A stretch of 61,772 bases of DNA, filler included. It is 7 parts of 7 records of this genome, joined end to end, with 100 filler letters (N's around TTAATTAATTAA, not from the genome) between each part and the next. Parts side by side here need not be neighbours in the genome. Positions count along the whole stretch, not along the records: positions 1 to 9,295 come from SRR31156797_24462; 6 more parts are not named here. One strand, given 5' to 3'. Below are positions 1 through 61,772 of this stretch, piece by piece (position 1 is the first letter of the stretch; every line of letters begins with the position of its first letter). The notes beneath the pieces were generated by a model. The model made no database searches. It was given only the letters and a program-made list of their open reading frames with translations, and had not been told where the DNA came from. Both the position numbers and the translations under genes were made by a program.

Positions 1-20
1 AGACGCACGGCCGTGCGTCT
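1..20. repeat. REP-like perfect palindrome AGACGCACGGCCGTGCGTCT at the contig edge
   Basis: Perfect 20-bp palindrome. It resembles the core of GTAG-type REP elements; the left flank is cut off by the contig start. Confidence 0.65.
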
Positions 21-73
21 CAACGAGAATGCGGCCGCGCATTTCCAAATGCTAAAATAAAAACAACAATATC

Positions 74-313
74 ATGAAAACATTCATCAAAACAATCGGC
101 ACATTATTAACCATTACACTATTAACCATTAACATCTCCCTCGCCCAAACGCCTCCCCCTCCCAACGGTGGCGGCAATCCAAGCCAGGGCGGCAACACTC
201 CCGTGGGCGGCGGCGCGCCCATCGGCAGCGGCCTGCTGGTGCTCATCGCAATGGGAGCGGCTTATGGTGGCAAGAAAGTTTATGATTTCCGGAAAAGGAA
301 ACTGGCGGAATAG
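74..313 (+). CDS. Small secreted Pro/Gly-rich protein with PID-CTERM-like sorting signal
   Basis: 79 aa: signal peptide, TPPPPNGGG linker, then APIGSG, hydrophobic helix, GAAYGGKK and basic tail. Confidence 0.8.
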   Translation: MKTFIKTIGTLLTITLLTINISLAQTPPPPNGGGNPSQGGNTPVGGGAPIGSGLLVLIAMGAAYGGKKVYDFRKRKLAE

Positions 314-491
314 ATCAACCTAAAAGTCCTCCGGACAAACAACGCCTTAGCCAAATAAGAATAATTTCCAGTGTGATATGACATGCGGAAATACCCCAGG
401 TCCGGATAAGGTATTAGCCAGATGCTATTTGCCAGATACTGTTATGACTTCAGGCCGGTATAGCGGGATATCGTTGTCTGTGGTTTGCAAA

Positions 492-1670
492 TCAGTAATT
501 TACATGCATTTTCAGCTCGCTCAACTTTGAATAGTAAGCATTTTCCAATTCAAGCAAAGTTGAAGTTGTTTCCCATATGTACTGTGAATCCACAAAATAT
601 TCCACGTATGAGATCTGGCCTGAATCCAACAAACTAAACAGGTTTTCCAAAACCTGTTCATCCTCCAGGATATCTTTCATCTGCATGTATCTCGAATAAA
701 GGCTTTTGGTTTCGTTATATAACAGTTTGATCTTCATTGTGATTTCACTTTCTGTCTGCTGATAATTGGCTTCGGACCAATCATGCTGTAATTCCGCATA
801 TTTCACACCATTGGCATTTTGCCACAAAGGAATTGTAACTCCGGCACGAAAACCCTGCAACTCCTGATCAAAAATGGATTCATATTTGTAACCCGCTTTA
901 AATGTTGGCAGGCTTTTCATTTTTTGGAACCTGATCTGCTTTTCTGATTCGCTAATACTGAGCGTTGCCAATTGAAGTTCGGGATTCTGATCATACAGTT
1001 TTTCAACCAACACTTCAATCGGAGGCAGTTCCGAATACTTAGGATAAGCAACATCAAATTCGCTGATGGATTTTCCACCGTTGAACTGCAACAGGCGTTC
1101 CCAATTTATTTCCATATCCGCATGGATTTTATTCCGATCATTTTCCAGGTTCATAGCGTATATGCGGGCTTTGTCGTACACAGGTTTAGAAATTTGACCA
1201 TTTTCAAATCCCTCATTCATCAATGAAAGCAACTTTTCTGACATATGTATACGTTCATTCAGCTGGGCTTCCTGTTTGGTTAACCAGACCAGCCGAAAAT
1301 ATACTGTGCGAACCCTGTGCAACAATGCGCTTTTTTCTTTGCTGGCTACAACCTCTTTTTGCTCAAACCGCAATTGCTGTATATCAGATTTTGAGGTGTA
1401 ATACCCCGGAAGCCTGAAAGGTTGCATGATTTCAAACTCCTGCTGGTCGCCGGGAGTTTTGGAATTGCCAAAAAGATAATAGTAATCCACTTCGGGATTT
1501 TCAGGATAAATCCCTGTTTTGGCTTTTATTTCTTCAGCAACCATCCACTTTTGCAGTGCAACCAGGCCGGGGTTGTTTCGCTCCACACTGAGCAGAAGGC
1601 TGTCGAGGCCCTGCCCGGCAGTATTTAGCGCTATCGTTATGAATACGATGATATACATTGTTTTTTTCAT
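492..1670 (-). CDS. TolC/CzcC-family outer membrane efflux protein
   Basis: 392 aa, signal peptide, OEP-type repeats (ERNNP, DQNP, GVTIPLW). Last gene of the RND operon, 1 nt from the permease. Confidence 0.9.
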   Translation of the reverse strand: MKKTMYIIVFITIALNTAGQGLDSLLLSVERNNPGLVALQKWMVAEEIKAKTGIYPENPEVDYYYLFGNSKTPGDQQEFEIMQPFRLPGYYTSKSDIQQLRFEQKEVVASKEKSALLHRVRTVYFRLVWLTKQEAQLNERIHMSEKLLSLMNEGFENGQISKPVYDKARIYAMNLENDRNKIHADMEINWERLLQFNGGKSISEFDVAYPKYSELPPIEVLVEKLYDQNPELQLATLSISESEKQIRFQKMKSLPTFKAGYKYESIFDQELQGFRAGVTIPLWQNANGVKYAELQHDWSEANYQQTESEITMKIKLLYNETKSLYSRYMQMKDILEDEQVLENLFSLLDSGQISYVEYFVDSQYIWETTSTLLELENAYYSKLSELKMHVNY

Positions 1671-1671
1671 T

Positions 1672-4600
1672 TTACTTCTCCTTCCTTTTTACAAGAAAAT
1701 ATACAGCCGGAATTACAAATACATTGAGCAGGGTTGACGTGAAGAGTCCCCCAAGGATCACCACCGCCATAGGGCTCTGGATTTCGTTGCCGGGTTTATC
1801 GCCCGCAATCGCAAGCGGTATCAGCGCCAAAGCTGCTGTGAGGGCGGTCATCAGAATGGGATTCAGCCTGTCGAGCGAACCGTGAACGATCGCCCTGTGC
1901 AATGGTTCGCCTTCCTCCTGCAACGCATTGTAACGCGACACCAACAGGATTCCATTCCGTGTGGCGATGCCGAAAAGTGTAATGAAACCGATGATTGCCG
2001 GAATGCTTAACATACCTGAGGTTGCCCAAATGCTGAAAACCCCGCCGATAAGTGCCAGTGGGAGGTTGAGCAGGATAACCGCCGATACGGCCAGGTTGCG
2101 GAACTCCATGTACAGCAAAAGGAAAATTATCAGTATGGCCAGCAGCGAAGTGTAAAACAGCAGCCCGGCCGCTTTTTCTTCGCTCTCGAACTGCCCGCCG
2201 TACTGGATATAGTAGTTCTCGGGCAACCTGATATTTTCGTCGATGGTTTTTTGCACATCAGTTACCACGCTGCGCAGGTCGCGCCCGGATACATTGGCGG
2301 ACACCACCACCTTTCGCTGAACGTTTTCCCTGCTGATGGTGTTGGGTCCGGATGCGGAAACCACATCGGCAACTTCGGAAAGCGCAATTTTTCTTCCGTC
2401 ATGCGTATCGAGCAGGGTATTCTCTACGGCCGCAATGGATGAACGGTAGCGGTCGTTGTAGCGAAGGACAAGGTCAAAACTCTTATTCCCCTCATAAACT
2501 TCCGACACTTCTTCGCCTGCGAATGCCACATCGATAAATTCGGCGAACTCGTTTACCGGGATGCCGTATTGCTTGAGCATTTCCCTTTTTGGTTTGATTT
2601 GCAACTGTGGTATCTCCACCTGTTGTTCCACATTTACATCCACCAGGCCTTCTATGCCTGAAATATCCGATTTTATTTGTGTGGCTATGGAAAACATGTT
2701 GCCAAGGTCGGTTCCAAAAACCTTGATAGCAATGTTTGCCCTGGTGCCTGACAGCATATGGTCGATGCGGTGCGAAAGCGGCTGGCCGATGGTAATGTTT
2801 ATTCCCCTGATGGTTCCAAGGCGGTTGCGCAGTTCTTCCAGAAAATCTTCTTTCGAACGGCCATCCAGCATGAACGGCACATCCACTTCAGATGAAAACA
2901 CACCCTGGGCGTGTTCGTCCAGTTCGGCGCGGCCCGTGCGCCTGACAATGGTACTGATCTCCTCCATTTCGAGCATCTCTTTTTCGAGCATCAGGTTGAT
3001 CCTGTTGCTTTCCTCAAGAGAAGTGCCCGGCAAATTCACCGTGCTGAGTGTAAGCATTCCCTCGTTAAACTCCGGGAGAAAACTACGCCCAAGGCTGAAG
3101 AGGACAAACATGGAAGCGATAAACAGCAGGCCTGCTGCTGCGATCAACGTCTTTTTATAGGTGAGGGCATACTCCAGGACGATGCCGTATCTCTTGTTCA
3201 GCCACCGCACCCAACGTGTTCCGGTTTGATGCGCCGACAATTGTTTTTTGCCGGTGAGCAGATAGCTGCATAAAACCGGTGTAAGGGTGATGGCCACTAT
3301 CAACGAGGCAAAAAGCGAAACAATGAACGAAATTCCAAGCGGCCTGAGCATGCGTCCTTCCATTCCCGAAAGGAAAAATAACGGAATAAAAGCCACGATG
3401 ATGATCAATGTTGCATTGAGGATGGAAGCCCTGATTTCTTTGGAGGCATTGTAGATCACTTTCAGTTTTGCCTCCTGCCTGCCGGGCGGTTTTTGGGCAT
3501 TTTCCCTCAGTCGCTTCAATACATTGTCCACATCAATAATGGCATCGTCAACCAGCACTCCAATGGCAATGGCCATACCACCCAGTGACATTGTGTTGAT
3601 GGTAAGGCCGAGCACTTTAAGCGTGATAACCGATACCAGCAGGGACAATGGTATGGCGATTAGTGAAATGGCGGTAGTCCTTACATTCATCAAAAAAATA
3701 AAAAGTATGATGCTGACAAATAACCCGCCTTCGAGCAGTGCCCATGTAACGTTATCGATGGCCCGCTGAATAAAATCTGCCTGCCTGAATATATCCGTCC
3801 TGATGTTCAGATGGTCCGGCAGTGTTTTTTTTAGATCCGCCATGGCCGCATCAATGCGTTCGGTAAGTTCCAGTGTGTTGGTGTTGGGTTGCTTTAAAAC
3901 GGTCATCACTACGGCCGGTTGGCTGTTGAGATATCCGGCCCCGATCCTGGGTGCTGCTCCCGTTTTTACGGTTGCCACATCGTTGATGGCAATGGGTTGT
4001 CCGTTTTTTATTTTTACGACCGAGTTGCCGATATCCGTCAGGTTATTGGTACGGATCACGCCGCGTATCACAAACTCATTGCCAAAATCGTTCACGAAAC
4101 TACCGGTTGCATTCTGGTTGAGTTGTTCAGAGGCTTTGACAAGTTCCGTGAAGCTAACCCCGTGGTAATCCATTTTTTCAGGATCGGCTTCAATGATGTA
4201 TTGTTTGTATTCGCCGCCGATAACCACCACCTGCGATACCCCGCCAATCGACAGCAGTCGGTTGCGTACCTGCCAGTCGGAAATGGTACGGAGTTCCATC
4301 GGGCCCAGCGAATCCGAGGTAATGGTGATGAGCATTATTTCGCCAATAATCGACGACTGCGGAGCGAGCGTGGGATTTCCCGCATTTTTGGGTAAACGCT
4401 CTGCCACTGTGGCCAGTTTTTCGCTTACGATCTGTCGTGCCTTGAATATGTCGGTGTTCCATTCGAAATCCACCCAAACAATGGAGATTCCGGTTGCGGA
4501 GGATGAACGCACCCTGCGGACGTTGGTGGCCCCGTTAACGGCTGTTTCGATGGGAAACGTTACCAGTCGCTCCACCTCCTCAGTTGCCATTCCGTGGGCT

Positions 4601-4755
4601 TCGGTCAACACCACCACCGACGGGGCTGTAAGATCTGGAAACACATCCACATCCATCCTTGTGGCCACATAGCTTCCACCGATCAGCAGGATGAAAGCCA
4701 GGAACATGATCAGGTGCCTGTTCCTTAATGAATAATCTATGATTCTGTTCAGCAT
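1672..4755 (-). CDS. CusA/CzcA-family heavy-metal efflux RND permease
   Basis: 1027 aa with DVFPDL, EEVERLVTFPIE, TM4 GVLVDDAII, FLPEFNEG and RLNPILMTALT motifs. Confidence 0.95.
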   Translation of the reverse strand: MLNRIIDYSLRNRHLIMFLAFILLIGGSYVATRMDVDVFPDLTAPSVVVLTEAHGMATEEVERLVTFPIETAVNGATNVRRVRSSSATGISIVWVDFEWNTDIFKARQIVSEKLATVAERLPKNAGNPTLAPQSSIIGEIMLITITSDSLGPMELRTISDWQVRNRLLSIGGVSQVVVIGGEYKQYIIEADPEKMDYHGVSFTELVKASEQLNQNATGSFVNDFGNEFVIRGVIRTNNLTDIGNSVVKIKNGQPIAINDVATVKTGAAPRIGAGYLNSQPAVVMTVLKQPNTNTLELTERIDAAMADLKKTLPDHLNIRTDIFRQADFIQRAIDNVTWALLEGGLFVSIILFIFLMNVRTTAISLIAIPLSLLVSVITLKVLGLTINTMSLGGMAIAIGVLVDDAIIDVDNVLKRLRENAQKPPGRQEAKLKVIYNASKEIRASILNATLIIIVAFIPLFFLSGMEGRMLRPLGISFIVSLFASLIVAITLTPVLCSYLLTGKKQLSAHQTGTRWVRWLNKRYGIVLEYALTYKKTLIAAAGLLFIASMFVLFSLGRSFLPEFNEGMLTLSTVNLPGTSLEESNRINLMLEKEMLEMEEISTIVRRTGRAELDEHAQGVFSSEVDVPFMLDGRSKEDFLEELRNRLGTIRGINITIGQPLSHRIDHMLSGTRANIAIKVFGTDLGNMFSIATQIKSDISGIEGLVDVNVEQQVEIPQLQIKPKREMLKQYGIPVNEFAEFIDVAFAGEEVSEVYEGNKSFDLVLRYNDRYRSSIAAVENTLLDTHDGRKIALSEVADVVSASGPNTISRENVQRKVVVSANVSGRDLRSVVTDVQKTIDENIRLPENYYIQYGGQFESEEKAAGLLFYTSLLAILIIFLLLYMEFRNLAVSAVILLNLPLALIGGVFSIWATSGMLSIPAIIGFITLFGIATRNGILLVSRYNALQEEGEPLHRAIVHGSLDRLNPILMTALTAALALIPLAIAGDKPGNEIQSPMAVVILGGLFTSTLLNVFVIPAVYFLVKRKEK

Positions 4756-4766
4756 AACTTCCTGGT

Positions 4767-6284
4767 TTAGTGGGTATGACCATGTAAGGGCAGTTCGCCG
4801 GCAAGTGCCGCCAGTTTGATCTGGTACGCACCCCGGGTAACAATTCGTTCACCCGGCGAGAGGCCGGAAACGACTTCTGCCAGTTGTCCGTCACTGCCTC
4901 CGGGTTCCACCTGTCGTTTTACGAATGATTCGCCACCGGTTTGAACAAATACGAAATATTGCCCCTGCTCTTCGATGATGGCCGATAACGGCACAACCAG
5001 TGCCTGGTCTTTTTTCCCGGTTTTTAGAAAAGTTTCCAGGAACATTCCCGGCATCAGTTTGCCGTTGTTTTCAATGCTGAAAGCCACGGGGATGCGTGTG
5101 TGATGTTCATTTACAAAGGCGTTTTTTGAAATGATTTGCCCGCCGGTTTCCGAAAGTGCGATGATTTCATCCTTGTCGATCAGGAAGTTTGCATCGAAAA
5201 TGCCGTTTACTTTTTGGAAGTCAGACGGGTTTACATATGCCTCAATAAGCAGTTGATTCGTTTCGGCCACCGTGATCAGGGGAGACCCGCTTTCTGCAAA
5301 CTGTCCGTTTGAAACCATAATCCTGGTTACAATTCCGTCCATCGGGGCTATGATTTTTAATCCGTTTTGTGACACCAGTCCCGTCAATTGATAGTATCGC
5401 AGTGAATCCTGTTGATAGCGGGTTTTTGTTTCCAGAAATTCCTTTTGTGAAACCAGCTGTTTTTCCGCCAAAGGTTTTAAACGTAGGTAATCCGACCGGC
5501 TGCGCTCGAACGCGATTTTGCGCTCGTTCAGTTTCAGGGTGGTATTGTTTTCGATACCGGATCCCGTAACCAGTGCCAGTAAATCACCCTGCTCTACCGA
5601 TTCTCCGGGCACCGCCAGTATCTGAACTGTACCCGCCGTTTGTGCATTGAGGGTGATTTCCGCCCGTGGCTTGTGTTTTACTTTTGCCGAAGTGTGGATC
5701 ACCGAGTAAAATGGTTGAGGCTGAATTTCAGCGGTATGAAATTCGGTTTTCCAGGCCTGCTCTTTTAAATAGGTAACAGCGTCACTTTGTTCCTCCTGCA
5801 TGGGAGCATGCGCTGCCTCATCTGCGGTGGCGTAAACCTCAACCGACGGGATTTTGAACCTTACATCACCGCTACTGCTTTCCAGCTGAAAAAACATTTG
5901 ATAGGTACCCGCCTCCTTTGGTTGCAGTGCCGGACGAAAAATGCCCGGGGAGGAGGGGGCGTCAACCTTATGCCGCAAGCCGCGGCCATCTTTCACAATG
6001 CTTACGGTTAATTGCCCTTCAGTTACAGGTTTATAATCTTCCATTCTTGTGAAATGCGCTGCAAATTCACTGGTTTGGCCTACCACCAGTGCGGGAAATT
6101 CCACGAATAATTCATACCCGCCCGTGAAAAGGGTATAACTCATTGTGCCTTCGCCGTGCTCATGGTCATCATGGTCACTGCTGCCGCCAATGGTATCATG
6201 CGTGTGTCCGCCCGTATTGCTTTTATTACAGGCCCCCATCGTGATCACCAGTATGAAGGCCAGCATGTATTTTATTTTATTCAT
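4767..6284 (-). CDS. RND periplasmic adaptor (CzcB/CusB-like) lipoprotein with His-rich N-terminus
   Basis: Lipobox MGAC, His/Asp patch, APMDGIV, GMF, VPLSAI, GLSPGERIV, C-terminal HGHTH. Confidence 0.9.
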   Translation of the reverse strand: MNKIKYMLAFILVITMGACNKSNTGGHTHDTIGGSSDHDDHEHGEGTMSYTLFTGGYELFVEFPALVVGQTSEFAAHFTRMEDYKPVTEGQLTVSIVKDGRGLRHKVDAPSSPGIFRPALQPKEAGTYQMFFQLESSSGDVRFKIPSVEVYATADEAAHAPMQEEQSDAVTYLKEQAWKTEFHTAEIQPQPFYSVIHTSAKVKHKPRAEITLNAQTAGTVQILAVPGESVEQGDLLALVTGSGIENNTTLKLNERKIAFERSRSDYLRLKPLAEKQLVSQKEFLETKTRYQQDSLRYYQLTGLVSQNGLKIIAPMDGIVTRIMVSNGQFAESGSPLITVAETNQLLIEAYVNPSDFQKVNGIFDANFLIDKDEIIALSETGGQIISKNAFVNEHHTRIPVAFSIENNGKLMPGMFLETFLKTGKKDQALVVPLSAIIEEQGQYFVFVQTGGESFVKRQVEPGGSDGQLAEVVSGLSPGERIVTRGAYQIKLAALAGELPLHGHTH

Positions 6285-6304
6285 TTTGTCATTTTTAATG
6301 TAAA

Positions 6305-6347
6305 GCCCGGAGCAGAAATATGTTAAATATATCCCTGCTATCCGGGC
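6305..6347 (-). other. Intercistronic stem-loop
   Basis: GCCCGGAGCAG...CTGCTATCCGGGC inverted repeat between the His-rich lipoprotein and adaptor genes. Confidence 0.45.
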
Positions 6348-6360
6348 CTGGAAAAATTAA

Positions 6361-6630
6361 TTAATGCTGATGTCCATCGTCGTGGTCATGGTCATGTTGG
6401 TCATGATCGTGGTGGTCATCGGTACCGGAATGTTTCGTGGTATCCTCCACCATAAATTCTTCCTGTCCGGTGTGTTCGTGATCGTGTTCATGGTCGTCGT
6501 GTGCATGATCGTGTGTTTCAGTACCGTGATCATGTCCGTGGTCGTCGCTTTGGCTGGTATTTGAACCGCATGAAGCAGCCATCAAAACCATGTACAACGA
6601 AATTACCATTACATAAATGAATCGTTTCAT
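6361..6630 (-). CDS. His/Asp-rich lipoprotein, putative metal-binding protein
   Basis: 89 aa, lipobox MAASC, about 19 His in HxH repeats, directly upstream of the adaptor gene. Confidence 0.8.
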   Translation of the reverse strand: MKRFIYVMVISLYMVLMAASCGSNTSQSDDHGHDHGTETHDHAHDDHEHDHEHTGQEEFMVEDTTKHSGTDDHHDHDQHDHDHDDGHQH

Positions 6631-6775
6631 AGTAAGTAAGTTTATTGTTCAACAATATTTGAAATTGATGCCGGCAACCGCACAACCTGTGTACAGCTTT
6701 GCCGGGATATACCCATCAGAATAAGGCCGGAGAGGGGTTTAATCTACCGGTAGTAAAAATAAAAATGTTTGAATT

Positions 6776-7240
6776 TCAGGAAATAGCAGGCGGGCCCCGC
6801 AGGCTTACAGCCCCGTGTTCAAATTTGGATTTTATCGGGAAGGGATTATCCGCAAAGTGCGTTTCTACTGCTTCGGGTGGTTTTGCCGAAATGAATAGAT
6901 GCGGAGTGAGGTAAACCACTGCGGATAAAACCTCACTGACCGAAGTATTTTGCTTTAAGCTAAATCTTGCATAATCGAAATTGCCGTGAGTAGAAAAGTG
7001 TTGGTGATAAGGAAAATTATGCTGGTGGTTATCGTCGGCAGTATCCTGCTCATTGTCGTGGTGGCTGTCCGGTTCATGGTGATGACGCCCGGAGGTGTGA
7101 TGGTGATGATCGTGATTTTGGGTGTGTAATTCTGCGTATTCATCTACAATAGCATCGTGATGGTGGTGCGGGATCAGGTCATGCCCGAGCACCATCAAAA
7201 ATGATAAAAGAGTTATTATGGCGTAGATTCGCAATTTCAC
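6776..7240 (-). CDS. His-rich membrane-targeted leader protein ending in LRGPPAIS (candidate arrest peptide)
   Basis: N-terminal hydrophobic segment, PHHHH, 24 His, C-terminal RGPP. Start placed at GTG 7240 because a Bacteroidota -7 box lies just upstream; the ORF track starts at 7270. Confidence 0.75.
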   Translation of the reverse strand: MKLRIYAIITLLSFLMVLGHDLIPHHHHDAIVDEYAELHTQNHDHHHHTSGRHHHEPDSHHDNEQDTADDNHQHNFPYHQHFSTHGNFDYARFSLKQNTSVSEVLSAVVYLTPHLFISAKPPEAVETHFADNPFPIKSKFEHGAVSLRGPPAIS

Positions 7241-7245
7241 AGGTG

Positions 7246-7253
7246 CAAAAATA
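7246..7253 (-). promoter_or_regulatory. Bacteroidota sigma-A -7 element (TAnnTTTG) for the efflux operon
   Basis: TATTTTTG on the minus strand 5 nt before the GTG, implying a leaderless or near-leaderless mRNA. Confidence 0.6.
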
Positions 7254-7486
7254 GGTTTTTCTATTAACAAACATGACTAAGATATAGTTCAGCAAACAAT
7301 CCCCCGGAGGCATTTATCCTACGGCGCTTCATATGAAACCGACCGGCTGATTCATGAGCTATCTTACTTTCGGCAGAAACCCGGGCGGAGGATTTAGCGG
7401 GTTTTAAGAATCCTATTTCCACAACCCATTCGCCAAATTGCTGCCATTTTACAATCTTTCCGCTTCTTGCTATTTTTTTAAATAAT

Positions 7487-8340
7487 ATGTCAGCTAAAAA
7501 ACCGGGACTTCTTTTATTATTTTTTCATGTGCCAAATCTGCTGCTCGCCCAGGTCAAGCGCATCGGGATGCCGTTTACGAGGAACTATGATACTACTTCC
7601 ATTCAGGCTGGTTCACAAACCTGGATGATTGATATCAGCCCGGATGGGCTGGCATATTTTGCCAACAGCGACGGTGTGGTAGAGTTCAGCGGACTCAACT
7701 GGTGAAAATATCCCATGCCCAACTTTACGGTGGTAAGGAGTGTGAAAGTATCCCCTGACGGCAAAATATTTGCAGGGGTATTCAATCAGTTCGGCAATTA
7801 TTATCCAGATGAGCGTGGCAATATGGTTTTTAAACCGATGCATGAGTTACTTCCCGAAAATGGGCGGAGCTTCGAGGATATCTGGCGGATCTACGATATG
7901 CCCGTCGTCATTGTATTACAGACTTTCCAGCAATTGATGATATACAATAATGGAGCGATAAAAACCATTGAACCTCCCGGTACCTTTCATTTTTCGTTTT
8001 TGGTTAAAGGCGAGCTTTACATCAATAATCCCGAAGAAGGGCTCTACAGGCTGGCAGGCGAGCGCCTTGTGAAAGTGCCCGGCATGGGTTTGCTGAAAGG
8101 TAAACTTTTATGGTCTATCCTCCCGAAAGGAGATAACATACTGGTGGCCACCGCCAGTGAAGGCATTTACGAATTCGACGGGGTAAAACTTAAGCCCTGA
8201 TAAAAACCTGCTGCAAAGTTTTTACAGGAAAACCAGGTGTATTGCGGCCGGCAGTTCTACGAAACCACTTACATTTTCGGCACCCTCCAGGATGGGTTGC
8301 TGATATGTGACACATTAGGGAAAATAATGCAGCATATAGA
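7487..8340 (+). pseudogene. Disrupted N-terminal part of a beta-propeller (two-component regulator propeller type) sensor gene
   Basis: ORFs at 7487, 7715 and 8237 share one frame, broken by TGA 7703-7705 and TGA-TAA 8198-8203. Typical propeller motifs: QTWMI, YFANSDG, FGTLQDGL. Confidence 0.75.
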
Positions 8341-8917
8341 CCTCGTCCCTTCCTACGATGCCGCAAAATTTAAAGGAAACCCCAGTCTTGCACTCTACAC
8401 CAAACTGGTGGATGACAACGGCAAGGACTTTGCCGTGCAGGCACTCCCCGACCATAACATCGGGGATTACATTATTCCCATTGGTGTGGATGTAGCCGAA
8501 AGCGGCGTATTTGAAATCTCAGCAACACAGGAAAAGTTCGAAAATTACAGCCTCATTCTCCAAGACAGGCAGGAAAATACTTTTATTGACTTGCGATGGG
8601 AAACTTATTTCGCCGCCATCAGCGAAAGCGGAACCGGAAGATTCTTCCTTCATTTTAAAGATGCTACAACCATTGGTGAAATTACCCCTGAAACAAAGAT
8701 CAATTTCAGGGTTCTGGATAGGAAAACCATAATTGAAAATCCCGATCGGGAAAAGGGAACTATCAGTTTAGTGAATGTTTCGGGGCAGATAATTAATAGC
8801 ATAGATTTAAATGGAAATTCTACACAGGAGTTTAAAAAACATACGGTGAGCGGGATTTATATTATCTCGATTCAAACAGATATAGCTCATGTGAGCAGGA
8901 AAGTTTTTATAAAATAA
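8341..8917 (+). pseudogene. C-terminal fragment of a T9SS type-A sorting domain protein, fused in frame to the propeller remnant
   Basis: YDAAKFKGNPSLALYTKLV...LQD...DL...RFFLHF, then a CTD (NVSGQ, SGIYII, KVFIK). Junction position is approximate. Confidence 0.7.
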
Positions 8918-8940
8918 ACTAAGAATCAGAACGCGAATAA

Positions 8941-9033
8941 CACAGATTTTACAGATAAAGCACAGATCAAAAAACTGACAAACCTGACAGGCCTTTGCCG
9001 AAGGCATCGCTATGCGAGATGATCTGTCAGGTT
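8941..9033. repeat. Three ACAGAT direct repeats followed by a REP-like inverted repeat AACCTGACAG...CTGTCAGGTT
   Basis: ACAGAT at 8942, 8951 and 8962; perfect 10-bp inverted repeat 8981-8990 / 9024-9033. Confidence 0.6.
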
Positions 9034-9048
9034 AAAAAAACTATAGAC

Positions 9049-9276
9049 ATGAAAACATTCATTAAACTATTAACGATAACTTTAATAACACTAAATTCAA
9101 TCGCCCTATACGCCGGCGCACCTCCTCCTCCACCCCCACCAGGGCATGGCAGCAGCGGAAACGTCGCCGGCGGCGGCGCACCCATTGCCGGCGGTATTGG
9201 AATCCTGCTTGCGCTGGGCGCAGCTTATGGCGGGAAGAAGGTGTATAACATGCAAAAAAGGAAATTTGCAGAATAG
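9049..9276 (+). CDS. Small secreted poly-Pro protein with PID-CTERM-like sorting signal (paralog of 74-313)
   Basis: 75 aa from ATG 9049 (MKTFIK), APPPPPPP, APIAGG, hydrophobic helix, GAAYGGKKVY...RKFAE. Confidence 0.8.
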   Translation: MKTFIKLLTITLITLNSIALYAGAPPPPPPPGHGSSGNVAGGGAPIAGGIGILLALGAAYGGKKVYNMQKRKFAE

Positions 9277-9295
9277 GTACTCAGCCTTAGTTCTT

Positions 9296-9395
9296 NNNNN
9301 NNNNNNNNNNNNNNNNNNNNNNNNNNNNNNNNNNNNNNNTTAATTAATTAANNNNNNNNNNNNNNNNNNNNNNNNNNNNNNNNNNNNNNNNNNNN
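9296..9395. other. Artificial contig spacer
   Basis: 100-nt N run containing TTAATTAATTAA. Confidence 0.98.
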
Positions 9396-9560
9396 TCTCC
9401 AAAACTTTTTATGTCGCTTCGCGAAGGGTATCGTATGCAAAGAGACTTCTTTAATATTAAACACTTCGCCGAAGGCGACACGGGATCCTTAAGGCCCTCG
9501 GCCTTAAGCCGCCAAAGGCAAAATCCCCCGACAATCGCCGCCAAAGGCGGCATCAAATCC
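9396..9560. repeat. Palindromic interspersed repeat cluster (Desulfovibrionaceae-style)
   Basis: Several short hairpins: TCGCCGAAGGCGA, CCTTAAGGCC...GGCCTTAAG, GCCGCCAAAGGCGGC. TTAAGCCGCCAAAGGCA is mirrored at 11419-11435. Confidence 0.55.
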
Positions 9561-9570
9561 TGCCTTTATC

Positions 9571-11412
9571 CTAATTCTCAGCAGAATGCAGCCCGCCGGA
9601 TCCGCCATTAAACGAAACGTTCGTCCGTTCCGGGTCCTTATAATTGGATTTGCTGCAATTCCACATGCAGGCACCGCAGTGCACACATTTTTCCCGATCA
9701 AACAACGGAACGCCGCCTTCGGGATTAGTATAAATGGCCTGACCGGAACACGCTTCAATACAGACCTGCTCCCGACATGCCACGCAGGTATCTGGATCAG
9801 CAAAACGAACATGATCAGCATAACCTGGATTGGCCTGAACCTTGCCACCCATAAGCAATGCGTCCTGATGGGACACAAGCAAAGTTCCATCCAATGGAAT
9901 CTCGGGCCAGCCAACACGATCCATGAGCGCATCGTGCAGACTGCTGCCCTTCTTGGCACATTCGGCGCGAATTTCCTGAATCTCGCCTTCCGCGATATAT
10001 CCTTTGTAATACTCTTCAATGGTCGGAATACGATCCTGTGGTTTGATCTGCTTACCGGGCATATTAAACGCCCCGTTGGTCAAGCCGGTCATTCCCATGC
10101 CAAGAAATCCCCGAACCACGGACTTGGTAAAACCTTCACGGGCCTTTTCCGCCACCTTGGCCTCTTCCTCCACCCATGACTCACGTCGTTTGGCGACATA
10201 CGTGGCTTCAAGATTCTCCTTGGAAAATTCCTTGCCGTCTTTCAACAACTCCAGCACGGATTCGCCAAGCTGAACACCTGTAGCCCATGCCTCATCAACA
10301 CCGGAACCAGACAAAATGTTGGTGGAACCGGAACCTTCGCCGATCCGAGCGAAACCGTCACCACACAGAATAGGCTCGCCACGCTTGCCGGATTCGTTCA
10401 GAGACTTTGCGCCCCAGGATCGCATGGTACCGCCCTTAAGACGCTTCCAAAGGTATGGATGCATCATCCAATGCTGCATATAACGGTACGCGGTACGCAC
10501 AGGGTTATCGAACCACGACGGCACAAAAATACCGAGAGAAGCGACGTTGCCGGGATAAACATAAAGAAAACCGAAAATTTCAGGTTCAGGATAACCAATG
10601 GTATGAAGCACTGTTCCGGGTTCCCAATCACACCCTTCTGGCAGGTCAACCACACACTTCATGCCCACGGCCCACTCACGCTGATGATTGCCTTCAGGCA
10701 GACCAAGATTGCGGTCGAGATGTTGCCCCACTGGACCAACAGGACCGTCGGCAACGACTGTCAGAGCAGCCTTCATATCCATACCGGGCATGAATCCTGC
10801 GCCGGGAGTGCCGTCTTTTTCCACCCCTTGATCAGCCATGCGCACACCCTTGACGGTCTTGCCGTCCATGAGTGGTTCTGCCACCGGGCTGGAAGGCCAA
10901 ACCTGAGCCAAACCTGTACCCATCAAATTGCCGCCTACCCACTGGTTAAGCTGGCCAATGGAAAAGATCATCCCCGGATGCTTTTCCAAAAACGGTGGGA
11001 TGTACGGCAACTCGAAAGCGTCATCTTTCATCCATCGGGAAAGCATTTTGTCCGCCATCTTGAATGCGGATGGCCTGCGGCTCGCGCCCACCGGGTCCTT
11101 AAGATACAGAACTTTTTCACTGGTGACTTCATGAGCCATGGGAATCTGCGAAAGATCGAGATCAGGAAAACTCGCCTTGATGGAGCGTCCCTTAGTGACC
11201 ACGCCGGACACACCGAAACCGATGTCGTCAGCGCGTTCATAGCAGATTACCTGCGGCGGCATACCGGGCATGGCCTTGGATTCGGCCACGGGTGTGCCAT
11301 CTTCGTTCATGAGACCACGGGTCAAGGTGGTCAAGAAACCACCCGCTGCCGGGCCGAAACCGACACAAACGATATCAGTCTCCATTGCTGCTCTGGGAGT
11401 CTCGTCGCTCAT
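9571..11412 (-). CDS. ETF:quinone oxidoreductase / FixC-FixX fusion flavoprotein
   Basis: N-terminal FAD motif VGFGPAAG, ADG, IGEGSG; C-terminal ferredoxin CVAC..C..AC and CVHCGAC..C. Confidence 0.85.
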   Translation of the reverse strand: MSDETPRAAMETDIVCVGFGPAAGGFLTTLTRGLMNEDGTPVAESKAMPGMPPQVICYERADDIGFGVSGVVTKGRSIKASFPDLDLSQIPMAHEVTSEKVLYLKDPVGASRRPSAFKMADKMLSRWMKDDAFELPYIPPFLEKHPGMIFSIGQLNQWVGGNLMGTGLAQVWPSSPVAEPLMDGKTVKGVRMADQGVEKDGTPGAGFMPGMDMKAALTVVADGPVGPVGQHLDRNLGLPEGNHQREWAVGMKCVVDLPEGCDWEPGTVLHTIGYPEPEIFGFLYVYPGNVASLGIFVPSWFDNPVRTAYRYMQHWMMHPYLWKRLKGGTMRSWGAKSLNESGKRGEPILCGDGFARIGEGSGSTNILSGSGVDEAWATGVQLGESVLELLKDGKEFSKENLEATYVAKRRESWVEEEAKVAEKAREGFTKSVVRGFLGMGMTGLTNGAFNMPGKQIKPQDRIPTIEEYYKGYIAEGEIQEIRAECAKKGSSLHDALMDRVGWPEIPLDGTLLVSHQDALLMGGKVQANPGYADHVRFADPDTCVACREQVCIEACSGQAIYTNPEGGVPLFDREKCVHCGACMWNCSKSNYKDPERTNVSFNGGSGGLHSAEN

Positions 11413-11418
11413 AAAAAA

Positions 11419-11475
11419 TGCCTCCGGCGGCTTAAGAACCCTTTAAAAAGGGTGCTTAAGAATCTCCTAAACTTT
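11419..11475. repeat. Palindromic repeat TGCCTCCGGCGGCTTAAGAACCCTTTAAAAAGGGTGCTTAAG
   Basis: Internal inverted repeat. Its end supplies GGAGG 8 nt upstream of the ETF-QO start codon. Confidence 0.55.
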
Positions 11476-11615
11476 GTGTATAAAACGCCGCTGGAAAAAT
11501 TGTTAAAATCATTTCATTCTACTGCGGCGTTTTGAGTCATTGCTGTTACAACAGGACTATTACTTGAATTCAAATTTCCTTGAAACCGATTAAGTGTATT
11601 CAATAGGCTTCAAAG

Positions 11616-11658
11616 AAAAAAAGCGAGGAGGAAACTCGTTACCAAGTTTCCCCCTCGC
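11616..11658 (-). terminator. Intrinsic terminator after the acyl-CoA dehydrogenase
   Basis: Minus strand GCGAGGGGGAAAC...GTTTCCTCCTCGC followed by a U run. Confidence 0.7.
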
Positions 11659-11665
11659 ACAATTT

Positions 11666-13777
11666 TTAGCCTATGGGATAATCAAGGGCTTCCGGGATCA
11701 TAACACCGGCCAGCGCATTACCTGCACGATCTTTTGCCATGCGGGAACCAGCCATGCACATATCAACCTTGGCCTTAATTTCGCGGAACTGCGCCAAATC
11801 TTCACGACCTGTGCATTCAGGCCGCACACCGGGCTCGGCAGTCGGCTCATTACAGCAACAAGTGTTGAAACCGTACACCAATTCGGTACAAATACGGGCA
11901 ACTTCACCAGCGGCGCGAGCGGCCTGGATATGACACAAATCCTTATAGAATCCGGTCAGATCTTCAAGTCCTTCTGCCAAAGTCGGAGACATAGAACCTT
12001 TTTCGATCAGCTCCATGACATCCGTAGCCAGATAGTAAGGTCCAAGCAACCAGCCAAGCGCATCAGCCAGCGGGAAGGTCACACCCTGCCGCTTGTTATG
12101 ATACAACTTACGCCCATCGTCGTCCTTGGCAACCTTGAGATGATTAAGTGTCCACTGCCAAAGCTCCATGGCGGAAGCGATGACATATCCACCCAGCCCC
12201 GGCACGTTCTTTCCGGCGGCCTGCATCTGCTTCACCCAATTGTCCATGATATGCTGGAAGACTTCCGAGGTCATGGTCATGGTCAAATGGCGACGCTGCA
12301 CAGCTTCCGGCCCTTCATAGGTAGCTTCAAGCTGACAATCCGACCACTTCTGCATCAGGAAGCCGGGGCAATCTTCGGTAATACCGTAACCACCAACCAG
12401 AGCCACGGCTTCGCGCATCTTGTTGGCACCTTCACCGGTATTCCAGAGCTTGACGCCCGGATTGAGGACACCTGCTAACGCTTCCATGTAGGCGTACTGG
12501 ACTAGCGTGTCACCTTGCAATTCTGCATAACGAGCCTGATCGCGCTCGGCTTCGGAGGTGTACTCAAGATCGATAAATTCACATACCTGATCCTTGAGTT
12601 TGCGAAGGACTGCCATCTGCTTACGAACAGAGGGAATTCCTTCTGCCTCGAAATGAGCTTCCTTGGCCTTCTCGATAGGATCAAAACGGTCAGCCAGACG
12701 AGAGGCGCCGAATGCCAAAGAACATCCAGCTTCGCCGGATGCCCAGACATCGGCCAGACGCTGAAGTGCATCTTCGTTGATCTGGAGCCCCTTGTCGAAA
12801 CGGGGAGAACCTTCGGTACAGGCATCACCACCGCGGAAGCGGTTGCGGTGATACCGAATAACCGGCTCAACAGCGGAAATAAGCTTGGCCGAAGTCATCA
12901 GGCCTACGGGAATACGGGTACGGTGGAAAACCGCACCGATAATTTCGGAATGGTTGTATTTGGGAACGATCACGCCGTCGACCACATCGTAACCACCGAT
13001 AATACGGGAAGCCGGAACCTTAAGATTCAACACGGGATCACGAGTGGAAGAAAGCTGGTGAACCATTTTCAAAGTCGGTGCACCTCGATCAAAAACACCT
13101 TCATCGGTGTCTTCAAGGATGACCATGAACGTCCCCTTGATGCGATCGTCTTTGGATTCAACGGCAGCGGTCACGAAGTTGGCAAAATCCATATTCGTGA
13201 TAAACCGACCACGTTTGTCGATCTGGAGCATCGGCTCTTCATCTTCGGTCCAATCGGCCACGGAAGCCTTGCCGCACAATACGCCGGTATCAACGCCCAC
13301 GTATGGCAACGGTTCGGTCAAAGCAAATGCGCCACGCCAGATTTCACGATCTTCACCCGGTTGGGGTGGAACGCACTTGGCCATATAAAAATCACGTTGC
13401 TCAGGGGTGCCCTTCTCATGAATAGGCGCAAGAGCCAGATTGGAAGCCAACGAAGATGTTGCGGCACCGGCATCGACCCAGGCCAATTCGAAAGCGACCA
13501 GAGCCAAAGCGAAGTTCTTGGGACCTTCGATGAATCCACCCTGATGGGGGTCCATAAACAGTGCGGTCAAACCGGACTGATCGAATGCAGTGAGAAGATC
13601 ATTCTTCTGTTCGGTCCATTCGTGTGTATTGCGTGCGCCTTCGGCCACGAGTTTGGCAACTGTGCTTCGAGCAATAGCGCGGGCGGATTGCACCGACATC
13701 TGGAGGTCGAAACGCTCGGCAAAACGCCACATGATCTGACGGACGTCATCTCCCGGAAGAGTACGCAGTGTGTACAT
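11666..13777 (-). CDS. Large acyl-CoA dehydrogenase family protein
   Basis: 703 aa; GAFALTEP, RFITN, GGYGITED, and TYEGP with the catalytic Glu in the usual position. Confidence 0.9.
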   Translation of the reverse strand: MYTLRTLPGDDVRQIMWRFAERFDLQMSVQSARAIARSTVAKLVAEGARNTHEWTEQKNDLLTAFDQSGLTALFMDPHQGGFIEGPKNFALALVAFELAWVDAGAATSSLASNLALAPIHEKGTPEQRDFYMAKCVPPQPGEDREIWRGAFALTEPLPYVGVDTGVLCGKASVADWTEDEEPMLQIDKRGRFITNMDFANFVTAAVESKDDRIKGTFMVILEDTDEGVFDRGAPTLKMVHQLSSTRDPVLNLKVPASRIIGGYDVVDGVIVPKYNHSEIIGAVFHRTRIPVGLMTSAKLISAVEPVIRYHRNRFRGGDACTEGSPRFDKGLQINEDALQRLADVWASGEAGCSLAFGASRLADRFDPIEKAKEAHFEAEGIPSVRKQMAVLRKLKDQVCEFIDLEYTSEAERDQARYAELQGDTLVQYAYMEALAGVLNPGVKLWNTGEGANKMREAVALVGGYGITEDCPGFLMQKWSDCQLEATYEGPEAVQRRHLTMTMTSEVFQHIMDNWVKQMQAAGKNVPGLGGYVIASAMELWQWTLNHLKVAKDDDGRKLYHNKRQGVTFPLADALGWLLGPYYLATDVMELIEKGSMSPTLAEGLEDLTGFYKDLCHIQAARAAGEVARICTELVYGFNTCCCNEPTAEPGVRPECTGREDLAQFREIKAKVDMCMAGSRMAKDRAGNALAGVMIPEALDYPIG

Positions 13778-14045
13778 AAGTATCTTTCCTGAAAAGTTGA
13801 TTGAGTGCTATTTTTATAGTGATCAGTAATAGTCGGCGACGATAGGCCATTGTCATATGCGAGTCAAAGTCTTTTTGGGTTTAAAACGAGTGTTTCAGCG
13901 GCTTCCCGGGCTTTTCCTTCTAGGCGTGCCGAATGACTACAAACAACATGCTTAACGATTTCCTCAAATGCAACAGTCGGGAATAATGAAAATTTTGACA
14001 TCACCGCCCAATCACTGCAATATCATACACTCATAATCAGGCGGT

Positions 14046-17000
14046 ATGCCCACAATGGATAACAAAAAAAACACTATACAAACCATAACTGACTCCATCC
14101 GGGAATTTGCAACAGATTCCATACTTTCTGACGGCCCCGGCATAGGTGAACTGACATCTGAATTCATCAAATGGTGTAACGATACATCCCCTCCCCTTCA
14201 AAATGACGCCGCCTTTCGTGCTGATATAGTCCTGTCTTTCAACAGTATCGCAAAAAAAACCACTGATATACAAACAGTCCAGCACTGTTTGCAGGCCATG
14301 ATTCGCTCAGGGCGATTCGGCCGTATCGTATCTGGCCGTTTTATCCTTGCCAAAACGGTCTCGCTGCACAAACTGGATGCCAAAATTTCAAGCTGGCCCG
14401 TACGCGACAGACTGGCCATTGCCCATGAAATGCTCAACGAATACCCGGGGGATAACGACAAGGAGACCCTCACATGGCTGGAAAATCTGCTCAAACCGCT
14501 CATGGCTACGGACCCTGTAGAATTGGCACCTTTTGTGGCTGAACTCGGTGAAACAGGAGAAACTTTGGCCTTCCCTGTCAGGCAGGCCGTAATGGGTGGA
14601 TTACTGGGACGATGGATCAACACCCGACTCTCCAATGGGACTCATGGAGCAGAACTGCACCAGATATGCCTGATCATAAAGGCTATCGATGATGCATCAT
14701 ACGCCGAAGCCTTGGCCAAATCGGTGGAACTCAAACATATTCAGCCTGATGTAGAAGTTCTTCGCACCATCGCCACCGTCGGTGAAGCCGGGAAAAAAAC
14801 GATTCTGACCATGCTTTTCAAAACCCTTTCAGACGCTTCAAACGGTTTGTCTGGGGCATGTCTCGACGCCATTATAGCGCAAAACCATCCAGGACTCGGT
14901 AAGCTGCTTGCCTCAATCCGCACCCAAATGCCCAGCCTAAAGAAAGGGGTTATCTCACGCATTCCACTGCTTGGAGACACCGGGTATGCTGATTATATTC
15001 AAGCCCTTCCCAATGATCAGCAAATGGACGCTCATCTTGAGGCTTTGGGAGTATTGGAAGCCATTGCTCCCGATTTTGTTCGAAATGTTACCAAACAGTG
15101 CATGCCTCGCGGCCAAAAAATCCATCCCAAAGGAAGTAATAGCTTCCCCGATGTCACACCAAAACCGAAAAACGAAACAGTTGGGGCTCAACAGGGCTTT
15201 TTTACAAAATTCTTCAAAAGCAAACCCAAAACACTGGAATCAGTTCTTCCTAAATACCGAAACATTCGCGACATGAGTCTTCCCAACTCTCACATTGAAG
15301 ATGAAGACCTTGATGGACGAGATTTGACCAAACTGAATCTTACTGGCTCCATGTTTTCGAAGACCCGGTTCATCCGCACCAAAGTCACCAACTCAACGCT
15401 CAACGACACGGTATTTTTCCTGTGCCAATGTACGGCCTCGACCTTCAACAGCATCGACTTCACAGACACACAATTCGCCAAAACAACATTCAGCGGCTGT
15501 ACGTTCACAAATTGTACTTTTTTTGCCACAAATTTTGATGATTGCACTTTTCTGGAATGTCGATTCCACGACTGCTCTTTTGGCAATACTTCGTTCCAAC
15601 GCATGAAAATGCGTAAGACCGACTTTGGAACCGGCTCGCTTGCTGGAACAACCATTCATGACTGCAGTATCCGCACGACCCGCTTCAAGGCTATGGACCT
15701 GACTTTCAGTGAATTCGTACACAATGACTTACGCGGTGTGGAATTTATCAACTCGGTTCTCCACGCTGTTTACATACGGGACTGCACCCTCGCCTCGATG
15801 GAAATGCCGGGAACCACGGTCACCCGCTCCATCATCAAAAATTCCGATGTGGCACACCCTCTGTTTCTAGCTAACCGCATCCGTCAAATGACACTCTTTG
15901 CCAGAGAAGTGGAAAAAGGAGTCATCCCCAAAACATCGGAAACCGACCCTTTTCTGGCTCAAAAGGCGCTTACGATATGGTCGCAGGAACTGACCCTAAT
16001 GCGTCGTGAACGGCGCATGCTCGACAACAACCGCACACGAATTTCTCGCGCCATCACAACCATGGGTCGCACCCAGCAGGAATTCATCCGCATACTTCCC
16101 CTGCTTTTGGATACAGACAATTTCGAACGAAAATTCAATTTCGGCGAAACCCCGATATGTCGAGTCTGGGGATATTATCCCAGTTTGAGTACTCTCGAAA
16201 TTGGACAACAACACCTTAACAGGCTTCAACTTCGTCCAACAGCACCAGACGTTCGCATCCTCGCTCTTTACGCCATGGGCAGCACAGGTACTGTTGCACA
16301 AACGGCCCAATCAGATTTTGACTGCTGGGTGTGTTATGATGGTGACCTGACCATCGCCATGGAAAACGGCCTCAAACGAAAACTGGAAGCCATAGCTTTG
16401 TGGGCGGAAAGCGAATTCGGTCTGGAGACTCACTTCTATCCCATGCGCATGGACGATGTACGCGACAATCGATTCCTGTCTGGCGACGAAGAGAGTTCCG
16501 GTTCAGCACAGGTTCTCCTTCTCAAGGAAGAATTTTATCGGACCGCACTCAAAATAGCAGGTAGAAGTCTTGCGTGGTGGGTCGTTCCGGCCGGAGCCAA
16601 TCGAAAAACATATGACGCATGCATCCGTGCATCCCGACGCTATCCGGTCTGCGGAAAACCACGTCTGGAAGATTTCGGATATCTCGCTCCAGTTCCACCT
16701 GATGAATATTTCGGAGGGTCCCTCTGGCAAATGGTCAAGGCTGTGCACGCACCATTCAAATCCGTACTCAAACTAGGCCTGCTTGAGACTTATGCGGCAC
16801 CTGGAATTTCATCGCTCCCATTGTGCGAACGGATCAAACACAACATCGTCGGCAACAGAAGAGGCAAGCTGGACACAGACCCATACACCGCCCTGTTCAC
16901 CACCCTGCACGACTATTATCTCAAACGAAATGAAGATAACGCCGCAGCCCTGCTCAAGGAATCATTCCGGCTCAAGGCCAATCTGTCGAACGTCCCATTT

Positions 17001-17891
17001 TTCATGAATCTGCCCACACGACCAGAAGATGAAAGTCTTATCTCTGTACTCTTCGGTGTTGGCTATGTGGAACCAGACCGCATTGCCGGAGTCAACCGAT
17101 CATGGTCATTCAGCAAATCTCTCAAAATGGGTTCACGAGTCCGGCAATATATGGTGGACACCTACCAACGGATTCAGTCCGGGCTTTCAACAGAAGGTGC
17201 GACCAAAGCGCACATCAATTCAGAAGATCTCACTCGAATGGGTCGCCGAATCGGGGCCAATTTTTCACGAAAAGCGCATAAAATCATGCGGGTGCCGTTC
17301 ATGGATACGACTGAAAATGGATTCCCCATTCTGCATTTTTCCGCAATCAAACATTCTCATAAACCACCTGTCTGGGTCGTTCGTGGCGGCTCTGCCGTGG
17401 AAGCCAAACAATCAGCGGAAGCCTTGCAACTTCTCCACCGAAACGTAGACCCCGTTCGCATGCTCGCATGGCTGCTTGCCAACCGAATCTATCATCCGAA
17501 AAGCCTCCTCCAGGCCGACAGGTCCATCGCGCCCATCTCCGTGGCAGACTTGCAAAAACTCATGCCCGCCTTGCACAGTTTCTTCCCATTTGACACGACA
17601 TTTGAACGCGATATCAACGAAGGACTCAACCCGGAACAGGTTACACGCGCTTTCTTCATCCTCAACCTGACCACTCCGCATGACACCAGACGGATTGATA
17701 AGGCAGCCGTCGTATACGCCACTAATTGGGGTGAAATGTATTGCCGCACCTTCGTTCACCCCGGCCAGATGTTCGAAAAAAACCCATCTCTTTTCCTGGC
17801 CCAAAAACTCGATCAACCGATTATTGAAAAGCCGGAAATGTCCATGTTCCTTCCCAAGGGATCGCAATGTAAAAGGATCACTCTGGTATAG
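14046..17891 (+). CDS. Class I adenylate cyclase with N-terminal helical region and pentapeptide repeats
   Basis: Pentapeptide block at about aa 410-600; CyaA-type motifs YAMGSTGTVAQ..SDFDCW, GSAQVLLLKEEFYRT, EYFGGSLWQ, PFKSVLK. Confidence 0.9.
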   Translation: MPTMDNKKNTIQTITDSIREFATDSILSDGPGIGELTSEFIKWCNDTSPPLQNDAAFRADIVLSFNSIAKKTTDIQTVQHCLQAMIRSGRFGRIVSGRFILAKTVSLHKLDAKISSWPVRDRLAIAHEMLNEYPGDNDKETLTWLENLLKPLMATDPVELAPFVAELGETGETLAFPVRQAVMGGLLGRWINTRLSNGTHGAELHQICLIIKAIDDASYAEALAKSVELKHIQPDVEVLRTIATVGEAGKKTILTMLFKTLSDASNGLSGACLDAIIAQNHPGLGKLLASIRTQMPSLKKGVISRIPLLGDTGYADYIQALPNDQQMDAHLEALGVLEAIAPDFVRNVTKQCMPRGQKIHPKGSNSFPDVTPKPKNETVGAQQGFFTKFFKSKPKTLESVLPKYRNIRDMSLPNSHIEDEDLDGRDLTKLNLTGSMFSKTRFIRTKVTNSTLNDTVFFLCQCTASTFNSIDFTDTQFAKTTFSGCTFTNCTFFATNFDDCTFLECRFHDCSFGNTSFQRMKMRKTDFGTGSLAGTTIHDCSIRTTRFKAMDLTFSEFVHNDLRGVEFINSVLHAVYIRDCTLASMEMPGTTVTRSIIKNSDVAHPLFLANRIRQMTLFAREVEKGVIPKTSETDPFLAQKALTIWSQELTLMRRERRMLDNNRTRISRAITTMGRTQQEFIRILPLLLDTDNFERKFNFGETPICRVWGYYPSLSTLEIGQQHLNRLQLRPTAPDVRILALYAMGSTGTVAQTAQSDFDCWVCYDGDLTIAMENGLKRKLEAIALWAESEFGLETHFYPMRMDDVRDNRFLSGDEESSGSAQVLLLKEEFYRTALKIAGRSLAWWVVPAGANRKTYDACIRASRRYPVCGKPRLEDFGYLAPVPPDEYFGGSLWQMVKAVHAPFKSVLKLGLLETYAAPGISSLPLCERIKHNIVGNRRGKLDTDPYTALFTTLHDYYLKRNEDNAAALLKESFRLKANLSNVPFFMNLPTRPEDESLISVLFGVGYVEPDRIAGVNRSWSFSKSLKMGSRVRQYMVDTYQRIQSGLSTEGATKAHINSEDLTRMGRRIGANFSRKAHKIMRVPFMDTTENGFPILHFSAIKHSHKPPVWVVRGGSAVEAKQSAEALQLLHRNVDPVRMLAWLLANRIYHPKSLLQADRSIAPISVADLQKLMPALHSFFPFDTTFERDINEGLNPEQVTRAFFILNLTTPHDTRRIDKAAVVYATNWGEMYCRTFVHPGQMFEKNPSLFLAQKLDQPIIEKPEMSMFLPKGSQCKRITLV

Positions 17892-18084
17892 TTTATCCTT
17901 TCAACTGAATACAGCTATCGTATCTCCCTACCATAGCAAGTCAATCCTCCTTATTAGGACTTTTTATCGACAATTCACGATATATTGTCTATGGAAATGC
18001 GCGCGTTGATGAACGATATTTCGTCAACATGCATTATACCCGATTGTTTTTCTGTTTAACTGCTTTTCAAGGAAAGGATTTTCA

Positions 18085-18858
18085 ATGAAAAAATTTCTGA
18101 CTCTCACTCTAGCCTGCCTTGCGGTCGCCGCTTTCCTCGCCGACCCTGCCATGGCAGCTGATTCGTCCAAGGGTGCTGGCAACGCCAAAATCTTCGGTCT
18201 ACTCACACTGATTCCGCCCGTGGTTGCCATTGTTCTCGCATTCATCACCAAAAACGTCGTACTCTCCCTGTTTCTCGGCGTTTTCTCCGGTTGTTTCATG
18301 CTCGACCTCAAAGGGTGGGATATTTATCACGCTCTGATTGACGCTTTTCTGCGCTTCTCCGGTGAAATTCTTGGCTCACTTGCCGACAGCTGGAACGCCG
18401 GTATCGTACTCCAATGTCTGGCTATCGGTGGACTCATCGCTCTGGTTTCCAAAATGGGTGGAGCAAAGGCCATTGCCGACGCACTGGTCAAAAGGGCAAA
18501 GACTCCGCGCAGCTCCCAGTTTGTCACGTGGCTCATGGGCCTCTTCATCTTCTTTGATGACTACGCCAACTCCCTGACTGTCGGCCCGATCATGCGTCCG
18601 GTCACCGACCGCATGAAAGTTTCCCGTGAAAAACTCGCCTTTATCATCGACGCTACCGCCGCTCCCATCGCAGGCATCGCCTTGATCTCCACATGGGTTG
18701 CCTACGAAGTCGGCCTGATCCGCGACGGCTACCAGATGATTCCGATTGATGCCAATGCGTATGGTGTCTTCGTCGAGACCATTCCCTTCCGTTTTTACAA
18801 CATTTTCATTCTGCTGTTCATCATCTTCACCATCTGGTTCATGCGTGAATTCGGCCCC
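18085..18858 (+). CDS. Na+/H+ antiporter NhaC-family protein (3'-truncated by contig end)
   Basis: LIPPVVAIVLA, IFFDDYAN, SREKLAFIIDATAAP motifs. Confidence 0.88.
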
Positions 18859-18958
18859 NNNNNNNNNNNNNNNNNNNNNNNNNNNNNNNNNNNNNNNNNN
18901 NNTTAATTAATTAANNNNNNNNNNNNNNNNNNNNNNNNNNNNNNNNNNNNNNNNNNNN
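18859..18958. other. Artificial contig spacer
   Basis: 100-nt N run containing TTAATTAATTAA. Confidence 0.98.
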
Positions 18959-18985
18959 TAGGTTCAAATCCTGCCCCCGCTACCA
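18959..18985 (+). tRNA. 3' fragment of a tRNA, most likely initiator tRNA-Met (T arm, acceptor strand, CCA)
   Basis: TAGGTTCAAATCCTGCCCCCGCTACCA matches the 3' end of bacterial tRNA-fMet; the anticodon lies outside the contig. Confidence 0.8.
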
Positions 18986-18994
18986 AAGGATATC

Positions 18995-19035
18995 AAGCGG
19001 TTACATCTAATTAGGTGTAACCGCTTTTCTTTTTT
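18995..19035 (+). terminator. Intrinsic terminator after the tRNA
   Basis: AAGCGGTTACA...TGTAACCGCTT followed by a T-rich tail. Confidence 0.8.
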
Positions 19036-19297
19036 ATATAACAAGAAGAAATGCCCAGCAGATTTTTCTCAAAAAATCTCAAACTTGAATGACCATGTGC
19101 CACCAATCAAGCCAACTTCGTGTCGTGGTCAAGGATAAAAAAAGATCCGCCTAGACACCTACGCACACCCTAAACAGATGGACTGACTGAAGCCAAAGGG
19201 GTAGTATCAGCATAGATTCCCACCTCCCCTACGAAGACTATTCGAAAACGATTTCTATTTTATCAGCGTCATCATACAATCAACTCTGGCGGCCACT

Positions 19298-19762
19298 ATG
19301 CGCATCTTGATCATTCCCATGATACTCCTTATTTCATTTATCATCTATCTCGCTTTTTCTAACCCGAATATGATTGTTGTTTCTGAAAATCTGAAACTCA
19401 ACGATATTTCGAACCAAACCCGTGAAGCAATCCAAGGCAAAAACTTCTGGAAACATCAGTTAAACGAAGTAAAACGGCTCAAAATGCAACTTAAAGAGAA
19501 TCTTGCATTAAACAAAAGACAAAGAGAGGAGCATATTCAACTGTTGAAAAGAATACAGTCAAGAGAAGAAGATAACTCTTTCAAGTCATTAACTTCGGAT
19601 CAAAAGGAAACACTCTGGGCGACAAAAGAAGCAAATATGATTAGAGAGATAAAAGACATCAACAGGCAATATGAACACAGTAAGCAGATTGTCACAGACG
19701 ATTTCCCCGAACTCAACAAACTCATGGGAAAAATCGAAGGTCACATCAAAACTCTTAATTAA
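19298..19762 (+). CDS. Hypothetical membrane-anchored coiled-coil protein
   Basis: 154 aa, N-terminal TM segment, K/E/Q-rich helical body, AT-rich DNA. Confidence 0.6.
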   Translation: MRILIIPMILLISFIIYLAFSNPNMIVVSENLKLNDISNQTREAIQGKNFWKHQLNEVKRLKMQLKENLALNKRQREEHIQLLKRIQSREEDNSFKSLTSDQKETLWATKEANMIREIKDINRQYEHSKQIVTDDFPELNKLMGKIEGHIKTLN

Positions 19763-19867
19763 AGAAAGAAAAGCCAAAGAAAAAGGTAGGTCCACCGAAG
19801 ACATGAAATAAAAGGAATCTATGCAACCCAGCTCATACACATATAATTGGAATAAAATTCGACAGTA

Positions 19868-20890
19868 CTATTTCTGGACTGTCTGTAAAAATCGGACAAG
19901 TGTACGACAAATAACTTGATCGTACTTCCGTTCGTTAGTGACAAGTTCAGCAGCAGCATTAATCGGTGGGATGCAAGTACGATAGGCACAATCCGTAATC
20001 ATGGCACAATAGGAGTCAGCCACAGCGGCGATTCGCCCCAACTGGCCAATACTCTCGCCTTTCAATTTATTGGGATAACCGGTGCCATTGAGTCGTTCAT
20101 GATGTTGAATGACAGGTTCGACTATTTCCTGCCGCGTCAAATTCAACTTTGTCAAAAGTTCCACCCCGGCATTAGGGTGCTCTCGCATAGTTCGCCGTTC
20201 GGAAGTGGTAAGTTGTTGGGGTTTTCCAAGCATCAATGGAGAAAGACGCGACATACCAATATCATATAAGAGGAAACCTAGCGCTATTGTTTCCAAAAGC
20301 TCAAGCGTCATATCCCCCTTATTCAATTCCACATATATGGCTAAAGCAATGATTGACGCATTAATACGCCGTCTTTCTATGGAAAGATCTGCATGCACAT
20401 CCTTGACTAATCGAGCAATACGTTGCGGATTCTGAATCAAATAAACACAAAGAGACTCGACAGCGCGTTGCAAATCTTCAAGATGCCCTGCCAAATGGTG
20501 GGTATAGAGTGCCCCCTGCCGACGATTTAATTCATTAATAAAGAGCCCGGCTTTCTCTTCCCAAGTCAAATTTGGATCTTCAAGAGCAGTATCAAGATTA
20601 CAAGCAACACATTCTGTATATTGTTCGATTTGATTACGAGAAAAAAACAGTAAACCCTTTTCGCTCAATTCTCTGACTTTGCCGCGTAAATGCCGATCAA
20701 GATCTCGCCCAGCAACATACACAGGCGACAGAACCCGAATATCTTCCTTCCAATGGAAAAGATTCACAGGATACTGCTGCCGAGGAAAACAATCTAAAAT
20801 ATTTGGATCTATCTGATTATAATCTTCAGTACTTATACCGTCTGAACAATCAACTTCCTTGACGCCCAGCATATTCTCTTTGATTGCCAT
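19868..20890 (-). CDS. HD-GYP domain protein with degenerate HD (YD) motif
   Basis: LLYDIG in place of LLHDIG; HHERLNGTGYP and AVADSY are intact. Confidence 0.85.
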   Translation of the reverse strand: MAIKENMLGVKEVDCSDGISTEDYNQIDPNILDCFPRQQYPVNLFHWKEDIRVLSPVYVAGRDLDRHLRGKVRELSEKGLLFFSRNQIEQYTECVACNLDTALEDPNLTWEEKAGLFINELNRRQGALYTHHLAGHLEDLQRAVESLCVYLIQNPQRIARLVKDVHADLSIERRRINASIIALAIYVELNKGDMTLELLETIALGFLLYDIGMSRLSPLMLGKPQQLTTSERRTMREHPNAGVELLTKLNLTRQEIVEPVIQHHERLNGTGYPNKLKGESIGQLGRIAAVADSYCAMITDCAYRTCIPPINAAAELVTNERKYDQVICRTLVRFLQTVQK

Positions 20891-21133
20891 AAACCTCTGC
20901 CGAATCCCGAACGTATCTTTGAGTTCATATTCATAACTAAAACCAGATTATCACCGATAAAAACGTGTTTAAAACACTCAGTATTAATTCCCCTAAGTTC
21001 GCCTCGGACATATTGTCAAGCGCACCCTTAAGGAAAAAACGAAAAATCAATACACTACAATTTGATATTTCGCCAAGAAAATTAGCAGACTGAACCCCAA
21101 ATACGATATTCTCGTCAAATTAACATCCTGTAC

Positions 21134-21166
21134 AAAAAAAAGGTCCAGCCTTTCGGCTGAACCTTT
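21134..21166 (-). terminator. Intrinsic terminator
   Basis: AAAAGGTCCAGCC-TTTC-GGCTGAACCTTTT hairpin flanked by A/T runs. Confidence 0.65.
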
Positions 21167-21191
21167 TATTTTTTTTATATACAATGGTGAG

Positions 21192-21815
21192 TTACACGTA
21201 TTCTGGAGAATCTATTATAAGCTGAACAGTATCACTAACTGAATCATACCCGTCAGCAAAAGATCCCATCGGCATCTCATGAACGACCGGAATCGAAGTT
21301 GCCCCCAAAAGACTGACCGCAACGAATTCACTCCCAACATTGTCATTGTTGTCACCGAAGAAAAGGTCATCAGGAGTCAGAATGTCGAGCGAAGAAGAAT
21401 CCTCAGCATCTTCCGGTATCATTAACGGCTCAAGCCATTCATTTGGTGAGATGGTATCGCCATCCCCATCGCCTGTCACAGAGTTGTCCATAATGCCACC
21501 AGCAGCCGTCTCAATGGATTGATCTGCATCATTAAAAGCAAAAAGATAGATATCGCCGGGAACCTCTTCACCTCCCTTCAGTTCAAATGAAGGAAGTGCA
21601 TTTTCCTGAGCCAGAGTCAGATAGTTCTTGATAACGACAGAACCACCGCCCTCCCCGGTAAAGACAAGATCATTACCGTTGCATGAAAAAACGACTTCAG
21701 AAACAAAGAATGTAAATTTGACTGGTACGTCAGATGAAACCTGATACTCAACGACCTCTCCTGCTTTAGGCAAGGAGACTTCAAGATTTGATGTGGAACT
21801 GATCTTGTCCGCCAT
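21192..21815 (-). CDS. Small acidic protein resembling the N-terminus of T1SS/RTX adhesins (TAAG motif)
   Basis: Start at ATG 21815 after GGAGG. GNDLVF...VVIKNY, ETAAGG, acidic tail, no Sec signal. Confidence 0.6.
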   Translation of the reverse strand: MADKISSTSNLEVSLPKAGEVVEYQVSSDVPVKFTFFVSEVVFSCNGNDLVFTGEGGGSVVIKNYLTLAQENALPSFELKGGEEVPGDIYLFAFNDADQSIETAAGGIMDNSVTGDGDGDTISPNEWLEPLMIPEDAEDSSSLDILTPDDLFFGDNNDNVGSEFVAVSLLGATSIPVVHEMPMGSFADGYDSVSDTVQLIIDSPEYV

Positions 21816-22238
21816 AAGATCCTCCTGGAGCATTTATAGAAAAAGTCTAAAAAACAATCATTCCATAGTGCTTGTTTAAAAATAGCCGAAATCAATGATT
21901 TTCGTCAACCAAATAAACACTTACAATCCGATATGTTAGAATGTGAATAACTCAGCACCCTTCGAAGACATTACAAGCAGCCCTTTATTGGCAGCATTTT
22001 TTAATCATAGGCGTTTACAGCAGAATTTAATATTTTTCCACAGCTTGATGTTGATAAAAAAAGACACATCATACATACCCCCCTAGCGTATTACCCGACA
22101 TCAAACTGACAATCATTTGATTTTCATGCAAAAATAAAACCAAAAAAATAACAATAAATACACCTACGCATTTGCCTTTGTTCCTGTTGAAACATATTGT
22201 ACCGATATTTCTTCAACCATTGTCGGGCGTTCATAATC

Positions 22239-23309
22239 ATGATCACATTCAAAGATACAACCATCGGCGCACTAGAATTTACTGTCCGGTGGGAACATAA
22301 CAACATTCAACACGAAGAATGGTTCCTTGGCCGGAAATTTAATCCGGTCAATGACGTTTTTCCTCGTGGTATGCGTGAATCTCTGGAAGGAAAAGGTGTT
22401 GGAGACTCGGTAACAATCACCTACGAACCACGCATGTGTATTCCACGACACAAAGAAAGCATGGTTCAAACCTTCGACTTGGACCGTTTGCGGCCCAAGA
22501 CCATACAGGGAGAGCCCATTGTTCCCCGTGAAGGAAGATTCTACCCTCAAGGACATATCAACGGCCTGCTGGATGTTTATCCAGACACCCTCACCCCTTT
22601 TCGCCTGACACAAATAGGTGATGAGACTTTTACAGCTGATCGTAATCACCCTTTATCAACTATCCCTGTCACCATAACAGCTACCATTCAATACATGGAA
22701 GAACGTGGGACTGGCACGTATGGCTCTCTTACTCACTGGCGCGAAAAGATATGTGATTGGGGTCCAGGCATGCAGGCAACGCATGATGACGAGCCGACAG
22801 ATTTTTTCCATCCGGCGTTCTTTGATCGAAAAGCTACGGAGGACACCCCCTTCACCCCTCCTCCTGTGGATATCACAGCGAAACAAAATCTTGAAAATGC
22901 GTACGCCCGCTTCATCAAACCAGATATGCGCGTCCTCGATTTCTCCATGGGTACAGAGCGTCCCCAAGGCAAATTTGACGCAGCAATCTGCACTTTCTCT
23001 GTCGAATACATGCACAGGCCAGTAGATATCATCCGGTATGTCAGCCACTTTTTGGAACCCGGCGCCCCCATTGTCATAGGATTCTCAAACACGTTCGACG
23101 AGTCCAACGTCATTCAAGGTTGGAAAGAAATGCATGAATTCGAGCGCATGGGGCTGGTCTTGGAATACCTACGCTTTACCAAACTCGACAATGAAGCAGG
23201 AACCCTCTCATTCCGTAACGACTGGCGACAGGAGGATGATCCCCTCTTCAGGGAAACCAAAGGAGTCAGTGACCCGATCTATGTCGTCTATGGACACAAA
23301 GCGAAATAA
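22239..23309 (+). CDS. SlyD/FKBP-like N-terminal region fused to a methyltransferase-like domain
   Basis: FPRGMRESLEGKGVGD and ADRNHPL (FKBP/SlyD-like); RVLDF, FDAAICTFSVEY, IGFSN (class I MTase-like, shortened SAM loop). Confidence 0.65.
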   Translation: MITFKDTTIGALEFTVRWEHNNIQHEEWFLGRKFNPVNDVFPRGMRESLEGKGVGDSVTITYEPRMCIPRHKESMVQTFDLDRLRPKTIQGEPIVPREGRFYPQGHINGLLDVYPDTLTPFRLTQIGDETFTADRNHPLSTIPVTITATIQYMEERGTGTYGSLTHWREKICDWGPGMQATHDDEPTDFFHPAFFDRKATEDTPFTPPPVDITAKQNLENAYARFIKPDMRVLDFSMGTERPQGKFDAAICTFSVEYMHRPVDIIRYVSHFLEPGAPIVIGFSNTFDESNVIQGWKEMHEFERMGLVLEYLRFTKLDNEAGTLSFRNDWRQEDDPLFRETKGVSDPIYVVYGHKAK

Positions 23310-23343
23310 AAAAAGCCCCGGAGAATAATTCTCCGGGGCTTTC
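23308..23343. terminator. Terminator between convergent genes, strongest for the thi operon
   Basis: AAAAAAAGCCCCGGAGAA-TAA-TTCTCCGGGGCTTT. Confidence 0.8.
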
Positions 23344-23361
23344 ATTTTCTATAAACCAAAC

Positions 23362-24672
23362 TTAGTCATCCAATTGAATATCTTTACCTTCCAACACACG
23401 GTTCATGTTGCGCACTGCGCACATCTTACCGCACATAGAGCAGGAATCCTCATGTTCGGGCTTGGAAGATTCACGGTACTCGTGAGGACGAACCGGGTCC
23501 ATTGCGAGATTGAACATGGCTTTCCAATCAAGAGCCGCACGGGCCGTGGACATTTTGTCATCCCAATCGCGTGCACCAGGGTATCCTTTGGCAATATCGG
23601 CGGCATGAGCAGCGATACGTGTAGCGATAATCCCCTCTTTCATATCCTCCATAGTTGGCAGACGCAGATGTTCAGCCGGAGTGACGTAACACAGGAAATC
23701 CGCACCGGACATACCAGCGATGGCCCCACCAATGGCAGAAGTAATATGATCGTAACCAGGGGCAACATCTGTCACGATAGGACCGAGCACGTAAAACGGC
23801 GCTCCGTGGCACAATCTTTTTTCCATCATCATGTTACCGGCAATCTCACCCATAGCCATATGACCCGGGCCTTCAATCATAACCTGAACATTTCGCTCCC
23901 AGGCACGCTTTGTCAGCTCGCCCAAAGTGATAAGTTCCTCCACCTGACAAGCGTCAGTAGCGTCATGCAAACAACCAGGACGGCAACCATCGCCAAGGCT
24001 CAAAGTAACATCATACTCTTCACAAATGTCGAGCAAACGATCAAAATGCTCATAGAAGGGATTCTCTGCATTATTGATTTCCATCCACGTGAAGAGCAAA
24101 GAACCACCGCGTGAAACGATATTGGTCAGTCGCTTGGCATCCTTGACTTTTTCTGCAGTATGCTTGTTCAAACCGCAGTGAATGGTCAGGAAATCCACAC
24201 CGTCTTCAACATGACGTTGCACGACATCAAAGAACTCATCCACAGTGATATCCTGCAAATTCTTGTCATAGAATCCTACAGCATCATAAATGGGCACTGT
24301 GCCGACCATGGCCGGAGACATCTTCACCAATTTCTGCCGAAACTCTTGTGTCTTTCCGTAGCAGGACAAGTCCATAATGGCCTCGGCCTTGAGGTCCAAC
24401 GCAGCTTGAACCTTGTCCAATTCCGGGTCCACATCGCTGCAGTCCTTGGAAATACCCAAGTTAACGTTGATCTTGATACGCATGCCTTCGCCAACGGCTT
24501 CGGCATCCAGGTTGGTGTGATTCTTATTGGCCGGGATAATAACAGTTCCCTTGGCCATACGTTCCATAAGGTCCTCGATACGGATATTTTCCTTACGAGC
24601 CACGGTTTCCATCTGGGGGGTGACAATGCCTTTCCGAGCCGCGTCCATCTGAGTGGTGTATGATGCTGCCAT
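23362..24672 (-). CDS. thiC: Phosphomethylpyrimidine synthase ThiC
   Basis: [46 protein letters not shown]. Confidence 0.97.
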
Positions 24673-24674
24673 GC

Positions 24675-25331
24675 TTACTCCTTCGCTGCTTCAATCTCAT
24701 GACGAAGCGCGTTGATTTTTTCGTTTATATTTTTATCACCGACAATCTCAGTCACTATCGCCACGCAAGATGCGCCACGTCGTACAACTTCGCCAATGTT
24801 ATGTTCCTTGATGCCGCCGATAGCCACAAAGGGGATATCAACATTATTGACGACATAATCCAGATATTCGAACCCCACGGGGTCTACAACATCTTCCTTG
24901 GTATAGGTTTTAAAAATCGGTCCGACACCGATGTAATCTGCACCACGCTTGACTGCATCACGAGCCTCAGCCGGACTGTGGGTCGACAGGCCAATAGCCA
25001 TATCTTCCCCCACCAGTCGACGTACAGCTTCCACAGGCAGATCTTCCTGCCCAATATGAACGCCGTCCGCGCCTACCAATCGAGCCAATTCGATATCGTC
25101 ATTGACGATAAATGCAGCTCCGGCCTCACGGGTCATATCTCGAATAACAAGACACTCCTCGTACTTGGCGCCCATCTTCTTTTCCTTTTCGCGGTACTGA
25201 ACCAGCTTGATCCCGCTGTCCAACATTTCCCGTACAACATCTATATTAGACCGACCCAACGAAAATTTTTCGCCAGTCAGACAATATATATCCGTATCAA
25301 GAATAGTATTTCGCGTAATTATCCGCGCCAT
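24675..25331 (-). CDS. thiE: Thiamine phosphate synthase
   Basis: [29 protein letters not shown]. Confidence 0.95.
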
Positions 25332-25960
25332 TATTTGCCTCCTTCAACCGCATATCGATTCAGGAAATGACTGAGCACCACATCCGCCTGCTTGGCAGCG
25401 GCAATACCCACTCGCGGAGAAAATGGCGGATTTTCATCCGTACATTCAGTCACCCCGTCACCGATAAGATAGAAGTTATCGCGTACTTTACGTGTAATCA
25501 TGGCGTCACTGCTACCAGTACCGCCCATGCCTGATGCGGCGACAACGAGCACTCCTTTCGGAAGCAAGGTTTCCACCAGCGCCTTTTTGGCTTCAGGGTC
25601 ATCAAAAGCCTCAACCACTATGTCGCATTCAGCAAACAATTCAGCCATATCCTCACCCGTCACCTTACCGATACACGGTTCCAGATCGAGATCAGGATTG
25701 ACGGCCAATAGGTTGGCAACCAAGGCTTCCACCTTGTATTCCCCCACCTGCTGTGCTGTATACGCCTGCCGATTGAGATTGGAGGGCTCCACACGGTCAA
25801 AATCGACCAATACAAAACGCTTAAACCCCGAACGCACCAGATGCATGGCGCAATTGGACCCAAGTCCGCCTGCGCCAGCAATACCGATGGAGACCGTCTG
25901 CAAAAAGGCCAGACGGTCTTTACCCAAGTAAGCGGCTATGCCTTGCTCGGTCCGATTCAT
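25331..25960 (-). CDS. thiF: ThiS adenylyltransferase (short ThiF type)
   Basis: GAGGLGS, DFDRVEPSNLNRQ, EAFD. Confidence 0.92.
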   Translation of the reverse strand: MNRTEQGIAAYLGKDRLAFLQTVSIGIAGAGGLGSNCAMHLVRSGFKRFVLVDFDRVEPSNLNRQAYTAQQVGEYKVEALVANLLAVNPDLDLEPCIGKVTGEDMAELFAECDIVVEAFDDPEAKKALVETLLPKGVLVVAASGMGGTGSSDAMITRKVRDNFYLIGDGVTECTDENPPFSPRVGIAAAKQADVVLSHFLNRYAVEGGK

Positions 25961-27093
25961 GCGCTCGCCTTTGCCTGCAACTCAATGGGTTCCCAGTCTT
26001 TATAAATCGGCTGATATCCACATCTACGCAGCATCTCACACATTTCTTCCACGCTCCGTGTATCAGCAATCTCAAACTGCCCGACCTGATCATGTTCTTG
26101 AGTATGACCGCCCACAGCAGTGGTGACACCGGCAGACATTTTGGTCACGCCCAACGGCAGGATGTGTTCACGGAACTCCGCTGATTCACGAGTGGAAACG
26201 GTGATACCAAGACGCGGCAAAAACAGTCGCAAAGCAAGCATGTACTGCACAAGATCTCTGTCATCTGCGATGCTCGCAGGCTGATATTCACCGGCATGAG
26301 GCCGCATCCTCGGCGGCGACACGGAAATATCCACTTCGGGATACTTATGCATGAGATAAGCCGCATGCATTCCTGTGAAGAAAGCATCCCGGTGCCAATC
26401 GCCCAATCCAAGCAATGCGCCAATGGTTACCACGCGCATTCCGGCCTGACAGCCGCGCTCTGGGGCATCCAACCGATATCTATAGTCTTTCTTTGGACCC
26501 TTGGGATGCAAGGTGGCATACAACTCCTCGTTGTATGTCTCTTGAAACATGGTCAAACCATCAGCTCCGGCAGCCACCAAACGAGCATACTCGTCCTGAT
26601 CCATGGCAAAAACCTCAATGGACACGGACGGGAAATGCTTCCGAAGCACTCCCATGCAATCTTCAAGATAATCTACCCCAGCCTTAGCCGGAGCCTCACC
26701 TGTAAGAATGAGCAAATGCTTAAGCCCGGTGTCAGCAATGGCCTTGGCCTCCACATCCAACTGTTCCAAGGTCAATTGATCACGAGGAATGTCATTCTTG
26801 CAGTTGAAACCGCAATACACACAGTGATTGGAACAGAAATTGGATAAATACAGTGGTGTAAACAACTGTATGGCCCGTCCAAAATTCTGGGCGGTCAGGC
26901 GACTCGCTTTCTGTGCCATTTCTTCAAGAAGAGGTACGGCAGCAGGACTCATGAAATTCATAAAATCTTCAATAGTCGGCGTCATCTTATTCAAAGACCG
27001 ACGAACATCCTCCGCTGTAACAGCGGCAAACTTTTCATCGAGAGGTACAGAAGCATATTCTGCAAGTACTGAATAGAAACTCACTTTACTCAC
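25957..27093 (-). CDS. thiH: 2-iminoacetate synthase (radical SAM)
   Basis: [34 protein letters not shown]. Confidence 0.95.
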
Positions 27094-27862
27094 CGCCCAA
27101 AAAACCCGTCAGGGGTGATGATGCGTCCGCATGCACTTTGGTGGCACCCGGACCGGACAAATAAGCTTCACGCCCTGCCTTGACTGCGCGACCGAAGGCC
27201 TTAGCCATCACGCGTGGGTCAGAGGCTGTGGCAATAGCCGTATTCACCAAACAGGCATCTGCTCCCATTTCCATGGCTTCACACGCCTCGGAAGGACGAC
27301 CAATACCTGCATCAACAATAATTGGAAGATCGATTTCTTCAATAAGGATACGAACCATTTCGCGGGTTTTGAGGCCACGATTCGTGCCAATAGGCGCCCC
27401 CAAAGGCATGACAGCGGCAGCGCCGGCGTTGACCAAACTTTGGGCCACATACAAATCCGCGTTGACATAAGGAAAGACAACGAAGCCTTCCTTGGCCAGA
27501 ATCTCAGTAGCTTTGGCTGTTTCATATCCGTCGGGCAACAGATATTTATTGTCAGAAATGACCTCAATCTTAATCCAGTCTCCACAGCCCATAGCTCGTG
27601 CCAGTCGAGCAATGCGTACAGCCTCTTCTGCAGTACGAGCACCTGACGTATTAGGCAAAAGCTGCATATGCTTTGGAATAAAATCCATGACATTACCGGT
27701 ACTGGATTCAAGGTCAACACGCCGCAGCGCTACGGTGATAACCTGCGAGCCTGAAGCTTCACAAACATCGGGAACAATCGCGTCGTCACCATATTTACCG
27801 GTGCCGGTGAACAGCCTGCTGTTCAATTTTACACCACCGACTTCAAATATATCTTCACACAT
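27086..27862 (-). CDS. thiG: Thiazole synthase
   Basis: [36 protein letters not shown]. Confidence 0.97.
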
Positions 27863-27871
27863 GATTCTCTC

Positions 27872-28072
27872 CTAACCTCCACCCACAAAACGAAGGACCT
27901 CTAAATGGTCTCCATCATTGAGCGAAGTGGTATCGAAGTTTTCACCGGGCACGATGTCACCATTCCGCTCTACCACGACAACTTGCGGCGAAACATCTTT
28001 GCTTTCGAGCAGAGCGAGGATCGTCATCCCCTCCGTCACATTTACTTCCTTGCCATTCAGAACGACAATCAT
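27872..28072 (-). CDS. thiS: Sulfur carrier protein ThiS
   Basis: 66 aa from ATG 28072 (SD GGAG upstream), ending FVGGG. Confidence 0.93.
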   Translation of the reverse strand: MIVVLNGKEVNVTEGMTILALLESKDVSPQVVVVERNGDIVPGENFDTTSLNDGDHLEVLRFVGGG

Positions 28073-28099
28073 GAGCATCTCCTTTAAGTTCCCGGTCAC

Positions 28100-28132
28100 A
28101 AAAAAAGCGCTTACCCCTATGAGGGCAAGCGC
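28100..28132 (-). terminator. Expression-platform terminator of the TPP riboswitch
   Basis: Minus strand GCGCTTGCCCT-CAT-AGGGGTAAGCGC followed by 7 U, between the aptamer and thiS. Confidence 0.8.
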
Positions 28133-28157
28133 GGTCTGACGGAATATCAGTTGCAAC

Positions 28158-28248
28158 CAGCTTCCCTACGGCGGAATTAACCGCATCAGGTTCAAAGGGT
28201 TGGACTGCTTCGTCCATCTCAGCCTCAACAAAGAGGCTCCCCTAGCTG
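28158..28248 (-). ncRNA. TPP riboswitch aptamer
   Basis: Minus strand CTAGGGGAGCC...GGCTGAGA...ACCCTTTGAACCTGATGCGGTTAATTCCGCCGTAGGGAAG, upstream of thiS. Confidence 0.96.
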
Positions 28249-28386
28249 CGGTGAAGATTATGCCTTTTGTTTCTCCCTGTAAAGCCCCCTAGATTAAAAA
28301 ATAACATTACAACAAAAACCTAAAGTTATCATAATGATCAGCCGATATAGTTGCCGTGACCACATAAAAAATAGGGGAAATCTCTC

Positions 28387-28827
28387 ATGTTCTCGACCAT
28401 GTTTCAAGCCACGGGTTTCAAGCGAGCTCTTGATCTGTGCAAACAAGGTAAAATTGATGAAGCGGCGGTGCTTCTCAAAAGTCTCCAGGATGAATTCCTG
28501 GCAGTCTGCGAAGAGAATGAAGCACTTAAAGAACAATTATCAGAAGTAGCAGAAGTTCTCGATCTTGCTGAAAAGATACATTTCGATGGTCAAAAATACT
28601 GGCTTACGGATGAAGGCGAGAAAAAAGGGCCCTTCTGTCAAGTTTGCTATGATCGCGACGGTTTGCTGGTTCACCTCCATGAACACAAAAACCATTGGGA
28701 ATGCCAGAGTTGTCATGGACTCTATATGGTTCCACAGGACTCACAGGCAGAAACCAAGAAAAAACCAATATTGCGAACAACGTTGAAAAAAACTATTCCA
28801 CTCTTTCTTGAACAGGAAATGGTTTAA
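28387..28827 (+). CDS. Hypothetical protein: coiled coil plus CxxC/CxxC zinc ribbon
   Basis: GPFCQVCYD...WECQSC after a heptad region; SD-like GGGG upstream. Confidence 0.75.
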   Translation: MFSTMFQATGFKRALDLCKQGKIDEAAVLLKSLQDEFLAVCEENEALKEQLSEVAEVLDLAEKIHFDGQKYWLTDEGEKKGPFCQVCYDRDGLLVHLHEHKNHWECQSCHGLYMVPQDSQAETKKKPILRTTLKKTIPLFLEQEMV

Positions 28828-28865
28828 GATGATTTTTACAAAAAAAGCCCTCGCCCGAATATTCG

Positions 28866-28965
28866 NNNNNNNNNNNNNNNNNNNNNNNNNNNNNNNNNNN
28901 NNNNNNNNNTTAATTAATTAANNNNNNNNNNNNNNNNNNNNNNNNNNNNNNNNNNNNNNNNNNNN
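28866..28965. other. Artificial contig spacer
   Basis: 100-nt N run containing TTAATTAATTAA. Confidence 0.98.
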
Positions 28966-29907
28966 CGTGAGGCGCTGACGCGGTATGGATACCAGGTCAG
29001 AACGGCTGAAGACGGCATTAAGGCTCTTGAATTAATCGAGCAACATGAATTCGACGTAATAGTAACGGACCTGTCCATGCCGAACCTGGACGGGTTCGGA
29101 CTGATGAAAAGGGCTTTAATCATTCAGCCCATGACTGCGGTCATTGTTCTTTCGGGTCAGGGCACATTTGAAAACGCCATCGAAGCGGTTCATCGCGGAG
29201 CTTACGATTTCGTACCCAAACCGGTCCGTGATTTTGAAGCATTCCGCATAACCATTGACCGGGGGTTGGAGCACAAGGGGCTTCTGGTAAAAAACCTCAA
29301 CTACCAGCGTCACCTGGAAGCGAGAGTCGAAGAGCAGACCCAGCAAATCAAAAACGCATCGATTTCTTTCATTAACACGTTGTTGATCGCCCTGGAGGAA
29401 AAAGATCAGTACACGGCCGGCCATTCCCGCAGGGTTACTTATTATGCTGTAGAAATCGCAAAGAGACTTAATCTTGACGACGATGTCTGGAAGATTGAAA
29501 CCGCCGGCAAGCTGCACGACATGGGCAAGTTAATGATCGATCTCAGTTACGTCAATAAACCGGGGCCTCTCAACGATGAAGAATGGAAGATAATGAAAGA
29601 GCACCCGGCCATTGCGGACCGGATACTTGTACATCTTCCCTTTCTCAAGGATGTGCGCCCCATTATACGTCATCACCACGAGCGCATGAATGGATCGGGC
29701 TACCCGGATGGACTTTCGGGTGAAGAATTCGACCTGCCCACGCAAATCCTGGCTGTAGCCGACTCATATGACGCCATGACTTCCAAAAGAAGTTATCGGG
29801 ATCCCATGCCCATGGAAGACGCCATTGCCGAGCTTAAGAGGTGGGTCGGCACTTATTGGCTGGCCGAGCCGGTAGACGCTCTGATTGATTTATTAAACAG
29901 CGAATAA
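28966..29907 (+). CDS. Response regulator with HD-GYP domain (RpfG-like), 5'-truncated
   Basis: Frame is open from the contig edge (FDVIVTDLSMPNLDG receiver); GHSRRV, LHDMGK, HHERMNGSGYP. Confidence 0.9.
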   Translation, partial: REALTRYGYQVRTAEDGIKALELIEQHEFDVIVTDLSMPNLDGFGLMKRALIIQPMTAVIVLSGQGTFENAIEAVHRGAYDFVPKPVRDFEAFRITIDRGLEHKGLLVKNLNYQRHLEARVEEQTQQIKNASISFINTLLIALEEKDQYTAGHSRRVTYYAVEIAKRLNLDDDVWKIETAGKLHDMGKLMIDLSYVNKPGPLNDEEWKIMKEHPAIADRILVHLPFLKDVRPIIRHHHERMNGSGYPDGLSGEEFDLPTQILAVADSYDAMTSKRSYRDPMPMEDAIAELKRWVGTYWLAEPVDALIDLLNSE

Positions 29908-29964
29908 AATTTCGGATAAATATTTACCCGCCGCCGCCCCTGTCAGGTTTAACGGGCAAATCCC

Positions 29965-29993
29965 TTGACAAAAACCTAAAGTCGGTATAACTT
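29965..29993 (+). promoter_or_regulatory. Sigma70-type promoter TTGACA-N17-TAACTT
   Basis: Perfect -35 at 29965-29970; TAnnnT at 29988-29993. Confidence 0.6.
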
Positions 29994-29999
29994 TAAACT

Positions 30000-30068
30000 G
30001 TCTTAAGGATAAGACTGTACATAACAACCCATGGAAAGGGCGCTTAAATATGCGCCCTTTTTTTGTTT
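30000..30068 (+). ncRNA. Candidate small RNA with GGA-loop hairpins and intrinsic terminator
   Basis: GTCTTA-AGGA-TAAGAC hairpin, CCC-ATGGAAA-GGG, then AAAGGGCGC...GCGCCCTTT plus U tract, right after the promoter. Confidence 0.45.
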
Positions 30069-30126
30069 TTTGCGGCGGCCCACATAAAACATCAAACTAA
30101 CCTACTGATATAAAAGGAGGTTTACC

Positions 30127-30435
30127 ATGATTACATTTGGAGGCGTTGCCCAAATGACCACCCAGGCTGCAATGGCCGGCATCAAAAGTGATTCATCCAT
30201 GACGGGCATGCAGACGGACAAGTCTTCCATGGCGCCCCAAAGCAGGGAAGAGATGGAAGCCATGGCCATTGGCAAGGTTGCCGAAGCCAACATTATCAAG
30301 CCGAAAGCTGAGAAGGACGAGGGCATGTCCATGCCCCAAGCCGGACTTAAACGTGAGACTTATAATGCAATGGGTCAGTTAGGTCAGATGACGGCTATGA
30401 AGAGAGCCGGGGTTAATATCAACAAATCCATATAA
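30127..30435 (+). CDS. Small Met-rich hypothetical protein with YjfB-like C-terminus
   Basis: Strong SD AAGGAGG; ends GVNINKSI. Confidence 0.7.
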   Translation: MITFGGVAQMTTQAAMAGIKSDSSMTGMQTDKSSMAPQSREEMEAMAIGKVAEANIIKPKAEKDEGMSMPQAGLKRETYNAMGQLGQMTAMKRAGVNINKSI

Positions 30436-30499
30436 AAACGCCGGGGAGTCAGAACGCCCCGGCGCAAACAATTCAAATTGGAATAGTCTTCGATACGGA

Positions 30500-31396
30500 T
30501 TAGAGAGCTCGCATCCATTCGGGTTTGAGTCCGACATGGCCTTTGAGCGCCGCATCAATCATTTTTAATGCGTCCTGCTTGCCATGGGGATAGTGTATTT
30601 TAACCGGAAGGTAGTTTGAGGCGTGGTTTGAAAAGAACATGCCGCTGGTAAGGTCTGTGGAATTAACCATTTCACGCAATTCGGCCAGAATTTCCATTTT
30701 ATCGGGCAGGGTCCATCTGCCGGCGTCCTGTTCGTCGGCCAGACCGGTGCCCGGGATGACCATAACGGTCAAAGCGCCGACATAATCCGGGTCCATGCGG
30801 GTAAGCAATTCACCAGTGGCGCGGGCGTGTTCCAGTTGTCGCTCGCGTCCGCCAATGCCCAGCAGAACTGTCACGCTCAGTTTAATACCGGCGCCTTTCA
30901 AACGTCGCCCCTGCAGGATGAGATTTTCAGAATCGCTGCCTTTACATATGTTTTTTAAAGTGACGTCATCACCGCTTTCCACTCCATAGTAGGCAATCCC
31001 CAGTCCTTTTTGCCTGAGTTCGGCCAGTTGTTCATCGGTTTTCATTTTTACGCTTTTGCTATTGGCGTAAACTCCGACCCGTTCCACCCAGGGCAGGTAC
31101 TCCTTTATTTTTTCGAGAATCCAAACGAGTCTTTTTTGGGGAATGATCATGGCGTCGCCGTCCATCAGGAACACCCGGTTTTGCCGGCGGCAATATTTAC
31201 GGGCGAATTCCAGGTCCCTCAGGATTATATCATTGTCTTTTATGGTGAAACGCTTGTCTCTATAAGTGCCGCAAAAAGTGCACTTATTGTGAGAACATCC
31301 CAGGGTCGCCTGGATTAATATGCTATAGGCCTCGCTGGGGGGCCTGATTACGATCCCCTGATAATCGAAGCCTTCGGGTTCCGTGTTCAGGTTCAT
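30500..31396 (-). CDS. Radical SAM protein of unknown function
   Basis: IRPPSEA, GCSHNKCTFC (CxxxCxxC), GVESG, SNHASNY. Confidence 0.9.
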   Translation of the reverse strand: MNLNTEPEGFDYQGIVIRPPSEAYSILIQATLGCSHNKCTFCGTYRDKRFTIKDNDIILRDLEFARKYCRRQNRVFLMDGDAMIIPQKRLVWILEKIKEYLPWVERVGVYANSKSVKMKTDEQLAELRQKGLGIAYYGVESGDDVTLKNICKGSDSENLILQGRRLKGAGIKLSVTVLLGIGGRERQLEHARATGELLTRMDPDYVGALTVMVIPGTGLADEQDAGRWTLPDKMEILAELREMVNSTDLTSGMFFSNHASNYLPVKIHYPHGKQDALKMIDAALKGHVGLKPEWMRAL

Positions 31397-31853
31397 ACTC
31401 TTTACTCCTAAAAGCAATTATTACTTTCTTTATTACGCATCCCTCGTTTTTTTCAGCCCGGCCGACGCCTGTATCCATCAATTACATTTGTTAATATGGC
31501 CAGCGTGCATTATCATTAAATAAGTAGTCTATTTTTAAATAGGTCGATAATAATACACTTTTTCAAATTCGGCTGATAAATTACACCAACTCCGGATCCG
31601 CATAATAAAGATGACAAAGGAGTATAAAGCAACCGGCCGGTAAATTCAACTTTGCGCTTACGAGTATCTGAGCTACATCTACAGGACAGTTTGCATATTG
31701 AATTAACAAAGGTTTTCAAATGGTTAACGCTGCCGGACCAAGCTTTGATCCTTAGTAGCCAGGACAATGTTCAGCAACGGAATAAAAATTAAATTATTGC
31801 GGCAGTAATTTTTCCTTTTAAGGTTGCATGCCGCCTGCTGACAGCGTAACAAA

Positions 31854-33458
31854 ATGCAAAGATTACAAATTATCCTGATCAGCGACGAACCCGATGTTAT
31901 GAGCCTAATGAGCGCCGCCCTTGGCAGCGTCGAGCGCCCTTATTTTTCTACGTCAAATCCGTATGAAGCCCTGGAGGTAATGAAGGCCCGCCGGTTCGAC
32001 CTGGTCATATCGGACATTAATCTTCCCGATATAAATGGAATCGCCTTTATGAAAAAGGCTCGGCAGCACCTGCCGGAATCCGCTTTTTTCATACTTAGCG
32101 GTTATAGCCGGGAATACACTTATGAGAGCGTAATCAGGGCGGGCGCGGATGATTTTATTCGCAAGCCCTTCACTGAAAGGGAGTTCCTCAATAAATTAAA
32201 AAGGATAATTCACCAGCGAGACCTTGAGGAAGAAAACAGGCGCCTTCTCAAACAACAGGCCAATTTAAACGACCGGTTGGCCGCGCTTTTGGCCCTGGCT
32301 TCAGACATGACAGCGGAACTGGACGTAGAAAGATTGTTTGACCTGATTATTGCAAGAGTTACCGAAGCAATGGAAGCCGAGAGAACCAGCCTGTATGTAA
32401 TTGATTGGGATAGAAAGAACATCTGGACTAAAGTTGCTGAAAAAGTGGGGAAAATAGCTTTACCGCTAGGTGAGGGCATTAGCGGTCGGGTGGCTGAAAC
32501 CGGGGAGACGGTCAACGTGGCGGACGCCTGGGAGTTGCCTTATTTTAATAGAAAATTTGATGAAAAGCATGGTTTTCGAACCAGATCGGTTCTTTGCCTG
32601 CCCATCAGGAACCAGGTCGGGGAGAGAATCGGCGTTATTCAGGTAATCAATAAAAAAGACGGGGATATGTTCGAAAGCGAGGATGTGATATTTTTAAAAG
32701 GCTTGGCGTCCCAGGTTGGAATCGCGTTGGAAAATTCCCTGTTGCACAAAGAATTGAAAACTTCCTTTGACAGGTCTATCAGCACGCTGTCGGCCACTGT
32801 TGATGCGCGGCATCCTCTTACGGCCGGTCATTCCCAGAGAGTGACAAAATATTCGCTCATGATAGCCAGGGAGATGAAATTGGATGACAACTCCCTGGAA
32901 ATACTAAAATATGCGGCCATACTTCACGATATAGGCAAGATCGGCATAAGCGATCACGTGCTTTTGAAGAACGGTTCTTTTTCACCCGAAGAAAGGCGTG
33001 AAATGAACACCCATCCTCTAAAGACCAGGGACATACTGGAGAATTTTCATTTTCCCAGGTACTTGCGAGAAGTCCCCTTTGTGGCCGCCCATCACCATGA
33101 AAAAGTCAATGGGCAGGGTTACCCGGATGGATTGACCGGGGCGCAAATGCCTTTGGGATCGAAAATTATGGCTGTTGCGGACGTGTTTGACGCTTTAACT
33201 TCCAAAAGAGATTATCCCAAGTACAGCGGAGACCAGACATTCAACAACGAACCCATGCCTTTGGACAAGGTAATATCCATCCTCGAATCGGATGCCGGCA
33301 AGCATTTTGACGAATCAGTGGTTGACGTGTTCCTGGGCTGTCTGCCCCGGATATTGGTGAGCAATCGAGAAAAACATTTTTCGACTGAATATGTAGATGA
33401 AACGATAATCCGGCTGGCGCCTGATTTATTAAACATCCGGCGGAAATTGCACGCCTGA
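31854..33458 (+). CDS. Receiver-GAF-HD-GYP c-di-GMP phosphodiesterase-type regulator
   Basis: REC (DLVISD, KPF), GAF (TRSVLCLPI, NKKDG, F...D), HD-GYP (GHSQRV, LHDIGK, HHEKVNGQGYP). Confidence 0.9.
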   Translation: MQRLQIILISDEPDVMSLMSAALGSVERPYFSTSNPYEALEVMKARRFDLVISDINLPDINGIAFMKKARQHLPESAFFILSGYSREYTYESVIRAGADDFIRKPFTEREFLNKLKRIIHQRDLEEENRRLLKQQANLNDRLAALLALASDMTAELDVERLFDLIIARVTEAMEAERTSLYVIDWDRKNIWTKVAEKVGKIALPLGEGISGRVAETGETVNVADAWELPYFNRKFDEKHGFRTRSVLCLPIRNQVGERIGVIQVINKKDGDMFESEDVIFLKGLASQVGIALENSLLHKELKTSFDRSISTLSATVDARHPLTAGHSQRVTKYSLMIAREMKLDDNSLEILKYAAILHDIGKIGISDHVLLKNGSFSPEERREMNTHPLKTRDILENFHFPRYLREVPFVAAHHHEKVNGQGYPDGLTGAQMPLGSKIMAVADVFDALTSKRDYPKYSGDQTFNNEPMPLDKVISILESDAGKHFDESVVDVFLGCLPRILVSNREKHFSTEYVDETIIRLAPDLLNIRRKLHA

Positions 33459-33492
33459 GGCGGCAAGACTGTATTATCAGTTCGCTTCACTC

Positions 33493-33516
33493 AAGGGCGG
33501 CTCGAAAACCGCCCTT
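33493..33516. terminator. Hairpin between convergent genes
   Basis: CAAGGGCGG...CCGCCCTTG. Confidence 0.55.
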
Positions 33517-33544
33517 GTTTATCCAGATGATATTAATGTTTTTA

Positions 33545-34381
33545 TTACAATTCCATCAACTGGCCGCCGGTGATGTTCATGGCCTGGCCAGTGATGTATG
33601 ATGACGCCTGGGAAGCCAGAAAAGCGGTCAGGTCGCCGACTTCAGACGGCTCTCCAATCCTCCCCAAGGGAATGGTGGAACACATCTCCCGTTCCCTGTC
33701 TTCGGGGGTGCAGTTTAGAAATTCCGCTTCCATGCCGAAACGCCACCTTTCCAGGTCCGTCATTATCTGCCCCGGGCAAATAGCATTAACCCTGATACTC
33801 CGGCCTGCCAATTCCTTGGCCATTACCTTGGTCAACATTATAACGCCCGCCTTGGCCACAGCATAAGCGCCGTTAAAAAGAGGGGGACATTTTCCAGCTC
33901 TTGAGGAGGTGTTGATTATGCTTCCGCCCTTTTCGGTCATCAGCGGCACAATGGCTTTGGACACGCGAAACACACCATGAAGATTTACATCAATTGTTTT
34001 GAGCCAGGCGCTCTCATCGTAGGCGTCTATCGTGCTGGGAACACCGAAAGTGGCGCCGGCGTTATTGCATAGTATATCAACCCGGCCGAACTCTTCCTTG
34101 ACGGTTTGAGCCGCCAACCGAATCGATTCTCCGTCAGTCACATCCAGATTAACGGCCATGGAATTAATCCCGAATTCGTTTTTCAAATGCAGGGCGATTT
34201 CCTCCATTTCAGACCTGGAACCGGGTGTAAGCGCTCCGCAATCCGCATCCACGACACCGAGATCGGCGATAACAACCGAGGCGCCACAGGAGGCGAGCTT
34301 TTCGGCCATGGCATAACCAATGCCTGTTTTTTTTCCCGAACCGGATACCAGGGCGATTTTCCCCTTCAAATCTTCATACAT
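33545..34381 (-). CDS. SDR family NAD(P)-dependent oxidoreductase
   Basis: SGSGKKTGIG, NNAG, YAVAK (YxxxK), VNAICPG. Confidence 0.92.
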   Translation of the reverse strand: MYEDLKGKIALVSGSGKKTGIGYAMAEKLASCGASVVIADLGVVDADCGALTPGSRSEMEEIALHLKNEFGINSMAVNLDVTDGESIRLAAQTVKEEFGRVDILCNNAGATFGVPSTIDAYDESAWLKTIDVNLHGVFRVSKAIVPLMTEKGGSIINTSSRAGKCPPLFNGAYAVAKAGVIMLTKVMAKELAGRSIRVNAICPGQIMTDLERWRFGMEAEFLNCTPEDREREMCSTIPLGRIGEPSEVGDLTAFLASQASSYITGQAMNITGGQLMEL

Positions 34382-34631
34382 TGACAAACCTCCGTAAAAG
34401 AACAGTCGACTCATTAATCCGCCCGACGGCTTTAAAGAGCCGGATCGGGTATGATCACATAGTCCATGTTATCATAAACGGTTGTAACATAACATTTTTT
34501 CATAGAATTGCAGGCTCCGGCCAAGATAAGCCCCCCAAATGCATTCATTCTTTTTTTCCGGACAAAGTTGTTAGATTAAGCCTGATGATGTAAACTCTGG
34601 TAGCAATTAGTTCGAAAGGAGAACTATCCTG

Positions 34632-35441
34632 GTGAAACATCGCTATATAACCGCTACTCTGACATTAGTCTTTTTATTAATTACAACCGGCGCCTGGGCC
34701 GGAGGCATGGAAAATTACAGGGCTGGTTGTCAAGCCAATAAGTCATTCAACTATGAACAAGCCATAATGCTTTTGACGCTGGCCATTGAATCCGGGGAGC
34801 TTGAGGGAATGGATCTGGCCTCGGCCCATTTCAGCAGGGCGTTCGCCCTGAAAAAGTCCGGAAAATTTAATGAAGCGATATCGGATTACGATAAGGCCCT
34901 GCAACTAAGCCCTTCGCTTAAACAGGACCAGTTTTTTCTAAATGCACGAGGCGCGGCCTATATAGGCGCGGGCGATTATTCAAGGGCTTTGAAAGATATT
35001 GAAGCGTCCCTGTTGTTGGATTCCGAATATGCAAGCGCTTACAACAGCCGGGGAATAGTGCACTCTAAAAAGGGGGAGTTTGACAAAGCGATTATAGATC
35101 ATCAGAAAGCAATAGAATTGAATTCCCACTTTTGGCTGGCCATGGCCGATCTGGCCTGGTTAAGGGCGACCTGCCCGGATGACGGGATCAGGGATGCGGA
35201 CGAGGCGGTAATGTGGGCTGAAAAAGCGGCTCACTTTAGAAGGAATCACAAAACGCTGGACGTTCTGGCCGCGGCTTATGCATCGGCAAACCGTTTTGAA
35301 GAAGCAGTCAAGGTGCAGGAGCTTGCCATGGAGATGCTCGTTGTAGAGCATCAACTTAGAAAGCTTGAAGAACTGGAAAAGCGCCTTGAATCTTACAAGG
35401 CCGGCAAAGCCTGGCGGAATTCGCAGGTTAAACAAGATTAA
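34632..35441 (+). CDS. Secreted tetratricopeptide repeat protein
   Basis: Signal peptide, TPR motifs (AYNSRG...AI.D..KAIEL), LAWLRATCPD. Confidence 0.85.
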   Translation: MKHRYITATLTLVFLLITTGAWAGGMENYRAGCQANKSFNYEQAIMLLTLAIESGELEGMDLASAHFSRAFALKKSGKFNEAISDYDKALQLSPSLKQDQFFLNARGAAYIGAGDYSRALKDIEASLLLDSEYASAYNSRGIVHSKKGEFDKAIIDHQKAIELNSHFWLAMADLAWLRATCPDDGIRDADEAVMWAEKAAHFRRNHKTLDVLAAAYASANRFEEAVKVQELAMEMLVVEHQLRKLEELEKRLESYKAGKAWRNSQVKQD

Positions 35442-35445
35442 TGCG

Positions 35446-35790
35446 CTAAGCAGGCAACTCGAATTCCTGTATAAGTTCTATAATTGACGAAATATCCTGG
35501 TCGGAAACCCGGACGAACTGAAAGCCTGTGTCTATAAAATCCGGGTTTACATCCGGCTTTGACCAAACACTCTTGGCTTCAAAATTCACGTCCCTGTTTT
35601 CTCCCATTTCCTTTGGCAGACACAGTTTGAGTTTGAATTGTTCGCCGACTTCTATTTTAACGGAACTGACAAGCATCAGGCCTTCAGTGGTAATGTCGAC
35701 CAATCGGCCAATGGGCTGGCCTGAAGTGCGATCAATGACTTTGAGATAGTAGATTAACTGCCTTCTTTTCAGTTTTCTTTTTTCCAGCAA
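35446..35790 (-). CDS. Stand-alone PilZ domain protein
   Basis: RxxxR (KRKLKR), DITTEG, VW, GFQF. Confidence 0.88.
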   Translation of the reverse strand: MLEKRKLKRRQLIYYLKVIDRTSGQPIGRLVDITTEGLMLVSSVKIEVGEQFKLKLCLPKEMGENRDVNFEAKSVWSKPDVNPDFIDTGFQFVRVSDQDISSIIELIQEFELPA

Positions 35791-35961
35791 TTAACATCTC
35801 CTTTGACCAGAGGCGCCGCGACGGCAAACCGAGTGTATATATAGCCTATCGGAATTTATATTACCAATTTAGGGAGCTTTTCCGCAACAAGTTTCGATGT
35901 ATAACGATTTTTCTTTATTTATGGGAATGTGTCGGAAGGTATTGATCCCTGCTAAAATAAC

Positions 35962-35996
35962 CGCCAAGACCGGCCTGGTCCAGCCGGTCTTGGCGA
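35962..35996. terminator. Strong hairpin downstream of the DUF5684-like gene
   Basis: CGCCAAGACCGG...CCGGTCTTGGCG; no clear U tract. Confidence 0.45.
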
Positions 35997-36053
35997 CAAT
36001 TACTTATCTTGTTAATTCGGCTTTTGACAGACCTGGTTTTGAACCAAAGGCTA

Positions 36054-36401
36054 TCAGGATGAAAAGGCCAGATAGCCGGGGATTATAAAATTAACAAACG
36101 GAACAATCATCAGGACGCCTATCCAGCCCGGTTTGCCGCGCGCTTCAGCCACGGCCATAAAAAGCAGGATGGCGAAAACAATGTTGATTAGAGGAATAAA
36201 GAACATGATCAGCCACCACCCGGGCTTGTCTCCGACCTTGCACATCAGATAAATCTGAATAATGGGAACCCAGGCCATCCAGGCTCCATCAGTACCGGTT
36301 TTGTTGGCTATCGTCATGAAACAAAAAGAAAAATAGACATAGATGGCCGCCCATACCACTAAAGAAATTAGTGCCGCAGCCGTACCGCCGCCTTGATCCA
36401 T
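36054..36401 (-). CDS. Small integral membrane protein (DUF5684-like)
   Basis: WMAWVP, KPGWW, FIPLIN, GKPG, YLAF; start at ATG 36401 after GGAGG. Confidence 0.75.
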   Translation of the reverse strand: MDQGGGTAAALISLVVWAAIYVYFSFCFMTIANKTGTDGAWMAWVPIIQIYLMCKVGDKPGWWLIMFFIPLINIVFAILLFMAVAEARGKPGWIGVLMIVPFVNFIIPGYLAFSS

Positions 36402-36713
36402 CACACCCTCCTTACGCTTTCCCCAAACATATGTCCGGGAAGTTATTAAGAATTCATCCAAATAAAATTTGAATTGGAAACGCCCTCTCGTCACTCCCAC
36501 ATGTAATTATAAATTGAGCTAAACCAGCTTTCAATGTATTTTACTTCATTTTTTTCCATACTATCTTTATGTTAAGATTTCGCTCGGGATTTAACCGGAA
36601 AAAATATCTTATTAATGGCTTCGCACTATTTACAAGGCAAGTAAAGATTAGATAAGATAAGAAAATCCTTAAAATCCTGATAATGGATTTACTAAGTGTT
36701 AGGAGTATTGAAA

Positions 36714-38288
36714 ATGCATCAGCGGGCTCGAATCGTATTAATTTACATGATTATTGCGTCCCTATTATGCTTCTCCAAGATTGTCGTCGCTCAAGATGAG
36801 TTTTATTCCATCCAGGTGAGCGCTTTTAAGCAGGAGAAAAACGCCAATGACGACGTCGCCCTGTTCAAGGACAAGGGTTTGGATTCCTTTTCACGCTACG
36901 AAGACACGGGCGGCAAAGGCATGTGGCATCGTGTCTACGTAGGCCGTTACGGAACCAAGAAAGAGGCGGCCGAGAAAGCAAAAATTCTGAAAGATGAAGG
37001 CTTTATTGCCGATTTCACCGTCCGCCTGATCAAGGGTGAGCCGGCCGCGCCTCCCGAAGAAGATGCAACAGCGGTAGTGGAAGATGTACAGTTGTTCACG
37101 GAACGGGACCCCAATGAAAAGGTGCCGACCAAGGAAAAAGTAATCCCGCCCGCCCGCATGCCCGGCGGTTGGGAGATTGTAGTCGACCTTTCCGGTTCGA
37201 CCAGGGAAACCTTTCAATGTTCCGGGTACACCAAGCTGGAAGCCATATTCACAATATTGAAAAGGCTTAATACAAAAATACCGGATCTTGATTATCAGGC
37301 CGCATTGCGCCAATTCGCCTATAAAAGGGCCTGGACCAGGAAGGATTACACCAAGCTGGTATACGAACCCCAGAGATATGACCGGAAAGCTTTTCACACC
37401 GCCATTTCGGAATTGACGCCGTCGGATGCCATTACGCCTTTGGGCTGGGCCATTGCGGCCGCGGAAGAAGACCTGATGGCAATGCCGGGCAAAAAAGCTT
37501 TGATTATTATTTCCGATTTCAAAAAGAATCATGATTTCGGCGGTCCCATGTCCAGGGCCAGGAGCGCGGCTATAAAAATGGGCGACGATCTGACCATATA
37601 TACAATAAATGTCGGCTTCACTAATGCAGAAAATCAACTGGCCCGGGAAGTCGCCGAAGTAACCAAGGGCGGAATAACTTACAACGGCTGTAAACTTATG
37701 ACGGACGAAGAATATTTCGATAACATGACCGCTCAAATATTCGGCGTGCCCAATATAGTTGTGATTCCAGTGTGCCAGGATTCGGACAAAGACCTGGTAT
37801 GCGACGAAGACGACCAATGCCCCAACACTCCGGCCAATGCTCCCGTGGATGAAAGAGGATGTTGGATCGCCGCATTCGACCAGTTTTTCGACTATGATAA
37901 ATACGATGTCAAGGAAGAGTTCCTGCCCAGGCTGAAGGCGTCGGCCAAGATAATTCAGGATAATCCTCATCTTGATGTTGTAATTGCCGGCCACACCGAC
38001 AGCAAGGGTTCGGAAGAGTATAATATGAAACTCGGCCAGAAGCGGGCTGAAGCCGTAATGGAATGGCTGGTTAAATTCGGCGCGGATCAGGACCATCTCA
38101 AGGCCGTATCATATGGTGAAAGCCAGCCTATCGCCGACAATGAAACCGATGAGGGCCGGGCCAAAAACCGTAGGGTCGAATTACATGTTTCCGAAATAAA
38201 AACCGAAGAACCTGAAAAGATCGCTGATGATTCCGAGATGCAATCCGATAATCAACCCGATGATTCCGAGCTGAAATCCGACCTTTAA
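36714..38288 (+). CDS. SPOR-vWA-TSP3-OmpA domain protein
   Basis: SPOR (YSIQV.AF, WHRVYVGRY), vWA (DLSGS, TP, IISD), DSDKD.V.D..DQCPNTP, OmpA (GHTD, LGQKRA, NRRVE). Confidence 0.85.
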   Translation: MHQRARIVLIYMIIASLLCFSKIVVAQDEFYSIQVSAFKQEKNANDDVALFKDKGLDSFSRYEDTGGKGMWHRVYVGRYGTKKEAAEKAKILKDEGFIADFTVRLIKGEPAAPPEEDATAVVEDVQLFTERDPNEKVPTKEKVIPPARMPGGWEIVVDLSGSTRETFQCSGYTKLEAIFTILKRLNTKIPDLDYQAALRQFAYKRAWTRKDYTKLVYEPQRYDRKAFHTAISELTPSDAITPLGWAIAAAEEDLMAMPGKKALIIISDFKKNHDFGGPMSRARSAAIKMGDDLTIYTINVGFTNAENQLAREVAEVTKGGITYNGCKLMTDEEYFDNMTAQIFGVPNIVVIPVCQDSDKDLVCDEDDQCPNTPANAPVDERGCWIAAFDQFFDYDKYDVKEEFLPRLKASAKIIQDNPHLDVVIAGHTDSKGSEEYNMKLGQKRAEAVMEWLVKFGADQDHLKAVSYGESQPIADNETDEGRAKNRRVELHVSEIKTEEPEKIADDSEMQSDNQPDDSELKSDL

Positions 38289-38360
38289 ATTCAATTCTCT
38301 TATTCATCGTCGGCCGGTGTACTCAAACCGGCCGACGGTGCAGCTACCAAGTTGTCCATT

Positions 38361-39239
38361 ATGAGCGGACACAAATCGATAATCATTGTTTTTTGTATAT
38401 TTTTCCTTTTACCGGCTCGAGCGCCTGCCGCCGATGAAGATTTTGCAGCCGGTTGCTCTTCATGGTGCATGGAAAACAAGGGGCTGTTTGAAGCGGATGC
38501 TGAAAATAAAAGGCCTCTGTGTGAAACTGATTCTCATGTTGTAATATTCGAACGGGCGAGAAACTGGCGGGAGGCGGTCGGTTACAGCCTGGAACATTCA
38601 AAACAGGCGGAAAAGAAAGCCGGCATAGTTCTTTTTTTTGAAACCCCGGATGATATTGAAATTTGGCGCCGGTTGGCTTCCCTGATCGAACACTATGGGC
38701 TTCCAATCGATTCCTGGTTGATTGGTATGGACGTCAGACATGTCTCAAAGAAAACGATCAAACCTAAGCCCGCTGAACAGCCGAAGCCGGTTGAAACTTT
38801 TACGTCTCAAAGGGAAAAGGATCCAAGCGCATCCGATCTGGACCGGAAGTATCTTGATATATTAAATGAAAACCAGGCCATATACACGTACAACATCGGT
38901 CTGGCCTATCATCGCAAGGGCAATTACGACAGGGCGATTATCGAGTATACAGCAGCCCTCAGGCTGAATCCCCGCTTTGCCAAGGCTCTTCAGAATCGAG
39001 GGGCGGCCTGGTTTTCCAAAGGGGACATAGACCGGGCCATAAATGATTTCAATCAGGCATTGAACATTAATGCGGAATTGGCCCAGGCCAGTTATAACCG
39101 AGGTGTTGCCTGGGAAAGAAAAGGCGAATTTAAAAAGGCTCTGGCAGACTATAAAAAGGCTTATCATTTGGAACCCGGGAATGAGGCCTATAGAATTTCG
39201 GCCATGGAAATGGAAAAAAAGGCGGGTAAGGAAAAGTAA
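38361..39239 (+). CDS. Secreted protein: uncharacterised N-terminal domain plus C-terminal TPRs
   Basis: Signal peptide, WC...C...W.EAVG...KKAGIVL...LPI..W domain, three TPRs. Confidence 0.75.
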   Translation: MSGHKSIIIVFCIFFLLPARAPAADEDFAAGCSSWCMENKGLFEADAENKRPLCETDSHVVIFERARNWREAVGYSLEHSKQAEKKAGIVLFFETPDDIEIWRRLASLIEHYGLPIDSWLIGMDVRHVSKKTIKPKPAEQPKPVETFTSQREKDPSASDLDRKYLDILNENQAIYTYNIGLAYHRKGNYDRAIIEYTAALRLNPRFAKALQNRGAAWFSKGDIDRAINDFNQALNINAELAQASYNRGVAWERKGEFKKALADYKKAYHLEPGNEAYRISAMEMEKKAGKEK

Positions 39240-39269
39240 ATTATCATTCCTGCAAGCGCTGTGACCAAA

Positions 39270-39299
39270 GAAAAACCCCGGCTTGTTTCCGGGGCTTTT
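39270..39299. terminator. Bidirectional terminator between convergent genes
   Basis: AAAAACCCCGG...CCGGGGCTTTT. Confidence 0.65.
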
Positions 39300-39389
39300 C
39301 GCTTTAGTAAGAGAGAAACGGTAATGTAATCTTTCCCGGTGAGGAATAGAGCCTCTCACTCCCCTCCCCGAAGAATAAACATGGAATTA

Positions 39390-39572
39390 TTAAGCAATAA
39401 CATCGATCTCCCTACCATAGCCGGCTACGCTGAGCACGGCTTTTCTAAAGGCTATCCTTGTTTTTAACTGGTCGTACTGATACTGGTGCAACCGTTGCGC
39501 GCCTCTGGCCGCCAGATCGCCCATGAGCGACTCTGTCGCCGGGCCCGGGGCCTGGTTTGCATTTATTTTCAT
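39390..39572 (-). CDS. 60-aa protein with YjfB-like C-terminus (GREIDVIA)
   Basis: ATG 39572 (MKINAN) with GGAGG SD and a sigma28-type promoter upstream. Confidence 0.65.
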   Translation of the reverse strand: MKINANQAPGPATESLMGDLAARGAQRLHQYQYDQLKTRIAFRKAVLSVAGYGREIDVIA

Positions 39573-39618
39573 CCCTTGCCTCCGTTTCTCTCCAAAGGAG
39601 GGGGCGTCTCTAATACAA

Positions 39619-39646
39619 TTATCGGCAGACAGCGGAGTTTTCTTTA
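39619..39646 (-). promoter_or_regulatory. Sigma28 (FliA/SigD)-type promoter
   Basis: Minus strand TAAA-N16-GCCGATAA with a perfect -10. Confidence 0.7.
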
Positions 39647-39885
39647 AATTTACTTTAATATTTTTATATTTTTCTTGGAAAGAATTACATGGCCGAATAG
39701 AAATGCTCGGCCGGAGTTTATTTTTTTCGGCTGTCGCATCCAGTTCACAAGCCTTGCCCGGAGACGCAAAAAACATGAATGTTACAAAAAAAAGGCGACG
39801 CAGATACAGCATTTTCCAAAATAACTGCCAAATTGGAAGGCGCTCATGTTTCGATCGTAAAACCTCAAAAGCCTATTTCCTTAAT

Positions 39886-39911
39886 GTAGCGGCGCCCCCC
39901 TGTGGGCGCCG
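39886..39911 (+). repeat. GTAG-type REP-like hairpin at the contig end
   Basis: GTAG followed by CGGCGCCC...GGGCGCCG. Confidence 0.55.
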
Positions 39912-39914
39912 TTA

Positions 39915-40014
39915 NNNNNNNNNNNNNNNNNNNNNNNNNNNNNNNNNNNNNNNNNNNNTTAATTAATTAANNNNNNNNNNNNNNNNNNNNNNNNNNNNNN
40001 NNNNNNNNNNNNNN
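39915..40014. other. Artificial contig spacer
   Basis: 100-nt N run containing TTAATTAATTAA. Confidence 0.98.
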
Positions 40015-40069
40015 AAAATGAAAACACAGATACCGGGAATAAAAATGCCTGCACTCATTCAGATAAGAA

Positions 40070-40132
40070 ACGCGTCCGTTATATCGGACGAGCGTTCCGT
40101 TATATCAGACGACGCGTCCGTTTTATCGGACG
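40070..40132. repeat. Three tandem 21-bp palindromic units
   Basis: ACGCGTCCGTTATATCGGACG / AGCGTTCCGTTATATCAGACG / ACGCGTCCGTTTTATCGGACG. Confidence 0.8.
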
Positions 40133-40151
40133 GATCGGAGAGGATTTTATT

Positions 40152-40922
40152 TTACTTTCGGCCCGGACCGGACCTGAAAAGAGTGTCAACTACGTTACGG
40201 ACGTATTGTTCATCCGGAATCCCATCCACGGCTTCCGGTGGAAAAGCAACGATCTCCCGGAAAAAATCGGCGATGTCACGGAAGAGCTCAACCCTGGCGG
40301 CCGGATCGAGTTCGTCGCGGCGTAAAAGAGCCTGCAGGGCCAAGCCTGCTTCGGCCGGGGAAAGCCTTTGCCTCAACCGAGCTTGCAGGTGTGGATAGTC
40401 ATTGAAAGAATTGAATTTGTCAGCCAATAGCTGGTCCAGGTCGGGTTGGGAAATAACCGGATGCCGGACCACGATGGTGTTGGCGGCCAGGTCGCCCAGA
40501 CGTTGCGCTTTGCTGCTGACAAGACAGGCGATTCCGCCGACCAGGTAGAGCACAGGCAGGCTGTCCAGAAAGCGAAGCAGGTTACGGATGACAATCTGGC
40601 TCAGATCTAGCCTCAGGCCCTGCACATCCATGACCCTTAGCCTTAAAAGTCTTTTGCCTAAAGTCTGACCTCGCCATTTCCATTCCAGGACAATACCGTA
40701 CCCGATGGATATGGCGAAATAGGCCAGTATGATCGCGGCCATGGCCAGGTCCTGGCTGACCAGGCCGAAAACTTGAAAAAGGGTCCCGGCCAGCCTGGAC
40801 AGGACGCCGATAACAAGAATATCCACCAGCCAGGCCAAAAACCTGGTGACCGGTCCGGCCAGCAAGAGTGAAAAGACAACCCCTTCCGGAGTTTTTATTA
40901 TGAGGGTGTTCAGCTTGTTCAT
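40152..40922 (-). CDS. RDD family membrane protein
   Basis: TPEGV, RFLAWLVD, GQTLGK, RNLLRFLD, QRLGDLAANT; ATGA overlap with the upstream gene. Confidence 0.9.
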   Translation of the reverse strand: MNKLNTLIIKTPEGVVFSLLLAGPVTRFLAWLVDILVIGVLSRLAGTLFQVFGLVSQDLAMAAIILAYFAISIGYGIVLEWKWRGQTLGKRLLRLRVMDVQGLRLDLSQIVIRNLLRFLDSLPVLYLVGGIACLVSSKAQRLGDLAANTIVVRHPVISQPDLDQLLADKFNSFNDYPHLQARLRQRLSPAEAGLALQALLRRDELDPAARVELFRDIADFFREIVAFPPEAVDGIPDEQYVRNVVDTLFRSGPGRK

Positions 40923-41932
40923 TCTCTTCGGTCTTTCCGCCTGTCCTTGACAGCGCCCGATTTGGACAGAAACCATGTGAGCAGAATTAATTCAATAAGA
41001 CCGAAACCGATTTTCAAATAATACGGGATTACGGGTTCGTGGTATTGGGACAGAAAAGATTCTATAAAGCCCGCCCAGACCAGTAGCAGGGCGATCCCGA
41101 AAATCAGGGTCATCAGGTCGCGGGATATTTCCCTTAACCTTTTTTTCAATGAAACAGGCCTGCCCCAGCCAATGAGTGCGCCGGCCAAAACCAAACCCGC
41201 CTGTCCGGCCAGCAAAATGGCCGGAATTTCAACAGATCCATGGGGAAGCAGCCAGCCCAGTAAAAACCTTGTTTCACCGGCCAGCATATAATCCAGGGCC
41301 ACGGCGCCCAGGATCACTCCATTATAAAAGAGCAGAATGATCGTGCCGATTCCCCAGGTCATGCCCAATGCCATCGTAAAGATGGAGACCTTGGTATTAT
41401 GGGTCATAAGTTGGGATGAAAATTGGCTTTTAACGCCTTCCATCCGGTCGTCGACCGCTTTTTCTTCCCTGTCCACGCGATCCGAGGGCGAAGCCCTGAG
41501 ATGGGACCAGGGCATGATGACGCTTTTGGCTTCCGTGTCAAAACTGACCGCGGCGCCGCCGAATATAAATCCGGCGGCCATGAGGGCGATAGAAAGCCAG
41601 AAAGCCTTGATATGGCGACGAAAAGTACGTGGAAAAGTTGTGAGAAACCATTTTACGGGAGTGAGCCGATGAGGTTTGGACCTGGTTTCATGAATTTCGC
41701 CGTACGCTCGTTCCACAAGAGATTCAAGGTAACGACGAATTTCAGGTTCGGAAGAAAAAGTCATGATCTTGGCCAGGTCGGCTGACGTCCGCTGATACAG
41801 GTAATGAAACCTTCGTATCTGTTTCAGGTCCATGGTAAAGCCGGGGTCCTTGCCAAGGCGCGCCAGGATGCGATCCAGCTCAATCCAATACTTGCGTTCT
41901 TCCGACAGGAACTTGTCAAGGTCGATAATCAC
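40919..41932 (-). CDS. SpoIIM/DUF95-family membrane protein
   Basis: HNTKV, LLFYNG, PHGSVEIPAI, AGFIES; GTG start overlaps the DUF58 stop (GTGA). Confidence 0.88.
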   Translation of the reverse strand: MIIDLDKFLSEERKYWIELDRILARLGKDPGFTMDLKQIRRFHYLYQRTSADLAKIMTFSSEPEIRRYLESLVERAYGEIHETRSKPHRLTPVKWFLTTFPRTFRRHIKAFWLSIALMAAGFIFGGAAVSFDTEAKSVIMPWSHLRASPSDRVDREEKAVDDRMEGVKSQFSSQLMTHNTKVSIFTMALGMTWGIGTIILLFYNGVILGAVALDYMLAGETRFLLGWLLPHGSVEIPAILLAGQAGLVLAGALIGWGRPVSLKKRLREISRDLMTLIFGIALLLVWAGFIESFLSQYHEPVIPYYLKIGFGLIELILLTWFLSKSGAVKDRRKDRRE

Positions 41933-43293
41933 AGGGCTTGCCTCTGTTTTACGTTCAGATACTGGGAAACCAGTTGGGTGCACATTCTATCGTTTTCCAG
42001 TGCGGCGAACCCCACGTTTTTTTCCTTGAACATTTTTTCCGTCTCCCGCAATCCCGACCAGAGAAAGTGGCCGCCCAACCGCCGGTAAACATCATCTACG
42101 TTATGTACATCCGGCGATGAAAACAGGGCCCGCGAATCCGGCGGGCTGATCATGTTGACCAGGACGAGGTGCTTTCGGGAAATCATATGAATGTTTCTGG
42201 ACAGGCTTTCAGCCAAAACAGGGTCGTCCATATTGGTTAAAAAAACCAACAAGGCCCGCCGCCTGAGCCTCATACCGATAAAGGACAGGACTTCGTCAAA
42301 ATCCGGTGTGACGCCCTGCGGCTGAAGGGTGTACAAGGCTTCACGGCAGGAATCGTAATGGGCCTTGCCGTTTTTGGCCCTGATAAAGCTCAGGACCCTG
42401 TCGCTGAAGGTCAACAGCCCGAAAAGATCGCCCTGTCTTTCCGCGGCCAGCCCCATAATCAATGCTGACGTAACAAAGCGTTCGACAATGGTCGTGGCCC
42501 CGGGGTCGTCTCCGCGGGAAGACATGCGCCGTTCGCTGACCAGGGCCGCGTTTCTGGCGCTAAGCCTGGAAGCATCGATTATAACGTAGACTTCCTGGGT
42601 TCGTTCTATCTGAAAAACCTTGGTGACCGGATGCCCTCGCTTGGCCGTGGCTTTCCAGTGAATATCTTCAAAACTGTCCCCGGGCATGTATTCCCGAAGC
42701 TTTTCAAAGTCCCTGCCCTTGCCGATCTGCCTTTGGGCGTGAATGCCGATTCCGCCCCGGCTGAGAAAGAGGGCGGCCATGTTTTTGCGTTCCGAAAAAA
42801 TGTTCGGATAAACCCGAATTTCCGACTGGATGACATAAGGCTTTCTCACCGCCCATAATCCCAGGCGCGATGAAGCTTCTATGTGGCACTTTTCAAGCTG
42901 ATAACGGCCGCGCCGGACGGCGGTGCAAGCCCAGGACAGGGTCGAAGCCTGACTTTCGGCGGGCAGTTCAGCGGTAAGGATTTTTTCTTTCGAATCTATA
43001 TGCCGGGGAAAGGCCATCCCTATTTTGATATGTTTCAGCTTCAGCCTTTCGTTTTCAATCCTGATGTCAATGCGGCCTTCCCGGTCTTTTGACATACGGA
43101 TTATTTCCGGGAAATGCAGGCTTATGCCGTCAAGACGGGACAGGGCGGAAAAAGCGTCCACGACCGCCAGTATGATAATGAAGGCGACGGGCAGGCCGGC
43201 CAACCACATAAATTTGGGTATGGCCGCGGCCAGGCCGATAAAAGGAACCGCCGCGCCCGTGTAAAAAAGAAGTCTGTTTTCAGGAACGATCAT
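41929..43293 (-). CDS. DUF58 domain protein (MoxR partner, vWA-like C-terminus)
   Basis: RRGRY, VYPN, FEKLREYMPGD..IHWKATAK, IIDASR. Confidence 0.9.
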   Translation of the reverse strand: MIVPENRLLFYTGAAVPFIGLAAAIPKFMWLAGLPVAFIIILAVVDAFSALSRLDGISLHFPEIIRMSKDREGRIDIRIENERLKLKHIKIGMAFPRHIDSKEKILTAELPAESQASTLSWACTAVRRGRYQLEKCHIEASSRLGLWAVRKPYVIQSEIRVYPNIFSERKNMAALFLSRGGIGIHAQRQIGKGRDFEKLREYMPGDSFEDIHWKATAKRGHPVTKVFQIERTQEVYVIIDASRLSARNAALVSERRMSSRGDDPGATTIVERFVTSALIMGLAAERQGDLFGLLTFSDRVLSFIRAKNGKAHYDSCREALYTLQPQGVTPDFDEVLSFIGMRLRRRALLVFLTNMDDPVLAESLSRNIHMISRKHLVLVNMISPPDSRALFSSPDVHNVDDVYRRLGGHFLWSGLRETEKMFKEKNVGFAALENDRMCTQLVSQYLNVKQRQAL

Positions 43294-44255
43294 CTCGGCA
43301 CTGCTATTTCCTTCAGAATGTCCTGTATGACTTCATGGACGGTCAATCCTTCCAGTTCATATTCCGCCCTGAGAATCAGGCGGTGTTCCAGCACTGGCTG
43401 GGCCATGAGTTTAATGTCGTCGGGAGTGGCGAAATCCCGGTTGTCCAGGGCCGCGTAACAGCGGGCCGCGGCCAGCAAGGCCTGGGTTGCCCGGGGGCCG
43501 GCCCCGACCAGTACGCTCTGATGCTTGCGGGTTCCCCTGACAATGTCGACTATGTACCCGATCAATTCGTCCCGGACCAGAATGCCGGGCAACATAGTGC
43601 GAAGTTCGGCCAGGGCGTCGGGAGGTATAACCTGTTCCACGGCGCCGCTTTTCAGGGTTTCTTCCGGAGAATCATGCCCGATCATTCTCCGGGCCAAATC
43701 AAGTTCTTCATCGCGCTCTGGCGGGGCCATGTTAATTTTGAGCATAAAACGGTCTTTTTGAGCTTCCGGCAGCGGGTATGTGCCTTCATATTCGACCGGG
43801 TTTTGAGTGGCAAATACCGTGAAATTCGTCGAAAGGACATGGGTCTGACGGTCTATGGTCACTAGACGTTCCTGCATGGCCTGCAAAAGCGCGGACTGGG
43901 TTTTGGCCGGCGCGCGGTTTATTTCATCGGCCAGTAAAAAAGTTGTAAAGACCGGACCTTTGACCAGGGTGAATTTATTATCCTGAATATTGTAAACATG
44001 CGTGCCCGTGATATCCGTGGGCATAAGGTCGGGCGTAAACTGAATCCGGGCGAATTCGCAGCCCAGAACGTGAGCCAGGGTTCTGACCAGCAGGGTCTTG
44101 GCGACTCCGGGCACGCCTTCAATAAGCGCATGGGCGCCGGTGAAGATGGCGATTAGGGATTTATCAAGAACCTCGCTTTGTCCGATAATGACCTTGCCGA
44201 CTTCATTGCGGGCTCTTGTCAGTACGTTTTTCAGGAATTCCGCGTTATTTTCCAT
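43290..44255 (-). CDS. MoxR-family AAA+ ATPase
   Basis: EGVPGVAKT, RIQFTPDLMPTD, LLADEINRAPAKTQSALL, ATQNPVE, YPLPEAQ.DRF. Confidence 0.95.
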   Translation of the reverse strand: MENNAEFLKNVLTRARNEVGKVIIGQSEVLDKSLIAIFTGAHALIEGVPGVAKTLLVRTLAHVLGCEFARIQFTPDLMPTDITGTHVYNIQDNKFTLVKGPVFTTFLLADEINRAPAKTQSALLQAMQERLVTIDRQTHVLSTNFTVFATQNPVEYEGTYPLPEAQKDRFMLKINMAPPERDEELDLARRMIGHDSPEETLKSGAVEQVIPPDALAELRTMLPGILVRDELIGYIVDIVRGTRKHQSVLVGAGPRATQALLAAARCYAALDNRDFATPDDIKLMAQPVLEHRLILRAEYELEGLTVHEVIQDILKEIAVPR

Positions 44256-45559
44256 GACTTTTTTCCTTCTGACAGGATAGTGTGAATCGTTTTATAATCC
44301 CGGACCGGGTCTTTGCCGGCTGCACCGGACGCGACCATATCCTTTATTTTTTGCGGTGCGTCTCCCCAGTCCTTGAGCCGGTTGGCATAGGTGGATTCCC
44401 ATTCCTTGACGCAAACCGAAAGAACCTGGTCGGTCGGTATATTTCGCCTTAATAGACTGACCAGGCCGGCGGTGTAATCCCTTTGAGAAGAAAAGACGCC
44501 GGTTTTTGTTTCCATATCATCTTCTTCAGGCGGGACCAGGCTGGTGGAATTTCGCCAGATAAAGAGCCCGGCCAGGACAAGCAGCCCGGCAAACAAACCG
44601 TGAAGCCTGTATTTTCTTGCCAACCCGGCCACGTTGTCTTGTTCGCCCAAACCAAAATGTGTTTCTTCAAAAAGTATTTTCGGCTGCTTTTTATACTCGG
44701 GACCTATAAACCAGGTCAGCAGCCGGGGCCGGGGATCGTTTTTTAAGGCTTCATTGCTGAAATAATAGGAATCGGACGCCAGAACGATGGTTCCCTGGCC
44801 GAATTTTCGTTCAATGACAACCGGGCGGCCTTTGACCGCGTACACGGTTTTCCATTGTTTGTTTAAATCCTTAAAATAAAGAATGCTGTGCCAGGCGATT
44901 CTTTGGGGCAGGTCGGAGTTTTTAAGTTTGCGCACGGCGACGATGCTTTTATTCTTTTTAAAAAAGCTTCGTTCAAAGCCAAAGCTCAACCCCCAGTGCA
45001 AGGGCAATGATTCAGATTTCTTAACTTCTTTTTTCTTTTCTTTTTTCGCCTTCTTTTCATCTTGCGGGGACTTTTTTTTCTTTTCTATTTCCTTTTCCGC
45101 CGGCAGATCCTTATCTTTCTTAGCCTTCTTTTTTTCAGCCTTTTTCTTGTCTTTTATTTCATCATCGTTTTCATATGGGCGGTCCATTACCGGAGCAAAA
45201 GCCATGACCAGCCTTCCGCCCGTGACCGCCAAACTGTCCAGGGGGTCCATGGAGCCGAACAGGGAAAAGTAAAAACGGCGCAGGTTGGCGCCCAGGTAAA
45301 GAACCGTGGTTCCCCTGGATGCTTCTATCTGATTGAGCGATTTGTGGTTGCGTTTGACGGACAGTCCTTCAATTTTATCAAGACTTTCAAAAAGGGCCTT
45401 GGAACCGAGCGGATCGGAGCGGAGTGACGAATAGGCCGGAAGTATGTCGCCTGTTTCAAAACGCATATAAAACAGATTAACCATGCCGATAATAAAGGCG
45501 ATGATTATGAAGGCCGGAACCAGACCGGCTGATCCGCGTTTAATTATTGATCGGCTCAT
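44231..45559 (-). CDS. DUF4350-like membrane-anchored protein with Lys-rich insert
   Basis: YSS...PLG.KAL, G.GTIVL..D..FSN, FEETH, two TM segments; located just upstream of moxR. Confidence 0.75.
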   Translation of the reverse strand: MSRSIIKRGSAGLVPAFIIIAFIIGMVNLFYMRFETGDILPAYSSLRSDPLGSKALFESLDKIEGLSVKRNHKSLNQIEASRGTTVLYLGANLRRFYFSLFGSMDPLDSLAVTGGRLVMAFAPVMDRPYENDDEIKDKKKAEKKKAKKDKDLPAEKEIEKKKKSPQDEKKAKKEKKKEVKKSESLPLHWGLSFGFERSFFKKNKSIVAVRKLKNSDLPQRIAWHSILYFKDLNKQWKTVYAVKGRPVVIERKFGQGTIVLASDSYYFSNEALKNDPRPRLLTWFIGPEYKKQPKILFEETHFGLGEQDNVAGLARKYRLHGLFAGLLVLAGLFIWRNSTSLVPPEEDDMETKTGVFSSQRDYTAGLVSLLRRNIPTDQVLSVCVKEWESTYANRLKDWGDAPQKIKDMVASGAAGKDPVRDYKTIHTILSEGKKSWKITRNS

Positions 45560-45575
45560 ATTCCTCTCAGGCCCG

Positions 45576-47291
45576 TCAATTAAGTACGGGCGGCCCTTGG
45601 CCCGGTTTGCCGAATTCGGCCCGGACAGCGTTGATTATCCGCTCGCGGGCCCCGGCGAAATCCTTTATATCGTTTAATGTCGGCTCCAACCTCCCGTACC
45701 AGGCCATGTCGAAAACCCTGACGCTTCGCCTGAACTCATCGTTGACGTCATCGTTTCCCTGGAGTCTGCGCCTGAATTCCCGCAAGTAGTCGCGATTGGA
45801 TTTGTGCTTGGCGATTACAATTATTTCATGGTCGGCCAGGCCGGCCAGGGTGGCCAGGTACAGGGCCCGCAAGGCCAATCGGGTTTGTCCTTTTTCCATC
45901 AATTCCCTGGCCAGGGACAACCATTTGTCCACGGGCAGATCGTCGGCGCCGACCGATTCGTCATTTAGATCGGGAACGGTTGGCGGGGCGGCTTTGGCTT
46001 GCACCACAGGCCTGTTCTTTCTGTTTTTCCAAATTCGCCAGGCAAAAACCCCAAGGATGCAAGTCGCCAGACCCAGGACAATGAACAGAATGATATGAGC
46101 GGAAGACATCCAACTGGTGGAATCCCGGGGCCTGTCCGGGGCGTCGTCGCTTTCCGGGAACAGGGATCTCCACCAATCATCCACCCTGTTCATCCACTTG
46201 CGCACGGCCCTGACGCCGCTTTTAATTTGGTTAACGGTCCATTCCATGAATTCCGACAAAAGGCCGGGCTCTTTTTCTTCATGCGGGGATTTTTCGCGAG
46301 GCATACGCCAGGCGAATTCCCTCTGGTTGATCGTTTGTTTTATTGATCGGTCAAGTTCCACATGAGAGACGGCCGGTTTTGGCTGGGCGATTTTTCCCGA
46401 TGCGGCGGGGGCGCCCGCTGTCAGAAAGAAAGTCAGTATAATCAGGACGCCGATTCCTGTTTTGGCCGCGCTAAGGAAGCCGGCCAATTCGACTTTAAGA
46501 TCCAGGCCGGTCCTGATAGAGTCGCCGTAAAAGCATCTTAAGGCGTAGCAGGCTTTTAAAATGGGATCGAGACAAAGGTAGGTCATGGCGGAAACGGAAA
46601 TAAGAAATGTTGTGTTTAAAATATGCAAACCGCTCCGGGTGAACATCGTATCAACCCCAAGCAGGCTTTTGATCAATTGCGGGATCATCATGACGGCCGA
46701 GGCCAGGTTGAGGAACACAAAAAAGCCGAAAGAGAACATGATGAGGATGATCAGGTGATTCTGCATCGGCCATAGACCGGCCTGTTTCATAGAGCGCCTG
46801 GCCAGGTCCCTGATCCGGTCGTCATTGCCGTCCCCGAACACGGATACATTCTGATAAAAAGCATAAGCCCAGCTAAAGGGCGCGACCATGATCAGGGCGA
46901 CGGGCAGAACAAACAAGCCCGTGGAATGAATCAAGGCCTGGTACAATATCATTCTGGGCGTCCGTATTATGGACGGGGCCGCGGCCGGCCCGCGGCTGAT
47001 GGCAAATGTCAGCCGCTGGGCAAAAACCGCCTGCCAGTATTTCATCCAGATAAAAAGCAGGGCCAGGCCCAGTGATGCGGCCGCGTCGTACCGGTGGGCG
47101 AAAGCGCTTCTGCTCATATCGGCCCAAAAATAAAGCAAGCCGAGTACAAAGGGCAGGCTGCCGATGTAATAAAGGGATAATACGCCAAGGGGGAGCCGGC
47201 GGAGCAGTTGCACCGCTTCCTCGATTATTTCAATGGCCCCTTTGATTTTATTGTTTTTATTCGGGGCCGGCTGCTTCACGGATGGAGGCAT
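45576..47291 (-). CDS. Multi-TM protein with C-terminal DUF4129 domain
   Basis: N-terminal TM bundle; ALRALYLA.L..L, KSNRDY, F...WYG. Confidence 0.8.
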   Translation of the reverse strand: MPPSVKQPAPNKNNKIKGAIEIIEEAVQLLRRLPLGVLSLYYIGSLPFVLGLLYFWADMSRSAFAHRYDAAASLGLALLFIWMKYWQAVFAQRLTFAISRGPAAAPSIIRTPRMILYQALIHSTGLFVLPVALIMVAPFSWAYAFYQNVSVFGDGNDDRIRDLARRSMKQAGLWPMQNHLIILIMFSFGFFVFLNLASAVMMIPQLIKSLLGVDTMFTRSGLHILNTTFLISVSAMTYLCLDPILKACYALRCFYGDSIRTGLDLKVELAGFLSAAKTGIGVLIILTFFLTAGAPAASGKIAQPKPAVSHVELDRSIKQTINQREFAWRMPREKSPHEEKEPGLLSEFMEWTVNQIKSGVRAVRKWMNRVDDWWRSLFPESDDAPDRPRDSTSWMSSAHIILFIVLGLATCILGVFAWRIWKNRKNRPVVQAKAAPPTVPDLNDESVGADDLPVDKWLSLARELMEKGQTRLALRALYLATLAGLADHEIIVIAKHKSNRDYLREFRRRLQGNDDVNDEFRRSVRVFDMAWYGRLEPTLNDIKDFAGARERIINAVRAEFGKPGQGPPVLN

Positions 47292-47294
47292 GTT

Positions 47295-47612
47295 TTACCA
47301 CCAGGCTTCCTGCCAGAGCGTCCCTTCATGAAAGGAAGAGGGTATGCTTAAAAGAATTCGGGCCATGTAATAAAAGAAAATCCATATCAGCCAGATTCCG
47401 ATCGCGGATTGAACAAACCTGGTAATAAGGGCCAGTCTTTTTCTTTTTGTTTTGGGCGCGGCCGAGAGCTTGCCCAGGCAGGCCGCGCAGAGCACCCGGT
47501 CTTCATGTTCTGTAATGCACTCCCGGCAGAAAAAACGTCCGCATTCGGGACAGCGGGCAACGGCTTCCCGGTCGGGATGATTAAAGCATCGGCGTTTAAC
47601 AAGGTCCTGCAT
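47295..47612 (-). CDS. B-box-type zinc finger membrane protein
   Basis: CFNHPDREAVARCPECGRFFCREC...CAAC plus one TM segment. Confidence 0.8.
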   Translation of the reverse strand: MQDLVKRRCFNHPDREAVARCPECGRFFCRECITEHEDRVLCAACLGKLSAAPKTKRKRLALITRFVQSAIGIWLIWIFFYYMARILLSIPSSFHEGTLWQEAWW

Positions 47613-47621
47613 GATTGTCGT

Positions 47622-47721
47622 NNNNNNNNNNNNNNNNNNNNNNNNNNNNNNNNNNNNNNNNNNNNTTAATTAATTAANNNNNNNNNNNNNNNNNNNNNNN
47701 NNNNNNNNNNNNNNNNNNNNN
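47622..47721. other. Artificial contig spacer
   Basis: 100-nt N run containing TTAATTAATTAA. Confidence 0.98.
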
Positions 47722-47723
47722 TA

Positions 47724-49352
47724 TTACACCTTGCTTTTCTTCTGGTCCTGGTGCCATTGGGTGAAAAGCCGGTCAAAGTATTGTTCGTCCTCGAGCATAT
47801 CCCTGGTTACGGTGTAGGGGCCGGTTACGCCCATGTAGTTCAGGGCTCCGGCGCCTTTAAGCAACTTGCTTAAAACTTCCGAAATCTGGATATTCCGGGC
47901 GGCCGAGTATTCTTCCACGTATTTCTCGGCTTCTTCTTCAAGGACCAGTTCCAACCCGTATTCCCGTCTGAACCATTCCATGTAGTCAACAAAAGGAGAT
48001 TTTTCCAGTATGGCCAGGAGGGCGTCCTTGGGTCTGTCACAGAGATTTTTATCAACGGACAGCTTGTTAAAATTCGAACCGGGAAGTTCGAATTGAAAAT
48101 CGGTCAGTATGTTTTCCCAGACGCTTACCAGGGCCCGCGCACCGGTTCTCTGATTTTCGGATATCTCGGCGACATAGTCGACAGCGTCCGCTTTAATATC
48201 CAGGTCAATTCCGAAAAGCGAGAATTCCATTTTATACTGATCGACCAGGGAATCTTCGGTTTCCGTCATTATTCTGACCAGGTCGTTTTTCGAGAGAAGA
48301 TTTACAAAGGTCCGTATTGGCGAACGGCCGACCAATTCCGGAATCAATCCGAATCTAATATAGTCCTCGGCCGTGGCTTCGGCATAATAGTTGCGATACT
48401 TATCCGGGTCCTGTTCATCCTGATCGGCTTGACCAAATCCCTGGATGACAAAACCGCCCTCTTCCGTCAACCGTCCGCCCCGATGGGCCATCCTTTTGCG
48501 GACGATGGTTTCAAGGTTATCCTGGGGACGTTCAAACGAGCCGCCTAAAATGAACAGAATTTTTTCAGTGCTGATCATGTTGGCGTTGGGATCCGGCTCT
48601 ACTCCCCGCTGGCGGTCCATTGCTTCCTGGATCTGGGAGGCGGGGGACATAGGATTGTCGATGGAAACTAGCTTGCGTTCAATGAGCTTTAACACGGCCC
48701 GCTGGAAGCCTTCACGGGAAATGTCATGTCCCATAAGGCGGCCGTCCTTGGCCTTTTTATCCACTTCATCTATAAAAATCAAACCGCCGTGGCGAGAAAC
48801 AAAAGCAGCCTGTTCCTGCCGGCTGGTTCCAGGGGCCAGGTCGATCAGTTCCCTGATCATGTCGTCCGCGCTTTTACCCACATATCCGGCTTCGGTGTAA
48901 TCCGTTGCATCCACTATCAAGGCCGGAACTTCGAGGAGATCGCCCAGGACTTCGATACAATAAGTCTTACCGCTGCCCGAGGGGCCTGCCGTGATGGTGT
49001 TCTTTTTTCGAAAGCGCTTTACCTTTGTTTGTTCCGGATTCTCGTGCAGATAATGGAGCATGGCAAAGTGGTAAGCAGCAGCGATTGAAACGCGTTTCTT
49101 GTATTCTTCCTGCCCGATTACATATTTATCAAGATGCTCCTTGATTTCTCGGGGAGTGTAGATTGGTATGTTGAATGATCCGGCGGATTTCGAAGCCCCG
49201 GCGGCGCCTCCGAATTTGTCGGTCAAAAACTTGTTAAAGGCATCCTGGGCCCTGTCTTGCGCATCAAGAAAAGCCCGCGACGCGGTTGCCTCATCTACTC
49301 CATATTCTTGCATAATCTGCTCAAGAGCTTCACGGGGGATACTGACTTTCAT
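47724..49352 (-). CDS. ClpX-like AAA+ ATPase lacking the C4 zinc-binding domain
   Basis: YVIGQ, GPSGSGKT, TEAGYVG, FIDEVDK, GLIPELVGR, TGARAL; different N-terminus and about 90 extra C-terminal residues. Confidence 0.85.
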   Translation of the reverse strand: MKVSIPREALEQIMQEYGVDEATASRAFLDAQDRAQDAFNKFLTDKFGGAAGASKSAGSFNIPIYTPREIKEHLDKYVIGQEEYKKRVSIAAAYHFAMLHYLHENPEQTKVKRFRKKNTITAGPSGSGKTYCIEVLGDLLEVPALIVDATDYTEAGYVGKSADDMIRELIDLAPGTSRQEQAAFVSRHGGLIFIDEVDKKAKDGRLMGHDISREGFQRAVLKLIERKLVSIDNPMSPASQIQEAMDRQRGVEPDPNANMISTEKILFILGGSFERPQDNLETIVRKRMAHRGGRLTEEGGFVIQGFGQADQDEQDPDKYRNYYAEATAEDYIRFGLIPELVGRSPIRTFVNLLSKNDLVRIMTETEDSLVDQYKMEFSLFGIDLDIKADAVDYVAEISENQRTGARALVSVWENILTDFQFELPGSNFNKLSVDKNLCDRPKDALLAILEKSPFVDYMEWFRREYGLELVLEEEAEKYVEEYSAARNIQISEVLSKLLKGAGALNYMGVTGPYTVTRDMLEDEQYFDRLFTQWHQDQKKSKV

Positions 49353-49666
49353 TGATCAATAAACCTCTCGGTATTTTTTACGCCGCGCCCCTTAATATCA
49401 ATAAATTATTCAAAAAAACAATTTAAACTATCGTATCGGATTAATATCCGCATCGCAGAGCGGCGCATAACGCTAACAAAGTAAGCACGGTATGGGACTA
49501 TGTCAATTCCCTGAATAACATCAACACGCCGGGTTTGAGATATCAGGCGTCAGCCGACTGCAAAATTTACAATTATAATAAATTGTATAATCAGCTAATT
49601 ATAGTATATTTTAATTTTATACTATATTATAGTATTGACTTTTATATATATTTTCAATATTACGTT

Positions 49667-49680
49667 AGTCAGAACTCACT
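49667..49680. promoter_or_regulatory. Putative TetR operator AGTCAG-AA-CTCACT
   Basis: Near-palindrome between a TTGACT -35 (49635-49640) and the tetR start. Confidence 0.45.
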
Positions 49681-49696
49681 TATATAAGGCATTCAA

Positions 49697-50299
49697 ATGA
49701 AAAACAACAACAAGAGGCTTCCCGCGGCCGAGCGGAAAAAACAAATCCTGAAATGCGCGGTCAAGGTTTTTGCCGGGTCCAATTATTACATGGCCAAAAT
49801 GTCGGATATAGCCAGGGAAGCGGGCATTTCCGAAGCCATGGTCTATAAGCATTTTCGTTCAAAAAAAGAGATTTTCCTGGCCGTCCTTCAGCATATGTCA
49901 ACCAGGATCATTACATTCTGGGAAAACGAAATTGACCCTGATCTAAGCTCGCTTGAGAAACTTCGGGCCATGGGCTTGGGTTATTACTACCGCATGATCA
50001 AACACCCCAATGAGTTAAAAGTCCAGTTTCTGGCCATAGCCGGGGTTGATGACAAGGACGTCTTTAACAGGCTGAGATCGGACCACCAGGCATATATCAA
50101 TTATATTTCGAGCGTTATTCAGCAAGGCATTGATAAGGGGGAAATCCGAAAGGACGTTGACGTCAATGCACTCGCTTTTGTCTACAATGGTTCGGGCATT
50201 ATGATGAATATGATGCGCCTGCTTGCTTTCAAGCGAAAATTCAATGAAAAAACCCTTATTTACATTCTAGATAGTTTTCTTGAATCAATCAGGGCCTGA
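49697..50299 (+). CDS. TetR/AcrR family regulator
   Basis: HTH IAREAGIS...YKHF.SK; GEIR in the C-terminal domain. Confidence 0.93.
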   Translation: MKNNNKRLPAAERKKQILKCAVKVFAGSNYYMAKMSDIAREAGISEAMVYKHFRSKKEIFLAVLQHMSTRIITFWENEIDPDLSSLEKLRAMGLGYYYRMIKHPNELKVQFLAIAGVDDKDVFNRLRSDHQAYINYISSVIQQGIDKGEIRKDVDVNALAFVYNGSGIMMNMMRLLAFKRKFNEKTLIYILDSFLESIRA

Positions 50300-50327
50300 A
50301 TCCCGCAACAAAGATTAAAAAGGAGGA

Positions 50328-51611
50328 ATGATCATGTTTTATAGTGAACTGATGACCAAGGAGCAAAAGGATCTACAAAAGGAGGTGCGTAAATTTGTCA
50401 GGGAAGAGGTTTCCCACGATTTCATTCGAGCCCTTGACCGGGACGAGATACAATATCCCCGTGAATATGTGGAAAAACTGGCCGACCGCAATCTAATCGG
50501 GCTGAGATTTGATCGCAAGTGGGGCGGTCGTGGTTTGAAATGGTGCGACGAAGTTATTGTTGAAGAAGAAATCGGGGTGCTTGGTTCAACCCTGGGGTGT
50601 GCGTACGTCATGCCTTCCATTGTGGGCGAGGCCTTGCATTTTTTTGGGACCGACGAACAGAAGGAACGTTTTTTAAAACCGATTCTTAAGGGAAAATATA
50701 TTAGCGCCGAGGCCCTGACCGAGCCGCGGGGAGGATCTGATTTTTTTGGCGCAACCACCAGGGCTGAACAGGATGGAGACCATTTCATATTAAACGGACA
50801 GAAAAGGTTCGTGGTCGCGGCTACGGAAGCGGATCTATTTCTTGTGTATTGCCGAACGAATTTTGATCCGAATGCTCACAAATACAGTACTTTGAGCGCT
50901 TTCATCGTGGAACGGGGACCAGGAATTGAAACCGAATACAACTACGGTCTTCTGGGCACAAGGGGTGGAGGAACCGGCAGGCTTGTATTTCGGAATGTAA
51001 GAGTGCCGAAAGAGAATCTCATTGGAGAACTTCACGGGGGCGCCCTGGTTTTTAACCAGATGATGATACCCGAAAGGTTAACGTCGGCGGCCGCGAGCCT
51101 GGGCGTGCGCGCCGGCCTTGAAATAGCGGCGCGTTACAGCGACAAGCGCTATGCCTTTGGCAAACCCATTCGTAAATATCAATCGGTCAGCAACATGGTC
51201 AGCGACGCCATAACGCAGTTGGATGCCGCGAGGGCGCTTGTTTACATGGCCGCCCGCGCTGTGGATGAAGATGCGCCCAATGCCAGGCGACTGGTCAGCG
51301 AAGCCAAGAAATTCGCCACAGATACAGGCTGGATGGTGGCGAACAAGGCCATGCAGATCATGGGCGGCATTGGCTACACTGATGTTTATCCGATTGAAAA
51401 AATGATTCGCGACACCAGGTTGAGCCAGATATGGACCGGGACCAATGAAATAATGGGCCTGATGATCCAGCATGAATACTATAAGGAAGTTCTTGCCGAC
51501 GAAGACGAAAAACGCAAGGTTGAACTGGACGCCGCCGGCATAGACGGCGACGCTGAAAAATGTTTTACGGACGAAGATATGTGGCGAGTGCACGGCTCGA
51601 TGGAGCAATAA
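50328..51611 (+). CDS. Acyl-CoA dehydrogenase
   Basis: LTEPRGGSD, LNGQKRF, ERL, R.AFGKPI, QIMGGIGY, IWTGTNEI. Confidence 0.92.
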   Translation: MIMFYSELMTKEQKDLQKEVRKFVREEVSHDFIRALDRDEIQYPREYVEKLADRNLIGLRFDRKWGGRGLKWCDEVIVEEEIGVLGSTLGCAYVMPSIVGEALHFFGTDEQKERFLKPILKGKYISAEALTEPRGGSDFFGATTRAEQDGDHFILNGQKRFVVAATEADLFLVYCRTNFDPNAHKYSTLSAFIVERGPGIETEYNYGLLGTRGGGTGRLVFRNVRVPKENLIGELHGGALVFNQMMIPERLTSAAASLGVRAGLEIAARYSDKRYAFGKPIRKYQSVSNMVSDAITQLDAARALVYMAARAVDEDAPNARRLVSEAKKFATDTGWMVANKAMQIMGGIGYTDVYPIEKMIRDTRLSQIWTGTNEIMGLMIQHEYYKEVLADEDEKRKVELDAAGIDGDAEKCFTDEDMWRVHGSMEQ

Positions 51612-51672
51612 CGGCGTCGGTCAATAATTAAGATGATTTCAACATTGTCGGAACAGGCGGAAAAAAGCGGCC

Positions 51673-51849
51673 ATGGCGTATATTATAGATCATAATCAAT
51701 GCAGTGGATGTAAGGCATGTATGGATGAGTGCGTCATGGGCGCCATTGAAGAAAACGAAGACGGCGTTATGGCGATTGACGGCGAAATTTGCACCGATTG
51801 CGGCGGATGTGCGGATATTTGCCCCGAAGGCGCCATACGCGGCTCATGA
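51673..51849 (+). CDS. 2x[4Fe-4S] ferredoxin (58 aa, below the ORF-track cutoff)
   Basis: MAYIIDHNQCSGCKACMDECVMGAI...CTDCGGCADICPEGAIRGS. Confidence 0.92.
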   Translation: MAYIIDHNQCSGCKACMDECVMGAIEENEDGVMAIDGEICTDCGGCADICPEGAIRGS

Positions 51850-51903
51850 TGCCGCCCGATTAATCCGCCCATAATAAGACGTGATGTATAGAGTGAGGAG
51901 GGA

Positions 51904-52746
51904 ATGATGGAAAGCAAAATTGAAAACTATCTGAACTTGGAACTCTATCCTGTGGCGCTTATCTGGTCGAATGATAAACCCGAGAATGCCCTTCAGTTAA
52001 AAGCGGGTAAATACGCCTGCGCCATGCATCTTGTGGCTCAGGCCGCCAAAGGAAGAACCGCGGTAATAGATGCTGAAACGTGCGGCTGCGTCACGGCCGC
52101 GTCAGCTTTTGGTTTTGGTAAATTTGAAGACAAATGGCCGTTGGATATGGATTATTATTACGCATTCCTTTCATGTGGAATGAAAGACAGGGGCATCGAT
52201 GATGGGTTGAAAGAATTAATTAATGCAGCTTCAAAAAAGGGGTCGGCGCCCCAGAATATGGTCCATCTCCTGCTGGAGGGTGAAGGTTATAAAAAAACCA
52301 GGGAGTTGGTAAAAAAACATGTCGATTCGTGGCCTGTCTTTCAGATTAAAGAAAAGTATGTTGTGATGAAGCCTCTTAAAGAAGTAGATTCTCAAAAGGA
52401 AACCCCTGTACAAATAATATTCTTCGCAAATCCGAATCAGCTTTCCGCTCTTATTACCCTGGCCAATTGCTCGACAGGAAGGTCTGATATGGTAAAAGTA
52501 GGCGGAGGATCGGCATGCCAGGATGTTGCATTATTTGCCTATCAGGAGTCACAGGAAAAGACTCCCCGGGCAATCATCGGATTTAAAGATATATTTGCGC
52601 GTAATAATCTTAAGCGCACCATCGGGCAGGATAAAATGAACTTCACCGTGCCAATGCAGCTCTTTATGACCATGGAGGATGATGCTGATGAAAGCTTGCT
52701 TGTAAGGCATACCTGGAAGGAATTGTTACAACCCATCCCCAAATAA
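51904..52746 (+). CDS. DUF169-family protein
   Basis: L.LYPVA, C...C.C.....GFG, EGY.K, NPNQLS.L, ACQ, G..D..AR. Confidence 0.75.
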   Translation: MMESKIENYLNLELYPVALIWSNDKPENALQLKAGKYACAMHLVAQAAKGRTAVIDAETCGCVTAASAFGFGKFEDKWPLDMDYYYAFLSCGMKDRGIDDGLKELINAASKKGSAPQNMVHLLLEGEGYKKTRELVKKHVDSWPVFQIKEKYVVMKPLKEVDSQKETPVQIIFFANPNQLSALITLANCSTGRSDMVKVGGGSACQDVALFAYQESQEKTPRAIIGFKDIFARNNLKRTIGQDKMNFTVPMQLFMTMEDDADESLLVRHTWKELLQPIPK

Positions 52747-52797
52747 TTCTATGGCCCGATTTTTGATTATCTTTCACAACAGGCTTTTGGAGGGAAC

Positions 52798-53493
52798 ATG
52801 ACAGAGAAACCTATAAATGGAGATTTTTCAGGGTTTTATTATGCAAATCTTGATAGATTTATGACCGACTTTAACAAAATCAAATTAGCTGTAGTTGATT
52901 ATATTTCAAAACAATCATCCTCGGAAACCGCGAACGATATCGGCAATGAAGCTGAATTAAATTTTAAGAACATTCTGCCTGAATTACCTTTTGTTGGCGG
53001 CGATGCTCACCCCGGGACCAGATTTATAGTGACCGCCGGCCAATGGATAGCTGTTTATAAATCAATGTTTAAAAGAGGTTATAAGGCTCTGGAAGTCGGC
53101 CGCATGATGTATTCTATTTACGAAGATCAACTGAAAGACATTCCGCCGGATGAATTGGAAAAACAAAAAGCATTAACATTTAATGACGAGTATATAAATA
53201 TCCTGAAACAGTGGGCTGATAGCACGTCTCCATATGAATGTGATTGGAAAGTTGATTTTATTGAAGGAGACGGGGTTGATTTCGATTACGGCCTTGATTA
53301 TCGAGCATGTCCTTGTTTTGAACTTTTCAAGGCTCAAAAGGCCAAACAACTTGCACCGTTTTTTTGCTTGCTCGACTTTCCGGAGGCCAGGCAGTTGAAC
53401 AGCGGATTCTTCCGCACCAAAACTATAGCCCAGGGGGATGACATCTGCAACTTTCGCTTCAAAAGGGGCAAAGAGGTGGTTCAGAACTGGGAC
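52798..53493 (+). CDS. ATC-hydrolase-like family protein (3'-truncated)
   Basis: GLDY..C, FC.LD, RTKTIAQG...CNFRF. Confidence 0.75.
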
Positions 53494-53593
53494 NNNNNNN
53501 NNNNNNNNNNNNNNNNNNNNNNNNNNNNNNNNNNNNNTTAATTAATTAANNNNNNNNNNNNNNNNNNNNNNNNNNNNNNNNNNNNNNNNNNNN
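53494..53593. other. Artificial contig spacer
   Basis: 100-nt N run containing TTAATTAATTAA. Confidence 0.98.
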
Positions 53594-54046
53594 AGTGGTG
53601 TCCCTGAACTGCTGGTAAGTATCAACACCCACCAAACCGATGACCCTATCCTGCATTTTGGATGCGGCATCAATAATCACATCCCCACCCATGGAATGAC
53701 CAATGAGAATCACTTTATCCAGATTCAGTTTATCAACCACAGCCACCACGTCATCACCAAAGGAGTTGATGGTAAAGTTTTCACGGTCGGTGCCTGATTT
53801 TCCATGGCCGCCATAATCCAAGGTTATCACCCGATAGTTTTTGCTGAACTCCGGCACCTGATTTTTCCAGTAGCTTTTATCGCACGACCAGCCATGGACA
53901 AATACCAGTGAGATGTCGCCACTACCCTGGTCGGTGTAACTGATTTGCAGGCCGTCGGAAGAGGTGGCAAAATCTTCATGGGTTTTATTACAAGATGCAA
54001 TGCAAAATCCGCATGCAAGTAGAATTGAGATAAAATTTAATTTCAT
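53594..54046 (-). CDS. Alpha/beta hydrolase lipoprotein (3'-truncated)
   Basis: Lipobox IASC, FVHGW, GHGKS, GHSMGG. Confidence 0.88.
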
Positions 54047-54223
54047 AGCGACAATAAAATTAACGTTGGGGTTACAATGATACGGATTTACTATAAGATT
54101 CGGCACTTGTCATCAAAAAATTAAGTGTTTACAGAAGTTATTAAACAAATAAGAAAATCTATGACCGGTAATTGGACAGGATTATTGGCGTAAGTCACCC
54201 CGATTAGTTAGCATGCCATTGAC

Positions 54224-54982
54224 CTATGGGAGAATTCCGTGTTTATGGAGATGTAAAATCAGATCGGAGATAGTTTTAAATTCTGTCTTTTTCAGGATAT
54301 TTCCACGATGCGTATTTACCGTAAAAATGCTCAGTGATAATTTTTCCGCAATTTGTTCAGTATTCAATCCTTGCTCTATCATCAATATAATCTCAAATTC
54401 ACGACTAGTGAATGGGCTCCCGATCATTAACAATTCTTCATCCGGAAATCTGAATTTTTTTAAATCATCACCAATATAGTAATGATAACCATTTTTCCGC
54501 TTATTAAGAGTATCAATATCAGTATGAAGTAAAAAAAGAAAAACCGTATGATGAAGCTCGCTATAGAAAAAATACAACTGAAAAAGTATATCACGAAACT
54601 CCCCCAGAAAATTTCTTATCCTTATGTTAGTTGAAAATAAATAGGTTCCGGATTTAGCAGTAAACAGACTATTGCCAATACTTAACATTTTCGCCCTTCC
54701 CAAGGTATGCCTTTTTAGATCGTCAGGATGGGTGGCTTCAAAAAAATGATAGGGAGTAAATTCTTCCGGAGTAATACCAAACATCTGCATACTTCTTTGG
54801 CTTACCCAGATTATCTTTAGCTCGATGAGGTTGACAATAATGAAAAACTGGTTGTTTACTTGTGTTAGTTCTTCAATTTCCAATATCAAAGGATCATTAC
54901 GATCAATCTTCCTAAAGCCTGTTGGCAAGTAGTTTTCGATGAATTTGTAAAACAGACTATAGTCTTGATTATCTTTTGTCAT
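54224..54982 (-). CDS. PAS-like plus LuxR HTH transcriptional regulator
   Basis: THPDD PAS-like segment; FTSREFEI...IAEKLSLS..TVNTHRGNILKK. Confidence 0.88.
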   Translation of the reverse strand: MTKDNQDYSLFYKFIENYLPTGFRKIDRNDPLILEIEELTQVNNQFFIIVNLIELKIIWVSQRSMQMFGITPEEFTPYHFFEATHPDDLKRHTLGRAKMLSIGNSLFTAKSGTYLFSTNIRIRNFLGEFRDILFQLYFFYSELHHTVFLFLLHTDIDTLNKRKNGYHYYIGDDLKKFRFPDEELLMIGSPFTSREFEIILMIEQGLNTEQIAEKLSLSIFTVNTHRGNILKKTEFKTISDLILHLHKHGILP

Positions 54983-55031
54983 TTACCTTTTCAGTATATA
55001 CAATGTTATTTGAACTACTTAAAATATATTG

Positions 55032-55084
55032 CAAAAATACGGATTAATAAGTATTGTATGGGATTACCCTGAAACGTATTTTTG
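55032..55084. promoter_or_regulatory. Divergent Bacteroidota -7 promoter elements
   Basis: TATTTTTG on the minus strand at 55032-55039 (luxR) and on the plus strand at 55077-55084 (DUF1254 operon). Confidence 0.6.
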
Positions 55085-55233
55085 TGCCCGAGAAAAACGA
55101 GGCTTATTTTTACTCTCGAATTTTTCTATCATAAACTTATATCAATTATTAAAACTATGAACTGCAAGCTTTTAATTGCTGTAATTTTCCTGTCAAAGTT
55201 CATTACCTCATTAACTATAGAAACAAATTAATC

Positions 55234-56748
55234 ATGAAGAAAAAAATAGTAAATATCCTTGCTTTAGCAGTGAGTTGTGTATTCGCAGTAACGACTACTT
55301 ACTCACAAAATGAAAAAAAATCAGCAGTGCCTTTGAGTTCAATTGGAATGGCAGATAAAATTGAAACAACTGTCGGTAAATTGGAGTTTTTCGATGGAGT
55401 TCCATCAGATGCTACCATCGATAAACTTTATGACAATCTCGATCTTATGCGTGCTGTACAGGTATTTCTGAATAATCAAGGTGCTGGATCTCTGAATGCA
55501 ATGCGTAAAGGCAATGCCGGCATCGGTGCCAATAGTTCGAACAAGGTATCAATTACCGAACATTTGCTTAAATCTGAGTCACTATATCTGACCGGGAATA
55601 CTTCAACATTGTACGCACTTACATATTTGGACTTGAAATCTGAAGGTCCGTTGGTGGTTGAACTACCACCTGGTATGTTGGGCTTTATTGATGATGCCTG
55701 GTTTAGGTTTGTTGGAAATATGGGTGCAATAGGACCAGACAAGGGAAAAGGAGGCAAGTATCTGTTTTTACCTCCAGGCTATACAGGTACAGTACCTGAG
55801 GGTTATTTTGTAATCAATCCGGCAACTTACAACAATCTCATGTTCCTACGTGGATCAATCAAAAATGGGTTGCCCCCAGCTGTTAAAAACATCAAAGACA
55901 ATCTTAAAATTTATTCACTGGCACAAGCTGCAAATCCACCGGCAACTGAGTTTATTAATTTTTCAGGTAAAAAATACAGTACGCTTGTAAACAATGATGT
56001 GAGTTTCTATGAAGATCTTAACACACTTGTGCAAGAAGAGCCTATTGATGCAATTGATTCAGAAGCGAGAGGCTTGTTGGCATCCATCGGCATTGTGAAA
56101 GGGAAGCCATTTGCACCAGATGCCAGAATGACCAAAATACTTAATGAGGCAGCAATTATTGGAGCTGCCACTGCGCGAGCCATTACATACCAGCCACGCA
56201 TAGACGGTGTGTTTATTTATCCTGAAACCAATAGCGCATGGACAACAGCCTATGCAAACAAAAACACTTCGTTCATCGAGAATGGAGCTGCGGGCCTGGA
56301 TGCCCGTGTGTTGTTTTATTATAACGCAACGGGTGTAACGCCAGCCATGGCAACTACACATGCAGGAGCAGGTTCCGACTATGCATTGGCTTATCTGGAT
56401 GCTAATAAAAAAGCGTTTGATGGCTCCAAGACCTACAAACTTCATATTCCTGCAAATGTTCCTGTCAATGATTTTTGGGCAGCAACCCTGTACGATACCC
56501 AAACACGTTCGTTGTTGCAGACAAGCCAAACGTTTCCGACAGTGGGAAGCCAAAATAAGGATATAGAGAAAAATGCGGATGGCTCCTATGATCTTTACTT
56601 TGCCCCAAAGGCACCCAAAGGCAAAGAGGGCAATTGGTTGCAAACTTTACCGGGCAAAAGCTGGTTTGTCATTTTGAGGTTGTACGGACCACTTGAACCA
56701 TGGATAAACAAAACCTGGAGACCAAGCGAGATTGAGTTGGTAAAATAA
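55234..56748 (+). CDS. DUF1254/DUF1214 domain secreted protein
   Basis: TGNTST.Y, GPLVVE.PP, GPDKGKGGKYL..PP, FW..TLYD, NWLQT.PGK.WF..LRLYGP. Confidence 0.88.
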   Translation: MKKKIVNILALAVSCVFAVTTTYSQNEKKSAVPLSSIGMADKIETTVGKLEFFDGVPSDATIDKLYDNLDLMRAVQVFLNNQGAGSLNAMRKGNAGIGANSSNKVSITEHLLKSESLYLTGNTSTLYALTYLDLKSEGPLVVELPPGMLGFIDDAWFRFVGNMGAIGPDKGKGGKYLFLPPGYTGTVPEGYFVINPATYNNLMFLRGSIKNGLPPAVKNIKDNLKIYSLAQAANPPATEFINFSGKKYSTLVNNDVSFYEDLNTLVQEEPIDAIDSEARGLLASIGIVKGKPFAPDARMTKILNEAAIIGAATARAITYQPRIDGVFIYPETNSAWTTAYANKNTSFIENGAAGLDARVLFYYNATGVTPAMATTHAGAGSDYALAYLDANKKAFDGSKTYKLHIPANVPVNDFWAATLYDTQTRSLLQTSQTFPTVGSQNKDIEKNADGSYDLYFAPKAPKGKEGNWLQTLPGKSWFVILRLYGPLEPWINKTWRPSEIELVK

Positions 56749-56802
56749 TAACAGTTCTAATTCATATATACTAACCCTTTTAATTTTATAAATCCAGGAA
56801 TC

Positions 56803-58284
56803 ATGAAAAATAACTATTTAAAGATTATTGCATTAACGCTTATTGGTGGTTTTACACTGATGACGAGTTGTACACAAACTGAGAAGAAAACCGCTGAAGC
56901 TACACCCGATCTTGAAGCAATTGCTGAGCGTGCCTACCTTTATGGTTTGCAACAGGCAATTTATTATGGACAGCGCTGGACCTACACCCAAAATGACACC
57001 AAGGACAATATCGTTTATTCAGGTTTGAACCAATTTGCATGGGTTCGTAAACAAATTACTCCAGACTATCCGGTGGTTACCCCAAATGCAACAACACTTT
57101 ACGGTGCTGGCTTTATGGACCTTCGTGAAGGTCCGGTGGTTGTAGAAGTGCCGGAAATCACAGATCGCTACTACAGTTTTCAGGTTCAGGATCAATACGG
57201 TATCTTCCGGTTGATTGTTGGTTCGCCTTTCAACGGCACAAAAGCACGTAAATACATTTTGGTGCCGCCAGATTTTACCGGCAATATTCCGGCAGATTTC
57301 CCGACCACTGATATCATCCAATGGCCATTTAAGACCGCTTTTGCTCTTGCAAGGATGGCTCTTATGACTTCAACCGATGCTGAAATCAAGAAAATAAACG
57401 GTTACCAGGATCAGTTGACGATGACTCCTCTGGCAGATTGGTTGGCTAATGGCCATAAGGGCATCCCCCAAGCTGATAGAAAAATAGTAAAAGGCGATTT
57501 TCCAATCCCTGATGGTTTGCCTGAGTATCAATTTGGTCAGGTTGACAAACAGACTGCCGAACAATATTATACGCTACTCAGTGTAATTCTTAACGACCCA
57601 ACCATGCCACTCATTAAAGATTCTAAGATGGAGGCCGAAATGGTAGAGCAGCTTAAGGTATTCAATATTGGAAAGGGGCTTTCTTTTGAATGGGACAAGC
57701 TGACACCGGAGCAGCAAACAGCATTGCAGAACGGTTTTAAGGCTGGATTTGACAATGTTCGCAAGACACTAAAAACAAATATGATCAATATGAATGGTTG
57801 GGGAGTTGTCCGCAATGATGGTAGCTTTGAAACTAAATGGATGGATCGTGCAATCATTGCCGATGCAGCTTGGGGTGCGCCAGACAAGAACATATCGCAT
57901 GGTGGCGCATTTTTGTTTGCTGATGCCGATGGCAAGCCATTCAGTGGTAAAAACAAATACACCCTGACTTTTGACATGAACGATTTGCCGCCGGTAACTC
58001 AGTTCTGGTCAATACCAATCTATGACGCCAACGGCTATTTTGTTGCCAACGAAATTAATAGATACACGGTTAATAGCTTCATGTTAGCATCTGGCGAATT
58101 AAAAGCCAAAAACGGCAAACTGGTAATTTATATCCAGCATGAAAAGCCTTCCGATCCGGAACAAGCTAAGAATTGGCTGCCGGCACCTGCAGAAGGATTT
58201 CGTTTCACATCGCGCTTCTATGGGCCTTATGCGCCACTTACCAATGGCACCTATAACATGCCTAAGGTATATAAGGTTAATTAA
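56803..58284 (+). CDS. DUF1254/DUF1214 domain lipoprotein
   Basis: Lipobox MTSC, VVTPN.TTLY, P.VVEVP...RYYS, PPV..FWS..YD, NWLPAP, RFYGP. Confidence 0.88.
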   Translation: MKNNYLKIIALTLIGGFTLMTSCTQTEKKTAEATPDLEAIAERAYLYGLQQAIYYGQRWTYTQNDTKDNIVYSGLNQFAWVRKQITPDYPVVTPNATTLYGAGFMDLREGPVVVEVPEITDRYYSFQVQDQYGIFRLIVGSPFNGTKARKYILVPPDFTGNIPADFPTTDIIQWPFKTAFALARMALMTSTDAEIKKINGYQDQLTMTPLADWLANGHKGIPQADRKIVKGDFPIPDGLPEYQFGQVDKQTAEQYYTLLSVILNDPTMPLIKDSKMEAEMVEQLKVFNIGKGLSFEWDKLTPEQQTALQNGFKAGFDNVRKTLKTNMINMNGWGVVRNDGSFETKWMDRAIIADAAWGAPDKNISHGGAFLFADADGKPFSGKNKYTLTFDMNDLPPVTQFWSIPIYDANGYFVANEINRYTVNSFMLASGELKAKNGKLVIYIQHEKPSDPEQAKNWLPAPAEGFRFTSRFYGPYAPLTNGTYNMPKVYKVN

Positions 58285-58314
58285 ATCGGAATAATAGCTA
58301 TAATTGAAAAAATC

Positions 58315-59838
58315 ATGAAAATAAATTCATTAAAAACACTTGTAACACTTGTTATTGGCTTATCCGTAACGATTTCTGGATATGCGCAAACTGACAAGAA
58401 CTTGTCGAGAGAAGCACAAAAAACCAAAGCGGCGTCTATTCCTGATAAAGTACAAACCGTTGCCGGAGAACTTCAATTTTTTGATGGAGTGCCGATAGGC
58501 AATACAAACGATTTGGTTTACGACTACCTAAATCGTGCACGTGCAGTCGATGTTTATCTCGATAACATTGGAGCCGTTTCGATATACAGTGTATTGGCAG
58601 GAATGGCAGAGCAAGGTGCTGATGCACCGAATAAAATTGCAATCTGGGAACAACTCATGGATTCAAGGACTCCTGTAATTACCTCCAATACTTCAACAAT
58701 GTACGCTTATGGCAGTACCGATTTGGCCAAGGATGGTCCTACGGTAATTGAAATTCCACCGGGTATGCTTGGCTTTTTGGACGATGCATGGCAACGTTAT
58801 GTAGGAGATATGGGACTTACCGGACCCGACAGAGGTAAAGGCGGTAAATACCTTTTGTTGCCTCCGGGATATACAGGTGATGTACCGGAAGGTTATTTTA
58901 TTCTAAAACCTCGGACCAATAAAAACTTCCTCTTTCTGAGAGGCTCAATCAAAGATGGATTGGAAGCTGCGGTGGACAATTTCAAAAAAGGATTGAAAAT
59001 TTATCCATTAAAGGATAAAGACAATCCTGCACCCACAGAATTGGTCAACATGTCTGGTAGGTCGTTTAGTACTATATTTCCGAGTGACCTGAAGTATTAT
59101 GAGATTTTGAATACCATCATCCAGGATGAACCGCTTGATGCAATAAGTCCAGAGGTTCGTGGAGAGATAGCATCAATTGGTATTATAAAAGGCAAACCTT
59201 TCGATCCTGATGAAAATATGAAAAAACTCCTCAATGAGGCCGCCATTCTGGGCAATGCAGCTGGGCGTTCTATCACCTACGATCCCAGAATATCAGGTGT
59301 TTTCATCTATCCAGAATCAGAAAGCAATTGGGTGATGGGCTATGCGAATAAGAACACCTCCTTTGAAGCGGAGGGCGCTATGAACTTAGATGCACGCGTT
59401 CTGTTTTATTACAATGCCGGAGGTGTAACACCCGCTATGGCAGTGACACGTGCCGGTGTCGGTTCTGATTATGCATTGGGAATGCTAGACGGTAACGATA
59501 AGCCATTTGATGGTTCAAAGACCTACAAATTGCACTTACCACCTAATGTTCCGGTAAATAATTTCTGGGCGGTTACGCTTTATGACACGCAAACACGTTG
59601 TCAGTTGCAAACCAGTCAATTGTTCCCAACAAAAGGAAGTCAAACCGATGGATTTGAGAAAAATGAAGACGGTTCTTATGACCTTTATTTCGCGCCTGAA
59701 GCGCCAAAAGGTAAAGAAGGAAACTGGTTACAAACCGTGCCAGGCAAAAGTTGGTTCAGTATCCTACGCATGTACGGACCACTGGAGCCTTGGATCGATA
59801 AGTCATGGAGACCAGGTGAGATTGAGATGGTAAAATAG
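58315..59838 (+). CDS. DUF1254/DUF1214 domain secreted protein (close paralog of 55234-56748)
   Basis: Same motifs as the first copy, with long shared stretches (DARVLFYYNA.GVTPAMA, APKGKEGNWLQT). Confidence 0.88.
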   Translation: MKINSLKTLVTLVIGLSVTISGYAQTDKNLSREAQKTKAASIPDKVQTVAGELQFFDGVPIGNTNDLVYDYLNRARAVDVYLDNIGAVSIYSVLAGMAEQGADAPNKIAIWEQLMDSRTPVITSNTSTMYAYGSTDLAKDGPTVIEIPPGMLGFLDDAWQRYVGDMGLTGPDRGKGGKYLLLPPGYTGDVPEGYFILKPRTNKNFLFLRGSIKDGLEAAVDNFKKGLKIYPLKDKDNPAPTELVNMSGRSFSTIFPSDLKYYEILNTIIQDEPLDAISPEVRGEIASIGIIKGKPFDPDENMKKLLNEAAILGNAAGRSITYDPRISGVFIYPESESNWVMGYANKNTSFEAEGAMNLDARVLFYYNAGGVTPAMAVTRAGVGSDYALGMLDGNDKPFDGSKTYKLHLPPNVPVNNFWAVTLYDTQTRCQLQTSQLFPTKGSQTDGFEKNEDGSYDLYFAPEAPKGKEGNWLQTVPGKSWFSILRMYGPLEPWIDKSWRPGEIEMVK

Positions 59839-59897
59839 CTTAATATAATGGGAGTGATTGTATTGTTTAGTCGCTCCCGTTTTTAAAACCATCAAAA

Positions 59898-60145
59898 ATG
59901 AAAAATGCAATACATTTCTTAATAGCATTTGTTTTTGCCCTAGGAATTTCACAAAATCTATCTGCACAAGAGGGCAATGCTGCAGAGTTGGCAGAAAAAA
60001 CCCAGAATCTGATTGCAAATATGATTAGTGTGCCTTTTCAGAACAATACAAATTTTGGTGTTGGTAAATATAACCGGAGCCAAAATATACTGAATATCCA
60101 GCCAGTATTGCCAGTCAGTCTTGGGAGATAGAATCTGATTAACCT
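59898..60145 (+). pseudogene. Truncated outer-membrane beta-barrel/transporter gene
   Basis: Signal peptide, then QN.IANMISVPFQNN...LNIQPV.P; TAG falls where W of WNLI is expected, and similarity ends shortly after. Confidence 0.6.
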
Positions 60146-60217
60146 AGCATTCAGCATTTAAAATTTACAATCAAGTTACATACAAACCGAACAGAAATAA
60201 TTCAACATCATTAAAAA

Positions 60218-60925
60218 ATGAGAACTGTTAAAAGAGTTATTGCCATCTTCATCATGGCTCTGTTTACCACCACGGTAAACGCCCAGGTGCTGATATCCCT
60301 GCTTTTTGGGGAAAAACTCAACTCGCCAAAAATAGAGTTTGGGCTGGAAGGAGGGATGAGCCGTTCGTACATCAATGATATCAGTGGATCTGAAGGACTC
60401 AATGCTTTTGATCTGGGGTTTTATTTTCACATTAATTTAATGGGAAATTCCTACATAAGCACCGGTGTTCGTGTGAAATCGAGTGTAGGAGCCACAGGAA
60501 TGTCCACCTATCCAATAGGAGATGCCGATTTTGATACGCTTTATCAGCATGGCACCTTAACAAAGAAAATCCCATGCTTCTATATACCAGTTATGTGGCA
60601 TCAACGCTTTAACAATAGATGGTATGTTGAGGCAGGCCCAACATTGGGGCTCATTTACAAACCCAAAGATATTTTTGAAACTTCCGATCTTGGAGGTGAC
60701 CTCAGTTATACCAGGGAAGTTACTGATGCGTATAAACGCATCGATGTCGGGCTGTCAGGTGGGGTTGGCTATAAATTCAGCCAGGAAATAAAGAGCATGA
60801 GTGTCGGGGTAACTTATTATTACGGGTTGGTGGACGTAAGCAATAATGCTGATGTTACAATCAAAAACTCAGCCTTATATTTCTTCCTGAAAATTCCGAT
60901 CGGAGCACAACCCAAATCAGAATAA
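60218..60925 (+). CDS. Outer membrane beta-barrel (porin-like) protein
   Basis: Signal peptide, AQVLISLLFGEKLN, alternating aromatic strands (YIPV, EAGP, GVGY, YYYGL). Confidence 0.75.
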   Translation: MRTVKRVIAIFIMALFTTTVNAQVLISLLFGEKLNSPKIEFGLEGGMSRSYINDISGSEGLNAFDLGFYFHINLMGNSYISTGVRVKSSVGATGMSTYPIGDADFDTLYQHGTLTKKIPCFYIPVMWHQRFNNRWYVEAGPTLGLIYKPKDIFETSDLGGDLSYTREVTDAYKRIDVGLSGGVGYKFSQEIKSMSVGVTYYYGLVDVSNNADVTIKNSALYFFLKIPIGAQPKSE

Positions 60926-60945
60926 AATTTCAAAACAATAATAGT

Positions 60946-61509
60946 ATGACAACAAAATTTTTAAGCAAAACAATGGCCGGGTTATTCCTGCTGGTTATTT
61001 TCCTCTCAACCGGTCAGGAAATATTTTCCCAGGCTGTACCTACCACACAGGTTTTGCCCGACACTTCCAGGATGACATACAATCAAATTTCGAAAACACT
61101 TAAACTGTATGTTTTCCCAACTAAAAACCAAAGTCAACAACAACAAAAAGTAGATGAGTTTGAATGTTACAAGTGGGCAGTTGAACAATCCGGAATTGAT
61201 CCTTTGGACCTTCCGAAAGTGGAAGCGGCCCCGGTTCAATCCGGACCAACCGGCGGTGCTATTGTAGGTGGGGTAAGGGGTGCAGCAGCAGGCGCAGCCA
61301 TTGGTGCCATTGCGGGCGATGCCGGAAAGGGAGCAGCTATTGGCGCTGTTGCTGGTGGGCTGGCAGGCCGCAGAAGAGGCCAGGCCGCGCAGGCGCAACA
61401 CAACCAGCAGGCACAGGCACAGGCCAACAAAAGCGAACAGGATATGAAAGATAGTTTTCTGAAAGCTTTTAAGGTTTGTATGGAAGGTAAGGGTTATACA
61501 ATTGAATAA
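60946..61509 (+). CDS. Glycine-zipper domain secreted protein
   Basis: YVFP..Q..QQ..DE.EC..WA, GAAAGAAIGAIAGDAGKGAAIGA, CMEGKGYT. Confidence 0.82.
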   Translation: MTTKFLSKTMAGLFLLVIFLSTGQEIFSQAVPTTQVLPDTSRMTYNQISKTLKLYVFPTKNQSQQQQKVDEFECYKWAVEQSGIDPLDLPKVEAAPVQSGPTGGAIVGGVRGAAAGAAIGAIAGDAGKGAAIGAVAGGLAGRRRGQAAQAQHNQQAQAQANKSEQDMKDSFLKAFKVCMEGKGYTIE

Positions 61510-61528
61510 TACGTAACAACAAAAGATT

Positions 61529-61772
61529 ATGAAATACGGAGTAATACTTATTGCACTGATTATAGGCCTGTCGGCGTGCACAAATAAAACAACACAACAT
61601 GATCAGGAAAACATCCAACTGGTAAAAAACTATATCAAAGCGGTTGAACACCTCGACTTTGAAGCTATGGCAGCTTATCTCGATGATGATTATCTGGGCA
61701 TGGGCCCTTCTTATGGTGACTCGATAAACAAAACTAATGCCGTTGCCAACTGGAGCTGGAGTGTGGAATATC
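61529..61772 (+). CDS. SnoaL/NTF2-like lipoprotein (3'-truncated by window end)
   Basis: MKYGVILIALIIGLSAC...ENIQLVKNYIKAVE.LDFEAMAAYLDDDY...GP; absent from the ORF track because it has no stop. Confidence 0.75.
   Translation, partial: MKYGVILIALIIGLSACTNKTTQHDQENIQLVKNYIKAVEHLDFEAMAAYLDDDYLGMGPSYGDSINKTNAVANWSWSVEY

Follow-up and report, generated by a model that had tools for sequence, protein, structure and literature searches.

A histidine-rich, cysteine-free candidate arrest leader at the head of a heavy-metal RND efflux operon

The arrest peptides SecM, ApdA and ApdP monitor protein export and control sec genes, and they share an R-[AG]-P-P/G core that lies near the C-terminus of an exported protein, together with a conserved tunnel segment and few codons before the stop; they carry no metal motifs. 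In SecM, 3–4 codons separate the arrest site from the stop codon. RAPP-like arrest peptides encoded upstream of sec genes in Bacteroidales and Flavobacteriales stall B. subtilis ribosomes in vitro (PMC10987492). Two further systems use a nascent peptide of this general kind to read metal. CruR (Bp2923) of Bordetella pertussis, a proteobacterial DUF2946 protein, is the poorly structured product of the small first gene of a metal operon, has an N-terminal export signal and a CXXC copper motif at a fixed distance of 45 residues from RAPP, is followed by a long intergenic spacer and acts in cis; it controls a TonB-dependent importer, which is switched off by copper through Rho (PMC9426467). In CutF of Rhodobacter capsulatus, metal binding in the periplasm prolongs a stall at a C-terminal proline motif and turns a detoxification gene on (PMC9973294; bioRxiv 10.1101/2025.02.05.636593), and the system relies on a CxxxC motif, a PPP motif needing EF-P and a stem–loop hiding the Shine–Dalgarno site of cutO. 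Among CutF-like proteins surveyed, Bacteroidota account for 40% after normalising, members occur ahead of OEP, ACR_tran and HlyD_D23 genes, and two clusters are His-only, the neighbours of these published clusters being HupE/UreJ genes and not RND pumps (PMC9973294). The same source describes CzcI of Cupriavidus metallidurans, the product of a small gene upstream of czcCBA, as a suggested metal-sensing regulator without a C-terminal proline motif.

The window analysed here, a stretch of 61,772 nt, consists of seven contigs joined by N44-TTAATTAATTAA-N44 linkers, and the operon is confined to the contig at positions 1–9295, where all of its genes lie on the minus strand. Its first ORF, ORF1 (6776–7240), is followed by ORF2 (6361–6630), which encodes an 89-aa His/Asp-rich lipoprotein with a signal ending in MAASCG and has homologues in related loci. 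Next come a membrane-fusion (adaptor) protein with a His-rich N-terminus (4767–6284; TIGR01730, 131 bits against a cut-off of 94.9; HlyD_D23 and HlyD_3), an RND permease of the CusA/CzcA heavy-metal family (1672–4755; TIGR00914, 825 bits against a cut-off of 701) and an outer-membrane factor (492–1670; Pfam OEP, 6e-22). The best solved relatives of the permease are ZneA (1e-149) and CusA (3e-143), whereas multidrug pumps score 1e-79 or weaker, and the locus contains the permease, adaptor and outer-membrane factor by which a heavy-metal (HME) RND efflux operon is recognized. The 17 related loci retrieved, which together with the ORF1 locus itself make 18, have the same order: a homologous small lipoprotein gene stands directly after ORF1 in 17/17, and the adaptor, RND and outer-membrane factor genes come next as far as the DNA extends. 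The remark in the first-pass annotation that no metal regulator is visible on the contig carries little weight alone because the operon contig comprises positions 1–9295 only, just 9.3 kb. In ten of the related loci, each with 1–7 kb of DNA upstream, ORF1 has no conserved regulator as its neighbour.

ORF1 encodes 154 aa, begins with GTG, ends with TGA at 6776–6778 and contains 24 His and no Cys. A composition of 154 residues with 24 His also suits an ordinary metal-binding protein, and was counted against reading ORF1 as a sensor. Its N-terminus is a predicted signal or signal-anchor helix (residues 2–22, after K2/R4; 7175–7237) to which AlphaFold2 gives a block pLDDT of 94–95, and this helix is kept at the protein level across the loci, even where gene callers picked a later ATG. 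The model is confident for the N-terminal helix only (block pLDDT 55–77 elsewhere; pTM 0.23), and beyond it ORF1 does not look folded, as reported for CruR. No relative was found among solved structures, and a scan of the ORF1 protein against Pfam and NCBIfam gave no match. Searching 1.84 billion representatives returned 91 relatives at E ≤ 1e-3, and 111 were gathered in all, of which subsets were scored (the first 92, then 89, 98 and 108 proteins, and 36 full-length members).

Two His motifs stand out in the alignment. The first, H-x4-H-H-H-H (H20, H25–H28; 7157–7183), lies at the outer end of the helix; H20, H25 and H27 are invariant in the 36 full-length members, and across 89 members H27 is invariant and H25 is present in at least 90%. 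The second, F-P-x-H-x-H (F76–H81; 6998–7015), is the last cluster of metal ligands before a linker, with H81 invariant in the 36 full-length members and H79 and H81 each kept in at least 90% of the 89. The gap between the two motifs is mostly variable, from 29 to 59, whereas the distance from the first His of the second motif to the Arg of R[AG]PP is 66–70 residues in 82 of the 98 proteins scored. Counted in 5-residue bins upstream of that Arg in 108 proteins, the density of His and Cys is at most 5% at 1–60 residues, rises to 10% at 61–65 and reaches 39% at 66–70. The linker between the last His motif and the Arg is thus free of ligands and fixed in length, and its sequence is variable.

The C-terminal block PF-I-S-F-PGA--LRGPP-I- (residues 133–154; 6779–6844), presumably the stretch that would occupy the exit tunnel at arrest, is conserved, and the information maximum of the family falls at residues 141–154 while the middle of the protein diverges. 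R-G-P-P itself, the predicted arrest site (residues 148–151; 6788–6799), is followed by A-I-S and TGA. R[AG]PP lies 2–7 residues from the C-terminus in 105/111 relatives, exactly three residues from the end in 79/111, and, among the first 92 proteins, nowhere outside the tail. Across 89 members R148 and P151 never vary, and L147 and P150 are each kept in at least 90%. The tails of the first 92 proteins comprise 46 RGPP and 40 RAPP, with rare variants in the form of one RSPP and two RGSP, and there is one RPPP among more distant relatives. In ApdA and ApdP mutants, no substitute for Arg is tolerated, Gly is tolerated fully and Ser or Pro in part (PMC12992588), and the natural variation of ORF1 tails matches this tolerance. 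By analogy with the arrest position of ApdA, ApdP and CruR (PMC12992588), the first Pro codon (6791–6793) would sit in the P-site and the second (6788–6790) in the A-site. ORF1 has the sequence features of RAPP/RGPP arrest peptides (Sakiyama 2021; Fujiwara 2024, 2025), namely a C-terminal R-[AG]-P-P, a length below 300 aa, a secretory or membrane-targeting signal, here K/R residues before helix 2–22, and a same-strand gene downstream. The residues after PP are also conserved in the family, as x-I-small; this feature, which could mean a function of the finished protein, was counted against a sensor role. The first-pass annotation had described a signal or transmembrane segment, 24 His and an LRGPP three codons before the stop, all of which are present as it described them, and the homologue comparison that it proposed came out in its favour, with the R[AG]PP tail and the position upstream of pump genes kept while the middle diverges.

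Judged from profile comparisons, ORF1 is related to Pfam DUF6769 (PF20558), a Bacteroidales superfamily of unknown function, but has diverged enough to fall below its threshold. ORF1 itself does not match the DUF6769 model (threshold 27 bits) at E ≤ 1, and 22 of 89 family members match it weakly, the best at E 1.2e-4 and all below 27 bits; in a 17-member subset, the two top scores are 21–23 bits and two members align end to end (1–130 of 130). Above the threshold stand 16 of 28 more distant Bacteroidales relatives, and the gene after the leader encodes an RND adaptor in 20 of the 28 relatives examined. Neighbours of the ORF1 family in the atlas include a DUF6769 cluster. Both groups share the helix, an [IVL]PHHHH motif, a ligand-rich region, a linker and LR[AG]PP with 2–4 further residues. 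They differ in that DUF6769 members are Cys-rich whereas ORF1 is without Cys, and in the small lipoprotein gene that the ORF1 operon has between leader and adaptor gene. Two genomes carry both the His-only form and a Cys-containing DUF6769 paralogue, the latter before a different adaptor gene, which fits ligand-specific sensors. Of 401 genomes sampled from the order containing the Geofilum genome, 107 have a match to the DUF6769 superfamily, and the DUF6769 model also scores above its threshold in Bacteroides thetaiotaomicron. Phylum-wide genome searches around the genome G001 were uninformative (family profile, 0/401; DUF6769, one weak match in 401); G001 is no kin of the operon contig because positions 1–9295 have no DNA match in it, the next contig matching at 98%, and as a control the profile was detected in 3/3 known carriers. 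A literature search on DUF6769/PF20558 found nothing evidently related.

With CruR, ORF1 shares the position as small first gene of a metal operon, the N-terminal export signal, the fixed distance between metal motif and arrest motif, the long intergenic spacer and the poor structure, but its conserved ligands are His and not Cys, the spacing in its family is about 69 residues and not 45, and its target is an efflux pump and not an importer. ORF1 does not match DUF2946 (PF11162; threshold 23.7 bits), 3/89 family members do so only at E ≥ 0.34, the DUF2946 copper motif CXXC or CxxxC is absent from ORF1, and no DUF2946 gene was found in 41 genomes searched. With CutF, ORF1 shares the export signal and the C-terminal proline motif, stalling being predicted in ORF1, whereas its ligands are His only, its motif is RGPP, and neither a Shine–Dalgarno site nor a start-masking pairing was found. 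The CutF-like filter of Ozturk et al. (2023) takes proteins of ≤150 aa with a PP ≤15 residues from the C-terminus, a Sec signal peptide and a same-strand neighbour within ≤1000 nt; ORF1 has the PP and the neighbour, but it would drop out of that survey because its 154 aa exceed the 150-aa limit, and some of its relatives have ≤150 aa. The NCBIfam CzcI model matches one of 89 family members (E 0.016).

Upstream of ORF1, a Bacteroidota −7 promoter box, TATTTTTG (TAnnTTTG; 7246–7253), lies 5 nt before the GTG start codon (7240–7238), in agreement with the first-pass annotation. A TAnnTT[TC]G box ends exactly 5 nt 5′ of the start codon in 12 of the 18 loci, the ORF1 locus included, and 10 of these 12 start with GTG. 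In F. johnsoniae, the G of the −7 box is at −5, with 4–5 nt from the box to the start site (PMC6847099), and the ORF1 mRNA is therefore predicted to be leaderless or to have a 1-nt leader. Bacteroidota are described in the same source as being without Shine–Dalgarno sites.

The spacer between ORF1 and ORF2 (6631–6775) is 145 nt long and contains the two inverted repeats that had been annotated in it, hairpin A (CCGG-U-AGA … UCUCCGG; 6727–6750) and hairpin B (CCGGCAA … UUGCCGG, enclosing an inner stem; 6671–6705). Spacers in related loci fall into classes of 63–76 nt (10 loci), 136–146 nt (the ORF1 locus and six metagenome loci, two of them identical) and 213 nt (one locus). The counterpart of hairpin A in the 10 short-spacer loci is 98% paired, with four of six pairs changed on both sides, and a hairpin is predicted at the same position in the long-spacer alignment; a T-rich tract stands directly before it (6755–6765), and the combination of T-run and hairpin recurs by eye in both spacer classes. 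Hairpin B is missing from the short class, and in the long class a hairpin stands only roughly at its position; hairpin A alone is conserved in position. On fold energy alone, the spacer hairpins are marginal (z = −1.82, with 9/200 shuffles folding equally well; z = −1.25 for a 201-nt stretch). They lie at least 17 nt upstream of the next start (AUG) and are not followed by a U-tract. Pairing with the start region of ORF2 is no better for the final 15 nt of ORF1 than for other ORF1 windows (mean rank fraction 0.45 over 17 loci; rank 48/51 at this locus). Masking of the start site, the route used by SecM and CutF, is unsupported because the 3′ end of ORF1 pairs no better than these control windows, and hairpin A ends at least 17 nt before the AUG. 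Two other candidate elements were set aside: a hairpin over the ORF1 stop codon has just 66% of its cells paired and one pair doubly changed, and the sole match resembling an intrinsic terminator falls inside the LRGPP codons, at a count equal to shuffle expectation. The marginal hairpins and the unsupported unmasking of the start were counted against a sensor reading.

Considering these results together, we give somewhat better than an even chance to ORF1 sensing metal co-translationally and acting in cis, in the manner of CruR and CutF. The fixed place of R[AG]PP, the fixed His–Arg spacing, the synteny and the missing conserved upstream regulator were counted for it, as were the fit of the tail variants to the ApdA and ApdP mutants, the strong prior from published arrest peptides, the unfolded look of the protein and the two genomes with a Cys-containing paralogue. 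From the observed anatomy, conservation, synteny and spacing we infer an arrest, its metal dependence, the direction of that dependence and a downstream route, in the following form. Transcription from a sigma-ABfr promoter would give a GUG-start ORF1 mRNA with no leader or almost none, and the N-terminal helix of ORF1 would take the growing peptide to the Sec translocon in an orientation that leaves the C-terminal part outside. On reaching R148-G-P-P151 the ribosome would arrest, Pro150 occupying the P-site and Pro151 the A-site; at that moment, the exit tunnel and the translocon would be filled by the roughly 65 residues of the ligand-free linker, and the His clusters H20/H25–28 and H79/H81 would have just arrived at the periplasmic face. 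A divalent metal, most likely of the class Zn, Co, Ni or Cd, may then bind the His residues and alter the pulling force, and thus the duration of the arrest, and the arrested lead ribosome would set the fate of the lipoprotein–adaptor–RND–outer-membrane factor message. In the version that we prefer, after CutF, metal lengthens the arrest, and the parked ribosome may keep the transcript covered and coupled, for example against Rho or decay, so that the pump would be made only when periplasmic metal is high. The earlier proposal of a His-based analogue of CruR is partly supported: the parallels are close and the R[AG]PP and synteny comparison bears it out, but no start-masking pairing was found and the position of hairpin A only is conserved.

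A reading that we consider unlikely, though it is the best of the alternatives, takes ORF1 for an accessory of the pump, that is, a His-rich protein, periplasmic or anchored in the membrane, that binds metal (a chaperone, a buffer or a CzcI-like protein) and in which LR[AG]PP-x-I-x would be a protein–protein or sorting motif. The 24 His with their conserved motifs, the invariable co-encoding of ORF1 with the pump and the protein-level conservation of residues past PP all point in this direction, as do ORF2 and the His-rich N-terminus of the adaptor, which show that metal-binding accessories are common in the operon; CzcI, moreover, has been placed among CutF-like proteins though without the proline motif, according to PMC9973294. 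However, the AlphaFold2 model suggests no fold past the helix and no solved relative was found, conservation is limited to short motifs and a linker of fixed length and variable sequence, proteomes strongly avoid R[AG]PP and 7/7 S. lividans proteins tested arrest, and the leaderless GUG start suggests low output. The accessory and arrest-leader readings of ORF1 are compatible and not mutually exclusive.

An arrest leader of opposite logic appears improbable. There, as in CruR, for which co-translational folding on copper has been proposed to release the arrest (PMC9426467), metal would compact the chain and free the ribosome; expression would be repressed while the ribosome is arrested, for instance because the stalled message is cleaved or decays, and release would turn the pump on. 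The linker of about 65 residues would put a metal-induced fold just past the translocon, where it could pull, a geometry that is itself deduced. Yet release of CruR leads to Rho termination (OFF), the opposite of what an efflux pump would need; nothing found at this locus indicates a repressive arrested state; and in CutF, which controls a detoxifying enzyme, metal enhances the stalling (bioRxiv 10.1101/2025.02.05.636593; PMC9973294). A metal-independent leader, monitoring Sec or insertase capacity or tethering the polycistronic mRNA to the membrane for synthesis at the translocon, is more improbable still: monitoring of Sec or YidC is the role of most RAPP-type peptides characterised, four of four downstream products are envelope proteins and a leaderless mRNA gives immediate coupling, but these roles call for neither invariant His at a constant distance from the arrest site nor the exchange of His for Cys among paralogues before different metal pumps, and the association is specifically with metal-efflux genes.

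No description of the His-only family was found in the literature on RAPP/RGPP, CruR and CutF-like proteins, and six of its tail motifs gave unrelated matches only in the portions of the PMC12992588 supplement searched; the family may still figure in the lists of PMC9973294 or PMC12992588, and Bacteroidota proteins preceding RND efflux genes are already included in these two surveys of CutF-like and RAPP/RGPP upstream ORFs. Nascent-peptide metal sensors as a kind are thus already published (CruR, CutF and the surveys of 2023 and 2025), and ORF1 is most likely a Cys-free variant of it.

How Bacteroidota control metal efflux is poorly understood, and the textbook two-component, MerR and ArsR regulators do not adjoin these operons. 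It is possible, though we rate it below an even chance, that the DUF6769 superfamily is the main metal-efflux switch of Bacteroidales, consisting of ligand-swapped sensors (His-only or Cys/His) that park at the translocon, use a linker of about 65 residues as a ruler, are made from leaderless GUG messages and act by a route other than unmasking of a ribosome-binding site, such as exclusion of Rho or protection of the transcript; the His-only branch would then be a sensor of Zn, Co, Ni or Cd without a characterised counterpart. The step from arrest to pump cannot be that of SecM or CutF because these organisms are without Shine–Dalgarno sites, and the ORF1 family would thus offer a direct way to learn by what means, in a phylum of this kind, ribosome arrest governs the genes that follow. 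If this proposal is true, DUF6769 would gain a function, and its fixed-length ruler would be open to testing by insertion and deletion. The His-only branch would carry the principle of CruR and CutF beyond copper and cysteine, to histidine and divalent cations, and a whole bacterial order would read periplasmic metal by the nascent chain of a leader peptide.

The five-gene operon lies on the minus strand within the first 9,295 bases of the window and comprises ORF1 (6776-7240), the candidate arrest leader, followed by genes for an 89-aa His/Asp-rich lipoprotein (6361-6630), a membrane-fusion protein (4767-6284; TIGR01730, 131 bits), a CusA/CzcA-family RND permease (1672-4755; TIGR00914, 825 bits against a cut-off of 701) and an outer-membrane factor (OMF; 492-1670; Pfam OEP). 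The closest solved structures to the permease are ZneA (1e-149) and CusA (3e-143), with multidrug pumps far behind. ORF1 encodes 154 residues, including 24 His and no Cys. Its N-terminus carries K2/R4 and then a helix confidently predicted by AlphaFold2 at residues 2-22, beyond which block pLDDT is 55-77 (model pTM 0.23). RGPP (6788-6799) is followed by A-I-S and the stop codon, and Pfam and NCBIfam scans of ORF1 returned no match. Re-reading of the window sequence recovered every sequence feature of the first-pass annotation at the position it had reported.

That annotation proposed ORF1 as a candidate His-based, metal-tuned stalling leader ahead of a heavy-metal RND efflux operon, and suggested as a test whether a C-terminal R[AG]PP is kept while the middle diverges. 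Relatives were collected by searching 1.84 billion representatives exhaustively with phmmer, which returned 91 at E<=1e-3, and by running a profile against a 5.8-billion-protein collection, which contributed another 19. R[AG]PP lay 2-7 residues from the C-terminus in 105 of 111 family proteins, exactly three residues from the end in 79; the remaining six comprised one RSPP, two RGSP and three with other endings, apparently truncated. Within the first 92 proteins the motif was found nowhere else, and Leu preceded its Arg in 82 of 86. H20, H25, H27, H81, R148, P150 and P151 were invariant in 36 full-length members, and information peaked at residues 21-30 (IPHHHH), 71-80 (H-x-F-P-x-H-x-H) and 141-154 (PGA--LR[AG]PP-I-), the middle being poorly conserved, which is the pattern put forward as a test in the first-pass annotation. 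In the RAPP arrest peptides ApdA/ApdP, Arg is irreplaceable, Gly is equal to or better than Ala, and Ser/Pro are partly permissive (PMC12992588); on sequence grounds, the motif variation in the ORF1 family is that which still supports arrest in ApdA/ApdP.

In 82 of the 98 proteins scored, the motif Arg came 66-70 residues after the first His of the second His motif (68-69 in 68); the separation of the two His motifs, by contrast, varied mostly from 29 to 59. Across 108 proteins, His plus Cys density did not exceed 5% per 5-residue bin at 1-60 residues before the Arg, and was 10% at 61-65 and 39% at 66-70 residues. The distant Cys-containing relatives (28 proteins) had the same ligand-poor stretch, with density climbing from ~66-70 residues. 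A length of ~65 residues may span the exit tunnel plus translocon; if so, both His clusters would be just at the periplasmic face upon arrest.

A scan of one genome per species identified 11 loci with ORF1 relatives, all in Bacteroidales-type organisms (Salinivirgaceae, Lentimicrobiaceae, Geofilum, Carboxylicivirga, Draconibacterium, Sunxiuqinia and Tangfeifania), and a metagenome scan identified six further loci, two of them identical. A small homologous His lipoprotein gene directly followed ORF1 in 17 of 17 loci. Nine of the 11 genome loci showed the adaptor gene, eight the RND gene and six an intact OMF gene; at the others the DNA ended or, at one locus, the genes were broken. Adaptor and RND genes were visible in four metagenome loci, and one stops after the lipoprotein gene. 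The predicted position ahead of czcB/czcA-like genes is thus kept, with the lipoprotein gene first and the pump genes after it. At another metagenome locus (L015:4997-6160), a 387-aa transposase-like ORF lies between the lipoprotein and adaptor genes of an otherwise syntenic operon. Neighbours upstream of ORF1 vary between loci, and no conserved regulator gene adjoined it in the 10 loci with upstream DNA.

Of 401 genomes from the order to which the Geofilum genome belongs, 107 had a profile match, which reached ortholog strength in only two. The first 30 non-ortholog loci had tails of R[AG]PP (27), RGSP (one) or RPPP (one), or were cut by a contig end (one), these ORFs having been chosen by the R[AG]PP motif itself and the RGSP and RPPP exceptions checked by hand. 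When 28 non-orthologs were scanned with Pfam DUF6769 (PF20558), 16 scored above threshold, six were weak and six had no match; the leader was followed by a gene for an HlyD-type adaptor in 20, for an OMF in two and for a TonB-dependent receptor in one, and by a small unassigned ORF in five. On this evidence, ORF1 belongs to the DUF6769 superfamily as a branch that lacks Cys and scores below the Pfam threshold. Two genomes have both His-only and Cys/His forms, each preceding a different pump.

The loci L022 and L023 (Geofilum genome G402 and Carboxylicivirga genome G403) have a second, Cys-containing DUF6769 paralogue of 139 and 141 aa, respectively, ending in ...GLRAPPVC; 147 nt downstream of it is an adaptor gene, whose product has a long HEGHNH/HEGHDH repeat as its N-terminus. 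Adjoining the ORF1 operon of another locus, a 126-aa ORF (L007:6116-6496, minus) heads a divergent operon of RND (1267 aa) and OMF genes; its product combines a helix, the sequence KHYCSG and several CC motifs with NAPPPPG close to the C-terminus. This ORF may resemble the NCBI 'HYC_CC_PP family', and may be another proline-motif leader ahead of a pump. Divergent from a further ORF1 homologue is a DUF6660 protein (L012:3442-3747, minus; Pfam 4e-10) with a helix, a Cys-rich region and an FWRPPKF-stop ending; judged by this sequence, Arg-Pro-Pro tails occur in a third small family of Bacteroidota, DUF6660.

Upstream of ORF1, TATTTTTG at 7253-7246 is separated by a 5-nt gap from the GTG at 7240. 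Of 18 loci, window included, 12 had a TAnnTT[TC]G box ending exactly 5 nt ahead of the start codon, and that codon was GTG in 10 of these 12. The box of Flavobacterium johnsoniae has its G at -5, leaving 4-5 nt before the start site (PMC6847099). Because of this spacing and the gap in the window, the predicted leader of the ORF1 mRNA would be 0 or 1 nt. Leaders of this length are uncommon in the phylum: only 3.7% of B. thetaiotaomicron 5' UTRs have <10 nt (PMC7366714).

The spacer between ORF1 and the lipoprotein gene is 145 nt in the window, with inverted repeats at 6727-6750 (hairpin A) and 6671-6705 (hairpin B), and its fold, alone, was marginally better than those of shuffles (z = -1.82; 9 of 200 as good). 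Ten loci had spacers of 63-76 nt, the window and the six metagenome loci had spacers of 136-146 nt, and a single locus had one of 213 nt. Common to the short and long classes is a T-rich run followed by a hairpin; the short-class hairpin was 98% paired, both sides had changed in four of six pairs, and its covariation score, from 10 related sequences only, was equalled by 3 of 500 shuffles. Hairpin A occupies the position of the short-class hairpin, and hairpin B is confined to the long class. Neither A nor B overlaps the next start codon or is followed by a U-tract, and the ORF1 3' end did not pair preferentially with the region of the next start, leaving start-site unmasking unsupported as a regulatory route. 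As guesses, the spacer hairpin could be a polymerase pause site or an RNA-processing or stabilising element.

The window consists of seven contigs with N44-TTAATTAATTAA-N44 linkers between them (N runs at 9296-9395, 18859-18958, 28866-28965, 39915-40014, 47622-47721 and 53494-53593), and the contig of the operon is therefore 1-9295. Contig 1 had no DNA match in G001, the nearest genome compared (complete, 3.7 Mb), contig 2 (9396-18858) matched G001 over its full length at 98%, and the profile of the ORF1 family hit 0 of 401 genomes from the phylum of G001 versus the 107 of 401 in the Geofilum order; contig 1 thus looks, on these comparisons, either foreign, through mis-binning, or acquired as an island. 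Small paralogous ORFs in the same orientation flank the operon contig at 74-313 (+, 79 aa) and 8995-9276 (+, 93 aa), both with a signal peptide, a poly-Pro/Gly-rich stretch, a hydrophobic helix and a basic tail (...GAAYGGKKVY..RKRK.AE), and had no match in a Pfam scan. In the divergent upstream region (7487-8917, +), three successive ORFs of 72, 161 and 226 aa in different frames, the last with a weak T9SS sorting-domain match at its end (Por_Secre_tail, 22 bits, below cut-off), look like a single gene split by frameshifts or assembly errors. On contig 2, the first ~155 nt (9396-9550) and ~65 nt lying ~2,020 nt in (~11415-11480) have >25 copies in G001 at 74-96% identity, and are short dispersed repeats of the G001 lineage.

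Considering these results, we favour, with moderate confidence, the prediction that ORF1 is a co-translational sensor of the CruR/CutF type. The tail and synteny anticipated by the first-pass annotation were found, and its metal-sensing mechanism stands as a proposal. The nascent chain would be exported through Sec, the ribosome would arrest at RGPP, and periplasmic divalent metal on both His clusters would alter the duration of arrest, the parked lead ribosome setting whether the remaining message is completed and used, possibly through Rho exclusion, as in CruR, or transcript protection. The prior probability of arrest at RGPP is judged high by analogy, because arrest was found in seven of seven tested S. 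lividans proteins with C-terminal RAPP/RGPP and in CruR (PMC12992588), and Bacteroidales/Flavobacteriales RAPP-like peptides stalled B. subtilis ribosomes (PMC10987492). That ORF1 is instead an ordinary metal-binding accessory protein seems unlikely to us. For the predicted sensor, the direction is modelled on CutF, with metal prolonging arrest and so turning the pump on; release-type logic of the arrest leader is distinctly improbable. A pause without metal sensing, serving export monitoring or the tethering of mRNA to the membrane, is very improbable.

CruR/CutF-type sensing is already described as a kind: CruR is a sensor of the same kind (PMC9426467), and CutF was reported with 5,334 'CutF-like' proteins, 40% of them from Bacteroidota after normalising; OEP, ACR_tran and HlyD_D23 genes are among the neighbours of these proteins, two clusters of which are His-only and adjoin HupE/UreJ genes (PMC9973294). 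In the source data of the RAPP/RGPP survey, DUF6769 proteins are recorded ahead of RND adaptor genes, before which RAPP is enriched in upstream ORFs (620 versus 148 for AAPP), and the main text of the survey describes copper-related upstream ORFs as lacking in Bacteroidota and leaves efflux unmentioned (PMC12992588). Our literature search found no paper giving DUF6769 a function or describing the His-only ORF1 family, which the survey supplements may list. New in this family are the His-only ligand chemistry, the ~69-residue ruler, the predicted leaderless GUG start, the lipoprotein gene between leader and pump genes, and, in a phylum that lacks Shine-Dalgarno sites, the finding of no structure that would mask the next start.
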